Source: an uncultured Gemmatimonadales bacterium (GTDB taxonomy: Bacteria; Gemmatimonadota; Gemmatimonadetes; Gemmatimonadales; GWC2-71-9). From it: 64,000 bases of DNA. The position numbers were made by a program, and so were the translations under genes. The DNA lies in NCBI GenBank assembly GCA_963771275.1, contig CAVYSW010000006.1, positions 128,001-192,000 on the forward strand, written 5' to 3'. Every line of letters starts with the position of its first letter. Positions within the stretch are counted from its first letter, which is position 1. Below, piece after piece: positions 1-64,000 of this stretch. The notes under the pieces were generated by a model. That model was not told the origin of the DNA. It saw only the letters and a program-made list of their open reading frames with translations, and did no database searches.

Positions 1-908
1 GCCACCCACCGGTGGATCGCGCGCACAGTATCGTCCCACGAGCGCGCGTCCGCCACCAGCTGGTGGACCTTGTCCCGGAGCGCGGCCGAGAGTCCGTAAC
101 GATCCTTGGCGAGGCCGGCGTACCACGCGGCCAGGGCACCCCACGAGTCCGGGCCGGTCAGCGCGAGGTGCATCACGACACCGTTGGAGTCCGCGGCAAA
201 CGGCTCGGCCCGGAAGCGCGGCACGTCGGCCGTCGCCCACACATAGGTCGCGCGCCCGTTCGCGTGGGTTTCACGCCGCGGGAAGTTCAGGTTCCACTCG
301 CGAATCGTGAGGGGGAAGCTCTCCGGCACGTCCACGATGAGGCGCGACCGCCGGGTGGTGAGAGCGGTGGTGACGCTCCAGCTGTCGTAGAAATCCCCAG
401 GGCGGTAGGGCTTCGTCTCTTCCTGGGTGTAGCTGTAGTCCACCAGCGTCCCCACGGCAACGCCCGACAGCGACGCCCGGATGACACGCCGATCGGAGTA
501 GACGGGGTCACCCATCGCGGCGGGGACGTCGGATTCCTGCATGTGCGCTGGAGCCGCGCTGATCACGGTCCCGTCGGGCTTCACGACGCGGATCCAATTG
601 ATCGTCAGCTTCTGATGGCTCGGGGTGTACGAGAAGCGGTGCTCCTGCTCGGCCGCGACGCCGCCTTCCCGGAGGATCTGGACCACCTGCCGATAGGTCT
701 TCGACCAGCGGCCGTCCGCCTCATAGCGGACCACGCCATCGTCCAAGAGGAAGGCACTTGCCTCCTCGGGGTGATCGGCCGAGTCGACCGCCAAGGCGTA
801 GATCGTGTCGTTCCGGACCGACGGATCGCCTCTGGTGGTGATGCGCGGCGCCTGGGCGGCCAGCGTGGAAGCCGCGAGCGCCAGGGCAAGCAGAACCGAG
901 CGGAACAT
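1..908 (-). CDS. DUF3857/transglutaminase-like secreted protein (3' end runs off the window)
   Basis: Not in the ORF track. Manual translation from ATG at 908: MFRSVLLALALAASTLAAQAPRITTRGDPSVRNDTIY...KTYRQVVQIL...RVVKPDG...YSDRRVIRASLSGVAVGTLVDYSY...AIHRWV. Signal peptide plus a DUF3857-type pattern, open to position 1. Confidence 0.75.
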   Translation of the reverse strand, partial: MFRSVLLALALAASTLAAQAPRITTRGDPSVRNDTIYALAVDSADHPEEASAFLLDDGVVRYEADGRWSKTYRQVVQILREGGVAAEQEHRFSYTPSHQKLTINWIRVVKPDGTVISAAPAHMQESDVPAAMGDPVYSDRRVIRASLSGVAVGTLVDYSYTQEETKPYRPGDFYDSWSVTTALTTRRSRLIVDVPESFPLTIREWNLNFPRRETHANGRATYVWATADVPRFRAEPFAADSNGVVMHLALTGPDSWGALAAWYAGLAKDRYGLSAALRDKVHQLVADARSWDDTVRAIHRWV

Positions 909-1040
909 GGCAGTGACCTCGACGCGAACGCGTGGGTGATCGGCTGTCGGCCTCGGGGGACTCGTCAGGTGATCGTGATACTGAGGTCCGGCCATGTTGT
1001 CGACAGGGGTGGTGCGTCGCCGAGCCGGTGCTCTCCCAGG

Positions 1041-2495
1041 CTAGCTCGGCGCGATACTCGGCGCCAGAACGGGGTTGAGAATGTAGCGGATGACGTCTGC
1101 CGCCGAATACCCGCTTCCGCCCGCGCGCACCAGCGGTGCGATGTGCGCCACGTCATCGCCGATGGTCACGATCGGCGGCTCGACGTAACCATCCTCGCGC
1201 CATTGCGGGAAGCCTGCGGTCGCATTGAGCGCATTGCACAGGCAGACGCAGCCGACCGTGTCCGCCGCATCGCCGCCATTCCGGACGTAGTCGTCCACGG
1301 GTCCGGCAGGGCAGCGATAGCCGATGGAGCCGTCGTCCTTCTTGAACAGCGTGCGCAGAAAGCACAGGTCGCACACCCGCGCCCGCGCCGCGCGCACGCG
1401 CTCGTCCGAGAGCGTGCCGTCCAAGCAGAGGACCTTGAAGGGGAAGCCGGTCGGCGACGCGGTGGCGCTGGTGAGGATCAGCGCCCGGCCCTCGCGCGCC
1501 TCGCGCAGCACGCGGCGCTTCAACACCGGATCCATGCCGGATTCGTCGCACAGGGCGAAGGGGGTGCCGACCTGAATGCCCGCCGCCCCGGCGGCCAGCG
1601 CCGCGCGCAGCCGATCCGGATGTCCGTAGCCGCCGGCCAGCCAGAAGGGAACGCCAAAGCCCCGCAGCTTTTCGGGATCGACCAGATCCCGCTCGCCGTA
1701 GATCGGCTCGCCCCGTTCGTTCAGGAGGAGCGGACCCCGCGGCGGGGCATTGTGCCCGCCCGCGGTGGGTCCTTCCACCACGAAGCCGTCCACCGAGCCT
1801 TCGCTGCGCTTGAGCAGGGCGCGCGCCAGCACCGCGGACGAGATGATCGGGATGAACTTCGGGCGCTTCAGCTGGCCGATGCGGCGCGCGATGCCGGCGA
1901 ACAGGCGCTCGGGATCGAAATGAATCCGCGCGTCGTCGTCGGGCTTCATGCCCAGCACGTCGAGCCGGTAGGAGACGGGCTCGTGACGCGCCAGCTTGTC
2001 CACCACCGCGGCGATCTGGGTCGGGATCCCGGCCCCCATCAGCAGATAGTCCACGCCCGCGAGCATCGCCCCGTAGATCGAGGCCAGGTTGGGCAGCTGG
2101 ATCTTCTCGAGCAGGTTGATGCCCACCGGTCGCGAGTGGCCCTGTTTGGCCAGGAACACCTCGACGTAGTTCGCGATCACCGTAAACTGGTCCGCAAAAC
2201 GCGACGGACGGACCGTGTACGCAGGGGGACTCTGGTAGGGCGCGTTGGGCGCCTTGCCACCCGGAACGAAGTAGCGCCGCAGGGCCTTCTCCACCGACTC
2301 CGGGAACCGGAAGCTCTCGAGCGCGCGGCGCATGTGGCCGCCGGGATCCCCATCCGTCAAGCGGCTGGTCAACACCCGGGTCATTCCGGTACCGGAGACC
2401 ACGCCGAGTTGCCCGAGGCGCGACACGGTACTGGCCAGGCGCCAGTTGGAGATGGCGACGCCCATGCCACCCTGGATGATCATGGGACAACTCAC
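1041..2495 (-). CDS. Nitronate monooxygenase/FabK-like flavin oxidoreductase with Cys-rich C-terminus
   Basis: IIQGGMG, EGPTAGGH, LAGG, GIQVGT motifs. Start placed at GTG 2495 with GGAG upstream (alternative ATG 2483). Confidence 0.85.
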   Translation of the reverse strand: MSCPMIIQGGMGVAISNWRLASTVSRLGQLGVVSGTGMTRVLTSRLTDGDPGGHMRRALESFRFPESVEKALRRYFVPGGKAPNAPYQSPPAYTVRPSRFADQFTVIANYVEVFLAKQGHSRPVGINLLEKIQLPNLASIYGAMLAGVDYLLMGAGIPTQIAAVVDKLARHEPVSYRLDVLGMKPDDDARIHFDPERLFAGIARRIGQLKRPKFIPIISSAVLARALLKRSEGSVDGFVVEGPTAGGHNAPPRGPLLLNERGEPIYGERDLVDPEKLRGFGVPFWLAGGYGHPDRLRAALAAGAAGIQVGTPFALCDESGMDPVLKRRVLREAREGRALILTSATASPTGFPFKVLCLDGTLSDERVRAARARVCDLCFLRTLFKKDDGSIGYRCPAGPVDDYVRNGGDAADTVGCVCLCNALNATAGFPQWREDGYVEPPIVTIGDDVAHIAPLVRAGGSGYSAADVIRYILNPVLAPSIAPS

Positions 2496-2696
2496 GCCGG
2501 AGCTCCGGGGCGTGAGGGACTCGTCGCTGGGTATCGCATCTGGTACAAGATAACGGGGCCGGGTCCGGATGTCCTGTCCGGCGCACGCCGCTACGAGATC
2601 GGACCGGGGGCGAGGCCTCCCGGCGCGCTTGACCGCCACCCCGATGAGGCCCTAGCCTTCGCCATCCCACAGGACCGTAGTGCGAGAGCCCGCGCG

Positions 2697-3560
2697 ATGC
2701 CCACCTGCTTCTTCGTCTCGGATCTGCACGGCCATCGTGACCGGTACGACACGCTGTTCGATGCGATCGAGCGGGAGCGGCCCGCGGCGGTGTTCCTCGG
2801 CGGGGATCTCCTGCCCCACGTGATGGCCTCGCTCGACTCGACCGCCCCGCTGTCCCACGACTTCCTCGACCGCTATCTGGTCCCCGGCTTCGCCCGCGTG
2901 CGACGGCGCCTCGCCACCGCCTACCCGCGGGTGTTCCTGATCCTCGGCAACGACGACGCCCGCGTGGAGGAGCAAGCGGTGCAGGACGCCGGCGCCGACG
3001 ACCTGTGGGAGTACGCGCACGAGCGGCGGATTCCCTGGGGCCCCTGGGACGTGGTCGGCTACGCCTGGGTCCCGCCCACGCCGTTCCGCCTCAAGGACTG
3101 GGAGCGCTACGACGTGTCCCGCCACGTGGAGCCGGGCTGCAGCACGCCGGAAGAGGGCTGGCACAGCGTTCCCGTGGACGTGCGGCAGATCCGGTTCGCG
3201 ACGATCCGCCAGGATCTCGACCGCCTGGCGGAGGCCGGCGACCCGCACCGCACCGTGTTCCTGTTCCACACGCCGCCGTACGACACGGCGCTCGATCGGG
3301 CGGCCCTGGACGGGAAGCAGGTCGACCACGCGCCGCTCGACGTGCACGTGGGGAGCATCGCCGTGCGGCGGTTCATCGAGCAGCACCAACCGCTGCTCAC
3401 GCTGCACGGCCACGTCCACGAGTCGGCGCGCCTCACGGGCCGCTGGCGCGAGCGGATCGGCCGGACCCACGCGTTCTCCGCCGCGCACGACGGGCCGGAG
3501 CTCGCGCTGGTGCGGTTCGATCCCGCAGCGCTCGATGCGGCGACGCGCGAGCTGCGCTAG
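2697..3560 (+). CDS. Calcineurin-like metallophosphoesterase (Icc-related)
   Basis: C-terminal part of ORF 12..3560, starting at ATG 2697. Motifs SDLHG, GGDL, GNDD, FHTPP, HGHVHE. Confidence 0.88.
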   Translation: MPTCFFVSDLHGHRDRYDTLFDAIERERPAAVFLGGDLLPHVMASLDSTAPLSHDFLDRYLVPGFARVRRRLATAYPRVFLILGNDDARVEEQAVQDAGADDLWEYAHERRIPWGPWDVVGYAWVPPTPFRLKDWERYDVSRHVEPGCSTPEEGWHSVPVDVRQIRFATIRQDLDRLAEAGDPHRTVFLFHTPPYDTALDRAALDGKQVDHAPLDVHVGSIAVRRFIEQHQPLLTLHGHVHESARLTGRWRERIGRTHAFSAAHDGPELALVRFDPAALDAATRELR

Positions 3561-3618
3561 TGCCGTTGCAGCGCGCGGCGGTTGGAGCGGACGAGCGGCG
3601 AATGGCGTTGGACCGGTC

Positions 3619-6600
3619 CTAGAGGGCGCGCGCCCCCTTCATGGCCAGCGGCCGGGCCGCGTCGGTCACCGCGCCGACTTTCGCGGCAAAGCTCGACTTG
3701 CGCTGGACATCGTCGTCGGTGATGTAGTGGACGTCCAGCAGCCCCGCCGTCTTGACGCCGGTCCGCAGGAAGTTGAGCTCCGCGAGACTCAGGCTCCATC
3801 CCTCGAACCACGCCGTAAGCGCGCGGTGGTGCGCTTCCGCTCCGTCGTAATGCACCAGCAGGTCGATGTCGCTCCCCGCGCCGCACGTCGCGTTCTTGGT
3901 TGATCCGATCAGGTACATCGCCCGCACGCCGAACCGCTCGGGGTCGAGCTGCGCCGCGACGCGCTCGCCCATGTGCAACCTCCAGCGCCAGTGGAACTCG
4001 CGCGCCTCGTGCTCCCGCCGCCGATCCTGGGATACCTCGGAGAGCGCCGCCGGGGCGGCCAGCAACGCCACCGCGCGGTCCTGATCGCCGTTCATCAGGA
4101 CCCGGAGCACCAGGCCGCCGGAGGCCTGCGGGACGTCGATCACCCGGACGGTGCCCGCCAGCCGGGCGTGCTCCGGAAGCAGCTCCGGGAGCACGTTGGG
4201 GGAGTGGAGCAGGAAGTCTTCGTTGAACACGTTGTCGGGCTCGTCGGGATAGAGCGGGAGGTAGCGGATCGACGCCTCGACGAGGTCCTGGAAGAAGTGC
4301 GTGCCGAAGGAGAGGTCCGGCATGTAGTTCCCCTCCTTCCGGGCAATCTCGACCAGCATGGCCGCGTTGTTGATCTCGGAGTAGGTGACGCTCACCCCGA
4401 GCTTGATGTCGCCGCGGCTTCCCCAGCGGCCCGGGCCCATCAGGATGAACCGGCGCTTGGGGAGCTGCTTGTTGAGCTTCCCCACGACCCGGCCGACCTC
4501 CCTGAGCGCCGCGAGGTCCTCCAACTCCTTGTAAGCGGCCGGGTCCACGTAGACGATGTGCGTGATCTCGGGCACCCGACCGTTCGAAACGTAGCGGTTG
4601 GCCGTGAACAGGACGCGGTCTCTCGGCAGGTCCGCCGGGATGAGCGCGGGCGTCGCCTCCGTAGCGTAGCTCTGCGGCCGGCATTGCAGGAGATACAGGT
4701 GCGCGCCGTCGTGGGCGAACTCCACGTCCACCGGCACGGCGAGCTTGTCCTGCAACAGCTTGAGCAGGGCGCGCATCTGCATCACGAACGGCGTCCGCGT
4801 CACCAAACCGTCAAACGTCACCACCACGTCGTCCTTCTCGAAATCCACCTGCATCCCGAGGGGCCGGCGGATCGTGCCGTCTTCCACGATGGACACGATG
4901 TCGCCGATCTGCGGGAATGCGCTCCCGCAGTCCTTCAGCAGCTCGCGGAAATTCACCGACTCGAACGACCGGGTCTCCAGATTGATGGCGTCCACCATTG
5001 TGGGCGAGTAGCGCAACACCTCGTCGGGTGAGACGTTGACGCGCAGCCCCGGTTGCCCGGGCGCAATCAGCACCGGATAGTCGTCACCCAGCCGGTCGAC
5101 CGCGCGCGTGCCGAGCCCAGGCACCAGCCGCAGCAGCCCATCGTCGCGCCGGATCCGGGCCGACCAGCGGAACTCGTTGTTGCTGAACGCCACCCCGGAG
5201 AACGCCGGCAGGAAGTGGTCGCCCACACGCGTGCCGACCACCTCCTGGATCATGATCCCCATCTCCTCGTGCAGATCGAGCATGCCGCGCTCGGCGCGGT
5301 ACTCGATGGGGTCAGGCGCGAAGATCGAGGCGTAGACCTCCGCGATCGCGTCCTGCAGCGCCGTGAGACGTTCCTTGCGGGTTCCCAGGTTCGCGAGGAA
5401 CAGGCTCTTGTACTTGCCGGAGAAGGCGGCACCCATGCGGTCTTCCAGCAGGCTCGAGCTGCGCACGATGAGCGGCCGGTCGTCCATGTCGTCGAGCACC
5501 AGCGCCAGGCCCTTTGCGATCTCCGTCGAGAAGTGCGAGTTCTTGAACACCTGGACGATGTGCGGGTACTCGCGCCGAATCTGCTCCAGCTCGAGGTACT
5601 TCCGGTCGTAGACATCCTCGAGGTGGTTGTCCTGGATGAAATCGAGCACGCCGTCCGACGTGATGTACCAGGTCTTCGGCACCCGGATGTCCGCCAGCAC
5701 GTCGGCGTACGCGGGCGAGCGCTGCACGATCTTGGCGGCGAGGATCAGGCCGGCGCTCTTCCCCCCCAGCTTGCCGTGGCCCCTGGCCGGGCAGATGATC
5801 CGCTGGGTGAGATCGAAGAAGTCGCTGACCTGGATGTAGTTCTTCGCGGTGTTCATGAAGCCGAGCTCGTCCGAGAAGAACCGCCGTACTAGCCCGACGC
5901 GGAGCGCGGTCTGGACCGGCCGGGTCAGGTCCGCCTCGTCCACGCCCACGAAGCGGAACCGCTGGATCGCCTCGGCGAGGTCCGTGAGCGTCGTGGCCGG
6001 GCGCTCCAACGCCTCCAGGAGAAAGCTCGACTTGTCGTCCTTGATCCACTTCTGGATCCGACTGAGGATCTCGTCCACGTCGAGCTGCGCCGCCGCGATC
6101 CGGAAGGTCGCGTCGGCGATGTCGAGCAGATCCTGCAGACTCTTCTTCTCCACCGGTCGATTGTCTTCGAACGGAATCCGCTCCGCAGCGTCGAGGTCGG
6201 GTGCGAACCGCTGCAGCAGCTCCTGGGCCTCCTCGACCCCGTTCCAGCACAGGTGGTTCAGCATCTTGCGGGCGAGGCGGATGAGCAGGTGGCGGTCGGT
6301 ATGGCGCAGGAAGTCGATGATGACCCACCAGTCCGGCTCTTCCTCCGTAGCCGTCATGTCCCGCGACGCCGCCTGCCACTCGCGGATCGCCCCCTGGAGG
6401 CGGCGCTGGACCAGGTACTGGCCGATGCGCTCGGCGACCGTGTCGATCAGCTTGCGCTCTTCCTTGAGAAACGGCCCCTCGTCGGAGCGGGGCATGACCC
6501 GCGTGTAGTAGACCTCGACGCGGCCCAACGTCCGGCCTTGGACGGAGATGTCGGCCGTCTGCACCCACGGCGTTTCCTGGAACCCCGGAGGCTCGTAGAC

Positions 6601-6807
6601 GGTCTCCTCGATGACGAGCCGCGCCTGGCATATGCTGGGGTACTGATAGCCCGGAGGAATCGTCTCGAGGATGCCGCGGAAGATCTCGTCGGGCGTGGCG
6701 TCCGGCTGGTTGATCCGCTCGTCCACCTGATAGAGGCAGTTGAGCTCTTTGGCGCGCTCCTGGAGCGCCTCGAGAATCTTGTCGATCGGCTGGTGCGGAT
6801 GACTCAT
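3619..6807 (-). CDS. PEP synthase/PPDK-like nucleotide-binding (ATP-grasp) protein with N-terminal GAF-like region and C-terminal nucleotidyltransferase domain
   Basis: ATG 6807 (MSHPHQP). Motifs GGKSAGL, VRSSSLLED, FSGKY, IQEVVG, GLG, DVEFA, LQCRP; then GRWGS...SFGTHFF; C-terminal LIGS-x9-SDIDLLV...LDVH. Confidence 0.85.
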   Translation of the reverse strand: MSHPHQPIDKILEALQERAKELNCLYQVDERINQPDATPDEIFRGILETIPPGYQYPSICQARLVIEETVYEPPGFQETPWVQTADISVQGRTLGRVEVYYTRVMPRSDEGPFLKEERKLIDTVAERIGQYLVQRRLQGAIREWQAASRDMTATEEEPDWWVIIDFLRHTDRHLLIRLARKMLNHLCWNGVEEAQELLQRFAPDLDAAERIPFEDNRPVEKKSLQDLLDIADATFRIAAAQLDVDEILSRIQKWIKDDKSSFLLEALERPATTLTDLAEAIQRFRFVGVDEADLTRPVQTALRVGLVRRFFSDELGFMNTAKNYIQVSDFFDLTQRIICPARGHGKLGGKSAGLILAAKIVQRSPAYADVLADIRVPKTWYITSDGVLDFIQDNHLEDVYDRKYLELEQIRREYPHIVQVFKNSHFSTEIAKGLALVLDDMDDRPLIVRSSSLLEDRMGAAFSGKYKSLFLANLGTRKERLTALQDAIAEVYASIFAPDPIEYRAERGMLDLHEEMGIMIQEVVGTRVGDHFLPAFSGVAFSNNEFRWSARIRRDDGLLRLVPGLGTRAVDRLGDDYPVLIAPGQPGLRVNVSPDEVLRYSPTMVDAINLETRSFESVNFRELLKDCGSAFPQIGDIVSIVEDGTIRRPLGMQVDFEKDDVVVTFDGLVTRTPFVMQMRALLKLLQDKLAVPVDVEFAHDGAHLYLLQCRPQSYATEATPALIPADLPRDRVLFTANRYVSNGRVPEITHIVYVDPAAYKELEDLAALREVGRVVGKLNKQLPKRRFILMGPGRWGSRGDIKLGVSVTYSEINNAAMLVEIARKEGNYMPDLSFGTHFFQDLVEASIRYLPLYPDEPDNVFNEDFLLHSPNVLPELLPEHARLAGTVRVIDVPQASGGLVLRVLMNGDQDRAVALLAAPAALSEVSQDRRREHEAREFHWRWRLHMGERVAAQLDPERFGVRAMYLIGSTKNATCGAGSDIDLLVHYDGAEAHHRALTAWFEGWSLSLAELNFLRTGVKTAGLLDVHYITDDDVQRKSSFAAKVGAVTDAARPLAMKGARAL

Positions 6808-6872
6808 ATCACGCTCCGGATCTCCCGCTGGGCGCGCCCAGCGCCTCGATGGCCGAGTGAGCGTCCGCCAGA

Positions 6873-8615
6873 CTATGCACGCACCACACCTCTCCCCGTG
6901 CGACCATCCACTTTCACCACCAGGGGCGCGTCGAGCCGCACGTGCCGCACGAAGTCGGTTTCCGCCACCGCCCGCTGCCGCGCGAGCCAGTCCCAATCGA
7001 GCCGATCGGGGCCGTCGTGGCGCACGCAGAAGTAGCTCACCTGGAAGCTCGAGATGTTGTGGAAGAAATGCGAGCCCTGGCTCAGGTCCACGTTCATCGC
7101 GGGCAGCGTCGCCTCGACGATCGCCTTGGCACCCCCGATTTGCCCCCACGCCACGGGGATGCCGAGCGACGGATCGGAGCTGCCCCACCGTCCGAAGCCG
7201 ATGAGCAGGTAGGGGCGCCGCCCGTCCACCAGGGCGTCGTTCCGCGCGGCGACGTCGAGCGCGACGAGCCGGCTCGCCTTCGGCTCGAACCGCTCGGGCC
7301 GCACGTAGACGATGTCGTGGATGCCCTGCACTACCCCGTTGCCCATCACGTTGCCGGACGCCAGCACCAGCCCCTCGGGGCGGAGGTCATCGTCGGTCAG
7401 CTCGATGAACTCGTGCGACACGACCAGCGGGCGGACCTGGAGGAATCCGAATCGACTGACGGGCTCCGCCTCATCCCCGATCGTGATCGCGAACTCGATC
7501 TCGACCTTCTCGCCGAGCGCCCGCTCACTGTCCGCCAGCAGCCGACGCACGACCGCATTGAGTGGCGCCACCTCGTGCACGAGGAGCGGCGCGAACGTCA
7601 CGACCCGGGGCCCCGGGCGCCCGGTGCCGGGCGTGAGCCGGTCCGACGCCGGATCGTAGGTCGACGCGACATGATGCAGTGTCCCGTCCTGCTCGGCGTT
7701 GGCGAGGCCGGCCTGCAACAGGTACTCGGTCTCGCGAATCGGATCGTAGGCGGGGGGCTTTCCCATGTTGACCGCCCAGAATTCGGACTGGGTCTGGGCC
7801 AGCGTCTCCGCCGCCGACGCGAAGGGCGGCGCCGTCCTGGGCCAGGCCGGCGAGTAGCTCCAGACCAGCCCCCCGTCGACGATCGTCTTGCCGAGGCCGA
7901 GCGCCAGGTTCACGACACCGTCCTCGGGCTGCGCGTGGCCGGAGCGGTAGAAGTTGTACGAGCGGGCGACGCCGGAGACGTCGGGATAGAACCGGTCGCC
8001 GTGGCGCCGACCGACGACTTCCTGGATCAGGACGGCCATCTTCTCGTCCTCGATCCGGTGGTCCGTCATCCGGACGTAGCGCCGCGCGTTGGCGAAGAAG
8101 GTCGAGGCGTAGACGTACTTGACCGCCTCCACCAGCTGGCGGAACCGCGCATCCGGCTCCAGCTGGTTGTTGGGGATCATCTTGGTGCCGTAGACCCCGG
8201 CGAACGGGCGGTACAGCGCATCCTCGAGCAGGCTGGACGAGCGCACCGCGAGCGGCTGGTGCACCTGCTGCACGAGCGCCCGCAGGTCGCCAAGCAGCTC
8301 GGTGGGAAGGTCGGCCCGCTGGAACGCGCCGGCGATGCGGTCGTCGGGGAGGCTCTCGGCGACCACGTCCCGGAGCCGATTGCGCTCCATGAACGCGTCG
8401 AACAGGTCGGTGGCGACGACCGTGAGGGTGGGGATCTCGACGGCACACCCGGGGAACGTGCCCGGCTCAAGGCTCGCGAGGAGCAGCTGGTGGATGCGGA
8501 GGAGACCTGCAGCCTTGCCGCCGACCGCGCCACGCCCGATGCGGGTGAACCGCTCCTTGCCGTCGAAGAACTGACGGTCGAACTGCGGAACGTCCGGAAC
8601 GGGCGGGCCGTTCAC
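6873..8615 (-). CDS. PEP synthase/PPDK-like nucleotide-binding domain protein (paralog of the downstream gene)
   Basis: GGKAAGL, VRSSSLLED, FAGVY, IQEVVG, SGVARS, GLG, EIEFA, LQVRP, GRWGSSDP, SQGSHFF. Confidence 0.85.
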   Translation of the reverse strand: MNGPPVPDVPQFDRQFFDGKERFTRIGRGAVGGKAAGLLRIHQLLLASLEPGTFPGCAVEIPTLTVVATDLFDAFMERNRLRDVVAESLPDDRIAGAFQRADLPTELLGDLRALVQQVHQPLAVRSSSLLEDALYRPFAGVYGTKMIPNNQLEPDARFRQLVEAVKYVYASTFFANARRYVRMTDHRIEDEKMAVLIQEVVGRRHGDRFYPDVSGVARSYNFYRSGHAQPEDGVVNLALGLGKTIVDGGLVWSYSPAWPRTAPPFASAAETLAQTQSEFWAVNMGKPPAYDPIRETEYLLQAGLANAEQDGTLHHVASTYDPASDRLTPGTGRPGPRVVTFAPLLVHEVAPLNAVVRRLLADSERALGEKVEIEFAITIGDEAEPVSRFGFLQVRPLVVSHEFIELTDDDLRPEGLVLASGNVMGNGVVQGIHDIVYVRPERFEPKASRLVALDVAARNDALVDGRRPYLLIGFGRWGSSDPSLGIPVAWGQIGGAKAIVEATLPAMNVDLSQGSHFFHNISSFQVSYFCVRHDGPDRLDWDWLARQRAVAETDFVRHVRLDAPLVVKVDGRTGRGVVRA

Positions 8616-8622
8616 GTGCCCA

Positions 8623-9909
8623 TCAGACCCAGCCGCGATCGCGACAGGCCTGGGCCACGCGGCTCACCCCGATCACATACGCGGCGTCGCGCATGTACAG
8701 CTTCCGCTTGCGCGCGAGCTCGCTCACGGCGACGTAGGCCGACGTCATCTTGACGTCGAGCTTGCCCAGCACCTCGTCCTTCTGCCAGAAGTAGTTCGCA
8801 TTGGACTGTACCTGCTCGAAATAGCTGCAGGTGACGCCGCCGGCATTGGCCAGGAAATCGGGGATGATGAAGATGCCTCGCTGCTGGATCACCGCGTCCG
8901 CCTCGGGGGTCGTGGGTCCGTTGGCGCCCTCGGCGATGAGGCGGACGCGCTGGTGGATCTTCCCGACGTTCTCCGCGGTGATCTGGTTCTCGATCGCGTT
9001 GGGCATCAGGATGTCCACGTCCTGCTCGAGCCAGGCGTCACCGGGCAGGACCTCATAGCCCAGGTCCGCGGCCTTCTTCTTGTCGATACCGCCGAACCGA
9101 TCGGTGATGCCGAGTAGCGCATCGAGGTCGATACCGTCCTTCTTCCGGTAGGCGTACGACGCCTGATCGGTCTGGTCCCAGCAGGAGACGCACACCACTT
9201 TGCCGCCGATCTGGTCGTACAGCCTGATGGCGTACTGGGCCACGTTGCCGAAGCCCTGTACGCTCGCCGTGGTGTCTGCCGGTCGCAGCCCCAGCTCCTT
9301 GAGCGCCTCGCGCACCGCGAACACCACGCCAAACCCGGTCGCCTCGGCCCGACCGAGCGATCCGCCCAGGTTCACCGGCTTGCCCGTGATGAACCCCGGG
9401 TAGCGGCCGCCGTGGATCGTCTCGAACTCGTCGAGCATCCAGACCATGTGCTGGGCTGAGGTCATGACATCGGGCGCCGGGATGTCGCGCACCGGCCCCA
9501 TGTCCCGGGCGATCTGGCGCACCCAGCCGCGGCAGATCTGCTCCTGCTCCCGCATGCTGAGGTTGTGAGGGTCGCAGATCACGCCGCCCTTGCCGCCGCC
9601 CAGCGGGATGTCCACCACGGCGCATTTCCAGGACATCCACATGGCCAGCGCGCGGACGGTGTCGATCGTCTCCTGGGGGTGGAACCGGATGCCACCCTTG
9701 CTGGGGCCACGGGCGTCGTTGTGCTGCACGCGGAATCCGCGGAACACGCGGATGCGCCCGTCGTCCATGTGCACCGGAATCGCGAACTGGTACTCCCGGA
9801 CCGGGTAGCGGAGCAGGTCCCGGGTGGCCTGGTCCAGGCCCAGGATCTCCGCCACGTGGTCGAACTGCGTCTGCGCCATCTCAAACGAATTGAAGGCCTT
9901 TCCAGCCAT
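8623..9909 (-). CDS. gdhA: Glu/Leu/Phe/Val dehydrogenase (glutamate dehydrogenase)
   Basis: RGPSKGGIRFHP, GGGKGG, PAPDV, TGKP, GFGNVA, EGANGP, PDFLANAGGV. Confidence 0.93.
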   Translation of the reverse strand: MAGKAFNSFEMAQTQFDHVAEILGLDQATRDLLRYPVREYQFAIPVHMDDGRIRVFRGFRVQHNDARGPSKGGIRFHPQETIDTVRALAMWMSWKCAVVDIPLGGGKGGVICDPHNLSMREQEQICRGWVRQIARDMGPVRDIPAPDVMTSAQHMVWMLDEFETIHGGRYPGFITGKPVNLGGSLGRAEATGFGVVFAVREALKELGLRPADTTASVQGFGNVAQYAIRLYDQIGGKVVCVSCWDQTDQASYAYRKKDGIDLDALLGITDRFGGIDKKKAADLGYEVLPGDAWLEQDVDILMPNAIENQITAENVGKIHQRVRLIAEGANGPTTPEADAVIQQRGIFIIPDFLANAGGVTCSYFEQVQSNANYFWQKDEVLGKLDVKMTSAYVAVSELARKRKLYMRDAAYVIGVSRVAQACRDRGWV

Positions 9910-10045
9910 ATATGACCTCTCTCGGCCGTCGCCGGCGCGAACGGTACCGCAGGTGGACGCAAGTCCATCAACGACAAGCTATAAATACATCTCCGCAGGG
10001 TGTTATGCGATCATGAAGCCGGTGTGAAAAAGATGGCCGGGGGGC

Positions 10046-10081
10046 ACAAAACGGAAGCCCCGGGGAGGAATCCCCGGGGCT
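10046..10081 (-). terminator. Rho-independent terminator after the M8 peptidase gene
   Basis: Perfect 11-bp stem AGCCCCGGGGA / TCCCCGGGGCT (10056-10081), followed on the minus strand by TCCGTTTTG. Confidence 0.75.
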
Positions 10082-10115
10082 CGGGCAGGCGTTCCGGAGC
10101 AGACCGGCAGGGCTG

Positions 10116-12260
10116 CTAGGGTCGGTGGATGCCCACCACCCGACCCGCTTGATCAACCCGCAGGATCGGCAGCCGGAGAATGTCATCCTTCATCTCGATC
10201 ACGCGACCCCCGCCGATCCCCTGCAGGGCCGGCGGCACGGGCCACGCGTACGAATCGGCATCCGAGTAGTTCACCAGGTAGTTCATGTCCCAGAACGACG
10301 CCAGCGTGACGATGCTCAGGGGATTCGTACCGGGGTTCAGGTACCCCGTCATGAGCTCCTGATCGAGTACCGATTCGCGCCAATGGCCGTTGACGGTCCC
10401 GGCCCCACATGGGCCGGGCGCGCCCACGCAGTTCTCGGCGGGGACCTTCGCCCCGGCGACATAGCTCGAGCCCCCGACCTGATCGAACGCCGCCAACGCG
10501 TGGGTACCGATGAAATGCGGATCGGTGATGCAATTGGTCGGGGACGGGCAAGGCCCCGCCAACAGGCTGAAGGGCGGGTTGTTCCACAGGGTGCCATAGC
10601 CAAGCACATGCCCCATTTCATGGAGAATCACGAGGCTCAACTGGCCGCTCGACTCCAGGTCCGCGAGGTCGGCCTTGTCGAAGTGCATGACGCCGAGGAC
10701 GGTGAGGCCCGAGCTGCTGCGAATGCGGCAAGGACCCGCTTGCCCCAGGACGTTGCCCGCGCCGTCGATCGAGTCGACCTTGGCGAAGATCAGGACGTCA
10801 TCCACGGTTTCATTGATCGCGGGAAGGTCCGGGAAGTCCGTCCCGCACGCAGTGCCGGCGCCGAGGTTCACGGGGATGTCCGTGAGATCGCCGAAGATCA
10901 GCGTCTGCCATTTTGCCTGGGCCGCGGCAAACGCCGCCTGCTGATTCGCCGTGGGCTGCTGCGTGCCGAAGTAGCGAATCACGATGTTGAACGCCGCGCT
11001 CTGCCCGGTGGCCGCGAAGCTCACCGGCGTCAGGGCGCCCGACGACGCCTGGACCGTGTTCGATCCGCCCCCGATCGTCCACCCGACCGACGCCAGGCCA
11101 TTCGCGTCCGTCACGGCGCTTGCGGCGGTGAGGCTGCCGCCCCCGCTGGTCACGGCGAAGTCCACCGTGACGCCCTGGACGCCGGCGCCGATCTGATCCG
11201 CCACCTTCACGGTGGGCGGCAGGTTCACGGGCTTCGCTTCGAGGCCGGTGAGGTTGTCACCCTGGACCTTGACCAGACTCGTGACGACTTGTGACGCCGC
11301 CGTTGCCGAGAACGTCGCGGGGGAGCCCCCGCTCAGACCCGCCGCCGTGGCGGTGAGGGTCTGCGCGCCCGTGGAGGCGCCCAGCGTCCATTCGACGGCC
11401 GCTCGCCCGGTGGCGTCCGTCGTCACGGTTGCCGGGCTGACGGTGCCCCCACCAGTCGCCGCCGCGAACGCCACCTGATATCCGCCGGCGAACGCGTTCC
11501 CATAGGCGTCGGTGACGCGCACGACGACCGACTCCGGGAGCGCCTGACTGGAGGTCCCGAGCTGGTTGTCTCCCGACACTTTCGCAAGGGAGTCCGCCAC
11601 GTCAGCCGTGGCCGTGGCCGTGAACTGAGCCGAGCGGTCGCCCCCGTGACGGTCGCCGTCACTCGATGCGCGGTCCCCGACACCGTCCCGAGCGTGAATT
11701 GGGTCGTCGCGCGCCCGGTAGCTCCGATCGGCACCGACGCCTGCGTCACACTCCCGTTTCCCTGCGTCACCGCGAACCCGATGCTACCGCTGGCGACCGA
11801 GCCCGGCACCACGTTCCCTTGGCTGTCCTGTGCTTCAACCTCGAGCGCGGTCCCGAGCTGTGTTCCCACCGTACCGGTCTGCGCGTCCCCGCCCGTCTTG
11901 GCGAGCTGCGCCACCACCTGCGCGACCGTCACGCTGGCGTTCGCGCTGTGCGTGCCCGACGTGGCGGTGACTTGCGTCTGTCCGTTCGCGACGGCGGTCA
12001 CCATCCCATTCGTCGTGCCCACCGTCGCGATGGCCGGATTCGCGCTGTTCCACGTGACCGTCTGGCCGGTCATGGCCTGTCCGCTCTGGTCCTTGACCGT
12101 CGCCGTGATCGTCTGGCTCGCGCCCAAGCGCGTTCAGGGTGACCGCGGTGGCACTCAGCGAGATGGACGTGGGGACCGGAACCGGCGGGCCGCTTTCGCC
12201 GCAGGCGGCAAGCGCCATGGCGGCGGCCGCGAGCAGGGCGGTCGAACGAGAGTGGTGCAT
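10116..12260 (-). CDS. Lipoprotein with bacterial Ig-like repeats and C-terminal M8 (leishmanolysin-like) zinc metallopeptidase; two frameshifts as sequenced
   Basis: ATG 12260, MHHSRSTALLAAAAMALAAC lipobox. The frame moves into ORF 11423..12127 near 12124 and into ORF 10116..11600 near 11633. Ig-like repeats (GDxQ-G...TDAxGxA). HEMGHVLG, GHWRE, ELMTG. Confidence 0.82.
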
Positions 12261-12287
12261 CGAGATTCCTGGTGAGGGGCTGGCGCC

Positions 12288-12316
12288 AAAGTAGGAGAAC
12301 CCCGACCGGAGAGCAA
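12288..12316 (-). promoter_or_regulatory. Putative sigma70 promoter of the M8 lipoprotein gene
   Basis: Minus strand TTGCTC-N17-TACTTT, 27 nt upstream of ATG 12260. Confidence 0.5.
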
Positions 12317-12324
12317 GGACGATA

Positions 12325-12453
12325 GCCGACAGCCGAGGGCCGACGGGACCGGAGCCCGATTGTGACACAGCTCACCGACGCAACCCGCCGGCTTTCAAAG
12401 CCCTGGTCGGCTCTCGGCTCTCGGCTCTCGGCTCTCGGCCATCGGTCCTTCGG
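12325..12453. repeat. Inverted heptamer tandem-repeat array (GCCGANN x3 ... CTCTCGG x4 plus 2 degenerate copies)
   Basis: CTCTCGG at 12411-12438, then CCATCGG and TCCTTCGG. Complementary GCCGACA/GCCGAGG/GCCGACG at 12325-12345. Abuts the S9 stop codon. Confidence 0.8.
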
Positions 12454-14781
12454 CTACCGCTTCAGCGTCTCCTCGAACAGTGTGAGGATCCGCTTGTACT
12501 CGTCGCGCCAGCTCGAGACCTCCGTGAACCCGTGGCGCTCGACCGGATAGAACGCGACCTGCCAGTTCTCCTTCCCCAGCTCGATGAGCCGCTGGGCGAG
12601 GCGCGCGGTGTCGTAGAACAGCACGTTGTCGTCCACCAGCCCGTGGCAGATCAGCAGGCGTCCCTGCAACCCCTCGGCGTGGAAGATCGGCGAGGAGACG
12701 CGGTAGGCGACGGAGTCGTCCTGTGGATCGTTGAGGATCGCGGACGTGTAGCCGTCGTTGTAATACGCCCAGTCGGTGACCGGCCGGAGCGCCGCGCCCG
12801 CCTTGAAGACGCCCGGGGCGGTGAACATCGCCATCAGCGTCATGAACCCGCCGTAGCTCCCACCGAAGATGCCGATGCGGGCGGAGTCCACCCCCATCTC
12901 CCGCACGAGCCACCTGGCACCGTCCACCTGATCGTCCAGATCCTTGCCGCCCATGTGGCGGTAGATCGCCACCCGCCAGTCGCGGCCGTGCCCCGCGCTG
13001 CCGCGGTAGTCGATGTCGAGCACGGTGTAGCCCTTCGACGCGAGCAGGTGGTCGAACATGTACTCGCGGTAGTAGCTGGACCACCAGTTGTGCACGTTCT
13101 GCGCGTAGCCCGCGCCATGCACGAACACCACCGCCGGTCGCTGTGCCGCCGGGGCGATGTTGGCCGTCGGCCGGTACAGCCGGGCCGGAACCCGCACACC
13201 GTCACGGCCCGGGATCATCACGATCTCGGGCTTGATCCACGGTCCCTTGCGCCACTCCTCGGTCGTGCTCTCGGTGATCTGGCGCATCAGCCGCCCGGCC
13301 CGGTTCTCCTGCACGTACAGCTCGGGCGGGTGGTTGGACACCGAGTGGCTGATAGCGAGCCACTTGCCGTCGGGCGAGACGTCGGCATCCTGCCGGCCCA
13401 CCGGGTCGGTCACCCTGGTGATGGCCCCGCCCCGGGCGGGCACGGTGTAGAGGTGCACCTCGGCGAAGCTCTCCTTGTTGGCAGTGAGGTACCACGTGCT
13501 CCCGTCCGGCGAGAGGTCGGCGCCGAGCACTTCCCACTGGCCGCTGGTGACGGGCGTGGCGTCGCCGCCGCGTGCGGGCACCGTGTAGAGGTGCGCCCAG
13601 CCCGAGCGCTCCGAGCCGAACCACACGGTCTCGCCATCCTCGAGGAACCCGCCCTGGCTGGGGATCGCCGGCCCCGGAAAACCGATCCAAGCGCTGTCGT
13701 GGTCCTGGGCGACGGTCCGCTCGGCCAGCGTGGGGAGATCCACCACCACCCAGTAGCGGTACTCGTCGTCCCGCGTCTCGACCCGAAGCAACGCGTGGGT
13801 GGACGTGGCCGATACGGCGACGCCCGCCACGCTCTTCTCCTTGCCGCCCACACTGTCCCCTACGAACGTCACCTTGCCGGTCGCGACCTCGAGCATGGCG
13901 GCGCGGCTCGTCGCTTGCGCGTCACCGACGTACGTGCGTCCGGTGTTGGTACCGATGTAGCCATCCGCGGTGATCCACAGCGGCATCTGCACGCGCTTGG
14001 CGTCGCGCGGCTGCTCCACCACGGTGAGCAGCACGAACTTGCCGTCGGGCGAGACCCGCAACCCCGCGACGTTGCGGTTCTCCCCCGGATAGAACGGCTG
14101 CGGTCGCGTGGAGTCCTCCGGCGGACTCGTGTTCCACGGCTGCTCCTTGTAGCGGCCGCTGCGGATGAAGTCGAACAGCTCCTTCTGCTCGTTCGCGATG
14201 ACCTTGCGCTGGCCCCCGGGCTCCCGCTCAGGGGGGGCGGTGCCCCGGCGGATGTCGGTGAGCTGGCGGCTCTCCGCCGTCTCGATGTTCAGCGCGAACG
14301 CGTTGCCGCCCCGCTGGAAGTACAGCGTCTTCCCGTCGGCGGACCACTGCGGGCTCGACTCCCGCTCCTGCGTGTCGGTGAGACGGCGCACGCCCTTCGC
14401 CGTCCAGAGCACGAGATCACCACGCAGCGGGAAGACGGCCCGCGTGCGGTCGGGCGACCACTCGGCGGCGCCGGCGAGGATCGTGTCGGGGTCGGCCTTC
14501 TCGAACCGCTCGGGCGCCCCGCCGGCGGGCGCGATGCGGTAGACCACGAGACTGGTGTCCACCCCGGGCTGCTGCCAGCGGAACCAGAGGTACTTCGCAT
14601 CCGGGCTCCAGCTGAACCCGCCGCCCCCGAACCCGCCGCGCAGGCCCTGCGGGGACCGGCCCACGAGCTCCGGACCCCGCATGATGTTGTCGACGGTGAG
14701 CTGGAAGTCCTGGGCCGGCGCGCGCCCCGCGCCGACCACCACCAAGAGAGCGACCACCGGGCCGATGACGCGTGCGTGCAT
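12454..14781 (-). CDS. S9 family (dipeptidyl-peptidase IV/prolyl oligopeptidase) serine peptidase, secreted
   Basis: Signal peptide, beta-propeller repeats (WSPD), VHGAG, GGSYGG nucleophile, DDNV, ERHG. Confidence 0.93.
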   Translation of the reverse strand: MHARVIGPVVALLVVVGAGRAPAQDFQLTVDNIMRGPELVGRSPQGLRGGFGGGGFSWSPDAKYLWFRWQQPGVDTSLVVYRIAPAGGAPERFEKADPDTILAGAAEWSPDRTRAVFPLRGDLVLWTAKGVRRLTDTQERESSPQWSADGKTLYFQRGGNAFALNIETAESRQLTDIRRGTAPPEREPGGQRKVIANEQKELFDFIRSGRYKEQPWNTSPPEDSTRPQPFYPGENRNVAGLRVSPDGKFVLLTVVEQPRDAKRVQMPLWITADGYIGTNTGRTYVGDAQATSRAAMLEVATGKVTFVGDSVGGKEKSVAGVAVSATSTHALLRVETRDDEYRYWVVVDLPTLAERTVAQDHDSAWIGFPGPAIPSQGGFLEDGETVWFGSERSGWAHLYTVPARGGDATPVTSGQWEVLGADLSPDGSTWYLTANKESFAEVHLYTVPARGGAITRVTDPVGRQDADVSPDGKWLAISHSVSNHPPELYVQENRAGRLMRQITESTTEEWRKGPWIKPEIVMIPGRDGVRVPARLYRPTANIAPAAQRPAVVFVHGAGYAQNVHNWWSSYYREYMFDHLLASKGYTVLDIDYRGSAGHGRDWRVAIYRHMGGKDLDDQVDGARWLVREMGVDSARIGIFGGSYGGFMTLMAMFTAPGVFKAGAALRPVTDWAYYNDGYTSAILNDPQDDSVAYRVSSPIFHAEGLQGRLLICHGLVDDNVLFYDTARLAQRLIELGKENWQVAFYPVERHGFTEVSSWRDEYKRILTLFEETLKR

Positions 14782-14835
14782 GCGTGTCTCCAGCGGGAGG
14801 ATTCGTCTGGGAACGTCCGTGCGGCGACGTGTGAT

Positions 14836-15546
14836 TCAGAATTTCACGGCGTGAACGATCACCCCGCTCGCCGTCCCGAGCAATGCCCCAGCCAGCACAT
14901 CGGAGGGAAAGTGCTTGCCGGCGGTGACGCGCATCACGCCGACGCCGGCTGCGGCCACGAAACCGAGCCAGCCCGGCGCGCCCGGGCGTCCCGTCAGGTC
15001 CCGGCGGGCGAGCCAGTACGTTGTGGCGAGCGCGAACGCCATGCTGACGTGCCCCGAGGGAAACGAGCGCAGGTTGTCGCCGTTGCCCGCGGCGGCGACG
15101 GCACCGTCCGTGTACAGGACCGGCCGCGTCCGTCCCACCGCCGCCTTGAGCATCTCGGTCGCCCCTTCGGCCCACAGGCCCGCCTGCACGGCCGCCACCA
15201 GGTACGGGGTCCCCCGCTCGCGCCGTCCCAGATCCACCGCCACGGCGGCACCGAGGCCCAGCAGCGCGACGCTGCTGGCGGTGTTCCAGGTGGGGATCGC
15301 ATCGTGCACCGCCCAGCGGTCGAACCCCGGCAGATCCGCCCGATTGCATGGCGCGCAGGGCGCACTGTCGGGACCCCAGCCGAACAGCCGGGGCGCGACC
15401 GCGAGGCCCGCCGCGACGCCGCCCGAGATGATGTCGCCGGGGCGAACGGCCGGCAGTCTGGCCGCCTGGGCCGTCAGCAGCTCCGGGAGGGCTAAAGCGC
15501 CCACCAGCAGCAAGATGCGCGATCGCGTCGAGGGCTTGTTTCCCAT
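14836..15546 (-). CDS. PAP2-family phosphatase
   Basis: C-terminal part of ORF 14836..16761, from ATG 15546. Canonical C1 KAAVGRTRP, C2 SFPSGH, C3 RVTAGKHFPSD. Confidence 0.85.
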   Translation of the reverse strand: MGNKPSTRSRILLLVGALALPELLTAQAARLPAVRPGDIISGGVAAGLAVAPRLFGWGPDSAPCAPCNRADLPGFDRWAVHDAIPTWNTASSVALLGLGAAVAVDLGRRERGTPYLVAAVQAGLWAEGATEMLKAAVGRTRPVLYTDGAVAAAGNGDNLRSFPSGHVSMAFALATTYWLARRDLTGRPGAPGWLGFVAAAGVGVMRVTAGKHFPSDVLAGALLGTASGVIVHAVKF

Positions 15547-15627
15547 CCAGGTCAACGGTACTATGCTTGGCTGATTGGGTGCCGGCGCGGCTGCCGGAGA
15601 CGTGGCTCCTGGCCGAAGCGAGGGACC

Positions 15628-16830
15628 GTGGAAACGCAGACGCTGCAACACATCGCGCTGTTCGAGAAATGTAAGGGCTTCACCCGCGCGCGCGAGGTCC
15701 AGGCAGCGGGCCTGTACCCTTACTTCAAGCCCATCTCCAAGGCCGAGGACACGGTCGTCGTGATCGAGGGCAAGGAGCGGGTGATGATGGGGTCGAACAA
15801 CTACCTCGGCCTCACGCACCACCCGCGCGTTCTCGAGGCCGCCAAGCGGGCGCTCGAGCAGTTCGGCTCCGGCTGCACCGGCAGCCGGTTCCTGAACGGT
15901 ACGCTCGATCTGCACGAGCAGCTCGAGGCGCGCCTCGCAGAGTTTTTCGGCAAGGAGGCCGGGCTCGTCTTCTCGACCGGGTACCAGGCCAACCTCGGCG
16001 TGATCTCGGGCCTCGTGGGGCGCGGCGACATCGTCTTCCTCGACAAGCTCGATCATGCGTCGATCGTGGACGGCGCCAAGATGTCGTTCGGCGAGACCGA
16101 GCGCTTCAACCACGGCAATCTCGATCAGCTCGATCTGCTGCTGCAGCGCTACGCCGACAGCGGCAAGATGATCATCGTGGATGGCGTGTTCTCGATGGAG
16201 GGCGACATCGCGAACGTGCCGGGGCTGGTGAAGCTCGCCCAGAAGCACAGCGCGGCGCTCGCCCTCGACGATGCCCACGCCGTCGGCGTGCTCGGCCCAC
16301 GCGGGGACGGCACCGCGGCGCACTACGGCCTGACGGACCAGGTCGATCTCATCGTCGGCACGTTCTCCAAGTCGCTCGCGTCGATCGGCGGATTCGTGGT
16401 CGGTGACGAGACGGTGATTCACTACCTCAAGCACCACAGCCGGCCGCTGATCTTCACCGCCGCGCTGCCGCCCGCCAACACGGCCGGGGTGCTCGCGGCC
16501 CTCGAGATCATGATCAGCGAGCCCGAGCGCCGCGAGCAGCTGTGGGAGAACGCGCGCCAGCTGCAGAAGGGGTTCCGCGAGCTGGGCTACGACATCGGCG
16601 CCACCCAGACCCCGATCGTCCCCGTGGTGATCGGCACGCTGGAGGAGACGTTCATGTTCTGGCGGCGCCTGTTCGATGCCGGCGTGTTCACCAACCCCGT
16701 GGTCCCACCGGCGGTGCCGCCGGACGGCTGCCGCCTGCGCACGAGCCTCATGGCGACGCACACGTCCCAGCAGATCGACTTCGCCCTCGACCGGTTCGCG
16801 GCCATCGGGAAGGAAATGGGGGTCATTTGA
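15628..16830 (+). CDS. spt: Serine palmitoyltransferase (PLP alpha-oxoamine synthase)
   Basis: LYPYF, GSNNYLGL, GCTGSRFLNGT, DHASIVDG, DDAH, GTFSKSLAS (SPT-type Lys motif), RPLIFTAALPP. Coupled to a bCerS-like gene. Confidence 0.85.
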   Translation: METQTLQHIALFEKCKGFTRAREVQAAGLYPYFKPISKAEDTVVVIEGKERVMMGSNNYLGLTHHPRVLEAAKRALEQFGSGCTGSRFLNGTLDLHEQLEARLAEFFGKEAGLVFSTGYQANLGVISGLVGRGDIVFLDKLDHASIVDGAKMSFGETERFNHGNLDQLDLLLQRYADSGKMIIVDGVFSMEGDIANVPGLVKLAQKHSAALALDDAHAVGVLGPRGDGTAAHYGLTDQVDLIVGTFSKSLASIGGFVVGDETVIHYLKHHSRPLIFTAALPPANTAGVLAALEIMISEPERREQLWENARQLQKGFRELGYDIGATQTPIVPVVIGTLEETFMFWRRLFDAGVFTNPVVPPAVPPDGCRLRTSLMATHTSQQIDFALDRFAAIGKEMGVI

Positions 16831-17960
16831 GCGAGGCCGCGGCGGTCCGGCCGGTACGGTCGGCCGCTGACCTACGCCGTTTCATCGCTCTACCGTACCA
16901 ATTGCACCGTGGGGACCCCTACTGGGTCCCCGCGTTGCGTCGGGACGTCCGGAAGGTGCTCGACCGGGGCAAGAACCCGTTCTTCGCGCACGCAGACGCG
17001 GAGCTGTTGCTGGCGGAGCGACGGAGCGGCGGGCGCGGCACGGTCGTCGGGCGCATCGCGGCGATCCACAACCAGGCCCACAACGACTTCCAGGGCGATC
17101 ACGCCGGGTTCTTCGGGTTCTTCGAGTGCATCGACGACCAGGGGGTCGCCAACCGGTTGTTCGACGCCGCGGCTGCCTGGCTCGAGCCCCGCGGCCTCGA
17201 CACGCTGCGGGGACCGGCCTCGTTCTCGACGAACGAGGAGTGCGGGCTGCTGGTCGACGGCTTCGACACGCCGCCGACCCTGCTGAACCCCCACAACCCG
17301 CGCTACTACGTGGGATTGGTCGAGCGCGCGGGCTTCCACAAGGCCAAGGATCTGATCCAGTACCGCCTCGAGAACCCGGAGATGCCGGAGCGGCTGATTC
17401 GGGGGGCGAAGCTGCTTGCCGAGCGGAAGCACATCACCCTCCGCCGGATCGACATGAAGCACTTCGACGCCGAAGTCGAGCAGATCAAGCGCGTGTACAA
17501 CGCGGCGTGGGAGAAGAACTGGGGCTTCGTGCCAATGACCGACGCGGAGATGGATCAACTGGCCGCGCAGCTCAAGCCCCTGGTGGTCCCCGACCTCGCC
17601 GTGTTTGCGCACCAGGGCGACAAGGTGATCGGGTTCGGGCTCGCGCTCCCCGACTTCAACGTGGCGCTCAAGACCAATCCCTCGGGCCGGTTCTTCCCCG
17701 GCATCCTCGGGATCCTGTGGGCCGCCCGCGGCATCCGCCGCATCCGCATCATCGCCCTCGGCCTGCTCAAGGAGTTCCGCGGCAGCGGCGCGGATGGCCT
17801 GCTGTATCACTGGATCTGGCAAAAGGGCTACGCGCTGGGGTATCGCTGGGGTGAGGCAGGCTGGATCCTCGAAGACAACCTCGCGATGACGAACGGACTG
17901 CTCCGCATGGGCTTCCAGCCCTACAAGACGCTGCGGATGTACGACCGCGCCCTGACGTGA
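16827..17960 (+). CDS. bcerS: Bacterial ceramide synthase (tandem GNAT-fold N-acyltransferase)
   Basis: TTG start overlaps the spt stop (TTGA). Motifs DPYWVP..NPFF, GRIAA, GFFGFFE, RGP..STNEECGLLVDGF, NPRYY, YNAAWEKNWGFVP, LPDFN, EAGWILEDN. Confidence 0.8.
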   Translation: MSEAAAVRPVRSAADLRRFIALPYQLHRGDPYWVPALRRDVRKVLDRGKNPFFAHADAELLLAERRSGGRGTVVGRIAAIHNQAHNDFQGDHAGFFGFFECIDDQGVANRLFDAAAAWLEPRGLDTLRGPASFSTNEECGLLVDGFDTPPTLLNPHNPRYYVGLVERAGFHKAKDLIQYRLENPEMPERLIRGAKLLAERKHITLRRIDMKHFDAEVEQIKRVYNAAWEKNWGFVPMTDAEMDQLAAQLKPLVVPDLAVFAHQGDKVIGFGLALPDFNVALKTNPSGRFFPGILGILWAARGIRRIRIIALGLLKEFRGSGADGLLYHWIWQKGYALGYRWGEAGWILEDNLAMTNGLLRMGFQPYKTLRMYDRALT

Positions 17961-18931
17961 GAGCGCTGGTGACGGGCGGGACCGGCTTCGTCGGGTCCCA
18001 CCTCGTGGAGCATCTCCTCGCCGCCGGTCACGAGGTCGTCTGCTACGCGCGAAACGCCGCCAAGGCCGAAGGCCTGTTCACCGAGCGTCGCCCCCAGGTG
18101 TTCGAGGGCTCGCTGTTCGACGGGGCCGCGCTGCGGCAGGCGATGACCGGCGCGGACGTGATCTTCCACGTCGCGGCGCTCACGGCCGCCCGCTCCCGGC
18201 GCGAGCTGTTCCGGGTCAACGAGGACGCGACGCGCCAGGTGCTCGCCGCGGCGCCGCCCGCACTGCGGCGCTTCGTCTACGTCAGCTCGCTGGCGGCGGC
18301 CGGACCGACGACCCGCGGCCGACAGCTCCAGGGCGGCGAGCCCGAGCGGCCGGTCACGCACTACGGCGCGAGCAAGCTGGCCGGCGAGCTCGCGGTGCGG
18401 GCGGCCCCGGTCCCCTGGACGGTCGTGCGGCCTCCCGCCGTGTACGGCCCGCGGGACGTGGAGCTGCTGCGGGTGTTCCGGATGGCGGCCAAGGGCGTCC
18501 TGCCGCAGTTCGGCGACGGGACGCAGGAACTGTCGCTGGTCTACGTCGAAGATCTGGCTCGCGCGCTCGCTGCCGCCGCGATCTCGCCCCAGACGGCGGG
18601 CCGGATCTACTACGCGACCCACCCGGACATCGTGCGCCAGCGTGCGCTGGCCGGCGCCATCGCCCGTGCCGTGCAGCCCGACCGCTCGCCGCTGATCATC
18701 GCGCTCCCGCTCCCGGTTGCCCGGATCGGCCTGTGGATCACGGGAGCGGCGGCGTACGTCGCGGGGCGGACCACCGTGCTCTCGCTCGACAAGGCCAACG
18801 AGTTCCTGGCGGGGGCGCTGACGTGCTCGCCAGCCGCCCTGGAGCGCGACACCGGTTGGACGGCGAGCTACTCGCTCGCGGCGGGTCTCGCCAAGACCGT
18901 CGCCTGGTACCGCGCGCAGCGATGGCTCTGA
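17957..18931 (+). CDS. cerR: Extended SDR NAD-dependent epimerase/dehydratase, probable ceramide (3-keto) reductase
   Basis: TGGTGFVG, SSLAA, YGASK, VYGP. GTGA overlap with bcerS. The specific function is inferred from context. Confidence 0.65.
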   Translation: MRALVTGGTGFVGSHLVEHLLAAGHEVVCYARNAAKAEGLFTERRPQVFEGSLFDGAALRQAMTGADVIFHVAALTAARSRRELFRVNEDATRQVLAAAPPALRRFVYVSSLAAAGPTTRGRQLQGGEPERPVTHYGASKLAGELAVRAAPVPWTVVRPPAVYGPRDVELLRVFRMAAKGVLPQFGDGTQELSLVYVEDLARALAAAAISPQTAGRIYYATHPDIVRQRALAGAIARAVQPDRSPLIIALPLPVARIGLWITGAAAYVAGRTTVLSLDKANEFLAGALTCSPAALERDTGWTASYSLAAGLAKTVAWYRAQRWL

Positions 18932-19797
18932 CCGCCACCGACAAACTGATCGCCGGCTATCTCGGATTCGTCACCGTGGTGCTGCTGGCGCGCGGCCCGC
19001 TCGCCGACGGCACGCCCTGGCTGCTCGCCGCGCACCTGTTGTTCGGTCTGGCGTTGCTCGCCATCCGGCGCCTGTCCCCGGGGGGCCGGGCGGGGCGCGT
19101 CGTGCATGCCTTCTACCCCCTGCTCCTGCTCAGCGCGCTCTACGGGGAGATCGGCGTGCTCAACACCCGCGTGGGCCTGGCCGCGATCCTCGGGCACGAC
19201 GCCTTGCTCCAGCGCTGGGAGGCGGCGGTCTTCGGCACGCAGGTGTCGTACGAGTGGATTCGCCAGGCGCCTTCGGTGTTCTGGTCGGGCGTGCTGCACG
19301 CGGCCTACGCGTCGTACTACCCGATGATCCTGCTGCCGGCCCCGCTCCTCGCGGCACGGGGCGACTGGGACGGCGCGCGGCGCGTCGTGTTCACGATGCT
19401 GCTGGCGTACGTGGCGTGCTACCTGGTGTTCCTGCTGTACCCGGTGGCGGGGCCCAACTATGCGTTCCCGCACCCGACCGGAGCGGTGCGCGAGGTGTGG
19501 AGCGCCCGGCTGGTGTACGCCGTGCTGAGCCGGGGGTCGTCGGTCGGTGCGGCGTTCCCTTCCTCGCACGTCGCCGCCACCGTCGCCGCCGTCGTGGCCG
19601 TGTGGCGCGCGTGGCGCCCGCTCGGCGCCGTGCTCGTCATTCCGGGCATCCTGCTCACGGTCGGCGTGGTCTACTGCCAGATGCACTATGGGCTCGATGC
19701 GCTGGCCGGGGCCGCCGTGGGAGGCGCCGCCGCGATGCTCGCCCCGCGGCTGTGGACCGCGTGGTCGGGCATGCGCGCCACCACCGCCCTCGCCTGA
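18922..19797 (+). CDS. Membrane PAP2-superfamily protein, Aur1/inositol-phosphorylceramide-synthase-like phosphotransferase
   Basis: ATG 18922 overlaps the end of cerR. Multiple TM helices. YASYY, YPVAGP, AAFPSSHVA, YCQMHYGLD. Lacks the phosphatase C1 KxxxxxxRP motif. Confidence 0.72.
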   Translation: MALTATDKLIAGYLGFVTVVLLARGPLADGTPWLLAAHLLFGLALLAIRRLSPGGRAGRVVHAFYPLLLLSALYGEIGVLNTRVGLAAILGHDALLQRWEAAVFGTQVSYEWIRQAPSVFWSGVLHAAYASYYPMILLPAPLLAARGDWDGARRVVFTMLLAYVACYLVFLLYPVAGPNYAFPHPTGAVREVWSARLVYAVLSRGSSVGAAFPSSHVAATVAAVVAVWRAWRPLGAVLVIPGILLTVGVVYCQMHYGLDALAGAAVGGAAAMLAPRLWTAWSGMRATTALA

Positions 19798-19896
19798 TCG
19801 TCACCTGAACGACGGGCGGCGGTCGGTCGGATCCGGCGCACGACACTGCCGCTCGCCCCGGGACCTGCATGCGGGCCGGGCGGCGGGATGAGTCCG

Positions 19897-20583
19897 TCAG
19901 CCGCCGTTCGGTGACGCGGCCGGGGCGCTCCCCCCCCGCTTCCGCACCATCCAGATCACCAGGTACAAGGCGATCGTGCCGAACGCGACGGCCGACAGCA
20001 CGGGTGCGCTGACGTGCCAATACAGGCCGAGCGCCGCGAAGAACCAGAGGCGCGGGAACCGGCCGAGGAACGTGGCGAACAGGTAACGGCGGATGGGGTA
20101 GCCGGCGAGCGGCGCGACCACCCGCACCGCCCAATACGGGAGCGGCGACCAGGCGCAGAGCCAGACCGTGAAGAATGGTGCCCGCTCGAACAGGCGGACG
20201 GTCATCCGCACGAAGTGGCTCTCACGCGCAGGAGAGAACGACGCGAGGTGCAGTACCCGCCCGTAGAGGTGGAAGTTGAGGAATTCGACGTAGAGAATCC
20301 CGAGAATGCCGACGACCGCGATCAGCCACGGGGCGTAGATCCGGCCGAACAGCATCAAAATCGGCTCGTAGGTCGCCGGCATGAAGAAGCCGAGCGGCCC
20401 ATTCACCCAGATCGTGACGACGGTGAACGCGACGAGGCCGGCCGCGGTCGGGGACCCGAGCAGCATCACCCCGATCCCGGCGAGCGCGAGCGCGGCCGAG
20501 CCCCGGAGCAGCCCGTCCCACACGAAATTGCCGTGGCGACGGAGCAGGAGGCCAAGGATGCCCGGCGCGCGGGCGGCGGTCAC
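19897..20583 (-). CDS. DedA/VTT (SNARE-associated) membrane protein
   Basis: Hydrophobic. PxxxEP re-entrant motif, SPLPY, RRYLFATFLGRFPR. GTGA overlap with the upstream gene. Confidence 0.7.
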   Translation of the reverse strand: MTAARAPGILGLLLRRHGNFVWDGLLRGSAALALAGIGVMLLGSPTAAGLVAFTVVTIWVNGPLGFFMPATYEPILMLFGRIYAPWLIAVVGILGILYVEFLNFHLYGRVLHLASFSPARESHFVRMTVRLFERAPFFTVWLCAWSPLPYWAVRVVAPLAGYPIRRYLFATFLGRFPRLWFFAALGLYWHVSAPVLSAVAFGTIALYLVIWMVRKRGGSAPAASPNGG

Positions 20584-22007
20584 CCGGGCCCGCCGGTCTC
20601 GGGGAGTACCCCGTCGATGCCCTGCGGCACCGTGACGCCGAGGTGGTCGAGCATCAACGGGAAGAGATCAGCCGTGCGGAGCGGGCCGCGCAGCGGGACG
20701 TTGCTCGCCAGGAGGCACCGCATGTGCTCGCGGTGCAGCGATCCGTGACCGGATCGGTGCTCGGGGATCTCCCAGTCGCGGCGCAGGTCCGCGCCCTCGG
20801 CGGCGATCACCACCAGGTCCCCGGTGCGGCCGGAGCGGAACAGCTGGAGCAGTTGCGTCGGGGCGTCGGGGAAGCGCGCGTCGATGGTGCTGGCGAGCCA
20901 GGCGCGGTCGGAGCGCGTCGCGGCCGGGCCGAGCTCGAGCACATCGGCCGTTGCGGGCTCGTACGCGGTCCCGCCCGGCGCCTGGTGCAGGCGGGCGCGC
21001 CCGTCCCGTGAGACCACGGTCACGCCGTCGCCATCGCTGCCCGCCACCAGCGCGATGCCGGGACGTGTGGCAAGATGCTGCACGGCGTGGCGCGGAATGC
21101 CGGGCACGGCGCCGGCCTCGACCTCGCCGATCGTGAAGCGCCGCTCGCGGCGGCGGCCGGGCAGCCAGTACACCTGGACGGACGCGTTGCCGGACACCAT
21201 TACCGCCGCCAGGGGATCGCGGCGCCAGATGATCGGGTGACGCAGCGTGGCCAGCCCCATGCCCTCGAGCGCCAACGCCACATCGGTGTGGCGGTCCACC
21301 CGTGACAGGCCGTGATCGCTCACCAGCAGGGTGAGGTGGTCACCGGTAAAGCCGCCCGCCGCCGCGTAGTCGCCCACCAGCCGGTCGAACTCGCGGTAGG
21401 TTGCGAGCACGGCCGGGTGGCGCGGGTCATGGAAATGCGTGACGCCATCGACGCCGGGGAAGACGGCGAAGACGAAGCGGTGGCGTTCGCGCGCCACCGC
21501 GGCGAGCGCGCGTCCCACGGCCCGCTCGAGCGTGCCGTAGCCGCCGGTGTAGTGGGCCAGGCCGCCCCACAGCTTCCGGGCTCCGGCGGCGCGCTCGCGG
21601 CTGGGGCCGAGGCCCCGCACGAACGGGGAGCACAGCGCGACCGATTCGGGAATCAGATCGAACAGGGTCGCGATACCGGGTCGGAGATCGGTGTTGAGCT
21701 GGCCGCCCTGATAGCCGCAGTAGCTGCGCAGATGCCGGCGATCATGCCACCAGTCGCCGCCGTAGCGCGCGACGTCGAGCCAGCGGATCCCCGGTACGTC
21801 GCAGGTCCCGGGATAGCAGCCAGTGAGGAACGGGAGATACGCGACGCCGGTGGTGGACGGAAACACCGTGGCCGCGGGAACGGTCCCGCCCGGCTCGAGC
21901 AGGTAGCGCGCGATGTTCGGCAGGTCGCCGCGGGCCGCGAGGTCCGCGAACACATCGTGCCGCGCGCCGTCGAGCAGCAGCACGACCGCCCGACGATCGG
22001 CGTGCAC
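20580..22007 (-). CDS. Alkaline phosphatase superfamily, nucleotide pyrophosphatase/phosphodiesterase type
   Basis: LLDGAR, TVFPSTT (Thr nucleophile), DGVTH, VSDHG, HGS. No signal peptide. Confidence 0.85.
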   Translation of the reverse strand: MHADRRAVVLLLDGARHDVFADLAARGDLPNIARYLLEPGGTVPAATVFPSTTGVAYLPFLTGCYPGTCDVPGIRWLDVARYGGDWWHDRRHLRSYCGYQGGQLNTDLRPGIATLFDLIPESVALCSPFVRGLGPSRERAAGARKLWGGLAHYTGGYGTLERAVGRALAAVARERHRFVFAVFPGVDGVTHFHDPRHPAVLATYREFDRLVGDYAAAGGFTGDHLTLLVSDHGLSRVDRHTDVALALEGMGLATLRHPIIWRRDPLAAVMVSGNASVQVYWLPGRRRERRFTIGEVEAGAVPGIPRHAVQHLATRPGIALVAGSDGDGVTVVSRDGRARLHQAPGGTAYEPATADVLELGPAATRSDRAWLASTIDARFPDAPTQLLQLFRSGRTGDLVVIAAEGADLRRDWEIPEHRSGHGSLHREHMRCLLASNVPLRGPLRTADLFPLMLDHLGVTVPQGIDGVLPETGGPG

Positions 22008-22477
22008 TAGCGGACGATGGTGAGCTGCGCCTTCATGCCCAGCATCTCATGCGGCGTGCAGTAGTAGCCGTACACGCCGGCGGGCAGGTCCGCGAACGAG
22101 ACCTCGTACGTCTGGCCCGGCCGCTCCAGCAGGGGCCCCGTGAGCTCGGTCAGCCGGTTGGGCATCGTTGCGTCGAGCAGCTGCGCGGCGCCAGTCGGGA
22201 TCTGATTCGCGTAGAACGCCACGTTGTGCATGCCGCCGCTCACGTTGACCCAGCGCACCACGTCGCCCACCCGGATGGTGAGCGCGGCGGGCTCGAAGAC
22301 GAAGCGCCCGTCGGGCGTTTCCATCATCCTCACCTCGCGAACGGTCGCGGTCCCGGACGTGGTCGCCGTCGCCGCCTGCGGCTGACCGGCCGACGGCATC
22401 TGGCCCTCCGTCTCGCCCCGGGGCCCGCGTCCACACGCCACCGCTGCCGCAGCAACGGTCACCACGAGCACTCGCAT
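22007..22477 (-). CDS. Plastocyanin/halocyanin-like blue copper lipoprotein
   Basis: Lipobox VAC; HNV...YYCTPHEMLGM type-1 copper ligands. Confidence 0.9.
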   Translation of the reverse strand: MRVLVVTVAAAAVACGRGPRGETEGQMPSAGQPQAATATTSGTATVREVRMMETPDGRFVFEPAALTIRVGDVVRWVNVSGGMHNVAFYANQIPTGAAQLLDATMPNRLTELTGPLLERPGQTYEVSFADLPAGVYGYYCTPHEMLGMKAQLTIVR

Positions 22478-22637
22478 CGCGACTCCCTCGCTCGATCCCC
22501 ATCATGACTTGCCCCGCCACGCGCCGCGGCGCGGCGGGGCCGACCTTCTGAACGCGGCCAGAACATACTCAGCCTCCTGACCGGGGGCCAGAGGACAGGG
22601 TTGCAAACGCGGCCACAGGACCGTTTCTTACTCTCCC

Positions 22638-23015
22638 ATGCGCGCTCGCGCCGTTCTCGGACCCGCGATGATTCTCGTGGCAGGTGGATGCGCCTTCTTG
22701 GGATTCGGCCCCACGATGTCACTGATCGAGGGTTGGGCCGTGACGGCCGACGGCCAACAGCCGCTGGCGCAGGCCGAGGTGTGTGCCTTTGGTCGGGACA
22801 CGGTGTGTGTGCGGGCGGACCACAAGGGGCGATACACGCTGCGGCTCGCAGCGCAGAGTACCTGGCTGCGCTTCCGATGGGGCACGCTGCCGATGGCGAT
22901 GACCGACACGATCGAGGTCGTTCCCCCGCAGAAGTACACGGTGAGCTGCGCGCTGAGGACCGTCATGGTCCTCTCGGAGCGCCCCCAGCCCTGTCAGCCG
23001 GTGACGGCCCGGTGA
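22638..23015 (+). CDS. Hypothetical small lipoprotein (carboxypeptidase-regulatory/Cna-B-like beta fold)
   Basis: Hydrophobic N-terminus ending AGGC; G-x-V...PL..AEV...ADxxGxY pattern. Confidence 0.55.
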   Translation: MRARAVLGPAMILVAGGCAFLGFGPTMSLIEGWAVTADGQQPLAQAEVCAFGRDTVCVRADHKGRYTLRLAAQSTWLRFRWGTLPMAMTDTIEVVPPQKYTVSCALRTVMVLSERPQPCQPVTAR

Positions 23016-23017
23016 GC

Positions 23018-23875
23018 ATGGGGGTCCCCGACTGCGCGTGGCTCGGGCGCCACTGTCGTGCGCTGCCCGTCACCCTCCGCATCGCCGCGCTCGACGAAGA
23101 TGCCCCAGACGAACAGGACGCGCTCGCCACGTGGCTGCTGGGCCACACGGAGCGCATCGCGTTCGGCACGCCGTACGTGCGCGGTCGCGACCTGCTGGTC
23201 GAGGCCGTGATTCACGTGCCATGCCGCCATCTGACCGGACCCGGGGCGCCGACGGGCGGCAACGGAAGCCGTCCCCATCGCCAGAACGGGGGGAGGCCGG
23301 AGACCGGGGAGGACGTGCGCTGTGCGGCACACGGCTTCCAGGGGGTGCTGGAGGCGGCGACGCCCCCGACGCCGCCGAGTTATCGTCACGGGGAGCAGCG
23401 CTTCACGATCGTCCACGAGGGCCGCCGCCAGCAGCTCGACCTACCCGCGCCGCCACCCGCGCGGCGCGCGCTCCCGGTGCTCGAGGGGGCGAACCCCTGC
23501 TCCACCGCCGCGTGCCGCACGTCCGACAACACCCGCGGCGCGGCATGCTGCCGGGACCTGACGCTCGACGTGATCGCGCCGGAGGGAGAGAGCCGCGACC
23601 TCGAGGACCTGCTCCGCAACCGGAAGCTCCCCTACCTGTGCAAGGTCACCCGCGCGGACCCGAGCACGATCGAGTGCGAGGTGATCTCGGCGTGCGGGTA
23701 CCTGGAGAGCGACGGGGTGAGCTGTGGCCTGCACGACCGTACCCGGCCCGACGGGCGCCCCGCCAAGCCGATGGTCTGCAGCGAATGGCCCGGTCCGGAC
23801 GACGACGAGGAGTTCGCCGGCCACCCCGGGTGCGTCTTCTTGAAGGAAGGAACGCGGCAGCAGGCCCCGGGGTGA
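23018..23875 (+). CDS. Cys-rich YkgJ/CxxCxxCC-like Zn/Fe-S-binding protein
   Basis: ATG 23018. NPCSTAAC...GAACCRDL, CGYL...CGLHDR...KPMVCSEWP, HPGC. A degenerate copy of the motif lies in the N-terminal half. Confidence 0.6.
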   Translation: MGVPDCAWLGRHCRALPVTLRIAALDEDAPDEQDALATWLLGHTERIAFGTPYVRGRDLLVEAVIHVPCRHLTGPGAPTGGNGSRPHRQNGGRPETGEDVRCAAHGFQGVLEAATPPTPPSYRHGEQRFTIVHEGRRQQLDLPAPPPARRALPVLEGANPCSTAACRTSDNTRGAACCRDLTLDVIAPEGESRDLEDLLRNRKLPYLCKVTRADPSTIECEVISACGYLESDGVSCGLHDRTRPDGRPAKPMVCSEWPGPDDDEEFAGHPGCVFLKEGTRQQAPG

Positions 23876-23947
23876 TCCCCCCGGGCCCCCGTGTGCAACT
23901 TCGCCCGCCTTGGACGTCTCCCACTGTGACCTTCGCCGGGAGACTTC

Positions 23948-26119
23948 ATGCGCAGCCTGCTGGTTGTTCTCGCCCTGTCCCTGGTCGCGGCTCCGCTCGC
24001 GGCCCAGGGGTGGATCGAACCGCGCCCCGGGATCGCCCGGTTTGGCGTCGTCAAGGTCCGCACGGCCGTGTCGGTCCGCGTCGCGGGCCGGATCGCACGC
24101 GTGGAAGTCGAGGAGTGGTTTGAGAATCGCGGCGGCGGACTCGGCGAAGGGGACTATCTCTATCCGCTGCCGGGCGAGGCCGTCTTCAGCAACTTCTCCC
24201 TGTTCCAGGGCGAGGACGAGCTCCGCGGCGAGACGATGGACGCCGACAAGGCGCGCGCGATCTATGAAGAGATCGTGCGGCGGAAGCGCGATCCGGCGCT
24301 GATCGAGCTCGCCGGGCACGGTTTGATCCGCGCCCGCGTGTTTCCGATCAACCCCGGCGAGACGCGCAAGATCACGCTGCGCTACAGCCAGGTGCTGGCG
24401 CGCGCCGGCGACGCGCTGCAGTTCCGCTACGCCGCCGGCGGCCGGACCGGCGGTTCCGTGCCGGCGCCCGACGGGCGGGCGGGGCCACAGGTCCAGCGCG
24501 AGGCGGCGCCGCTCGCGTTCGTGCTCACGGCCGACAGTGCGGCCCAGTTCCGGGATCCGTTCTCGCCGACGCACGACGTCACGGTCCTTCGGCGCGACGG
24601 TCGGCTCACGGTACGGCCGGCGGCCGAGCTCACGGGCGATTTCGCCCTGTTCCTGCCGCTCGCGCGCGGGGCCGTCGGGCTCACCCTGGTGACGCACCGG
24701 CCGGATGGCGAGGCGGGCTATTTCATGCTCACGCTGTCCCCGGCGGCCGCCGCGGGCGAAACCACGCCGCGCGACATCACGGTCGTGACGGACGTCTCGG
24801 GGTCGATGTCCGGGCAGAAGATCGAGCAGGCCCGGGCCGCGCTGCGCCAGCTGCTCGCCAGCCTGCGGCCGAGCGACCGGTTCCGGTTGGTGAGCTTCAG
24901 CTCGACCGTGCATGGCTACCGCGACGGGTGGACGGTGGCGACGGCCGACGCGGTGCGCGAGGCGGTCCGCTGGGTCGACGACCTTCAGGCGGACGGCGGC
25001 ACCAACATGGCCGGCGCACTGGCTGAGGCGTTCCGGTCGGTGACACCCGAGGGCCGTCTGCCGATCGTGCTGTTCCTCACGGACGGCCTGCCGTCGGTCG
25101 GCGAGCAGAATCCCGAGCGGATCGCCGCGCAGGCGGAAGCCGATCGGGGCCGAGCGCGGGTGTTCGCGTTCGGGATCGGCTACGACGTGAACACGTACCT
25201 GCTGGACCGGCTGTCGGCCGCGGGGCGTGGGGCCACGGCGTACGTCGAGCCGCAGGAGGATGTCGAGCGCGCGGTGGGAACGCTCGTGGCCAAGATCCAG
25301 CACCCCGTGCTGACCGACCTGGCGCTGGGCGGCGACGCGCGGCTCACCGAGGTGTACCCCGCGCGGCTGCCCGACCTGTTCGCCGGCGAAGAGCTGGTGA
25401 TCTTCGGGCGCTACACGGCGAGCGAGGAGTCGGCCGCTGTGACGGTCACGGGCCGGCGGAACGGGCGAGCCGAGCGCTACGGCGTGACCGCGCCGTTCGC
25501 GGCCCGCGCGTCCGCCAACGACTTCATCCCGCGGCTCTGGGCGGCGCGCAAGATCGGCGTGCTGCAGCAGGCCGTGCGTCTCAACGGGCCCAATGCGGAG
25601 CTGGTGGAGGAGATCCGGCGCACGGCGCTGCGCTACGGGCTGTTGAGCGAGTACACGGCGTATCTGGTGCAGGACCCCAGCGTCGTCGCCGGACGAGGCG
25701 CCGTGGGCGGTGTGAACGCCCCCGCGCCCACGAGCGGGGTCGTGGCGGTCCGCGCCGCGGAATTCGACCGGGCGCGGCGGGAAGCGAAGAGCGCCGCGCA
25801 GCTCAACGCGGCCGACTCCGTGATGTTCGCGCGGCGGGACCTGGGGCAGGCTCAGCGGGTCGGTGGCCGGGTGTTCGTCGACAAGCAAGGCGTGTGGACC
25901 GACCTGCTGCTCAGGGATTCCCTGCCGGGCGTGACGATCGAGCCGTTCAGCCCCGCGTACTTCGAGCTGCTGCGGCGGCTGCCGGAGCTCGGCTCCATCG
26001 TGCAGCGATTCGACCGGGTGGTGGTGGCGGGCGAGCGGGTGAACATCCGCTTCGCCCCGGGCGGCACGACCGACGCCGCGCAGGTGCCGAGCGTGGTCCG
26101 GCGGTTCCGCGCCTCGTAG
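23948..26119 (+). CDS. Secreted VIT + von Willebrand factor A domain protein
   Basis: Signal peptide; VIT (YLYPLP, ARAIYEEIV, DPALIE); MIDAS DVSGSM, GGTN, LTDG, FGIG; LSEYTAYLV. Confidence 0.9.
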   Translation: MRSLLVVLALSLVAAPLAAQGWIEPRPGIARFGVVKVRTAVSVRVAGRIARVEVEEWFENRGGGLGEGDYLYPLPGEAVFSNFSLFQGEDELRGETMDADKARAIYEEIVRRKRDPALIELAGHGLIRARVFPINPGETRKITLRYSQVLARAGDALQFRYAAGGRTGGSVPAPDGRAGPQVQREAAPLAFVLTADSAAQFRDPFSPTHDVTVLRRDGRLTVRPAAELTGDFALFLPLARGAVGLTLVTHRPDGEAGYFMLTLSPAAAAGETTPRDITVVTDVSGSMSGQKIEQARAALRQLLASLRPSDRFRLVSFSSTVHGYRDGWTVATADAVREAVRWVDDLQADGGTNMAGALAEAFRSVTPEGRLPIVLFLTDGLPSVGEQNPERIAAQAEADRGRARVFAFGIGYDVNTYLLDRLSAAGRGATAYVEPQEDVERAVGTLVAKIQHPVLTDLALGGDARLTEVYPARLPDLFAGEELVIFGRYTASEESAAVTVTGRRNGRAERYGVTAPFAARASANDFIPRLWAARKIGVLQQAVRLNGPNAELVEEIRRTALRYGLLSEYTAYLVQDPSVVAGRGAVGGVNAPAPTSGVVAVRAAEFDRARREAKSAAQLNAADSVMFARRDLGQAQRVGGRVFVDKQGVWTDLLLRDSLPGVTIEPFSPAYFELLRRLPELGSIVQRFDRVVVAGERVNIRFAPGGTTDAAQVPSVVRRFRAS

Positions 26120-26128
26120 ATTGCACGC

Positions 26129-26632
26129 GTGCCGACCGACTGGTCCGCGGTGTACCGCAGCACGTTCCCGGCTCTGGTGCGCTTCCTGTACCGCAAGGTG
26201 TGGGAAGCGGACCGGGCCCAGGACCTCGCGCAGGAGGTGTTCGTGCGCGCGCTCGATCACGATCCGGAGAACCCGCGGGCCTGGCTGTTCACCGTGGCCG
26301 CGAACCTCGCGCGGGACGAGGCGCGGACGGCGGTGCGGCGGAGACGGCACCTCGAGCTGATCAAGAGCGAGCCGCTCACGACGCCGGCCCCGTCGCCCGA
26401 CGAGGAGCTCGAGGCACGCGAGCGGTTGGAGCGGGTGCAGGCGGCGCTGGCCGGGCTCAGCGAGCGCGACCGCGAGGTCCTGCTGCTATGGGACGCGGGG
26501 CTCGACTATGACGAGATCGCGGCGCAGACCGGACTCGCCCGCGGCGCGATCGGCACCACACTGGCGCGGGCGCGCAAGCGGCTGGTGGACGCGCATGACG
26601 CGCTGGAGGGACACGATGCCGCACTTGGATGA
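26129..26632 (+). CDS. ECF sigma-70 factor
   Basis: AQDLAQEVF, AWLFTVAANLARD, LSERDREVLLL, YDEIA, GTTLARAR. Confidence 0.92.
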   Translation: MPTDWSAVYRSTFPALVRFLYRKVWEADRAQDLAQEVFVRALDHDPENPRAWLFTVAANLARDEARTAVRRRRHLELIKSEPLTTPAPSPDEELEARERLERVQAALAGLSERDREVLLLWDAGLDYDEIAAQTGLARGAIGTTLARARKRLVDAHDALEGHDAALG

Positions 26633-27668
26633 CGGGCAGATCGCGGAGTGGATCGACGCCGCAGACCGGCCGCACGGCGAGACCGCGCACGGTGAGGTCG
26701 CAGATCACCTGCGGCAGTGCATCGTGTGTCGGGAGCGGGTGGAGGAGGCGCGCCGCATCGCGGAGCGGGCGCGGACGATCCTCGGCGTCGCCACACCGGC
26801 GGTGAGCACCGTCCCGCCGTTCGAGGTCGTGCTGGCGCGCGCCGGCCGCACGCCCGCGCGACGGGGCATGAATCCCACGTGGCGTTGGCTCGCGTGGGCG
26901 GCGACGGTCGTGATCGCCGGCGGGCTGGGATGGTACGTGCGGGGCGAGCGGCTCAAGCCGTCAATCCGCAACGCGGCTTCGCCGGTCAGCGTGGCGGCCA
27001 GCGACTCCGCCGCTCCGCTCGCTGCGGCTCCACTGGACCACGGTGGCGTGGGCCCGGTGGGCGGCGTCGCGCAGGAGCCCCCGGGGGCTCAGGGGGCCGC
27101 CGCCGAGCAGGCGCCGGCCCGGCAGGAAGCGAAACAGGCGCGGGCGGACCTGCCAGCCGGCGCCGCCACCAAGGCAGCGCCACAGGAGGCCGACCAGGCG
27201 CTGCGCGACACCGCGGCAGGCAAGGTGGCGGCCGGCATCGTGGCCGCTCCTCCCGCCGTCGCCGCGCCGAGCCCGAGCCGCAACGCCGTCGAGCCGGTGG
27301 CCGCCGAAGAGCGAGCTGCCGAGTGGCGCATGATCACGCGCGACGCCGCCGAGCGCGTCCTGGGGGGGCCCGTGGCAACGGTGCCGGGCCTGCCAGTCGA
27401 GCGCTATGAGCTGCTGATTCGAGAGGCGGTGGTGCGTGTCGTCCAGCTCCTGCCCTCGGGCTCGCATCTGGAGCTGCTCGAGGCCCCTGCCCCCAAGGCC
27501 GAGCCAGCGGCCGCGTACGCGGGACGCGAACGTGAGCCCGGGCGCGCGGCCCTCCGGTCGGCCGTCGCGGCGCAGGACACCGTGACGCTCGATGGCGTGC
27601 GGGTCACGGTGCGCGCGGCCGTGGCGCTCGACTCGCTCAAGGTGCTGCTCGGGAAGGTCAGGCGCTGA
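26616..27668 (+). CDS. Zinc-binding (ZAS/zf-HC2) transmembrane anti-sigma factor
   Basis: ATG 26616 overlaps the sigma gene. H...HLRQCIVC; TM helix WLAWAATVVIAGGLGWY; Ala/Pro-rich extracytoplasmic part. Confidence 0.85.
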   Translation: MPHLDDGQIAEWIDAADRPHGETAHGEVADHLRQCIVCRERVEEARRIAERARTILGVATPAVSTVPPFEVVLARAGRTPARRGMNPTWRWLAWAATVVIAGGLGWYVRGERLKPSIRNAASPVSVAASDSAAPLAAAPLDHGGVGPVGGVAQEPPGAQGAAAEQAPARQEAKQARADLPAGAATKAAPQEADQALRDTAAGKVAAGIVAAPPAVAAPSPSRNAVEPVAAEERAAEWRMITRDAAERVLGGPVATVPGLPVERYELLIREAVVRVVQLLPSGSHLELLEAPAPKAEPAAAYAGREREPGRAALRSAVAAQDTVTLDGVRVTVRAAVALDSLKVLLGKVRR

Positions 27669-27711
27669 GGGACGTCCGCGTTCGCCCGGCGGAGCGTGAC
27701 GATCGAAGTCG

Positions 27712-28737
27712 CTACCCCCCCACTCGCCGCAGTCGGATCAACTCCGCCATGACCGCGATCCCGATCTCGCCCGGCGTGTCCGCGCCGATGTCCTCGCCGA
27801 TTGGGACCTTGACGCGCTCGAGCGCCGCGCGCGGGACGCCCGCCGCCTCCAGCGCCTTCCAGATCACGGCCTGCTTGCGCCGGCTGCCGAGCATGCCCAC
27901 ATAGCGCGCCGGTGACGCGGCGGTGCGCTCGACCACGATGGCATCCATCGCGTGGCCGCGCGTGCAGGCGATCACGTAGTCGTCTCCGTCGACCACCAGG
28001 CCATCGAGTGTCGTGCGCAGGTCGGCAGCGACCACCTCGGCCGCCGTCGGGAAGCGCTCGCGATTGGCGAACTCCTCGCGGTCGTCCACCACCACTACGT
28101 GGAAGTCGGTCCCGGCCGCCGCGCGCGCGATCTCGGCGGCGACGTGGCCGGCCCCGAACAGAATCAGCCGCGGGACGCGCGGGAGGGGCTCGATGAACAG
28201 GCCCGCTTCCGGGTCGACGTTGGGCGCGGCGGCGGCGGCGGCGGAGGCGGCGGAGGCGGCAGGGATAGACCAGTTGCCGATGCTGCGCACCTCACCTTCG
28301 CCGTGCAACGCCTTGCGCGGGCCCGCCGTCCAGTCCAGGGCGGTAACCACCGCGGCGCGGCGGCGCCGATCGATTGCGTCGGCGACGGCACCATAGAGCG
28401 CGGCGGCCTCCGGGCCGGCCACCACGGGCTCGAGGAACAGCTCGACCGTCCCGCCGCACGAGAGGCCAAGATCGCCGGCGATGTCGGCGTTGAGCGTGTG
28501 GCGCACGAGGGTAGGCCGTCCGGAGGCGATCACGGCGAGGGCCTGGGCGGTGACATCCGCCTCGAGACACCCGCCCCCGATGGTTCCCAGACGCGCACCG
28601 TCATCGCTCACGAGCAGCTTGGCGTCCGACGCCATGGGCAACGATCCGCGGCGCCGCGCGACCGTGGCGAGCGCCGCGGCCGCCCCCGCGGCGGCCGCGC
28701 GGGCGGCGGCGCGCCACAGCACCGCGCGCTCACTCAT
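27712..28737 (-). CDS. xdhC: XdhC/CoxI family molybdoenzyme maturation factor
   Basis: GTIGGGCLE, LSCGG, FGAGHVA, DDRE, TRGH, GMLGS, PIG. Confidence 0.9.
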   Translation of the reverse strand: MSERAVLWRAAARAAAAGAAAALATVARRRGSLPMASDAKLLVSDDGARLGTIGGGCLEADVTAQALAVIASGRPTLVRHTLNADIAGDLGLSCGGTVELFLEPVVAGPEAAALYGAVADAIDRRRRAAVVTALDWTAGPRKALHGEGEVRSIGNWSIPAASAASAAAAAAPNVDPEAGLFIEPLPRVPRLILFGAGHVAAEIARAAAGTDFHVVVVDDREEFANRERFPTAAEVVAADLRTTLDGLVVDGDDYVIACTRGHAMDAIVVERTAASPARYVGMLGSRRKQAVIWKALEAAGVPRAALERVKVPIGEDIGADTPGEIGIAVMAELIRLRRVGG

Positions 28738-29087
28738 GGGGCGGGGAGCTCCTGCAGGCGGGCCACCGCCCGGCGCAGATGGGGAATCACGATCGACCCG
28801 CCGACCACGAGCGCCACCGAGCAGGCGTCGTAGAGCTCATCATCCGTGACGCCCTCCTCGCGGCACCGCACGAGGTGATACGTGACGCAGTCGTCGCAGC
28901 GCAGCACCATCGACGCGACCAGGCCGAGCAGCTCCTTGGTCTTCGCGTCCAGCGCGCCGGCCTCGTAGGTTCGCGCATCCAGCGCGAAGAAGCGCTTGAT
29001 GCCGAGGTGCCCCGCGTTGAGGATCGCCTCGTTCAGCTTCTCGCGAAAATGCCGGAACTCTGCGAGCGTCTCGTGATGTTCGGCCAT
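28734..29087 (-). CDS. Carboxymuconolactone decarboxylase/AhpD-like protein
   Basis: GALDAKTKEL, RCDDCVTYH, VVGGSIVIPH. Confidence 0.9.
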   Translation of the reverse strand: MAEHHETLAEFRHFREKLNEAILNAGHLGIKRFFALDARTYEAGALDAKTKELLGLVASMVLRCDDCVTYHLVRCREEGVTDDELYDACSVALVVGGSIVIPHLRRAVARLQELPAP

Positions 29088-29150
29088 GCCGGGTCTCCTG
29101 GTGGAGCGACCCCCATGCCCGTGGCGCGGCGGCGAGGGGCCGGGTGGTGA

Positions 29151-30404
29151 TCAGTGATGCGACAGCTCCACCGCTTCCTCCGCCAGCCGCGGGCTCACCA
29201 TGGGGAACGCGCGGGCGAACAGGCCGTAGGCCAGCAGGAACAGCCCGAGGAAGCCGAGGCTGATGCCGATCTCGGGCACACCGAGCTGCGGCGCGGCGAC
29301 CAGCGACGGCTGGACCTGGAGGAACCGCTCCAGCCACATGCCGATGGTGCTGATCGCGGCGAACAGCGTGAAGGTGAGCGGCGACACCTTGGCCCGGACC
29401 CAGATCAGCCCCCAGAACGGCACCACGAACACGAGGATGAGGACCAGCACGGCCACGGGCTGCCAGCTGCTCCACATGCGGTAGAACACCCACGACGTCT
29501 CTTCGGGGAGGTTGCCGTACCAGATCACGATCAGCTGGCTGTAGGTGAGGTAGGCCCAGAAGATCGTGAACCCGAAGATCATCTTGCCGAGATCGTGGAA
29601 CTGCTGGCGCCCAATGAGCGCGTGCAGCCCGAGCCGGCCGCGCCAGTAGACCGTCATCAGCGCGAGCATCGTGAGCCCGGTGAGGAACGCCCCCATGAAG
29701 TAGTAGGCGCCGAACAGGGTGCTGTGCCACGACAGCGCCAGGGACATGATGAGGTCGAACGCCAGCAGGGAGAACAAGTATGCGTACAGCAGGCAGAGCA
29801 GCGGCGCCAGCCGGTTGATCCGCCGGGCGAGCGTTTCGACCTGCTCGGGCGTGCCGGTGTAGTCCCCCACGATGCCGTCATACAGGCGGCGGCGCCACCC
29901 GGTCGTCTGCTGGCGCACGGCGGCCACGTCCGGCTTGAGCTCGTGCCACACGAACGCCCCCGCGACGCCCGAGACCACCAGCAGGCTCACGAGGTCGCGC
30001 CAGAAGACCCACGGCACGGTGAGCCATTGCCCGCGCACCGGGGTGGGATGGGCGATCCACGGGAACACCTGGTCGCGGCCGAGGAACAGGACCAGGAACA
30101 GCACGAGCGCCACCGGCAGGAAGGCGACGCCCGCCTCCGCGAACCGGATGATCGAGCCGGCCCAGGTTCCCTTGGTGATCTTCTGGGTCGCCGCGAAGAT
30201 CACGGACCCCGCCGCGACCCCGGTGAAGAACAGGAAGTCCACGAGGAACATGCGCCACGCGCGGGCCGGGTCGTCCCCCAGCGCCAGCACGACGAACAGC
30301 CCGATCCCGGCCACGGTGAGGGCCCCGCCGAGGGCGAGCAGGCCGGTCGTGGGGGCGCGCGCCGCGCGCCGGTAGGCGTCCTGACGCACGGGTGTCCCGC
30401 TCAT
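29151..30404 (-). CDS. actF: Alternative complex III subunit F (NrfD-like membrane protein)
   Basis: About 10 TM helices; DLIMSL..WHSTLFG, HDLGK, YSQLIVIWYGNLPEE. ATG 30404 overlaps the actE stop. Confidence 0.88.
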   Translation of the reverse strand: MSGTPVRQDAYRRAARAPTTGLLALGGALTVAGIGLFVVLALGDDPARAWRMFLVDFLFFTGVAAGSVIFAATQKITKGTWAGSIIRFAEAGVAFLPVALVLFLVLFLGRDQVFPWIAHPTPVRGQWLTVPWVFWRDLVSLLVVSGVAGAFVWHELKPDVAAVRQQTTGWRRRLYDGIVGDYTGTPEQVETLARRINRLAPLLCLLYAYLFSLLAFDLIMSLALSWHSTLFGAYYFMGAFLTGLTMLALMTVYWRGRLGLHALIGRQQFHDLGKMIFGFTIFWAYLTYSQLIVIWYGNLPEETSWVFYRMWSSWQPVAVLVLILVFVVPFWGLIWVRAKVSPLTFTLFAAISTIGMWLERFLQVQPSLVAAPQLGVPEIGISLGFLGLFLLAYGLFARAFPMVSPRLAEEAVELSHH

Positions 30405-30958
30405 CGGGCCCCCTGCAGGAGCCGTACGTAGTGCACCACGTCCCACCGATCGTCGCCGAGGATGCGGTCACCGTAGGCGGGCATGATGCCCCGCCCGTGG
30501 CGGATGATCGCGTGGAGGTAGCCGTCCGTGTAGCGCTTCGCCTGATCGGTGAGCAGGCTGGGCGCCACGAGCAGCTTGGCGTTCACCGGGCCGTCTCCGG
30601 CCCCCTTCTCCCCGTGACATGGCAGACAGTAGGTGTCGAACCTCCGCTTTCCCACGTCGAGCGACGCCGCCGTCCGCTGCACCGGGTTCCGCACCGCGTC
30701 GATCGCGGCGAGGTTGGCGGGAATCACCGGCAGCGGCGGCTCGCTCCCCGTGACGGGGATGGAGCCCGCGACCGGCGGGCGTGGCGTCGGCCACTTGTAC
30801 GGCTGGATGGCGAGCCCCCGATGCATGGTGGCAAACCACGGCACGGCGGCGACCGCATCGTCCGGGCCGGGCAGGCGGCGCATCCACTCCGGCCAGTTTT
30901 CGGCCGAGCAGGCGCCGAGCAGGACCACCAAGGCGAGGACGACGGCGCTACGCTTCAA
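30401..30958 (-). CDS. actE: Alternative complex III subunit E, monoheme cytochrome c lipoprotein
   Basis: Lipobox LGAC, CLPCHG, IMPAY. Confidence 0.88.
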   Translation of the reverse strand: MKRSAVVLALVVLLGACSAENWPEWMRRLPGPDDAVAAVPWFATMHRGLAIQPYKWPTPRPPVAGSIPVTGSEPPLPVIPANLAAIDAVRNPVQRTAASLDVGKRRFDTYCLPCHGEKGAGDGPVNAKLLVAPSLLTDQAKRYTDGYLHAIIRHGRGIMPAYGDRILGDDRWDVVHYVRLLQGAR

Positions 30959-31454
30959 TCCGCACCTCCTCCGCCCCCGAGGCCTGAAGCAGCTGCTGGA
31001 CGGCGCCCCGCCGTTCCGGAGCGCACGGCACGAAGACGCCGATGTGGTCGTCGGTGAAGCGCGGGTCGAACGCGGCCGCCCGCCGGCCCCGCACCGCGTG
31101 CACGATCAGGCCGGTGATGGTTGCCAGCGCGCCGCACAGGATCGTCAGCTCGAACATGATCACGATGTACGGGATCACCGAGGGGATCGGCTTCCCTCCA
31201 ACCACGATGGGGTAGTCGACGGACATCCACATCGTCATCAGGAGGCCCAGGCCGAAGCCGGTGAGCCCGCCCAGCAGGGTCCACAACCGGACCGGGCTGG
31301 CCTTGCGGCCGAGCGCGTTGGCGATCTCCTGGTTCGGCACCGGCGTGTAGGCCGTGACGTCCGCGAAGCCGCTGGCGCGCAGATCGCGGATCGCCTGGGC
31401 CGCGTCGTCCACGTGGCGGAACGCGGCGAGGACCCCCCCCGGATGGCCGCTCAT
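30948..31454 (-). CDS. actD: Alternative complex III subunit D (DUF3341)
   Basis: ATG 31454; YTPVP, YPIVVGGKP, FELTIL, DPRFTDD. Confidence 0.88.
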   Translation of the reverse strand: MSGHPGGVLAAFRHVDDAAQAIRDLRASGFADVTAYTPVPNQEIANALGRKASPVRLWTLLGGLTGFGLGLLMTMWMSVDYPIVVGGKPIPSVIPYIVIMFELTILCGALATITGLIVHAVRGRRAAAFDPRFTDDHIGVFVPCAPERRGAVQQLLQASGAEEVRIEA

Positions 31455-32812
31455 GCCTGCCCTCCCCGCCGCCGCGGCCACGGGATGATCTCCTTCACCT
31501 CGGTGATGGAGACCGTTGGGAAGTTCTTGGCGAACAGCAGGAACCACATGGAGAACCAGGCGAAGCTCCCCGCGAGGATCGTCCAGTCCACCCAGGTCGG
31601 CGTGTAGCGGCCCATCGCATACGGCTCGTACTCGTGCGACAGCGACACCACGATGATGACGAAGCGCTCGAACCACATGCCGAGATTGACGAACAGCGAC
31701 AGCACGAACAGCGCGGGAATGCTCCGCCGGACCTTCTCGAACCAGAGGAGCCAGGGCAGGACGCCGTTGCACACGATCATCGTCCACGTCGCCCACCAGT
31801 AGGGCCCGAACGCGCGATTCCAGAACGCCTCGCGCTCGACGGGATTGCCGCCGTACCACGCGATGAAGTACTCGATCGCGTAGGCATAGGCGACGATCAT
31901 CCCCGTGAGCAGCATCAGCTTCGCGAGGTTCTCGAAATGGATGACCGTGACGTAGCGCTCCAGGCGGAACACCTTGCGCAGCGGGACCGTGAGCGTGATG
32001 ACCATCGCGACCCCGGAGTAGATGGCCCCGGCCACGAAGTACGGCGCGAAGATCGTGGCGTGCCAGCCCGGGACGATGGACATCGCGAAGTCCCACGACA
32101 CCACGCTATGGACCGACAGCACGAGGGGGGTGGCGAGGGCCGCGAGGTAGAGGTACGCCTTGATGTAGTGCCGCCACTGGTAGTCGGCGCCCCGCCAGCC
32201 GAGCGACGTGATCGTGTAGAGCTTCTTGCGCCAACCCGTGGCATGGTCCCGGATCGCGGCGACGTCGGGGATCAGCCCCACGATCAGGAACAGCGTGCTG
32301 ACCGTGAAGTAGGTGGAGACCGCGAACACGTCCCAGACGAGCGGCGACTTGAAGTTGACCCACAGCCCGCGTTGGTTGGGGTACGGGAACAGCCAGTACG
32401 CGTACCACAGCCGCCCCAGGTGGATCAGCGGGAACAGGCCCGCCGTCATCACCGCGAACACCGTCATCGCTTCGGCCGTGCGGTACACGGCCGTGCGCCA
32501 CGCCGAGCGGAACAGGTAGAGGATCGCGGAGATCAGGGTCCCCGAGTGCGCGATGCCCACCCAGAACACGAACGTCGTGACGTACACCGCCCACATGACC
32601 GGCGGGGAGTACCCGGCGACCCCCAGGCCACGCCGGATCTGGTACAGCAGCGCGACGATGCCGGCGCCGAGCACGAGGAGCACGAACCCGAACAGGACGT
32701 AGTAGCCGCGCTTGGGATTCCCGAGGGTGGCCGCAATGTCGCGGGTCACCTCGTGGTAGGTGGGGTGATGATGGTGAACGGGCGTGGCGTCGGGCTGCAC
32801 GGTCGTGGCCAT
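31451..32812 (-). CDS. actC: Alternative complex III subunit C (NrfD/PsrC quinol-binding subunit)
   Basis: ATG 32812; FVFWVGIAHSGTLISAIL, AEAMT, HLGR, SPLVWD, VHSVVSWDFA, WFERF. Confidence 0.93.
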   Translation of the reverse strand: MATTVQPDATPVHHHHPTYHEVTRDIAATLGNPKRGYYVLFGFVLLVLGAGIVALLYQIRRGLGVAGYSPPVMWAVYVTTFVFWVGIAHSGTLISAILYLFRSAWRTAVYRTAEAMTVFAVMTAGLFPLIHLGRLWYAYWLFPYPNQRGLWVNFKSPLVWDVFAVSTYFTVSTLFLIVGLIPDVAAIRDHATGWRKKLYTITSLGWRGADYQWRHYIKAYLYLAALATPLVLSVHSVVSWDFAMSIVPGWHATIFAPYFVAGAIYSGVAMVITLTVPLRKVFRLERYVTVIHFENLAKLMLLTGMIVAYAYAIEYFIAWYGGNPVEREAFWNRAFGPYWWATWTMIVCNGVLPWLLWFEKVRRSIPALFVLSLFVNLGMWFERFVIIVVSLSHEYEPYAMGRYTPTWVDWTILAGSFAWFSMWFLLFAKNFPTVSITEVKEIIPWPRRRGGQA

Positions 32813-32817
32813 CGCCG

Positions 32818-35800
32818 TTACGCCTCCGCCCCGAGGTTGCGCACCTTCATCAGATACGTCACCGCTGGCTGCGTGTTGAGGCTCTCGAGCACCCGGTAGC
32901 GCCGCGGGTCGGCGGCGAGCTGCGCCACGCGCGAGCCGGGGTCGGTGAGATTGCCGAACACGATGGCGTCCGCCGGGCACGTCTGCTGGCAGGCCGTCAC
33001 GATATCGCCGTCCTTGAGCTCACGGCCGGCGACGCGCGCTTCGTTCTGGGCGCCCCGGATTCGCTGGACGCAGAACGTGCACTTCTCCATGACGCCCTTC
33101 GACCGGACCGTGACGTCGGGGTTGAGCAGCCAGTGCAGCGGCTCTTCCCAGGCGAACGTCTTGGGGTCGTCCGGGGTCGACTGGTCGTACCAGTTGAAGT
33201 AGCGGACCTTGTACGGGCAGTTATTGCTGCAGTACCGGGTGCCGACGCAGCGGTTGTAGGCCTGGCCGTTGAGCCCGTCGGCCGTACGGAACGCGGCGAA
33301 CACCGGGCAGACCGGCTCGCACGGGGCGTTGCCGCACTGCTGGCACATCACCGGGATGACCCGCGCCTCGAGCGGCTCGCCCGACTCGCCGCCCTCGAAG
33401 TAGCGCTCGATCCGGATCCACTGCATCTCGCGGCCCCGGGTCACCTGGTCGGCGCCGACGAATGGGATGTTGTTCTCCGCGCTGCAGGCCGCGACGCAGG
33501 CGCTGCACCCGGTACAGCGCGCGAGGTCGACGGCCATGCCCCAGCGCGTCGTCTCGAACGCGTACGGACCGTACTGCGTGGCCGCCTTCTGCCGCTCCGC
33601 GACCTCCTCGAGCACCCGCTCCTCCCGCTCGGGGATCGGTGCCGCCTCCTCGATGTGGAACGGGTGCTCCAACGCCCCGGCCGCGATGCCGGCGAGCGTC
33701 ACCGCCTGGGCGATCCCCCGGTCCATCTGCCGGGTGTTGCCCTCCGTCTTGGCCAGCCGCACGTGCGCGCCGGTGGCTGCGAGAGTCACGGGCGTGTAGC
33801 GTGTCACACCGCCGAACGCCGCGGGCTCGGGTCCCAGCAGCCGGAGGGCGTTGGCACCACGGTCCTTGGCGTAACGACCGTACGCCGTATGCCCCTGTCC
33901 CAGCGGCACCGCCACCACGTCCGGACGCAGGCCGGGGTACAGGTAGGCCGGCGCCTCGATCGCGCCCGTCGCGGAGCGGACCTCCACGACGTCCCCCTCC
34001 GCGATGCCCAGCCGGGAGGCGGTCTCGGGGTGGATCTCGACCCACGTGCCCCACGTCATCCTGGTCACCGGGTCGGGCAGCTCCTGGAGCCAGGGCCGGT
34101 TGGCGCCGCGCCCGTCGTACAGAGTGGGCGAGGGATACACGATGGCCGTGAAGGGGCCGCCCCCGGTCGGCGTGGGCGGGTCGAGCACGAGGTCGCGCGC
34201 GACCCGCACCGCCATCGCCGGCGTCTCGCGCCATATTCCGCCCCGCTGCACCGCCTCGCGCCAGAACTCCTCGAACGGCCGCCGGTCGGCCAGCTCGCGC
34301 TGCAGCTCGCCCCAGCGCTCCTGGAGATACGCCTTGTACCTCCCCTCCGGCGCCGCGCCCGTGAACCGCGCTGCTACGGCGCCCCCCATCCGGCGCGCCA
34401 CGTCGATCAGCACGTCGCCGGTCTGGCGCGTGTCGAACACCGGCTGCATCACCGGCTGGAGCAGCGAGTGCACGCCGGCGCGCGGGGTGTAGTCGTTCCA
34501 CTGCTCGTAGGGATCGTGATCGGGAAGCAGCAGATCGGCCAGCGCCGCGGTCTCGTCGAGGCAGCGCGCGAAGCTCACCTTGAAGGGCACCGCCGCGAGC
34601 GCCTCCGCGGCGCCCAGTCCGGGCGGCGTCGCGTAGGCCGGATTGGCGCCGTGCACGAGCAGCACCCCGATCTCGTTCCGCCGCGCCGCCGCCACCACGT
34701 CCGCGAGTCCGGCGTACGACGAGGCACCCGTGCTCCCGGCTGGGCCGAACACCACCGTGCGGCCGACGTTGCCCGCGACGTAGTTGAGCAGGTTGACCGC
34801 GACGGCCGTGAGCCGGGCGTCGGTGTGCTGGGTGCCGGCGCCTCCCGGGAGCGCCACGCTGGGTCGGGCGGCGAACTCGGCCGCCAGCCGGTGGACGGTC
34901 CCGGCGGGCACGCCGGTGCGCTCGGCGACCTGATCCGGCTCGTACGACCGCAGCACCCCCCGCAGCTGGACCGCGTCGGCCGGCGCGCGCTCCAGATGGT
35001 GGTTCACGATCACGTGCGCCATGGCGAGGGCGAGCACCCCCTCCGTCCCGGGCACCGGGGCGATCCACTCGTCCGCGCTCATCGCCGTCATGCTGAGGCG
35101 CGGCTCGACATGCACGTAGCGGCTCATCCGACCGTCGCGGTAGCCGTGCGCCGCCGCGAACCCGCGCGCGTGCTCCACCGGACTGAGCCACGTCTCGAGG
35201 AAATCCGCCCCGAACGACACCAGGCACTCGGCCTCGGCAAGCCGATAGGACGGGATCGCGTCGACTCCGAAGACCGCGCGGTTGGCCTGCCGCAGCGCCT
35301 CGTGGGCGAACGGCTCGAACGTCACGGCGTGCGAGGACCCCAGCGCGCCGAGCCAGTCGCGCACGAGCCGGTCGAACGAGCCGCCCTCGTTGCCCGTGAG
35401 GAACCACAGCGAGCCCTTGGGCGCACCCTTGAGACGCTCGACGACGCGGGCGATCGCCTCGTCCCACGTGATCGGCGCGAACGTCCCGGCGGGCGTGCGC
35501 GCCATCGGGCCGCGGATCCGGTCCGGGTTGTAGGTCCCCTGGAGCGAGGCCTGCCCGCGCGCGCACACCTTGCCGCGGTTCACCGGGTGGTCGGGGTTCC
35601 CCTCGACCTTCACCGCGCGGCCTTCCCGCACGCGCAGGTGCACGCCGCAGCCCGCCGGGCATTCGCGACAGGTCGAGGCATAGTAGGTCGCGAGGCCCGG
35701 GATCTGGTCTTCGAGCGGGACGAGGTAGGGGATCAGCTTCTCGACGCGCTCCGTGGAGCATCCCGCCATCGCCGCCGCGCCGCCGCCGGTGACGCCGAGG

Positions 35801-35838
35801 ACCTTGAGGAACTTCCGGCGATTCATGCCGTCGGTCAT
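32818..35838 (-). CDS. actB: Alternative complex III subunit B (molybdopterin-oxidoreductase-like domain + Fe-S domain)
   Basis: Tat motif NRRKFLK; EGNPDHP; ANRPWLQELPDP; CTGCSACVAAC, CQQCGNAPCEPVCP, CVGTRYCSNNCP, CTFC...CQQTCP. Confidence 0.93.
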   Translation of the reverse strand: MTDGMNRRKFLKVLGVTGGGAAAMAGCSTERVEKLIPYLVPLEDQIPGLATYYASTCRECPAGCGVHLRVREGRAVKVEGNPDHPVNRGKVCARGQASLQGTYNPDRIRGPMARTPAGTFAPITWDEAIARVVERLKGAPKGSLWFLTGNEGGSFDRLVRDWLGALGSSHAVTFEPFAHEALRQANRAVFGVDAIPSYRLAEAECLVSFGADFLETWLSPVEHARGFAAAHGYRDGRMSRYVHVEPRLSMTAMSADEWIAPVPGTEGVLALAMAHVIVNHHLERAPADAVQLRGVLRSYEPDQVAERTGVPAGTVHRLAAEFAARPSVALPGGAGTQHTDARLTAVAVNLLNYVAGNVGRTVVFGPAGSTGASSYAGLADVVAAARRNEIGVLLVHGANPAYATPPGLGAAEALAAVPFKVSFARCLDETAALADLLLPDHDPYEQWNDYTPRAGVHSLLQPVMQPVFDTRQTGDVLIDVARRMGGAVAARFTGAAPEGRYKAYLQERWGELQRELADRRPFEEFWREAVQRGGIWRETPAMAVRVARDLVLDPPTPTGGGPFTAIVYPSPTLYDGRGANRPWLQELPDPVTRMTWGTWVEIHPETASRLGIAEGDVVEVRSATGAIEAPAYLYPGLRPDVVAVPLGQGHTAYGRYAKDRGANALRLLGPEPAAFGGVTRYTPVTLAATGAHVRLAKTEGNTRQMDRGIAQAVTLAGIAAGALEHPFHIEEAAPIPEREERVLEEVAERQKAATQYGPYAFETTRWGMAVDLARCTGCSACVAACSAENNIPFVGADQVTRGREMQWIRIERYFEGGESGEPLEARVIPVMCQQCGNAPCEPVCPVFAAFRTADGLNGQAYNRCVGTRYCSNNCPYKVRYFNWYDQSTPDDPKTFAWEEPLHWLLNPDVTVRSKGVMEKCTFCVQRIRGAQNEARVAGRELKDGDIVTACQQTCPADAIVFGNLTDPGSRVAQLAADPRRYRVLESLNTQPAVTYLMKVRNLGAEA

Positions 35839-35851
35839 CGAGCCTCCACCC

Positions 35852-36472
35852 TCAGTAGTGACAGGCGCTGCAGTCCGTGGTCACAGGACGCCCCGGCTGA
35901 CCCTTGTACTCCTTCGTCTTGTGACACGAAATGCACCAACCCATCTTGAGGGACGCGAACTGATAGACCTGCGGCATGCGGTTGACCTGGCCGTGGCATT
36001 CCTTGCAGTTGAGCTCCCCCGCCACCACGTGCCGCTCGTGCGAGAAGTGCACGAACTGCGACAGGCGGTGCACCTCGATCCACTGGACCGGCTGCTTGGC
36101 CGCGACGGCGTCGCGCAGCTTCTGCACCTCGGGATTGCCCGACCCGACGATCAGGTGGCATCCCATGCAGGAGGCGAGCGACGGGAGCCCCGGGCTCGGA
36201 CTGCGCTCGACGTTGGAGTGGCAGTAGCGGCAGTCCATGCGGTACTGGCCGGCGTGCACGTCGTGGCGGTAGAAGATCGGCTGGCGCGGCCCCGGCAGTC
36301 CCGCCGTGTCCACGTCGGCCGGCGCCTCGTAGTTGAGATCCACCACGGTATCGGGCTGGACCTTGGGACTGACCGGCCCCTGCGAGCGCAGCCCGCGCGC
36401 CGCAAACACCGTGAGCGCGCCGACCACCACCACCGCGGCCCCCTTCGTCACCGGCACGACCCACCTGGTCAT
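35852..36472 (-). CDS. actA: Alternative complex III subunit A, pentaheme cytochrome c
   Basis: ATG 36472; N-terminal TM helix; five CxxCH (CRYCH, CMGCH, CKECH, CISCH, CSACH) and LKMGWC. Confidence 0.9.
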   Translation of the reverse strand: MTRWVVPVTKGAAVVVVGALTVFAARGLRSQGPVSPKVQPDTVVDLNYEAPADVDTAGLPGPRQPIFYRHDVHAGQYRMDCRYCHSNVERSPSPGLPSLASCMGCHLIVGSGNPEVQKLRDAVAAKQPVQWIEVHRLSQFVHFSHERHVVAGELNCKECHGQVNRMPQVYQFASLKMGWCISCHKTKEYKGQPGRPVTTDCSACHY

Positions 36473-36595
36473 TCGCTCATCCTCGTACGGCTTGAGACAC
36501 CCGAGATCGGGCGGGCGTCGACGCGCGACATGCGTGTATACCCAGGCACCGCTCGCCGCGCCCTGGACGCGCGGCATCGGCCGCTGGAAAAATAG

Positions 36596-37402
36596 TCAGG
36601 GGGACCCGGACGGCAACCGCTCGTCGGACGGCTGCTGAAGCCACTGCCGCAGATTCCCCGACGTGATGCGCTCGCGCTCGTCGCGCGGGAGCGCGAGCAG
36701 GTCGAGCTTGGCGATCGCCCCGTCCGGAATACGCAGCGGCATGCCCGTTCCGAACGTGAACCGCGCGAGGCCCACGGTTCCGAGCAGTAACCGCAAATGG
36801 TCTTCCGGTGGGCCCCAGATCCAGGAGATGTCCCACAGAATCCGGCGCGCCTCCTCGGGCGTGAGTCCGAAATGCACTTCCTCGACCAGGGCCCGATCGG
36901 CGTGGGTCACGATCAGGCGGGCGCGCGGATCGAGCCGCGCGAGGGCGCGGATCGCGGCCGCGGGAAGGTCGGGCGCCACATCCAGCGGATGGCGCTGGCG
37001 CACGTCCTCGAAGCGCACGGTGAGCATGACCGGGAGCCCGGCCGCGGCCGCCGCGCCGATCAGCGCGCGCATGTCGGGCCCGGCCGGGTCGAGACCCTGG
37101 CTGGCGGGATATGCGCGGACGGCCGGCGCCCCCCCCTCCCGCGCCACGCGGAGGTCCTCCTCCCACCGCGGCAGCGCCGGGTGGATCGTGGGGACGCCGC
37201 GCAGCCGCTCATGAGGCTGCAGCAGCTCGGCTAGCTCCGCGTTGGCATCGGCCGGATCGCGGTGCCACGCCGACGCCAGGTGCCCGACCCACGCGGTGGC
37301 GATCCCGGTCCGGTCCATCTGGCGGAGCAGCCCGGTGGGTGTCGGGTCGGGCAGATGGCGGAACGGATAGCCGCCCACGAATGTCGCGACGTCGATCGTC
37401 AT
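36596..37402 (-). CDS. Amidohydrolase_2-like TIM-barrel protein lacking the HxH metal motif
   Basis: ATG 37402 (MTIDVATFVGGYPFR); RAYP, WDIS, FGTGMP. ATGA overlap with the upstream amidohydrolase. Confidence 0.7.
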   Translation of the reverse strand: MTIDVATFVGGYPFRHLPDPTPTGLLRQMDRTGIATAWVGHLASAWHRDPADANAELAELLQPHERLRGVPTIHPALPRWEEDLRVAREGGAPAVRAYPASQGLDPAGPDMRALIGAAAAAGLPVMLTVRFEDVRQRHPLDVAPDLPAAAIRALARLDPRARLIVTHADRALVEEVHFGLTPEEARRILWDISWIWGPPEDHLRLLLGTVGLARFTFGTGMPLRIPDGAIAKLDLLALPRDERERITSGNLRQWLQQPSDERLPSGSP

Positions 37403-38196
37403 CGGAAGCTCCCGCGCGGAAACAGCGCCTCCGCGTTGCCGTGCCGGATGCGCTCCAGGTCCGCGTCGCTCAGCCCGAGCGACTCGAGGTAGCGCAGCTT
37501 CGCCAGCCCCGTGTCGAGCGTGACGTCGGCGCCCCACAGCAGCCGCCCGACGCCGACCGCCTCGAGCGCGTGCTCGAGCATGCCGCTGTCGATCCCGCTC
37601 CCGGAGAGATCCACCCACACGTTGGGCACGTCCCGCAGCACGCGCAGCGAATGCGCCCAGTCCCCACCGCCGCCGAGGTGCGCCAGGATAAAGCGCGCCC
37701 GCGGATGGCGACCGGCGAGGGCGGCCAGCTCGAGGGCATCCGACGCTTCCTGCCCGGGCCACTCCCGCCGGCGGTGTTGCCACACGTGATGCAGAATGGG
37801 GAGCCCGCGGCCCGCGGCCAGCGCCGCGATCGGATCGAGCAGGGGATCGTCGGCACGGCGGCTGGCGGCGAGCTTGATCCCCACCATGCCGGCCGTGGCG
37901 CGCGCCTCGATCTCGCTCAGGGCGTGGTCGGGATAGTTGGGGTTGACCAGGCAGTAGCCGAATACCAGGCCCGGGTGCTCGTGACACAGCGCGAGCATCC
38001 GGCCGTTGGCCTGGTGGACGTCGTCCTCCGACGGGAAGTACACCGGCGAGCGCGTGCCCCAGCTGCCGAGCATCGAGGCCACGTGCGCCGTGATGCCGAT
38101 CAGGCGCCCCGCCTCCAGCCGTGCCCCGTTCAACTCCCGCCAGTTCGCGTAGGGCGAGCGCTCGGTGTAGAAATGCGCGTGGACGTCGATCAGCAT
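37399..38196 (-). CDS. Amidohydrolase_2 family metal-dependent hydrolase
   Basis: IDVHAH, GIKL, LHH, ILAHLGGG, DLSG, WGAD. Confidence 0.88.
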   Translation of the reverse strand: MLIDVHAHFYTERSPYANWRELNGARLEAGRLIGITAHVASMLGSWGTRSPVYFPSEDDVHQANGRMLALCHEHPGLVFGYCLVNPNYPDHALSEIEARATAGMVGIKLAASRRADDPLLDPIAALAAGRGLPILHHVWQHRRREWPGQEASDALELAALAGRHPRARFILAHLGGGGDWAHSLRVLRDVPNVWVDLSGSGIDSGMLEHALEAVGVGRLLWGADVTLDTGLAKLRYLESLGLSDADLERIRHGNAEALFPRGSFR

Positions 38197-39368
38197 GTGG
38201 CGGCGACCTCCCCGACCGCCTCACCGACGCGCTCCAGCGCCGCGGCGATCGTCGCATCCTCGTGAGCGAGCGAGATGAAGTTGTAGGGCGCGCGCCGGAA
38301 CAGAATGCCCCGCGCCGCCGCCCCGGCCGCGACGCGCGCTCCCACCGCCTCGTCGCGGAACCGCAGGAACGAGAACTCGGCCACGCCGCCGACACCGGTG
38401 ACGACCCGGGGGTAGGCGTCCGCGATGGAGCGCAGGCCCGCGAGGAATCGCTCGCCGCCCGCGGCGATCCGCGCGACGGCATCCGTCGTCTCGCAGACGT
38501 CGAGCACCGCCAGCCCGGCCGCGAGCGCCACGGATTCCGTCGCCAGCGTCGAGGAAATCCACGTGCGGGCCGCCGCCGCCATCAGGGCGCGCGGCCCGGC
38601 CACCGCGGCGATCGGGAGCCCGTTGCCGAGCGCCTTGCCGAGCACCACGAGGTCGGGCGGTACCCCGTAGCGTCGCGCCGCTCCCCCCGGGCCGAGCCGG
38701 ATGCCGGTCTTGATTTCGTCGAACACGAGCAGCGCCCCGGCGCGCGTCGCGGCGTCGCGAACCGCGTGCAGCCACGCGGGGTCGGGCGCCCGCTCCACCA
38801 CCGGCTCGATCACCAGCGCGCACGGCCGCGGGTGCCGCTGCAGCGCCTGCTCGAGGTCCGCGCCGTCGTTGAACCGCAGCGCGCGATGCAGCCCGCGCAC
38901 CGTCGCGGGAATGCCCAGCTCGGCCTGCGACCAGTCGAGCCAGCCGTGGTAGCCGCACGACAGGACGTCGTCCCGGCCGGTCACGACGCGCGCGATTCGC
39001 ACGGCGGCAGCGACCGCCTCCGCTCCCGTCTTGAGGAACCGCACGGCCTCGGCGCCGGGCACCCACGGAAGCAGCCGCTCGGCAAGCGCGCGCTCCTCGA
39101 CCGGCGGCAAGGTCCCCACGCCGCCCGCGCGCAGCGCCCGCTCCGCGGCGGCGCGCACGACCGGGTGCCCGTAGCCCAGCGCCACCGCCCCGAGCGCCAT
39201 GCCCAGGTCGATGAACTCGCGGCCCTGCTCGTCCCACAGCCGGCAGCCGGCCGAGCGCACCATGCGGCCGGGGCCCTCCCCGGCAGCGCCGAACAGCACC
39301 TCGCGGCGCTTGCTCCCGGTGGACGTCCCACCGGGGATCGGGCCATCGGCGTCGCGCGGGGCCGTCAC
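38190..39368 (-). CDS. Class III aminotransferase (glutamate-1-semialdehyde aminomutase-like)
   Basis: GTG 39368; PGGTSTGSKR, LGYGHP, KTGAEA, GYHGW, FDEIKTG, GKALGNG. Confidence 0.85.
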   Translation of the reverse strand: MTAPRDADGPIPGGTSTGSKRREVLFGAAGEGPGRMVRSAGCRLWDEQGREFIDLGMALGAVALGYGHPVVRAAAERALRAGGVGTLPPVEERALAERLLPWVPGAEAVRFLKTGAEAVAAAVRIARVVTGRDDVLSCGYHGWLDWSQAELGIPATVRGLHRALRFNDGADLEQALQRHPRPCALVIEPVVERAPDPAWLHAVRDAATRAGALLVFDEIKTGIRLGPGGAARRYGVPPDLVVLGKALGNGLPIAAVAGPRALMAAAARTWISSTLATESVALAAGLAVLDVCETTDAVARIAAGGERFLAGLRSIADAYPRVVTGVGGVAEFSFLRFRDEAVGARVAAGAAARGILFRRAPYNFISLAHEDATIAAALERVGEAVGEVAATC

Positions 39369-40093
39369 CGGATGTCCTTCCGCTCGAGATAGCGCAGCAC
39401 CTCGATGCACATGGCGCGGAGCAGCTTGGCCTCGCGCGCGTCGAGCGGCGTGCGGTGCACGACCCCCCGCACGGTCCGCATCACCAGCTCGGCGTTGCGC
39501 GTCTTGAAGAACTCGATCGCGTGGAGCGTCTCCGCGGCCGAGGCGATCAACTGCTCGACGGCCTCGTGGGTGGCCGGTGGGGCGGTCTTGCGCGGGGCCT
39601 TGAGCGGCGGGAGCGCCTCGCGCTGCACGAACAGCTCGTACGCCGCGACGCAGAACGCCTGGGCCAGGTTGAGCGAGGAATGCTCCGGGCTCGTGGGAAT
39701 CGTCACCTGGCGGTGGCAGCGATCCAGCTCCGCGTTGGTGAGGCCCTTGTCCTCGCGACCGAACACGAGGGCCACCCGGTGGCGCGCGGCCGTCTCGAGA
39801 ATCTCGGGTGCGGCCTCCCGGGGGCGCCGCACGTTGTGCTTCGCCGTGCGGCCGCGCGCCGTGAACCCCACCGCCAGCACGCAGTCCGCCAACGCCGCGT
39901 CGAACGACTCGTACAGCGCCACCCGCTTGAGCACGTCCCCCGTCTTGTGGGCGATGCCCTCGACGCGGTGGGGATCGTACACGGCCGGCTGCACGAGCCT
40001 GAGGTCGCGCAGCCCGAAGTTCTTCATGGCGCGGACCACCGCGGCGATGTTCACGAGGTCCTGGGGCTGATGCAGCACGACGATGATGCTCAT
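39365..40093 (-). CDS. trmJ: SPOUT RNA methyltransferase, TrmJ/LasT family
   Basis: ATG 40093; NIAAVVRAMKNFG, FTAR, VFGREDKGLTN, SLNLAQA. Confidence 0.85.
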   Translation of the reverse strand: MSIIVVLHQPQDLVNIAAVVRAMKNFGLRDLRLVQPAVYDPHRVEGIAHKTGDVLKRVALYESFDAALADCVLAVGFTARGRTAKHNVRRPREAAPEILETAARHRVALVFGREDKGLTNAELDRCHRQVTIPTSPEHSSLNLAQAFCVAAYELFVQREALPPLKAPRKTAPPATHEAVEQLIASAAETLHAIEFFKTRNAELVMRTVRGVVHRTPLDAREAKLLRAMCIEVLRYLERKDIR

Positions 40094-42819
40094 GCGATCT
40101 CCGCCACCACCGCGGCATCGGGGCTCTCGCGATCCCCGCGCAGATACACCCATCCGCCGCCCGCAAGCGCCAGCTGGCCCACCCGGCGCTCCCGCCCGGG
40201 CGCCATCTCGTTCACGCTGAGCGTGAACCGCACGCGGTCGCCCGGGGCGAGCGGGGTCCCGGTATCGCAGCACACCAGCAGCTCGTAGCCTCCCGCCGTC
40301 CGCCGGCAGCGACCGGACACGCGCCGCGCGTCGCCGGCGGTGCCCGCCACGGCGCGCACGCGCAGCGCCCCGCTCGCCAGATCGGGCAGCACCACGTACC
40401 CCTCCCACTGCTCGCGCCCGACGTAGCACTGCACGCCGTCAGAGTGGATGTCCGGCGCCTCGTTGTCCAGAGCGGGGTCCGGCGCGTCCGGCGCGCGCAC
40501 CACGATCTCGTGCTTCGTCACCGCGACCCGGAACCAGAGGGCGCGCCCCCGTGCCGTGACGTCGACGTCGGCCGTGAGCCCCCCTGAATCCCCCCACGCG
40601 CGCTCCGACCGGCGGTAGTGCCCGGGGCCGAGGCTGAAGCGGACACAGTCCGCGGGCCACGCCTCGAGCGACGGCTCCGCCGCGGCACGCGCGAGGCGCA
40701 CGTCCGCCGGCCTGAGCGGCGCCGGAGGATGGGGCGCGGGTCGCTCGACCGATTCCCGCACCGCCAGCTCGATCGCGCCGGACGGGAGCGCGATTACGAG
40801 CCCGTCGTCCGCTTCCTGGAATCGGGTCTCGCCCCACGACTCGCCCGTTACCACGATGCCGCCCGCCCGCTCGATCACCGCGCGCGGTGCCAAGTCGCGG
40901 CTGTAGAGCTGCACCCACCGTCCCGAGCCGGGGGCGCGGCGGATCAGGAACGTGCGCGGATCGCCGTCCGCGAAGTCGGCGCCCGGTGGGCCCGGCGCCG
41001 TCGCGGTGAGCACCATCTCCCCGGCGCGTGGCGCCAGCAGCACCCGGGCACCCGCGGCATCGTGCGGGACGATCGGCTCATACGGTGCGGCGACCTGCGC
41101 GATGCCGGCGAGAAACCCGTAGCCCGTCTCGTGGCCTGCCGCGGCAGGCGGCCGCACGGGCGCCGCCCACGGGCGCGATGCCGGCGCGATCCGTCCCAGC
41201 GGGTGGATCGGCAGGTCCACCGGCACGTCGGCCGGGGCGTTGACCGTCACGACGTCGAGCACGTAGTCGGGTCCGACCACCACGCTGCGACTCACCCGGG
41301 TGCCCTCCCCCACCAGGCCGTCGGCGTGCGCGCGGCACCAGTGCCACCCGTCCCGCTCGTCGAACGCGTCGCACCAGACCAGGGCGGGCCGCTGGCCGAC
41401 ACCCGTCTCACCCGGAGCGTTGTGCGCCAGGGTGGAGCGATACCAGTGCAACGAGCGCTGCACGTAGGAGCCCGTGCCGAAGTCCGCGAGCAGCGGCGCG
41501 TCCCAGAACACCGAGAGGTGCAGGCGGTCGGGGTGCGCGTGCCCACCGACACGGCGCCCGCACTCGACCGACACCACCCGCCGCGCCGCGGGACGCAGCA
41601 CGGCGATGCCCTGCGCCTCGAGCAGCCGGCTGGCGGCCGGCGACGGCGCGATCCGCGGGTCCTCGGGCCGCATCCACAACAGCGCCTTCCACCCCAGGCG
41701 ATCGCGCCGCTGCCGGGCCGCGGGGCGGTTCTGCTCCTGCTCCGCCAGCTCCGTCAGCCCCACGTCCTCGCCCTCGGGCAGGCCGTCCGCGTAGAGCCGG
41801 CCGAGCACGGCGTCGAGCCGCGCATCGTCGGTGCGCGCCCGCCCCAGCTCCCACAGCTCGGCGAACCGCGCCTGGCGCACCGACACCCCGTAGAGCGCGT
41901 CGCCCCGCGCCGGGATCGTGAGATCGGGCAGCAGCGTGGCGAGCGGCGCCCCGAACATCTGCCCCAGGCGCGTTCCGGCGTAGGCGTCGTACCCCTGCCA
42001 GCGCAACAGCTCCGCGGCGAGCGCGAATCCCCGCAGGGCGAAGAAGTGGTAGTTCTCCCCCTCGAACCACATGCCGTCCGCATCGACGCCGCCCAGCTGG
42101 GTGGCGAGACCCGAGGGCCCCAGCCGTCCACGGGCGCCGAGCCGCTGCTCCCCGAGCCAGCCACCCGCCGCGACCAGCGCCGCGTTGTTCCACACCTGGC
42201 GATTCGACCACCCCTCGTCGAAGGTGGCGATCAGGCCGGCGGATTCCCGCGCCATCTCCCGCACGGCGTCCCATTCCCGCGCCGACAGCCGCCCCGGCGC
42301 GCTGCTCTCGAGCAGCGCCGCCGCGCACGTCACCTGCACCAGCCAGATGGACTCGAGATAGGTGGAAAAGAACAGGCGGGTGGGACCCAGCACGTTGTCG
42401 GCGTTGGGGTAGCTGCGATACCGGTCGGCGTAGCCCGTCAGGATCCGCGCCGCGCCGGCGGAGAGGTCGTCCCGCCCGAGCAGCGCCCCGAGCAGGGCGC
42501 CGTGCACGGCGCGCTCGCTGAGCCAGATCTGGTAGCGCGTGATCCACGCCCGGTGGTGGCGCTCGCCGGTGTAGGTCACGCCGCACCGCGCGCAGCGGTG
42601 CGCGTGCGGCGCGTAGGGGTGGAACTCGAGTCGCGCGCCGTCGGCGGGGCACACCCCCCCGTCGCGCGAGAGCAGCGCCTTGGCCTCGGGGAAATACACC
42701 GGCTCATCGCGCAGCCTCTCGAGGCGGCGCGCGAGCCGCGCCGCGAGCCGCGCCAGCACGGGATGCCGTTCCAGCGCGCCGCGGCGCGCGGCAAGCTCAG
42801 CCGCGATCGTCTGGAGCAT
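40090..42819 (-). CDS. Heparinase II/III-like (oligo-uronate) lyase with C-terminal CBM9/DOMON-like domain
   Basis: WSNRQVWNN, GMWFEGENYHFF, GGHAHPDRL, WYRSTLAHN; N-terminal CPxD...CxxC; C-terminal DIHSDGVQ. No signal peptide. Confidence 0.75.
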   Translation of the reverse strand: MLQTIAAELAARRGALERHPVLARLAARLARRLERLRDEPVYFPEAKALLSRDGGVCPADGARLEFHPYAPHAHRCARCGVTYTGERHHRAWITRYQIWLSERAVHGALLGALLGRDDLSAGAARILTGYADRYRSYPNADNVLGPTRLFFSTYLESIWLVQVTCAAALLESSAPGRLSAREWDAVREMARESAGLIATFDEGWSNRQVWNNAALVAAGGWLGEQRLGARGRLGPSGLATQLGGVDADGMWFEGENYHFFALRGFALAAELLRWQGYDAYAGTRLGQMFGAPLATLLPDLTIPARGDALYGVSVRQARFAELWELGRARTDDARLDAVLGRLYADGLPEGEDVGLTELAEQEQNRPAARQRRDRLGWKALLWMRPEDPRIAPSPAASRLLEAQGIAVLRPAARRVVSVECGRRVGGHAHPDRLHLSVFWDAPLLADFGTGSYVQRSLHWYRSTLAHNAPGETGVGQRPALVWCDAFDERDGWHWCRAHADGLVGEGTRVSRSVVVGPDYVLDVVTVNAPADVPVDLPIHPLGRIAPASRPWAAPVRPPAAAGHETGYGFLAGIAQVAAPYEPIVPHDAAGARVLLAPRAGEMVLTATAPGPPGADFADGDPRTFLIRRAPGSGRWVQLYSRDLAPRAVIERAGGIVVTGESWGETRFQEADDGLVIALPSGAIELAVRESVERPAPHPPAPLRPADVRLARAAAEPSLEAWPADCVRFSLGPGHYRRSERAWGDSGGLTADVDVTARGRALWFRVAVTKHEIVVRAPDAPDPALDNEAPDIHSDGVQCYVGREQWEGYVVLPDLASGALRVRAVAGTAGDARRVSGRCRRTAGGYELLVCCDTGTPLAPGDRVRFTLSVNEMAPGRERRVGQLALAGGGWVYLRGDRESPDAAVVAEIA

Positions 42820-43840
42820 GGTCGTGCGAGACCTGAACGCCGCCGAAATCGAACGCCGCGGACAGCACGCGCGCCCCCGCCCGCCGCACGGCCCGCTCGA
42901 CGACGGTGCGTTCCCCCGGGGGCGCCACGATCAGGAGGCAGCCACCGGCGCCGGCGCCGGTCGCCTTGAGTCCCCATGCGCCGGCGGCGCGGGCCGCCGT
43001 TTCCACGCGCCGCACCGCCGGGGTCGCGATGGTGGCGTCGAGCCGCTGCTGGTGCCGCCAGTTTTCGTCCACGACCTCCGCCAACGCACGCCAATCGCCG
43101 GCCGCGAGCGCCCGCGCCGCCACCGGGCCCAGATCGCGCATCGCGCGGAGCGCGGCGACCACCTCGGGCCGGCCGGCGCGATACGCGCCCCACACGCGAC
43201 CGTGCGTTTGCGACGAGAAGTGCGACTCACCGGTGAATGCGATCACCACCATCGCCTCCAGCTCCGCCACGTGATCCAGGCCGGGCCGGATGGGGTGGAC
43301 GGCCACCCCGTCCCCGGAGAACACGAGCTCCTGCCAGCCGCCGAGCGCGCCAGCGTACTGGTCCTGGCGCCCGCCCGCGAGCCTGAGCTCGCCCGCCTCG
43401 AGCTGGAAGCCGAGCTCCGCCAGCTCTTCGCGGGTGTGGCGCTCCCCGCGCAGCGCGGCGAGCGCCGCCACGAGCGCCACGTCGAGCGCGCCGGACGCTC
43501 CCAGCCCCGATCCCGGCGGGACGTCCGCACGCGTGAGCAGCTCGATCCCGCCAGTCACCGGCAGCATGTTGAGCGCCGCCTTGTGCAGGTCGAGCCGCCC
43601 GTCGTACGTGAGCTCGGCCGCGTGGCGCACGACCAGCCGCTGCGCGAGATCCTCGGCATGGAGCCTGATGGTGCCGCCGCCCGCGATGCACTCGACGCGG
43701 GCGTAGAGCGTGATCGCGGCATTCACGACGACGCCGCCCTCCGTGGCGGCGAACAGGGGTACATCGGACCACCCGCCGGCGAAGTCGATCCGCACCGGGG
43801 CGTGGGCCCGGACGCGCTGTGAACCCGCGTGCCGCATCAT
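42797..43840 (-). CDS. GHMP-family sugar kinase (HddA/fucokinase-like)
   Basis: ATG 43840; APVRIDFAGGWSD, PPGSGLGASG, GRQDQY, KATGAGAGGC. Confidence 0.9.
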   Translation of the reverse strand: MMRHAGSQRVRAHAPVRIDFAGGWSDVPLFAATEGGVVVNAAITLYARVECIAGGGTIRLHAEDLAQRLVVRHAAELTYDGRLDLHKAALNMLPVTGGIELLTRADVPPGSGLGASGALDVALVAALAALRGERHTREELAELGFQLEAGELRLAGGRQDQYAGALGGWQELVFSGDGVAVHPIRPGLDHVAELEAMVVIAFTGESHFSSQTHGRVWGAYRAGRPEVVAALRAMRDLGPVAARALAAGDWRALAEVVDENWRHQQRLDATIATPAVRRVETAARAAGAWGLKATGAGAGGCLLIVAPPGERTVVERAVRRAGARVLSAAFDFGGVQVSHDHAPDDRG

Positions 43841-45450
43841 GGGGGATCCTGCGCGGCGGCGGGCCGGCCGGCCACCCGCCAGCTCGCGACGGACACCAGC
43901 TCGCCGCGTAGATCCATGCCCACATCCTGGAGCCGGCGACTGAGGCCCTGGACCCCACGGGCGTGATAGATCCAGGCGGTGGGCTCGCCGCGCGCGAGCG
44001 CGCGCTGCACGTCGTGCCACGCATCGACCAGCGCCGTCACGTCCTGGGCCCGCTTCACCCGTTCGAACGCCGCGGCCAGCTCCGCGCTGTGATACCCGGG
44101 ATACGCCAGCGGGCCGTCCCCGTCGTACATCGCCGCGACGTGGCCGAGCGCGAGGTCGCCCGGGACGCCCGTCACGAGGGCATCGAAGTCGCGTGCCGGT
44201 CCCTGGGCCGTCGCGAGAAACGTCGCGAGCTCGCGCTGGCGGATTCGCGCCTCGACGCCGATCCCCCGCCACTCGGCCTGGAGCATCTGCTCCAGCGCCA
44301 TGTCCCCGCTCCCCACGCTCAGGAGGTCGAACGCCAGGCGCGTGCCGGAGCGCACCCGCACGCCATCCGGTCCCGGCATCCAGCCGGCCGCCTCGAGCAG
44401 CCGGATCGCCGCGGCGGTGTCGTGCGGCACCGGCGGCACGGGCTCGTACCACGGGTGCTCCGCACTCACGGGGCCTGCCGCCGCCGTGCCGAACCCGTAG
44501 AGGTACGCGTCGACGATCACCCGCCGATCGATCGCGAGCGACAACGCGCGCCGCACCGCCAGCTCGTCGAACGGCGCCCGGCGGAGGTTGAACACCACGC
44601 CGTAGGCAAGCAGCAACGGATAGTCGAGCACGCGGAGCTGCGGGTCACGCCGGACGAACGCGGCGTGCGGCGGGCTGATCCCCGCGACGTCGAGCTCGCC
44701 CGACGTGAGCGCGGCGAGCTTGGTGATCGGCTCGTTCACGATCGCCACCACGAGCCGGTCGATGGCGGCCCGGCCGAGGTCCGTCGGGAAGTCCGCGCGA
44801 CGCCGGAACACCCACCGCTGGTTGGGCCGATGCTCCACAAACGCGAACGGACCGTTCCCGACCGGCGCGGCATTGAACGGCGCCGCGCGAATCGCGGCAG
44901 CTTCGACACCCCGGAAGCGGTGGGCGGGCAGGATCGCGAGATCGGTGAGCACGTCCGGGAACACCGGCTGGGCGGCCGCGAACCCCAGGGTCACTGTAAA
45001 GGAGTCGACGCGCACCACCCGCTCCAGTGCCGCCAGCTCGGCGGCGCGGGGGTAGGCGACCGCCGGATCGCGCGCCCGCTCGATGGTCCACACGACGTCG
45101 TCCGCCGTGGTCGGCACGCCGTCGTGCCACGGCACGTCGTGCCGCAGGTGCAGCGTGAGCAGCCGACGGCCGTCACTCCAGTCCCAGGCCGCCAGCCGCG
45201 GCCGCGGCACGAGCGTCGAGTCGTATGCGGCGATCGTGAGGAACAACACGTGCTTCTGCACCTGCTTGGCGAACGGGTGCACGGCAATCAGCGGGTTGAT
45301 CGACTGGAGCTCCGCACCGGAGGCCACGAGGACGGTAGCCCTGCCCCCCTGCCCCTCTGCCCCGCAGGCGCAGAGGAGCAGGGGGGGCAGGAGATGGAGC
45401 AGACACTGCCTCCTTGACGGGCGTCCGGGCCTCGGGGCAGCCTTCACCAT
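43837..45450 (-). CDS. ABC transporter family-5 (Opp/Dpp-type) substrate-binding lipoprotein; start uncertain
   Basis: Lipobox LCAC; WHDGVPTTADDV, PVGNGPF, VRRALSLAIDR, LLEAAGW. Confidence 0.85.
   Translation of the reverse strand: MVKAAPRPGRPSRRQCLLHLLPPLLLCACGAEGQGGRATVLVASGAELQSINPLIAVHPFAKQVQKHVLFLTIAAYDSTLVPRPRLAAWDWSDGRRLLTLHLRHDVPWHDGVPTTADDVVWTIERARDPAVAYPRAAELAALERVVRVDSFTVTLGFAAAQPVFPDVLTDLAILPAHRFRGVEAAAIRAAPFNAAPVGNGPFAFVEHRPNQRWVFRRRADFPTDLGRAAIDRLVVAIVNEPITKLAALTSGELDVAGISPPHAAFVRRDPQLRVLDYPLLLAYGVVFNLRRAPFDELAVRRALSLAIDRRVIVDAYLYGFGTAAAGPVSAEHPWYEPVPPVPHDTAAAIRLLEAAGWMPGPDGVRVRSGTRLAFDLLSVGSGDMALEQMLQAEWRGIGVEARIRQRELATFLATAQGPARDFDALVTGVPGDLALGHVAAMYDGDGPLAYPGYHSAELAAAFERVKRAQDVTALVDAWHDVQRALARGEPTAWIYHARGVQGLSRRLQDVGMDLRGELVSVASWRVAGRPAAAQDPP
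45339..45402. repeat. Inverted octamer repeats inside the signal-peptide coding region of the binding protein
   Basis: CCCTGCCC CCCTGCCC CTCTGCCC followed by AGGCGCAG AGGAGCAG GGGGGGCAG. Confidence 0.5.
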
Positions 45451-46444
45451 GCTTCGTCGCGTGTCGCTGCGCCTCCTCGCCGGTCTCGGTCTGGTGCTCG
45501 TCGTCGTCACCGTCACCTTCGTGCTGCTCAATCTCGCCCCCGGCGACCCGGCGCGCCTGTGGGTCGGGCCGGGAGCGGATGCCGCGGCGCTCGACGCGGC
45601 GCGGCACGCGCTCGGGCTCGATCGACCGCTGCTCGTGCGCTACGTGTCCTGGCTCGCGGCGTTCGCGCGGGGTGAATGGGGCACGAGCTTCGCCCAGCAG
45701 CGCCCCGTCGCCCGCGTGCTGGCGGACGCCGTTCCCTACACCCTGCTCCTCTCGACCGCGTCCCTGCTGGTCACCTACGTCGGGGGGATAATCGTCGGAT
45801 TGTTGCAGGCGGTAAAGCGGGCGCGCGCCGTGGACACCGCGCTCACGGTCGCCACACAGGTCGTCTACGGCATGCCCGCCTACTGGTTGGCGCTCATGCT
45901 CGTGCTGGTCTTCACCTACGGCGCGGCCCGGTACGGCTGGCCGGCCTGGCTGCAGTTGCCGGCGTTCGGGGTAGCCGGGCTGGACGCCGACTTCCTCTCC
46001 CCCGCGGCCCGCCTGCTTGACCGGCTGCGCCACCTCGCGCTGCCGCTGATCACGCTGGGGTTGATCGGCGTCGCCGGCACCGCACGCTACGTGCGGGGCG
46101 CCGTGCTCGACGTCTTGGGACTCGAGTACGTTCGCGCCGCGCGGGCCAAAGGGCTCGCTGGCACGCGGGTGCTGGGCCGCCACGTCCTGCGCAACGCCCT
46201 GATCCCGGTGATCACCCTGCTCGGCCTCTCGCTGCCGGCGCTATTCTCGGGCACCGTGTTCGTCGAGGTGATCTTTGCCTGGCCCGGCATGGGACGCGAG
46301 CTGGTGGCCGCCGTCGCGGCGCGGGACTATCCCGTGGTCATGGCGGCGACCGCGATCTTCGGGGCACTGGTGATCGTCGGCAACCTGCTCGCCGACCTGC
46401 TGTACGCCGTCGCCGATCCGCGGCTCCGGAGTCGCAGGGCATGA
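45449..46444 (+). CDS. dppB: ABC transporter permease, DppB/OppB type
   Basis: ATG 45449 (MLRRVSLRLL...LAPGDPA); GLDRP, EYVRAARAKG, RNAL, FAWPGMG, RDYPVV. Confidence 0.9.
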   Translation: MLRRVSLRLLAGLGLVLVVVTVTFVLLNLAPGDPARLWVGPGADAAALDAARHALGLDRPLLVRYVSWLAAFARGEWGTSFAQQRPVARVLADAVPYTLLLSTASLLVTYVGGIIVGLLQAVKRARAVDTALTVATQVVYGMPAYWLALMLVLVFTYGAARYGWPAWLQLPAFGVAGLDADFLSPAARLLDRLRHLALPLITLGLIGVAGTARYVRGAVLDVLGLEYVRAARAKGLAGTRVLGRHVLRNALIPVITLLGLSLPALFSGTVFVEVIFAWPGMGRELVAAVAARDYPVVMAATAIFGALVIVGNLLADLLYAVADPRLRSRRA

Positions 46445-47301
46445 CGCTGCGCCGCGCGCTGCGCGATCGGCGGCTCGCCGTTGGCGGCGCGGTCCTCCTG
46501 CTGCTCGGACTGGTGGCACTGGCCGCCCCGTGGCTCGCCCCGCACGACCCGCTCGCGCAACCCGACATCCTGCGGACGCGCTACCTTGGCCCGCTCACGC
46601 ATGGACCGGACGGCGTGATCCGCTGGCTCGGCACCGATCAGCTGGGGCGCGACCTGCTGAGCCGGCTGGTGTTCGGCGCGCGGGTCTCGCTCTCGGTGGG
46701 CGCCCTGGCCGCGCTGCTCGCGGCCGCACTGGGCATCGCCGTGGGTGGCACGGCCGCGGTCGCGCGGGGTCCCGTCGAGCGCGCGCTCATGACGTTGACG
46801 GACGCGGCGCTCGCGCTGCCGCGCATCGTGCTGCTGCTGGCCCTCGTCGCCTTGCTGGAACCGAGTCTCCCACTCGTGGTGCTCGTGCTGGGGGTGACGG
46901 GCTGGATGCCGGTCGCGCGGCTCGCGCGGGCGGAGATGCTGGCGGTGCTCGGCCGCCCCTATGCCGAGGCCGCGCGCGCCGCCGGCGCCGGCGGATGGCG
47001 CCTGTTTTGGCACCATCTGCTGCCCAACGCGGCCACCCCACTCATCGTCGCGACGGCGCTGGGCGTCGGCAACGCGATCACGCTGGAAGCGGGGCTGTCG
47101 TTCCTCGGCCTGGGCGTGCCGTCGCCCACGCCGTCCTGGGGCAACATGATCGCGAGCGGGCGGGACGCCCTGGTGCAGGCGCCGTGGATCGCCATACTGC
47201 CGGGCCTGGCCATCGCGGCGGCGGTGGTGGGATGTAATCTGGTCGGTGATGCCCTGCGGGATCTGCTGGACCCCACGGTGGGCGACACGTATGGCGTGTA
47301 G
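46441..47301 (+). CDS. dppC: ABC transporter permease, DppC/OppC type
   Basis: LGTDQLGRD, GARVSL, EAARAAGA, HLLPN, EAGLSFLGLG, PSWG, GDALRD. Confidence 0.92.
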   Translation: MTLRRALRDRRLAVGGAVLLLLGLVALAAPWLAPHDPLAQPDILRTRYLGPLTHGPDGVIRWLGTDQLGRDLLSRLVFGARVSLSVGALAALLAAALGIAVGGTAAVARGPVERALMTLTDAALALPRIVLLLALVALLEPSLPLVVLVLGVTGWMPVARLARAEMLAVLGRPYAEAARAAGAGGWRLFWHHLLPNAATPLIVATALGVGNAITLEAGLSFLGLGVPSPTPSWGNMIASGRDALVQAPWIAILPGLAIAAAVVGCNLVGDALRDLLDPTVGDTYGV

Positions 47302-47376
47302 CGTGCAGCGTGCAGCGTATGGCGCGTGGATCGGGGAAACACGCTGCACCCTGAACGCTGCACGCTGCACGTTCTA
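47288..47376. repeat. Inverted heptamer array (CGTGCAG)n / (CTGCACG)n between convergent genes; possible bidirectional terminator
   Basis: Six CGT(G/A)NNG-like units at 47288-47329 and four CTG(C/A)AC(C/G) units at 47344-47371. One arm contains the dppC TAG, the other ends 2 nt from the GH38 TAG. Confidence 0.8.
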
Positions 47377-50031
47377 GGGTTCCACCACCATTGTCACGAT
47401 CCCCCTGGCTTCCGCCCGGAACGCCACCACGCGCCGCCCGGCGTCGAGCCGCACCTCCTCGAGCACGGTCTCATCGAGCCGGGCACGCCAGGCCCGCGCG
47501 ACCGGGTACGGCCAGTGCCACGCTCCCGGCTGCTCGACATCGGTCAGGTTCACGCAGCGGACGACGATCCCGGGGCCCTCGTCGCGCGGCTTCAGGCACT
47601 TGAACGCCAGGCCCGTCCCCACCAACTCAGGTCCGGTTACCGCCTCGGGAACGTCAACCCCCCAGCGCAGCATGCGGCCTGCGAGCGGAGCGTGAAACTC
47701 CTCGGCGGCGGCTTCGACGGCATCCCATGCGGCGGCGCCGCTCCCCTCCTCGGCGGCGACCGGAACGAGGGCCAGTTCCACCCGGAACGGACCCGGCTCC
47801 TGGGCGCCCGGGGTCGGCGCCGGCCAGGCGGCGTGCCCAGGCCGCGCGCGCAGGCTGCCGCGCGACAGCTCGCCCACCGCGCGCAGCAGGGTGACCGCGA
47901 TCGCTCCATCGGGCAGCAGCTCGTACTCGTGGACCCCGCGCGCCAGGATCGTCCAGCCGCCAGCACTCACGAAGCGGTGCATCGGTCCGGTGGGCACCGG
48001 CCACTCGCGCCCGCCGCGGCCGGGTGCGCGCGCGGCCATGCTGCGGGTCACGGGCCCGAACGGCATGTCGGCGGTGGCACACCCCGGGGCGCCGACCGGG
48101 AACATCATGCGGAGCCGGTGGTTGCGGCCGAGGTTCGTTCCCTCCACCACGCAGCGCAGCAGGGAGGAGCCTGCATCCACGCGCACGAACAGCGTGCCCT
48201 GCGCGCGGCCCGGGACGACGAAGGCACGCGCGACGGCGGCGACGAGCGGCCCCTGCCAGACGACGCGCGGCGAACTCCATTCCGCGACCACGGGCGCATC
48301 GTCACGCCCGGGCTCGAACGTGTAGGTGTCGCCCTCATCCCGCTCGCTGAATAGCTGACCGACCCCCGCGAGCGTCCGATCCCCCACGAGCACCTGGAGC
48401 CCCGAGCGCTCGAACCGCACCGTTCCCCACGGCGCGGTGAGGCCGGTGCTCCGCGCGGACACTCCACGTTCCGGCGTGCCCCGTTGCTCACCACGCCGGC
48501 CGGTGGGCCGGCTCACCTCGAGCGGCAGCAGACCGAGCGCGGCTACGTCCGGCGCGTGGAGCGCTACGCGAACGGCCCACACCCGGTCCTGATCGGGATA
48601 GGCGCGCGGCGAGTCGAGCCGCTCATAGGCCTCGTAGGCCTCGAGCACCTGGTGCGGCACGATCCGTCCGGCACGGTCCCGGAGCGAGAAGCCCGGTTTC
48701 GCCCCGGGGTATGCCGCGCCACCACGCCGTCCCGGCCGGCCGACGACCACGTCGCCGAGGAACAGCGTGACGGTCGCCTCCACGAGGCCGCCGCGCGGGC
48801 GCGGCGACGGGTTCACCAGCACCAGCGCCGGGCTCCACGAAGCGCGGCCCCGCCGCGCGCGCACCGGATCCTGGCCGAGTCGCTCCAGCAGCGCGTCGTC
48901 CACCAGGCCGCGGGCCTGCAGGGTCACCGCCCGGGCGCGTGTCCCGACCTCTTCCGCCACCTCATCGGTGACACAGCCCGCGAGGACGTCGTGCGACAGG
49001 TTGAGCAGGTGGTGGCGCCATGCCCTCTCGAGCTGCGCGCGGCGGTCCCTGCCGCCGGCCGCTGCGGCCAGCGCGCTCTGCGGCTCGGCCCAGCGCACCA
49101 GCAGGGCCGCGCCCTCCGCGATGCTCCGCTTGAGGCGCGCGCGCGTCGCGTGCACCCCCTGCAGCACCCACGTGGTGCGGGACGGGCCCCGCAGCTCACC
49201 CCGAACCACCGCGATCGTCGGCGCGGCGGGGGCCGGACCCGGCATGGCTGCCCGCACGCGATCGAAGTACGTGCCGAGGGTGCCGACCTCGATCTCGTGA
49301 CCCGGCGCCGACTGCTGCAGCGCGCGCACCGCCGCCGCGAGATCGGGCTGCAGCACGTGGTGGTCCGCGCCGTTCATCACGAGCAGCACCGGGACGACGG
49401 CGCGCGGCGCGAGCGCCCGCTCGAGCTGTCGCCAGCGGGCGCGGGACCGGGATGGATCGGTGGGAAGCTCCGCGCCGTACTCGTAGCCCGCTGGTGGGAG
49501 GCGATGGGCGAGGACGCTCGACCCGTCCGGCGCCTCCCACCGGAACAGATCGGCATCGTCCCCATCATCCCCGGAATCAGTGGCGCCGCGCCACAGCACG
49601 GCTAACGCGATGCCGAAGCCCCGGAGGATTGCCGGAAGGGTGGCGGGGTGGCCGAACGCGTCCGGGCTGTAGCCCACCGGCAGCCAGCCACCGAGCTCGG
49701 CGGCCCGCTGCCGCCCGACGAGGAGGTTGCGGACCAGCGGCTCGTCACCCGCCAGCAACTCGTCGGCGAGCACGTACCACGGGCCGATCGCCAGGCGCCC
49801 GTCGCTCACCAGGGCCGCGACGCGGCTCCGCATCGCGGGCCGCACATCGAGGTAGTCGTCGATCAGCGACACCTGCCCGTCGAGGTGGAACGCGAGGGAG
49901 GGATCGCCTTCGAGCTGGCTGGTGGCGTCGTCGAGCAGGGCCACCAGCCGCTGCGCAAAGCGACTGGACGGGAGATACCACTCCCGATCCCAGTGGGTGT
50001 GCGGGACGACGACGACGCGAAACGAGGGCAT
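47374..50031 (-). CDS. Glycoside hydrolase family 38 (alpha-mannosidase/MngB-like)
   Basis: HTHWDREWY, LDGQ, IGPWYVLADE, PDAFGH, MNGADH, HDVLAGC. Confidence 0.92.
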   Translation of the reverse strand: MPSFRVVVVPHTHWDREWYLPSSRFAQRLVALLDDATSQLEGDPSLAFHLDGQVSLIDDYLDVRPAMRSRVAALVSDGRLAIGPWYVLADELLAGDEPLVRNLLVGRQRAAELGGWLPVGYSPDAFGHPATLPAILRGFGIALAVLWRGATDSGDDGDDADLFRWEAPDGSSVLAHRLPPAGYEYGAELPTDPSRSRARWRQLERALAPRAVVPVLLVMNGADHHVLQPDLAAAVRALQQSAPGHEIEVGTLGTYFDRVRAAMPGPAPAAPTIAVVRGELRGPSRTTWVLQGVHATRARLKRSIAEGAALLVRWAEPQSALAAAAGGRDRRAQLERAWRHHLLNLSHDVLAGCVTDEVAEEVGTRARAVTLQARGLVDDALLERLGQDPVRARRGRASWSPALVLVNPSPRPRGGLVEATVTLFLGDVVVGRPGRRGGAAYPGAKPGFSLRDRAGRIVPHQVLEAYEAYERLDSPRAYPDQDRVWAVRVALHAPDVAALGLLPLEVSRPTGRRGEQRGTPERGVSARSTGLTAPWGTVRFERSGLQVLVGDRTLAGVGQLFSERDEGDTYTFEPGRDDAPVVAEWSSPRVVWQGPLVAAVARAFVVPGRAQGTLFVRVDAGSSLLRCVVEGTNLGRNHRLRMMFPVGAPGCATADMPFGPVTRSMAARAPGRGGREWPVPTGPMHRFVSAGGWTILARGVHEYELLPDGAIAVTLLRAVGELSRGSLRARPGHAAWPAPTPGAQEPGPFRVELALVPVAAEEGSGAAAWDAVEAAAEEFHAPLAGRMLRWGVDVPEAVTGPELVGTGLAFKCLKPRDEGPGIVVRCVNLTDVEQPGAWHWPYPVARAWRARLDETVLEEVRLDAGRRVVAFRAEARGIVTMVVEP

Positions 50032-50109
50032 CGCTATGGAAATCTACCGTCCCCGCCCCGTGACGGCTCCGCCCGGCGCGGGGGGGACCATTACCTTTCT
50101 CCCGGACCT

Positions 50110-51894
50110 ATGACCGGTACCGCCAGTCCCCATCCCCAGATCGACCCCTCGGTGGATGCCGCCGCCCTGTTCCGGAAGGCGCGGGAGGTGTTTGCCGGCA
50201 TGTTCCATATCGAGGAGGTCGTCGCCGCGAACGACGTCCGGGCGCTGTTCATCGCCCGCCACGTCGTGCTGGAGCGCCGGGTGGCGGTGCGGGTCCACCT
50301 GCAGCCCGATACGCCGGGGCGGCGGTGGTTCGAGCGCGAGACGGTGTTGCTGGCCAACATCGACCACCCCGGGATCCGTCCGATCCACTCCGCCGGCTAT
50401 CGCGGCGCCTGGGCCTATCGCGTGAGCCGCTTCATCGAGGGCGAGAGCCTGCTCGAGGCCGTCGCCCGCGGCGCGCGCGCGATCCCGGACGTGCTCCAGA
50501 TGGCGCGCGACCTGCTGAGCGCGCTGGACTACGTCCACACCGAGCAGCTCATCCTGCGGCGCATCGTGCCGTCGTCCCTGATGCTCAATCGCGCCGGCCG
50601 GGCGATCATCACCGATCTGCGCTGGTCCAATCCCCTGCTGGATCTGGCGGGGCCCGACGTCGATCCCGCGGCGGAGGCGTTCCTGGCCCCCGAGTGTCGC
50701 GGCGGGCATCCCGGCGAGCCCGGGAGCGACATCTACACCGCCGCCGCCCTGCTCTACTTCGCGGTGGCGGGTGAGGCGCCACCCGTGAACCCGCTGGAGA
50801 TCCCGCCGCCGACCGTGCTGCGGCCGGCGTGCCCGCGCGCCCTCGAGCGCGTCGTGATGCACGCGCTCCAGTCCAATCCCGCCAAGCGCTACCTGACCGT
50901 CGCGGAGATGGCCGACGACCTGCTCTCGGACCTCGGCGACTTCGGGTTTCAGACGAGCGCGCAGCCGTTGGCGGCCGAGTCCGACCCCGCCGCGTGGGAG
51001 AAGCTGCTGCGCCGCGCGCTCGGCGACGACTACGAGCTGCTGAGCCCGCTTGGCCAGGGCGCGTTCGGGCGCGTGTACCGCGTGCGCGATCTGGCGCTGG
51101 AGCGGGAAGTCGCGCTCAAGGTGCTGCACCCCTCGCTCACGGCGGACCTGGTCGTGGTCGAGCGGTTCCGCCGCGAGGCGCAGCTCGCCGCCCAGGTGCG
51201 CCACCCGCACATCGTGGACGTGTACGACACCGGCGGCCGCGGAGGGTTGTTGTGGTACACGATGGCGTACATCCCGGGGCTCAACCTCGCGCAGCTGATC
51301 CACCAGGATGGAGCGCTGTCGGTCGAGCATGCGATCGCGTTGCTCCGGCAGGGGCTCTCCGCGCTCGGCCATGCGCACAGCCAGGGGCTGGTGCACCGCG
51401 ACCTCAAGCCCGAGAACATCCTGATCGAACGGCCGGAGTGGAAGATCCAGATCACCGACTTCGGGCTCGCGCTCGCGATCGAGGGCCTCAAGGACGACAA
51501 GCGGGTCTCGCGCTCCGGGACGCCGGAGTTCGCCGCCCCCGAGCAGATGCTCGGCGAGCCGGTGGACCATCGCGCCGATCTCTACTCGCTCACCCTGGTG
51601 GCGCTCTACGGCCTCACCGGGCACTTGCCGTTCGGCGGGGGATCGATCGAGTCCGTACTCGCCCGGCAGACGATGGGGGAGCTGCCCGACGTGCGCTCGC
51701 ACCGGGCGGACGTGCCCGGCGAGCTGATCCGCGTGCTGGCCCGCGGCGCCGCCCGCGAGCCCGCGGATCGGTTCCCCTCCGCCGAGGCCTTCGAGGACGC
51801 GCTCGAGGACGCGCTGCGGGCGGAGCGCCTCGGGGCGCTCAAGTTCTTCCGGCGGTTCCCATTCCGGCGGTGGCGATCGAGAGGAGTGCGGTGA
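50110..51894 (+). CDS. Hanks-type Ser/Thr kinase with N-terminal pseudokinase domain
   Basis: ATG 50110. Domain 2 is intact (GQGAFG, VALK, HRDLKPEN, DFG, GTPEFAAPE). Domain 1 is degenerate (VAVR, LRRIVPSS, TDLRW, LAPE). Confidence 0.9.
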   Translation: MTGTASPHPQIDPSVDAAALFRKAREVFAGMFHIEEVVAANDVRALFIARHVVLERRVAVRVHLQPDTPGRRWFERETVLLANIDHPGIRPIHSAGYRGAWAYRVSRFIEGESLLEAVARGARAIPDVLQMARDLLSALDYVHTEQLILRRIVPSSLMLNRAGRAIITDLRWSNPLLDLAGPDVDPAAEAFLAPECRGGHPGEPGSDIYTAAALLYFAVAGEAPPVNPLEIPPPTVLRPACPRALERVVMHALQSNPAKRYLTVAEMADDLLSDLGDFGFQTSAQPLAAESDPAAWEKLLRRALGDDYELLSPLGQGAFGRVYRVRDLALEREVALKVLHPSLTADLVVVERFRREAQLAAQVRHPHIVDVYDTGGRGGLLWYTMAYIPGLNLAQLIHQDGALSVEHAIALLRQGLSALGHAHSQGLVHRDLKPENILIERPEWKIQITDFGLALAIEGLKDDKRVSRSGTPEFAAPEQMLGEPVDHRADLYSLTLVALYGLTGHLPFGGGSIESVLARQTMGELPDVRSHRADVPGELIRVLARGAAREPADRFPSAEAFEDALEDALRAERLGALKFFRRFPFRRWRSRGVR

Positions 51895-51898
51895 CGGC

Positions 51899-52561
51899 GT
51901 GACGGATCGCGATCAGGACCGTGTCACGCGGGTGCGCGACGTGTTCGACGACTGGGCGCTGCGCGGCCGCGCGACGGCGATGGCGGAGAGCCACGCTCCC
52001 GTGGCGCGCCGCGCGGTGGACGCCCTCGCCCTCACCCGGACCGCGTGGTTCCTCGATATCGGCTGCGGCAACGGCTACGCCGTGCGGTGGGCCGCCGAGG
52101 CCGCGCCCGACGGCCGCGCGCTCGGGCTCGACGTCGCACCCGAGATGATTGCGCTGGCGCGCCGGCTCTCCACCGGTCACCCCAATGCCGAGTTCGCGGT
52201 CGCGCGGTTCCCCGAGCACGACCTGCCGCATGGCCGGTTCGACGCGATCTTCTCGATGGAGGTCTTCTACTATCTGCCGGACCTCGACGCGGCGCTCGCC
52301 GAGACGGTCCGGCTGCTCCGCCCGGGTGGCCGGTTCGGCTGCGCGGTGGACTACTATGGCGAGAACGCCGCAAGCCATGGCTGGCCGACCGACCTCGGCG
52401 TCGAGATGACGCTGCTCGATGCCGCGGACTGGCGGGAGGCGTTCCGCCGGGCGGGCTTCCCGACCGTGACGCAGGATCGGATTCGCATCCCCGCCGCGGA
52501 CCCGCGCGACGGGTGGAAGGAAACCGAGGGTTCGCTCATGACGATCGGAGTCCGCGCATGA
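51899..52561 (+). CDS. Class I SAM-dependent methyltransferase
   Basis: LDIGCGNG, GLD, FDAIFS, LRPGG. Confidence 0.9.
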   Translation: MTDRDQDRVTRVRDVFDDWALRGRATAMAESHAPVARRAVDALALTRTAWFLDIGCGNGYAVRWAAEAAPDGRALGLDVAPEMIALARRLSTGHPNAEFAVARFPEHDLPHGRFDAIFSMEVFYYLPDLDAALAETVRLLRPGGRFGCAVDYYGENAASHGWPTDLGVEMTLLDAADWREAFRRAGFPTVTQDRIRIPAADPRDGWKETEGSLMTIGVRA

Positions 52562-53385
52562 CCTTGCGCATCGCGCTCGCACAAATCAGCGCCGGACCGG
52601 ACGGCGCCGACAACCTGCGACGCGCACTCACCATGATGGACCGCGCCGCCGACGCCGGGGCGGCGCTCGTGGCGTTCCCGGAGCTCGCGCTGCTGCCGTT
52701 CTTCCCGCAGTGGGAGCAATACGCCGGCGCGCGCGCGCTGGCCGAGCCAATCCCCGGCCCCACCAGCGGCCGTATCGCGGCCAAGGCGGCGCAGCGCGGG
52801 CTCGTCACCGTGTTCAACCTGTACGAGGAATCGGGCGGCCAGTACTTCGACAGCTCGCCCGTGTTCGACGCCGACGGCACGCTGCTCGGCGTCACACGGA
52901 TGGTGCACATCACCAACTATGCGTGCTTCCACGAGCGGGCCTACTACGCACCCGGCGACCGCGGTGCGCCTGTCTACCAGACGCGCGTTGGGCGGGTGGG
53001 CGTCGCGATCTGCTACGATCGTCACTACCCGGAGTACATGCGGGCGCTCGGCCTGGGCGGCGCGGACCTCGTGGTGATCCCGCAGGCGGGCGCGCTCGAC
53101 GAGTGGCCCGAGGGCATGTACGAGGCCGAGCTGCGGACGGCCGCGTTCCAGAACGGCTACTTCGCGGCGCTGTGCAACCGCGTGGGGATCGAGGACCGGC
53201 TCATCTTCGGGGGCGAGTCGTTCGTCACGAGCCCCACCGGCGAGATCCTGGCGCGCGGCAAGCGGCTGGAGGAAGACCTCCTGCTCACCGACGTCGATCT
53301 CGCCGCGTGCGCCAAGTCGCCCGCCCGCACGCTGTTCCTCAAGGACCGGAGGCCGGAGGTGTACGGGGGGTGGGGGCTGGGCTAG
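52558..53385 (+). CDS. Carbon-nitrogen hydrolase (nitrilase superfamily, N-carbamoylputrescine amidase/beta-ureidopropionase-like)
   Basis: ATG 52558; FPEL, ICYDRHYPE, NRVG, FGGES, DRRPE. The usual RKxH reads RMVH. Confidence 0.88.
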   Translation: MTLRIALAQISAGPDGADNLRRALTMMDRAADAGAALVAFPELALLPFFPQWEQYAGARALAEPIPGPTSGRIAAKAAQRGLVTVFNLYEESGGQYFDSSPVFDADGTLLGVTRMVHITNYACFHERAYYAPGDRGAPVYQTRVGRVGVAICYDRHYPEYMRALGLGGADLVVIPQAGALDEWPEGMYEAELRTAAFQNGYFAALCNRVGIEDRLIFGGESFVTSPTGEILARGKRLEEDLLLTDVDLAACAKSPARTLFLKDRRPEVYGGWGLG

Positions 53386-53440
53386 ATCCTCGGGTGTGTC
53401 GTGGACCCTCCTATGCTCTTGTACCCTCCCGTCGGTTTGC

Positions 53441-53537
53441 AGTAGGACGCCGCTCAAGCGGCTACTCGGCACCATCTGTCGCGCGAGGGCGACGGGGTCC
53501 GAGGGGTGCCAGAATCCCGAGTAAAGCTCACCCTACT
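53441..53537. ncRNA. Candidate structured RNA (unassigned)
   Basis: Nested pairings AGTAGG/CCTACT, TACTCG/CGAGTA, GCACC/GGTGC, plus hairpins GCCGC-TCAA-GCGGC and GTCGC...GCGAC, in a 216-bp intergenic gap. No family recognised. Confidence 0.3.
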
Positions 53538-53601
53538 TCTGGTAGCAGTTGCGCGGGGAGTCGAGCGCCCCCACGTTAGGGGAAGGGATCGCCGCACCCT
53601 T

Positions 53602-55716
53602 ATGTTCGCGCTCGTCCTGGCCCTCCAAGTCCCACAAGCCGCGCCGCCCGTCTGCGAGGCCAGTTGGCCGCGTCCCACCGTCTCCTGGGACAGCTCGGCT
53701 ACCAGAGACTCGATGACGGCCCGCCTCCGCGAGGCCGCGCGCGCCGCGCCCAAGGACGGCGAGGCGTGGCTGGCTTACGGCCTCTTCCTCACCGTCACCA
53801 GCAGCGAGAACCTGAGCGACTGGCGCGGGCGCTTCGAGGCCCAGAAGGCGCTCGATCAGGCGCTGCGGCTGCTGCCCGGCGACCCCCGTCCGCTCGCAGC
53901 GTTCGCCGTCCTCCGGCGGAAGCAGGGGGCGCGCGTTGATGCACGGCGCCTGATCCGGCATGCCACCGGCATGGTGGCGAACGGGAAGGGCGACATCGGC
54001 CACTGCTTCGAGGCCGAGTTGTACTACCAGATGGCGATGATCTACCGCACGTGGTGGGACGACTGGGAAGGCATGACGTTCATGGGCGGCGCGGTCGGCT
54101 CCATGCTGCCGTGCGTCACCAAGCAGCCTCGCAGCCCCGACACCCGCGAGGAGATGGCGTGCCCCGAGAACTTCTACGACGCCATGAGCCGCCGGGCGGA
54201 TCTCACGCAGCATGCGGTTCAAGGACCGCGACGCGATGATCGAGAACCTCGAGGCGGCGGTCGCCGCGAATCCGCGGCACCGGGACGCGCAGCACGCCCT
54301 CCTGCTGGCCCTCTACGAGCTGCAAGACCACGAGCGGTTCGCCAGGGTGCTGCGCACCGCAATCGTGGCGGACTCCCTCGATCCGTGGCTTCCGCTCTGG
54401 GGGGCAACCGAGGCGTACGCCCGGCGCGACATCGCGCGCAGTGAGCGGTTCGTGCAAGCAGGGTTGCGACTGCTCCCGGCTTCCGAGCGGGAGGCGCTGC
54501 TCTCGGTGGCGCGCATCGTGCCGCCACGCATGGACGCGACCTGGAACCCTGACAACGACTCCCTCTACTGGCGGGCCGCCGATCCGCTGCTGCTGACCGA
54601 CGTGAACGAGCGGCTGCTGGCGCACGTCGCGCGCGTCACGTACGCCGTGACGAAGTACAATGCGCCGCAGATGGGCATGCGCGGGCCCGACACGAACGCC
54701 GGGTTCATGTTCGTCCGGTACGGTCGCCCCTGGCGGCGCTGGCATGATCCGGCTTCGGCGGTCGGCACCGCGAGCTGATCTGGGCCATGGACTCGACCAA
54801 CGGGCCGCTCCGGCTGGCAGCGCGCCGTCACCATGCAGCGCTGGCGGTTCGACGAGGAGAGCGCAGGGCACGATCTACGCCTACGCGGAGAGCGTGCCGG
54901 AGCGGTGGAACGCGCGGGAGGTGTTCGACACGCTCGATTTCCTCCCCGTCGAGGCCGCCCGCTTCGAGGACGCGGGGCACACGGTGCTGGACGTGTACGC
55001 GCTGTGGCGGAACCCGTACACCGACGTCACGCCGGACTCGCGTGCGCATCGGCTTCTTCGTCAGCGACGCGGCCATGAACCCGCTCGTCGATCGTCGCCA
55101 GGTCGTCACCCGGCCGGGCGCGCGTATCCGGCTCCAGTTCCGGGCGCCGCTCGGCCCCGCGTTCTACTGGTACCGGGTGGAGACGCTCACGGGGCCCATG
55201 CGCGCCGCCGGCCGAGTGCGGGCGTCGCTCCAGGTCACCGCTCCCGCGCTCGACTCGCTCCGCACCAGCGACCTCCTGCTCGGGAGATCGAGCCGGGAGC
55301 CGCCGCTCACGATTCTCCACCGGGACAGCCTCCGCATCGATCCGCTCTACAACCTGGAGCTGGCGCCGGGCGACTCGCTGGTGGTGTACTGGGAGACGTA
55401 TGGCCTGAGGCCCGACTCGACCGGCACCGTGCGCTACCACGTCACCTTCGATGCGCGCGAAGCGGATCGCGGCGCGCTCGCCGAGGTGATCGCGCGCCTG
55501 GGCGCGGCGATCGGCGTGGGGCGGCGCAGCGGCCTCTCGGTGGAGTGGGACGTGGACGCGCCCGCCACCGACGGCGTGCGGCGGGATGTGCTGGCGGTGG
55601 GTCCCGCTGCGTGGAAACCGGGCACCTATGTCCTTCGGGTCCGAATCGACGAGCGCGGATCGGGCCGCACCGCCGTGTCGGAGCGACGCGTGGTCATGGG
55701 GAATGCGGGATCCTGA
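53602..55716 (+). pseudogene. Secreted TPR + GWxTD-like domain protein, interrupted by several frameshifts (possibly sequencing errors)
   Basis: ATG 53602; TPR-like helices; YWRAADP..TDVNE..HVARVTYA...GPDTNAGFMFVRYGRP matches the GWxTD-domain pattern; C-terminal YWETYGL...PGTYVLRV. The coding frame jumps near 54205, 54745, 54817, 54866 and 55041. Confidence 0.65.
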
Positions 55717-55788
55717 CGGATTCGGCCACTTCTGCTCTCCGCGATTCAACCATGGCCGCGAGAGGCAACTGCTGCCGGTGAGGGCACC

Positions 55789-56244
55789 ATGCCGCCTTCC
55801 GACTCTCCTCATTTGTGGGTTGATCGTGGCATGCTCGGCCGCCCCGAGATCCACATCGCTCCAGAACCTCGCTTGCCGGCGGGCAGACAACTTGAAGGCG
55901 ACCCCTATGCCGCCGGATTCGACCGCGCCCACGCATTCCTGGTCGCACAGGGCTTCGACGTGCAGCGGCAGGTCGCCTCTACCAGTCACCCCGAGTTTGA
56001 GTTCAGGGCAACGCGCGAGCGGACAGTGGGTGGCGACGGGACGGGGCGGCGCCGGGACGAGGTGCGTGTGACGTGGCGGCCCGCCACGTCCGGCGAAGCG
56101 ATCGGCCGGGTGGGCATGACGCCGAGCACCGTCGACATTCGTGTGACGTGTTACGAGTTGCTCCCAACGGGCAAGTGGCGGGCGGTCGACCCGGAGCCAC
56201 TGCGCAACCTGGCAGAGGCGATCAAGCGCGAGTTCGCATCCTAG
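55789..56244 (+). CDS. Hypothetical protein, probably a lipoprotein with a frameshifted N-terminus
   Basis: 151-aa ORF. The adjacent frame immediately after the ATG reads RLPTLLICGLIVAC-SAAP (lipobox). Confidence 0.45.
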   Translation: MPPSDSPHLWVDRGMLGRPEIHIAPEPRLPAGRQLEGDPYAAGFDRAHAFLVAQGFDVQRQVASTSHPEFEFRATRERTVGGDGTGRRRDEVRVTWRPATSGEAIGRVGMTPSTVDIRVTCYELLPTGKWRAVDPEPLRNLAEAIKREFAS

Positions 56245-56360
56245 CGAACCCCGATACGGGGGGGGCGTCCCACAGCCCCCACTGCCGCCCCTGCCCTCAC
56301 TTCCGCCCCTGCCCCTCCCGCCGCTACCGCGCCCCACCCGTCCGCCCCTATACTCTACCC

Positions 56361-57143
56361 GTGCCGACCACCGCGCTGCTGCTGCTCCCGGGGATGTCGC
56401 TCAACGCGACGCTGTTCCCGCGCTTCAACGTCCCGACTGTCGCCGCCGAGTTCAATCGCTCGGCGCCGCCGGCGGAGCGGCGCATGGAGCCCTACCTCGA
56501 GCGCGTGGACGCGCTGGCGACGCAGCCGACGTGGGTTGGCGCGGACAGGCGGATCGTCGTCGGTCACAGCTTCGGCGGCATGCTGGCGCTCGCCTGGCTA
56601 CTGCGGCACGCCTGCGCCGGCCCGGCGCGCGCGGACGGCCTCGTGCTGGTGAGCACGACGGCCGGGCCGATGTTCGACGCGGTGCGCGTCCGACTCGCGG
56701 GGGCAGGCCCGCTCGAGTGGCGGGTCGGCATCGGGCCGCTGCTGCCGCTGTGGAACAGCACCACCGTGACCCGCGGCGTCAAGCGGCTCCTGTCCGGCGG
56801 CTCACTCACCACGACCGACGTCGATTTCCAGCGGCTTGTGCTGCGGAGCGATATCGCCGTGGGGCTCGCGGGCTGGCGCAACACCAGCTGGGACGCGCGG
56901 CGGGCCTATCGCGGGGCGATGGACGGCTTCGACGTGCGACGCCGCCTCAAGGAGATCGCGTTGCCCACGATCGTGCTGCACGGCACCCGGGACCGGCTGT
57001 TCCCGTGCGGGACCGCGCGCGCGCTCGCGGCGGGCCTGCCCCGGGCGGAGCTCCGGATCGTCGAGGGCGCCGGTCACGTGCTCCCGCTCACCCACGGCGA
57101 CGCGGTGGTGACGGCGGTCAACGACCTGCTGCCCCGCCCCTAG
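56361..57143 (+). CDS. Alpha/beta hydrolase
   Basis: GTG 56361; LLPG, GHSFGG, HGTRD, GAGH. Confidence 0.87.
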   Translation: MPTTALLLLPGMSLNATLFPRFNVPTVAAEFNRSAPPAERRMEPYLERVDALATQPTWVGADRRIVVGHSFGGMLALAWLLRHACAGPARADGLVLVSTTAGPMFDAVRVRLAGAGPLEWRVGIGPLLPLWNSTTVTRGVKRLLSGGSLTTTDVDFQRLVLRSDIAVGLAGWRNTSWDARRAYRGAMDGFDVRRRLKEIALPTIVLHGTRDRLFPCGTARALAAGLPRAELRIVEGAGHVLPLTHGDAVVTAVNDLLPRP

Positions 57144-57321
57144 TACCGTTGGTCATACGTTCGATGACGCGTCTCACCGCGGAGTCCGCAGAGACCGCAG
57201 AGCAAGCCTGTGATCGTCGGTCGCTGGGGTCGGCGCATGGTGCGCAGCAGTTCCCTCACTCCGCGTGCTCGGCGACCTCTGCGGTGTAATACGTAACCGT
57301 AGTTGTGAGCTGATGTATTAG
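57140..57321. mobile_element. 182-bp MITE/REP-like element with 63-bp imperfect terminal inverted repeats
   Basis: 57140-57202 aligns without gaps to the reverse complement of 57259-57321 (40/63 identical by manual count). The inner part has 9-nt periodicity (CGCRGAG). The ends coincide with the stop codons of both convergent genes. Confidence 0.55.
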
Positions 57322-57683
57322 CCGGAGTCCTCGCGCGCCGCCTGCCGTTCCTTGTCGTACACCGACTTCTCGGCCCGCTCCAGCGCCGGGCGCAGCGCCG
57401 CGACGTAGTCCCGCAGTCCCCGGATCTTGCTCTGCGTCACGCCGCCGCGGCGCGCCAGCATGCCGAGCTGGTTCGCCTGGTCGGCGATCACCCCGAATCC
57501 CTTGCCGAGCAGCAGCCGGCCGAGGTCCAGGGCCGCCCGCCCGAGCACGATCGCGATCTGATCCTGTCCCTTCATGCCGCTGCCGTACTGCTCGACGAGC
57601 CCGTGAATGCGATCGAGCTTGCGACGGGCCATGGCGATGGTGTCCAGCTCCTGCTGCGCACCGGCGCTCAGCTTTCCGGTCAT
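57318..57683 (-). CDS. Hypothetical helical protein (possibly degenerate HPt-like bundle)
   Basis: 121-aa ORF with normal codon use. GRAALDLGRLLLGKGFGVIADQANQL resembles the HPt helix pair without the His. Confidence 0.6.
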   Translation of the reverse strand: MTGKLSAGAQQELDTIAMARRKLDRIHGLVEQYGSGMKGQDQIAIVLGRAALDLGRLLLGKGFGVIADQANQLGMLARRGGVTQSKIRGLRDYVAALRPALERAEKSVYDKERQAAREDSG

Positions 57684-57710
57684 GGCCAGCCCCTTTCGAC
57701 GCCCTGGGCG

Positions 57711-58751
57711 TCAGCTCCAGCGGAAGATCTTCAAGGACACCGCGAAGCTCGCGGCGGCCCAGATCAGCATGTTCGCGAGGTGTCCGGCGGTGGCGCGGAC
57801 GCCCGCCCCGTCCAGCAGTACGGCCCGCAGCCCGTCGTTCAACGCCGTGAGCGGCAGCGCCTGGATCAGCGGATGCAGCGCGTCCGGGAAATGCGACCAC
57901 GAGAAGAACACGCCCGAGAACACCCACATCGGCACCATCACCACGTTCATCAGGCCGGAGACGCCCTCGACCGTCTTCGCGCGGCTCGCCACCAGCAGCC
58001 CGAGCCCGGAGAACGCCAGGGCGCCGGCGAGCACGATCACCGACAGCAGCGGCAGCGACCCGCGGACCGGCACGTCGAACGCGAACGCGCCGAACGCCAG
58101 CACGGTCACGACTTCCGCGACCAGGAAGACCAGCCGGGCCAGCGCCTGCGACAGCAGGAATTCGCTCTTCCGCATCGGCGCGGCGAGCAGGCGCTTGAGC
58201 AATCCGCGGCTCCGCGTCCGCACGATGCCGAACCCGATACCCCACATGCCGGTCCCCATGATGTTGAGGCCGAGCAGTCCGGGAATCAGGAAATCGATGT
58301 AGCGCGAGCCCGGCTCCGTGACGGTGACGTCGCGGATGTCCCGTACGTCGCGCCGGCCGCCGGCCGCCTGCAACGCGTCGTTGACGAGCAGGCGGGCGAG
58401 TCGCGCCTCGTCCCGCGTCGAGTCGTAGCGCAGCTCGACCGGGTCGTGCGGATGGACCACCAGCGCCACGCGTCCCGTCCGCAGCCGGGCTTCGGCCTCG
58501 CTGCTGTCGAGCCGCACGACTCGGAGACCGCTCGCCGCGGTGAGCGCCCCCGCCACGACATCGGCCCCCGGCTCCTCCTGCACCGCGACCGTGATGGCCT
58601 GCGGCGCCCGGTTCTTGAACGCGATCCCCAGCGCGAGCGCCAGGAGGATCGGGAACGCGAACACCCAGAAGATCGCCTCGGGCTCGCGCCACAGCTCGCG
58701 CAGCCGCCAGAGCGTGAGCTGGACGAGCGGGCCGCCGCCCCGGTCACTCAT
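57711..58751 (-). CDS. ABC-2 type exporter permease
   Basis: REPEAIFW..FP, RYIDFLIPG, LKRL..APM, SGVFF, LPLT..NDGLR. Confidence 0.9.
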   Translation of the reverse strand: MSDRGGGPLVQLTLWRLRELWREPEAIFWVFAFPILLALALGIAFKNRAPQAITVAVQEEPGADVVAGALTAASGLRVVRLDSSEAEARLRTGRVALVVHPHDPVELRYDSTRDEARLARLLVNDALQAAGGRRDVRDIRDVTVTEPGSRYIDFLIPGLLGLNIMGTGMWGIGFGIVRTRSRGLLKRLLAAPMRKSEFLLSQALARLVFLVAEVVTVLAFGAFAFDVPVRGSLPLLSVIVLAGALAFSGLGLLVASRAKTVEGVSGLMNVVMVPMWVFSGVFFSWSHFPDALHPLIQALPLTALNDGLRAVLLDGAGVRATAGHLANMLIWAAASFAVSLKIFRWS

Positions 58752-59676
58752 CGCGCAGCGTCCGCCCGGTGTGATGCAGGAACACGTCTTCCAGCGTGGC
58801 GGTGTGGGTCGTGAGGGTGCTGAGCGACACGCCGCGCTCCGCGAGCAGCGCCATCAGCGCCGGCACGGCGGTGTGCACCTGCGCCACCGTGAGGCGGGTC
58901 GTGCCGTCCTCCGCGTGCACCTCGCGCACTCCCGGCAGCGCATCGAGCTCGGCGCGCTCCGGCGCGCGTCCCGCCGCCACCCCGAACTCCACGACGTGCG
59001 CGGCGCCGAGCGAGGCCACCAGCTCGCGCGGCGTGCCGAGCGCGATCACGCGGCCGTGGTCCACGATCGCGACCCGGTCGCACAGCCGCTCCGCCTCGTC
59101 CATGTAGTGCGTGGTGAGCAGCACTGTGCGCCCTTCGGCCTTGAGCGCCGTGATGAGATCCCACAGCTGCCGGCGGGCCTGGGGATCGAGCCCGGCCGTC
59201 GGCTCGTCGAGGAACAGGATCTCGGGCGCGCTCACCAGCGCCACCGCGATCGCGAGGCGCTGGCGCTGCCCGCCGGAGAGGTTCTTGACGTAGGCGCCGC
59301 GCTTCTCCCGGAGCCCGACCACGCCGAGCGCGTCCTCCACGCGCATGCCCGCCGGGAAGAAGCTGCGGAACAGCTGCAGCGTCTCCCGCACGGTGAGCTT
59401 CTCCGGGAACAGCGTCTCCTGGAGCTGCGTCCCCATGCGGAGCCGCAGGGCGTTCGCGTCCCGCGCCCACGTGCGGCCCAGCACTTCGACCTCACCGGCG
59501 TCGGCGGCCAGCAGCCCCTGGAGGATCTCGACCGTCGTCGTCTTCCCCGCTCCGTTTGGGCCCAGCAGCCCGAAGCACTCGCCGGTCGCGACCTCGAGGT
59601 CGAGGCCGTCGAGCGCGACGACGTCGCCGTAGCGTTTGACGAGTCCGTGACAGCGAATCGCGAGCGGCTGAGCCAT
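58744..59676 (-). CDS. ABC-2 type exporter ATP-binding protein
   Basis: ATG 59676; GPNGAGKT, LSGGQ, LFLDEPT, TTHY. Confidence 0.93.
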   Translation of the reverse strand: MAQPLAIRCHGLVKRYGDVVALDGLDLEVATGECFGLLGPNGAGKTTTVEILQGLLAADAGEVEVLGRTWARDANALRLRMGTQLQETLFPEKLTVRETLQLFRSFFPAGMRVEDALGVVGLREKRGAYVKNLSGGQRQRLAIAVALVSAPEILFLDEPTAGLDPQARRQLWDLITALKAEGRTVLLTTHYMDEAERLCDRVAIVDHGRVIALGTPRELVASLGAAHVVEFGVAAGRAPERAELDALPGVREVHAEDGTTRLTVAQVHTAVPALMALLAERGVSLSTLTTHTATLEDVFLHHTGRTLRDE

Positions 59677-59756
59677 GCGGCGCAATCAACGACGGCACCC
59701 ACCCGAATGCAAGGCGATCCGCCACGGCGCCGCGCCCCGATTACCTTTCTCCGCCC

Positions 59757-60587
59757 ATGTGGACCTACGTGCTGCGCGCCCTGGTGCTCGCCCTCCTCGT
59801 GTACGGGCTGCTCGTCGTGCTCGGCTGGCGCTATCAGGATCGCCTGGCGTTTCCCGCGCCGCGGACGCGACTCCCGGCGCCGTCGGACGCGGGCCTCCCC
59901 GACGGCCGTCGCGTGGAGGTCCGCACCGCCGACGGCGTGACGCTGCGCGGCTGGTACCTGCCGCCCGTGAGCGGGACGCCGCGTCCGGCACCCGGGCTGC
60001 TCTGGTTCTGCGGCAACATGGAGACCGTGGCCGGCATGGGGCCGCTCGCCGCGGCGTGGCGCCCGCCCGAGGCGGCCCTGCTGTTCCTCGACTACCGCGG
60101 CTACGGCGAGAGCGACGGGCAGCCCACCGAGACCGGCTTGTACCGCGACGGCGAGGCCGCGTGGGCGTTTCTCACCGCGCAACCGGAAGTCGACCCCGCG
60201 CGCGTGGCCGTGTACGGTCGGTCGCTCGGCAGCGCCGTGGCGTTGGAGCTCGCCGCGCGCCATCCGGTCCGCGCCGTCGTGTTGGACAGCCCGTTCTCGA
60301 GCGCCAGCGCGCTCGCCCGCCTGCACTATTGGTTTCTCCCGCCCGGCGTCGTGCGCCTCTCGATGGACAACCTCGCCCGCGCACGCCTGCTCACCGCCCC
60401 GTTGTTCGTCGCGCACGGCACCGAGGACCGCATCGCGCCGATCGCCATGGGACGCGCGGTGGCGGAGGCCGGCCGCGCCGCCACGTTCCTCGCGATTCCG
60501 GACGCGGGCCACAACGACACGTACGACCTGGGCGACGCCCGCTACCGCGACGCGATGACCGCCTTCCTGCGCGACGCCTTCCGGTGA
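59757..60587 (+). CDS. Membrane-anchored alpha/beta hydrolase (BEM46/ABHD13-like)
   Basis: N-terminal TM helix; DYRGYG, GRSLG, HGTED, AGHND. Confidence 0.88.
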   Translation: MWTYVLRALVLALLVYGLLVVLGWRYQDRLAFPAPRTRLPAPSDAGLPDGRRVEVRTADGVTLRGWYLPPVSGTPRPAPGLLWFCGNMETVAGMGPLAAAWRPPEAALLFLDYRGYGESDGQPTETGLYRDGEAAWAFLTAQPEVDPARVAVYGRSLGSAVALELAARHPVRAVVLDSPFSSASALARLHYWFLPPGVVRLSMDNLARARLLTAPLFVAHGTEDRIAPIAMGRAVAEAGRAATFLAIPDAGHNDTYDLGDARYRDAMTAFLRDAFR

Positions 60588-60712
60588 CCGCTCCCGACCG
60601 GCCGAACCACCGCCTGGCGGACCGCGTCCGCCTTGAGCAGCGCAGGACACCGCCGTATCCTCATTCGGGGCGTTCACCCGCATTCGTTCCATCTCTCGTC
60701 CAGGATGCCGTC

Positions 60713-62368
60713 ATGCGATTCTCGCTCGTCGCCGCCGCCTTGCTGCTGAGCCCGCTCGGCGCCGCGGCTCAGCAGCCCGCCGACCTCATCATCGTCAATG
60801 CCCGGATCTACACCGCGGATCAGAACCACCCCGTGGTGGCGGCGCTCGCCGTCCGGGGCGACCGGATCGCGTTCGTGGGCAGCCGGCGCGAAGCGGAGGC
60901 CCTCGCCGGCCCGAACACCACGCGCCTCGACCTGGCGGGCAAGACGGTGATTCCCGGCATGGTCGACGCCCACACCCACCTGCTCGGCCTCGGCCAGGCG
61001 CTGCGCATCGTGGACCTCGTGGGCACGGAGTCCTCTGACGCGGTGATTGCCCGGGTCGCGGAACGGGTCAAGACCGCGCGGCCCGGTGAGTGGATCCGCG
61101 GGCGCGGCTGGGATCAGAACGACTGGTCCGACCAGCGGTTCCCGACGCACGAGGCGCTGTCGCGCGCCGTGCCGGACAATCCGGTGTACCTCACGCGCGT
61201 GGACGGCCACGCCGCCCTGGTGAACGCCAAGGCGATGGAGCTGGCGGGCATCACGGCGGCCACCAAGGATCCGCAGGGCGGCCGCCTGATCCGCGACGCC
61301 AAGGGCAACCCCACCGGCGTGCTGGTCGACGCGGCGCAGGGACTGGTCGGGCGCGTCATCCCGGCCGATTCGAAGGACGAGATCAAGGCCGCGACCCTGG
61401 CGGCAATCGCGGAAGCCAACCAGTACGGCCTCACGGGGATCCACGATGCCGGCGTGAGCCCCGACGTGATCGCCAGCTACGAGGAGCTGGCCCGGGCCGG
61501 CCAGTACAACCTGCGGAACTACGTCATGGTCCGGGCCGACGAGCAGACGCTCGCCGGGATCATGCGGCAGGGCCGCCGCCTCGCCGTGGACGACCGGCTC
61601 TGGCTTCGCAGCATCAAGATCGTGGCGGACGGCGCGCTGGGGAGCCGCGGCGCCGCCATGCTGGAGGATTACTCCGACGAGCCGGGCAACCGTGGCCTCA
61701 TCACGACCGACACGGCGGCGTTCCACCGCATCGCCGTCCAGGCGCTGAAGAGCGGGTTCCAGGTCAACGTGCACGCCATCGGGGACCGCGCCAACCGCAT
61801 CGCGCTGGACATCTTCGAGGCCGCGCTCGACGCGGTGCCGACGGCCGATCACCGCTTCCGGGTCGAGCACGCGCAGATCCTCACGTACCAGGACATCCCG
61901 CGGTTCGCCCAGCTCGGCGTGATCCCGTCGATGCAGGGGAGCCACCAGACGAGCGACATGTACTGGGCGATCAACCGCATCGGCTGGAGCCGTGCCGCGG
62001 GCGCCTACGCGTGGCGCTCGCTGCTCAACACCGGCGTGGTGATCCCCAACGGGTCGGACTTCCCGGTGGAATCGCCCAACCCGCTGATCTCGTTCCGTGC
62101 GTTCTTCACGCGGATGGATGCAAACGATTTCCCGCCGGGCGGCTGGTTCCCCGGGCAGCGCACCACGCGCCAGGAGGCGCTGCTCAGCATCACCCTCTGG
62201 CCGGCCTACGCCGCGTTCATGGAGGACGTGAGCGGGTCGCTGACCCCGGGGAAGTACGCCGACTTCGTCGTGCTGGACCGGGACATCATGACGGTCGCCG
62301 AGACGGAAGTGCTCGGCACGCAGGTGCTGGCGACGTACCTGGGCGGGAAGCCGGTCTACCGCCACTGA
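60713..62368 (+). CDS. Secreted amidohydrolase_3 (YtcJ-like)
   Basis: ATG 60713 with signal peptide; PGMVDAHTH, GWDQ, DGH, KIVADGALGSRGA, HAIGD, RVEHAQ, GSDFPV, GKYADF. Confidence 0.9.
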   Translation: MRFSLVAAALLLSPLGAAAQQPADLIIVNARIYTADQNHPVVAALAVRGDRIAFVGSRREAEALAGPNTTRLDLAGKTVIPGMVDAHTHLLGLGQALRIVDLVGTESSDAVIARVAERVKTARPGEWIRGRGWDQNDWSDQRFPTHEALSRAVPDNPVYLTRVDGHAALVNAKAMELAGITAATKDPQGGRLIRDAKGNPTGVLVDAAQGLVGRVIPADSKDEIKAATLAAIAEANQYGLTGIHDAGVSPDVIASYEELARAGQYNLRNYVMVRADEQTLAGIMRQGRRLAVDDRLWLRSIKIVADGALGSRGAAMLEDYSDEPGNRGLITTDTAAFHRIAVQALKSGFQVNVHAIGDRANRIALDIFEAALDAVPTADHRFRVEHAQILTYQDIPRFAQLGVIPSMQGSHQTSDMYWAINRIGWSRAAGAYAWRSLLNTGVVIPNGSDFPVESPNPLISFRAFFTRMDANDFPPGGWFPGQRTTRQEALLSITLWPAYAAFMEDVSGSLTPGKYADFVVLDRDIMTVAETEVLGTQVLATYLGGKPVYRH

Positions 62369-62444
62369 GCGCGGTTCAACCCCGCGCGCCACCAGCCGCC
62401 GTGCGCCGGCAGCGGCGCGGCAGGAGGTTTTTCCGTCCGGAGCC

Positions 62445-63281
62445 ATGAGCACGATCGAGTTCAGTCTGTGGACGGCGGTGGGGTCCTTCATCGCCGGGTT
62501 CATCGGCTCCCTCACGGGACTCGGCGGTGGGGTCGTGATCGTGCCCATGCTCACCCTGGTATTCCACGTCGACATCCGCTATGCGATCGGCGCGTCCCTG
62601 GTGGCGGTGATCGCCACGTCCTCCGGCGCCGCCGCGGCGTTCGTCAGGGAGGGATACACCAATCTGCGGATCGGCATGTTCCTGGAGATCGCCACCACGT
62701 TCGGCGCGCTGGGGGGGGCGGCCCTGGCCGGGTGGATCTCGCCATCCATCGTCGGTCTGATCTTCGGGCTGGTGCTGGTCTATTCCGCCTTCATGGCGGC
62801 CCGACCGCAGCCGCACGACCGCACCGCGGGCGAGGCTGAGCGTCTCGCGACGGTCTTGCAGCTGGACTCGTCGTTTCCCGCTCCCGAAGGCACCCGGGAC
62901 TACCACGTGCGCGCGGTCCCGTTCGGGTTCGGGATGATGTTCCTGGCCGGCACGATCTCCGGGCTGCTCGGGATCGGCTCGGGCGCCTTCAAGGTCGTCG
63001 CGATGGATCAGGTGATGCGCATCCCGTTCAAGGTCTCGACGACCACGAGCAACTTCATGATCGGGGTGACCGCCGCCGCCAGCGCGGGCGTGTACCTCAA
63101 CCGGGGCTACATCGACCCCGGCATGGCGGCGCCCATCATGCTGGGCGTCCTCGCCGGGTCGCTCGTGGGCGCCCGGCTGCTCTCCAAGGCCGCCACCGGC
63201 ATGCTGCGCGTGCTGTTCGCGATCGTGATCCTGGTGCTGGCCATCGAGATGATCTACAGCGCGGTCGCGGGGAGGCTGTGA
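62445..63281 (+). CDS. TSUP (TauE/SafE) family transporter
   Basis: GLGGG...AIGASL, GLLGIGSG, STTTSNFMIGVT. Confidence 0.9.
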   Translation: MSTIEFSLWTAVGSFIAGFIGSLTGLGGGVVIVPMLTLVFHVDIRYAIGASLVAVIATSSGAAAAFVREGYTNLRIGMFLEIATTFGALGGAALAGWISPSIVGLIFGLVLVYSAFMAARPQPHDRTAGEAERLATVLQLDSSFPAPEGTRDYHVRAVPFGFGMMFLAGTISGLLGIGSGAFKVVAMDQVMRIPFKVSTTTSNFMIGVTAAASAGVYLNRGYIDPGMAAPIMLGVLAGSLVGARLLSKAATGMLRVLFAIVILVLAIEMIYSAVAGRL

Positions 63282-63285
63282 GCCG

Positions 63286-63675
63286 GTGTTCAGACGCCTG
63301 AAGGAATGCGGCGAGCTCCAGATGGAAGTGTATCTGGCGCGCCTCCTCCGGATCGGGGTGATCGTGGCGGGGGCCGTCGTGGCGGTCGGCCTGGGCCTGT
63401 TCCTGTACCGACACGGCTCTGCGGTGCCAGACTACCGGGTCTTCAAGGGTGAACCCGCCGACCTCCGCAGCATCACGGCCATCGTGCACGAAGCGCTGGA
63501 CTTCAGGCGGCGCGGCGTGATGCAGCTGGGCCTGCTGCTGATGATCGCGACACCGGTGGCACGGGTGGCGTTCTCCGTGCTCGCCTTCGTCTGCCAGCGC
63601 GACCGGGTCTATGTGCTGGTCACGCTCATCGTGCTGGGCGCGCTGCTCTACAGCATGGCCGGCGGCCTGCCGTAG
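63286..63675 (+). CDS. DUF1634 membrane protein
   Basis: LLRIGV, GLLLMIATPVARV, D..YV; this family usually follows TSUP genes. Confidence 0.85.
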   Translation: MFRRLKECGELQMEVYLARLLRIGVIVAGAVVAVGLGLFLYRHGSAVPDYRVFKGEPADLRSITAIVHEALDFRRRGVMQLGLLLMIATPVARVAFSVLAFVCQRDRVYVLVTLIVLGALLYSMAGGLP

Positions 63676-63828
63676 GGCGCGGCCTGCCGTCGCCTGGGGT
63701 CACTCCACACCAGGTGCCTGGCCGCAGGTCCCGGAGGACGCGTCGGTGAGCGGCGAGCGCCCTACCGACCCGCCTCCCGTGCGCATTGCGGCGATCGAAG
63801 TCCCCCGCGGGACGTGTCCGGCGGTTTT

Positions 63829-64000
63829 CTACCGGCGCTCGAACACCCCGTCCCGGCTGCGTTCCACCTGCCAGGCGAGCACGGCCGCCAGGCCGACGAC
63901 GCCCGCCGCGACGAAGAACGGCACGCCCGTGCCGAGTGCCTGAAACGCCGCCGTCGCCCCGATCGGCGCGACCACGCGGGCGACCCCGCCGAACGTCTGC
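63829..64000 (-). CDS. MFS transporter (TetA/DHA1-like), C-terminal end only
   Basis: Manual translation QTFGGVARVVAPIGATAAFQALGTGVPFFVAAGVVGLAAVLAWQVERSRDGVFERR*, stop at 63829-63831. Confidence 0.65.
   Translation of the reverse strand, partial: QTFGGVARVVAPIGATAAFQALGTGVPFFVAAGVVGLAAVLAWQVERSRDGVFERR

Follow-up and report, generated by a model that had tools for sequence, protein, structure and literature searches.

Our analysis of a 64,000-nucleotide window (positions 128,001 to 192,000 of contig CAVYSW010000006.1) has revealed a four-gene operon of a Gemmatimonadota bacterium, comprising spt, a bCerS-like gene, a CerR-like SDR gene and a PAP2_3 gene, that very probably makes ceramide. 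We consider it probable that the fourth gene product (gene 4) is a ping-pong transferase placing a phospho-head group onto dihydroceramide, in which case the operon product would be a phosphosphingolipid. Tentatively, and leaning slightly to doubt, we postulate that gene 4 and its relatives may represent a bacterial ceramide phosphoethanolamine (PE-dihydroceramide) synthase with an Aur1 fold and phosphatidylethanolamine (PE) as donor. The four genes all lie on the + strand and, as described in the original prediction, have overlapping stop and start regions (overlaps of 4, 4 and 10 nt); the features are as follows:

15628..16830, + strand: spt, serine palmitoyltransferase (alpha-oxoamine synthase, AOS); GTG start, 400 aa
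16827..17960, + strand: bCerS-like N-acyltransferase; putative TTG start overlapping the spt stop, 377 aa (the reading frame opens upstream of this TTG, at 16542 in the ORF list)
17957..18931, + strand: CerR-like extended SDR; GTG start, 324 aa
18922..18931, + strand: 10-nt overlap of the SDR stop and the PAP2_3 start; SDR end W-L-stop, gene 4 start M-A-L
18922..19797, + strand: Aur1-fold PAP2_3 membrane enzyme, candidate ceramide phospho-head-group transferase; ATG start, 291 aa
14836..15546, - strand: canonical PAP2 phosphatase, divergent, context outside the operon; PF01569 at 76.6 bits, with C1 and PSGH; putative start; found at 15/80 related loci
19897-20583, - strand: VTT/DedA-type protein (Pfam), convergent, context outside the operon; 10/80 related loci
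20580-22007, - strand: NPP-family phosphodiesterase (Pfam), convergent, context outside the operon; 5/80 related loci
22007-22477, - strand: cupredoxin (Pfam), convergent, context outside the operon; 64/80 related loci

The AOS encoded by gene 1 carries the SPT-type motifs predicted for it, LYPYF at 29 and GTFSKS at 244, and both NCBIfam and PDB scores place it nearer to characterized SPTs than to BioF, Kbl or HemA. The top NCBIfam match was SerpalmtaseCFB at 537 bits (vs. 397 for BioF, 377 for Kbl and 245 for HemA), while the top PDB matches were the bacterial SPTs 8guh/3a2b at 440 bits, with Kbl/BioF-type entries reaching 302 at most. Gene 1 fell under the curated cut-off of all NCBIfam SPT models (537 vs. 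640 bits for NF047600), these models being lineage-specific. The genome has only one further AOS, which is 34% identical to gene 1. Based on this strong homology, we surmise that Spt would convert serine and an acyl thioester to 3-ketosphinganine.

Gene 2, described as a tandem-GNAT protein in the original prediction, yielded no match in Pfam, NCBIfam or the PDB, and its single-sequence structure model had a pLDDT of 39. A Streptomyces homologue (40% identical) carries a GNAT annotation, and gene 2 shares 37% identity over 392 columns with the Roseomonas gene that takes the place of CC_1154 (cerS) in a sphingolipid locus of Caulobacter-like layout, being the top match of that gene in this genome (1e-62). 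Gene 3 is an extended SDR, as anticipated (Pfam PF01370/PF01073), and is the top match in the genome of the Roseomonas SDR following aasR (6e-31; runner-up 8e-6) as well as of a B. finegoldii SDR (1.3e-26). By top-match orthology to the Caulobacter-like Roseomonas locus, gene 2 is probably of the bCerS type and gene 3 of the CerR type; combined with the SPT scores of gene 1, this upholds the predicted Spt/bCerS/CerR-type ceramide core, with Roseomonas as proxy. On the same grounds, bCerS would N-acylate 3-ketosphinganine and the SDR (CerR) would reduce the 3-keto group to give dihydroceramide. In Caulobacter crescentus, the ceramide pathway comprises, in the available text of the reports, Spt, bCerS (CC_1154, CCNA_01212) and CerR (CC_1164, CCNA_01222) (PMC11324152, PMC11087976, bioRxiv 10.1101/2023.05.23.541633). 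The three core enzymes are alike by homology, as compared through the Roseomonas positional orthologues; in contrast to Caulobacter, the core genes form a single compact operon here, the Spt belongs to the Bacteroidota (CFB) type, and the operon has neither an acyl-ACP synthetase nor an ACP.

Gene 4 belongs to Pfam PF14378 (PAP2_3, Aur1/Ipt1-like; 62.3 bits vs. a cut-off of 27), and the Pfam search at E<=0.01 did not return PF14360 (PAP2_C, the SMS/SMSr family). The predicted motifs were found, AFPSSH at 211 and YCQMHYGLD at 251, with a catalytic triad of H216, H255 and D259 that is invariant in 90/90 rows of the gene-4 family profile (A2). The C1 motif (K-x6-RP) is absent, as had been claimed, with PVAGP standing where it would be, and PSGH is absent too; the neighbouring divergent PAP2 protein served as positive control. 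With Foldseek, the best match of gene 4, and its sole match at E<=0.001, was Aur1 with ceramide (9vj4; E 4.2e-4, TM 0.65, 296 columns); the Aur1-type fold and catalytic triad are both supported. VIA-align gave Z 17.1 for Aur1 (9ivc; 258 aligned, rmsd 4.9) and, within 1 of this value, Z 16.1 for LpxE (161 aligned, rmsd 2.8).

After Aur1, gene 4 matches LpxE, PgpB and G6PC1 best by structure; it lies in the PAP2 superfamily and has homologues auto-named 'membrane-associated phospholipid phosphatase'. These findings would fit a lipid phosphatase or phospholipase-C-type hydrolase (e.g., of ceramide-1-phosphate or phospholipid) with water as acceptor, a reading that we consider improbable. Total profile E-value ranks LpxE and PgpB above Aur1 for A2, which counts against a transfer reading. 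The phosphatases LpxE and PgpB (PDB 6ebu, 5jki, 5jwy) have the five-helix LPT core and the C3 histidine/aspartate in common with gene 4, but the match spans only ~160-170 residues, and they need C1; gene 4 has neither C1 nor the PSGH glycine, which bind monoester phosphate. Its N-terminal extra helices align with Aur1 only, and profile A2 aligns with Aur1 across positions 12-278 vs. the C-terminal motif only with PgpB/LpxE. Nor is a ceramide-phosphate substrate evident, since the DAG-kinase-family protein at the ceramide-kinase position in Roseomonas has no homologue in this genome; the Roseomonas protein at the CDP-alcohol-transferase position has a weak homologue only.

The LPT fold and the H-H-D triad are also common to gene 4 and human SMSr / sphingomyelin synthase. 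SMSr is a ceramide phosphoethanolamine synthase. The structural match to these enzymes (PDB 8ijq, 8ijr, the title of the latter mentioning phosphoethanolamine) is, however, weaker (Z 10.5-11.2, 8% identity), and gene 4 is no member of their sequence family. S. cerevisiae Aur1 (PDB 9ivc, 9vj4), also without C1, is the best fold match over almost the whole chain at ~16% identity. By alignment and the available text of PMC13133130, H255/H294/D298 and S253 of Aur1 correspond to H216/H255/D259 and S214 of gene 4; PAAPPWY of Aur1 is replaced by PVAGPNY, and its auxiliary H293 and H157 by M254 and Y132 in the profile alignment. Carrying over the mechanism as given in that text, we propose that gene 4, as a polytopic LPT-fold protein, may work in an Aur1-like manner: D259 would activate H255, which would attack the glycerophospholipid phosphate, with diacylglycerol leaving and a phospho-head-group-histidine intermediate forming; H216 would activate the ceramide 1-OH, which would accept the head group. 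With PE as donor, the product would be ceramide phosphoethanolamine.

The original prediction had regarded this eukaryote-like transfer route as novel among bacteria, a view that does not hold because the Aur1 homologue BT_1522 of B. thetaiotaomicron already makes PI-ceramide; both the ceramide core and Aur1-like transfer are known in bacteria. In the available text of the reports, knockouts proved BT_1522 to be an Aur1-like IPC synthase, its deletion abolishing PI-ceramide with <1% IPC left and PE-ceramide unaltered (PMC9246714, PMC8791184). Our BT_1522 reference was an orthologue from a metagenome locus, identified via the published BT_1523 primer and gene order. Both BT_1522 and gene 4 (the latter by prediction) are bacterial Aur1-fold H-H-D enzymes acting on dihydroceramide, with a profile match spanning 207 columns (probability 90.6), but BT_1522 clusters with PI-synthesis genes and gene 4 with the ceramide core. 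Gene 4 was rejected as a BT_1522 orthologue (26% over 114 aa, 26 bits), and the reference orthologue forms a separate long branch in the tree. In the PDB search, this orthologue matched Aur1 at 1.5e-14 vs. no match at E<=1, Aur1 included, for gene 4 as a single protein; the A2 profile reached Aur1 at E 2e-4. Accordingly, the description 'Aur1/IPC-synthase-like' stands for fold and triad and fails for the grouping, gene 4 lying outside the IPC synthase clade (Aur1/BT_1522) by sequence and being without PAAPPWY and HHY; as it is much farther from Aur1 than BT_1522 is, the term should not be taken as inositol-specific. Gene 4 appears, from these comparisons, to belong to a PAP2_3 subfamily separate from BT_1522 and present in Bacteroidales too.

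PI is a possible donor, given an overlapping PIPS-MIPS gene pair (C6:94635-96660, ~48 kb from the operon and unlinked to it) that is 40% (PIPS) and 57% (MIPS) identical to the BT_1523 and BT_1526 orthologues. The genome also harbors a PgpA resembling BT_1525, and the CDP-alcohol transferase has a phosphatidylinositol(-phosphate) synthase as its best PDB match; a BT_1522 orthologue was not found in the genome, and the fold of gene 4 is nearest to that of Aur1. Gene 4 might then be a PI-specific IPC synthase, as implied by the original prediction, and offer a divergent second way to carry out the BT_1522/Aur1 reaction, but we find this unlikely. MIPS does not track the ceramide operon, being order-wide (56/61) and present in 11/12 genomes of one family in which 10/12 are without spt. 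In addition, the PAAPPWY and HHY common to Aur1 and BT_1522 are PVAGP and QMHY in gene 4, and both subfamilies coexist in Bacteroidales, where loss of BT1522 goes uncompensated in the available text of the knockout work. PE is, in our estimate, most likely the better candidate donor than PI, with Psd present in 61/61 relatives counting for it. Every Bacteroides tested produces PE-ceramide, for which the relevant section of a 2023 review gives no enzyme (PMC10191378); a published 2022 search for the PE-ceramide synthase had no match in its available text, and our literature search found no later assignment.

The gene-4 subfamily member of B. finegoldii (UHF62_RS05335, WP_237923849.1) overlaps a CerR-like SDR gene, whose product is 27% identical to gene 3 (2e-37), by a 10-nt junction identical to the one described above; in Prevotella F0039, the sole match of the Roseomonas CerR-position protein sits immediately 5' of the subfamily member, the 10-nt overlap being lost in Prevotella. 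The pair occurs in 2/3 Bacteroidales records found, the Phocaeicola gene lying at a record end, and SDR-PAP2_3 gene coupling is conserved in two phyla; PAP2_3-SDR fusion proteins (P0241, P0265, P0271) likewise speak for the coupling. The cerR-adjacent PAP2 gene adjoins dusB in both Bacteroidaceae records seen, and one Prevotella record contains both the gene-4 and the BT_1522 subfamilies. Bacteroidales members score 161-170 bits on the A2 profile vs. 31 for the BT_1522 orthologue. The B. finegoldii protein (26% identity to gene 4 over 215 columns) scores 70 bits against an unlinked paralogue (C10) vs. 49 against gene 4, and donor specificity may therefore differ between phyla. Because the subfamily lies directly behind a ceramide-reductase-like gene in gut Bacteroides, it is a candidate for the ethanolamine-phosphate ceramide enzyme, and the neighbourhood in two phyla points to one named gene, the B. 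finegoldii one above. If true, gut and oral Bacteroidales would encode the synthase in the PAP2 gene directly downstream of cerR. According to the available text of the sources, PE-ceramide ranks with the most abundant sphingolipids in the membranes and vesicles of Bacteroides (PMC8791184), and work on oral Bacteroidales examines it as an immunomodulatory lipid (PMC13510253).

Within Gemmatimonadota, synteny was assessed in the 80 GTDB loci best matching gene 4, 64 of which had at least 3.5 kb upstream; spt, cerS and sdr were intact on the same strand upstream of gene 4 in 62/64, supporting the expected linkage across the phylum. Neither of the refuting outcomes that the original prediction had named for these points, a grouping of gene 1 with BioF/Kbl (judged here by scores) or missing synteny of gene 4 with spt, occurred. 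Among 201 phylum genomes, whose kin are not independent, 110 carried spt and the gene-4 subfamily, 10 spt only, 4 the subfamily only and 77 neither. Phosphosphingolipids are thus predicted for about half of the sampled genomes (110/201), and, if our PE reading is true, a large uncultured share of the phylum would make a Bacteroidales-type phosphosphingolipid; our literature search found no sphingolipid report for Gemmatimonadota.

That the SDR-PAP2_3 pair forms a module devoted to another lipid (e.g., a non-sphingoid long-chain alcohol), merely co-transcribed with spt-cerS, seems very unlikely to us, given that gene 3 is the clear top match of the CerR-position protein, that spt-cerS-SDR triplets without gene 4 are present in Rubrobacter and Streptomyces, and that the subfamily co-occurs near-perfectly with spt. 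For such a module speak a second SDR-PAP2_3-SDR cassette without spt in 5/14 Gemmatimonadota regions, the top NCBIfam match of gene 3 (HpnA, far under cut-off), and the only local similarity to gene 3 of the fused SDRs of P0241 and P0265 (P0241: 36%, 168 columns). Counting against head-group transfer by gene 4, six genomes have an spt cluster without gene 4 and no evident substitute. In favor of such transfer, the spt clusters missing gene 4 often have other head-group enzymes close by, namely GT4 glycosyltransferases in four genomes and CDP-alcohol transferases in two.

The presumed phylum was borne out, with the record titles of 78/80 related loci bearing Gemmatimonadota-group names. The remaining two are named 'Bacterium HR33' and 'Bacillota'.

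The operon comprises four genes with successive overlaps of 4, 4 and 10 nt, and the window in which it lies corresponds to G000:C6:128001-192000 of the 3.86-Mb, 96.7%-complete source genome (G000). The operon and its immediate neighbours are as follows:

14836-15546, - strand, canonical PAP2 phosphatase in divergent orientation to spt (found in 15/80 related loci)
15628-16830, + strand, gene 1, spt (serine palmitoyltransferase)
16827-17960, + strand, gene 2, bCerS-like N-acyltransferase
17957-18931, + strand, gene 3, CerR-like SDR
18922-19797, + strand, gene 4, PAP2_3 membrane enzyme
19897-22477, - strand, cupredoxin, NPP-family phosphodiesterase and VTT/DedA protein, convergent to the operon (cupredoxin in 64/80 related loci)

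All four overlapping genes and the motifs quoted for them in the original prediction are present, and gene 4 indeed lacks the phosphatase C1 motif (K-x6-RP); PSGH, the C2 motif, is also absent from it. Unlike gene 4, the divergent PAP2 has both. A promoter and terminator scan gave no signal above chance. Among the convergent genes, the phosphodiesterase and the VTT/DedA protein, found in 5/80 and 10/80 related loci respectively, could function in turnover or flipping of the lipid.

Gene 4 belongs to PF14378 PAP2_3 (Pfam) and yielded a confident predicted model (pLDDT 86.8). The fold predicted by this model appears closest to Aur1, which was the best match both in Foldseek (9vj4, TM 0.65) and in VIA-align (9ivc, Z 17.1 over 258 residues), with LpxE reaching Z 16.1 over just 161 residues and SMSr about Z 11. 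A 90-sequence gene-4 profile aligned with Aur1 across nearly the full length, whereas only the C-terminal motif aligned with PgpB and LpxE, yet with total E-values better than that of Aur1; the reading of gene 4 as a hydrolase seems improbable to us. Residues H216, H255 and D259, invariant in this profile, correspond to the essential H255, H294 and D298 of Aur1, which mediate a two-step transfer with phospho-histidine as the intermediate (PMC13133130, sections 9 and 11). We surmise, as the most likely function and a fairly probable one, that gene 4 moves the phospho-head group of a glycerophospholipid onto dihydroceramide and thereby releases DAG.

An Aur1-type, eukaryote-like transfer route had been put forward as new to bacteria, a claim we have to withdraw since BT_1522 of Bacteroides thetaiotaomicron precedes it: the available portions of PMC9246714 and PMC8791184 describe BT_1522 as an Aur1 homologue, deletion of which abolishes PI-ceramide with PE-ceramide unaltered. 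For comparison with gene 4, BT_1522 was represented by an orthologue with its entire gene cluster, recovered from a metagenome locus; it matched Aur1 at 1.5e-14, with PAAPPWY and HHY common to both. Gene 4 shared 26% identity with this orthologue over 114 aa (profile-match probability 90.6), and the orthologue as query found no match in the source genome. Together with the lack of any PDB match at E<=1 for the gene 4 sequence alone, these results point to a different subfamily, and gene 4 would thus be an Aur1-fold enzyme outside that of BT_1522. The ceramide core and Aur1-type transfer in bacteria are already known; the addition made here is a subfamily of the Aur1 fold that is uncharacterised, separate from BT_1522 and linked with cerR in two phyla; a member gene is named in B. 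finegoldii. Our search found no paper on Gemmatimonadota sphingolipids; the Black Sea paper PMC11334938 lists Spt-like proteins from 40 phyla, among which this phylum may be included. Further sphingolipid literature comprises PMC11087976, PMC10865984 and bioRxiv 10.1101/2025.05.02.651985.

With respect to the ceramide core, the top family model for gene 1 was the Bacteroidota-type SPT (537 bits, below its cut-off of 640), and gene 1 scored 440 bits against solved bacterial SPTs vs. 302 or less against Kbl/BioF-type PDB entries. Gene 2 had no Pfam, NCBIfam or PDB match, and its single-sequence structure model was unusable; its homologues in a plasmid collection include a Roseomonas gene within a Caulobacter-like sphingolipid region, in which an spt-like aminotransferase is followed by a CDP-alcohol transferase, a DAG-kinase family gene, LptF/G, the cerS-position gene, nucleotidyltransferases, an acyl-AMP ligase and an SDR, reproducing the Caulobacter layout found in the available part of PMC11324152. 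Orthology of genes 2 and 3 was judged through these Roseomonas proxies rather than the Caulobacter sequences themselves, with the cerS-position protein finding gene 2 (1e-62) and the cerR-position protein gene 3 (6e-31; runner-up 8e-6) as best matches in the source genome. A second bCerS-like paralogue, 28% identical to gene 2, lies away from spt at G000:C9:108463-109563 (- strand), and similar paralogues are found in several relatives. Actinomycetota plasmids also carry aminotransferase-cerS-SDR triplets, followed by an LTA-synthase-family gene in Rubrobacter radiotolerans (L221) and a condensation-domain gene in Streptomyces sp. NBC_01001 (L222), both candidates for other head-group or tailoring enzymes.

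The arrangement is well conserved in Gemmatimonadota, the phylum to which the record titles of 78 of the 80 best GTDB loci for gene 4 point: among the 64 of these 80 matches with at least 3.5 kb upstream, 62 have spt, cerS and sdr upstream of gene 4 on the same strand. Operon-type spt was found in 46 of 61 genomes of the order, and in 34 of these its contig also carries gene 4, at most about 3.4 kb away (hand count); contig ends break at least 4 of the remaining 12. Across 201 genomes of the phylum, which include kin and are not independent, spt and the gene-4 subfamily occur together in 110 and are both missing from 77; 10 have spt alone and 4 the subfamily alone. In family f2, spt is missing from 36 of the 40 genomes sampled. 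Among 20 variant spt regions fetched, those devoid of gene 4 often adjoin GT4 glycosyltransferases (G130, G215, G049, G053) or, in G144 and G117, CDP-alcohol transferases; six others (G034, G172, G088, G031, G038, G058) display no evident replacement. In both G144 (L211) and G117 (L212), a CDP-alcohol phosphatidyltransferase and an unassigned ORF flank spt-cerS-SDR, with an additional HAD hydrolase in the former and a class-III aminotransferase, a Gfo/Idh/MocA oxidoreductase and an LPG-synthase-like gene in the latter, which may amount to an amino-cyclitol head-group pathway. Family f3 includes five genomes (G042, G044, G046, G054 and G058; e.g. L216, L217, L208) whose sole cerS-like gene, a distant paralogue (27-32%), lies in another part of the genome; spt and PAP2_3 are one gene apart in the first four, with an SDR intervening in the two checked (G042 and G044), and G058 retains spt-SDR only. 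Either the distant paralogue acylates in these genomes or lyso-sphingolipids are made. One complete operon with Gemmatimonadales-like identities and a cupredoxin neighbour sits in a record titled 'Bacillota bacterium' (L118, JBLMWC010000126.1), which is probably mislabelled or misbinned.

Beyond this phylum, gene 4 as query matched a Phocaeicola massiliensis protein, which in turn matched B. finegoldii and Prevotella F0039 records. The Phocaeicola protein has 5,530 homologues at E<=1e-20 among 5,638 candidates, a count that does not include gene context, with mostly Bacteroidota in the nearest Atlas clusters and no match in a scan of viral contigs. These Bacteroidota members carry the gene-4 motifs and scored 161-170 bits on the gene-4 profile vs. 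31 for the BT_1522 orthologue; in a quick tree they branched among the gene-4 proteins, at a long distance from BT_1522. As this tree was unrooted, with SH-aLRT support only, no Aur1 sequence and compositionally biased Bacteroidota rows, it shows the separation from BT_1522 but not a direction of transfer.

A cerR-PAP2_3 pair was seen in two of three Bacteroidota records. In B. finegoldii, the subfamily member UHF62_RS05335 (WP_237923849.1) overlaps by 10 nt the upstream SDR UHF62_RS05330, whose best match in the source genome is gene 3 (27%, 2e-37), and the junction is common to both organisms, the SDR ending W-L-stop and the PAP2 beginning M-A-L. In the 1.77-Mb Prevotella record, the sole match of the Roseomonas cerR-position protein lies directly upstream of a gene-4-subfamily member, with a cerS homologue elsewhere and a separate BT_1522-1525-type cluster also present. 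That the SDR-PAP2_3 pair is a module for a non-sphingoid lipid we consider very unlikely. Three points count against the cross-phylum link: 1) the pair was seen in just the two records; 2) the B. finegoldii protein is 26% identical to gene 4; 3) the Bacteroides protein scores higher on an unlinked paralogue on contig C10 than on gene 4. This second gene-4-type paralogue (G000:C10:753863-754933, - strand; 36%) has counterparts in other Gemmatimonadota (L233, L234, L236, L237, L238) within an SDR-PAP2_3-SDR cassette, possibly a second lipid-modifying module. PAP2_3-SDR fusions also exist; P0241 and P0265 fall in the same clade as the C10-type paralogue, and P0271, an SDR-PAP2_3 fusion from one contig, may be a frameshift artefact.

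As to the donor, PE can be supplied by psd-pssA in the source genome (Psd in 61/61 relatives) and PG probably by PgsA-like and PgpA-like genes, and a further pair predicts phosphatidylinositol in Gemmatimonadales, as judged by similarity:

G000:C6:94635-96660, - strand, overlapping PIPS-MIPS pair, 48 kb away and outside the window (40%/57% to BT_1523/BT_1526 orthologues)

Since the genome could supply PE, PI and probably PG, gene content does not decide the donor, nor do the distributions of MIPS (56/61 relatives) and Psd, both being order-wide; a PI-specific gene 4, which the PIPS-MIPS pair would allow, we deem unlikely. PE is favoured as the donor for the predicted transfer because: 1) Bacteroidales members of the subfamily show coupling with cerR; 2) they coexist there with a dedicated IPC synthase; 3) among the universal Bacteroides sphingolipids, PE-ceramide alone had no enzyme assigned to it, in a search of the available text of PMC8791184, PMC10191378 (section 7), PMC13510253 and PMC12724326 in which subscription journals were largely outside the scope. 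B. fragilis, according to the accessible parts of PMC8791184 and bioRxiv 10.1101/2023.05.23.541633, makes PE-ceramide without BT1522-1526, its cerR being BF9343_4240.

Elsewhere in the window, the region 10116-12368 (- strand) has two consecutive ORFs in different frames (10116-11600 and 11423-12127); they show Ig-like repeats and the zinc-protease motif HEMGH, and are perhaps a single gene split by a frameshift.
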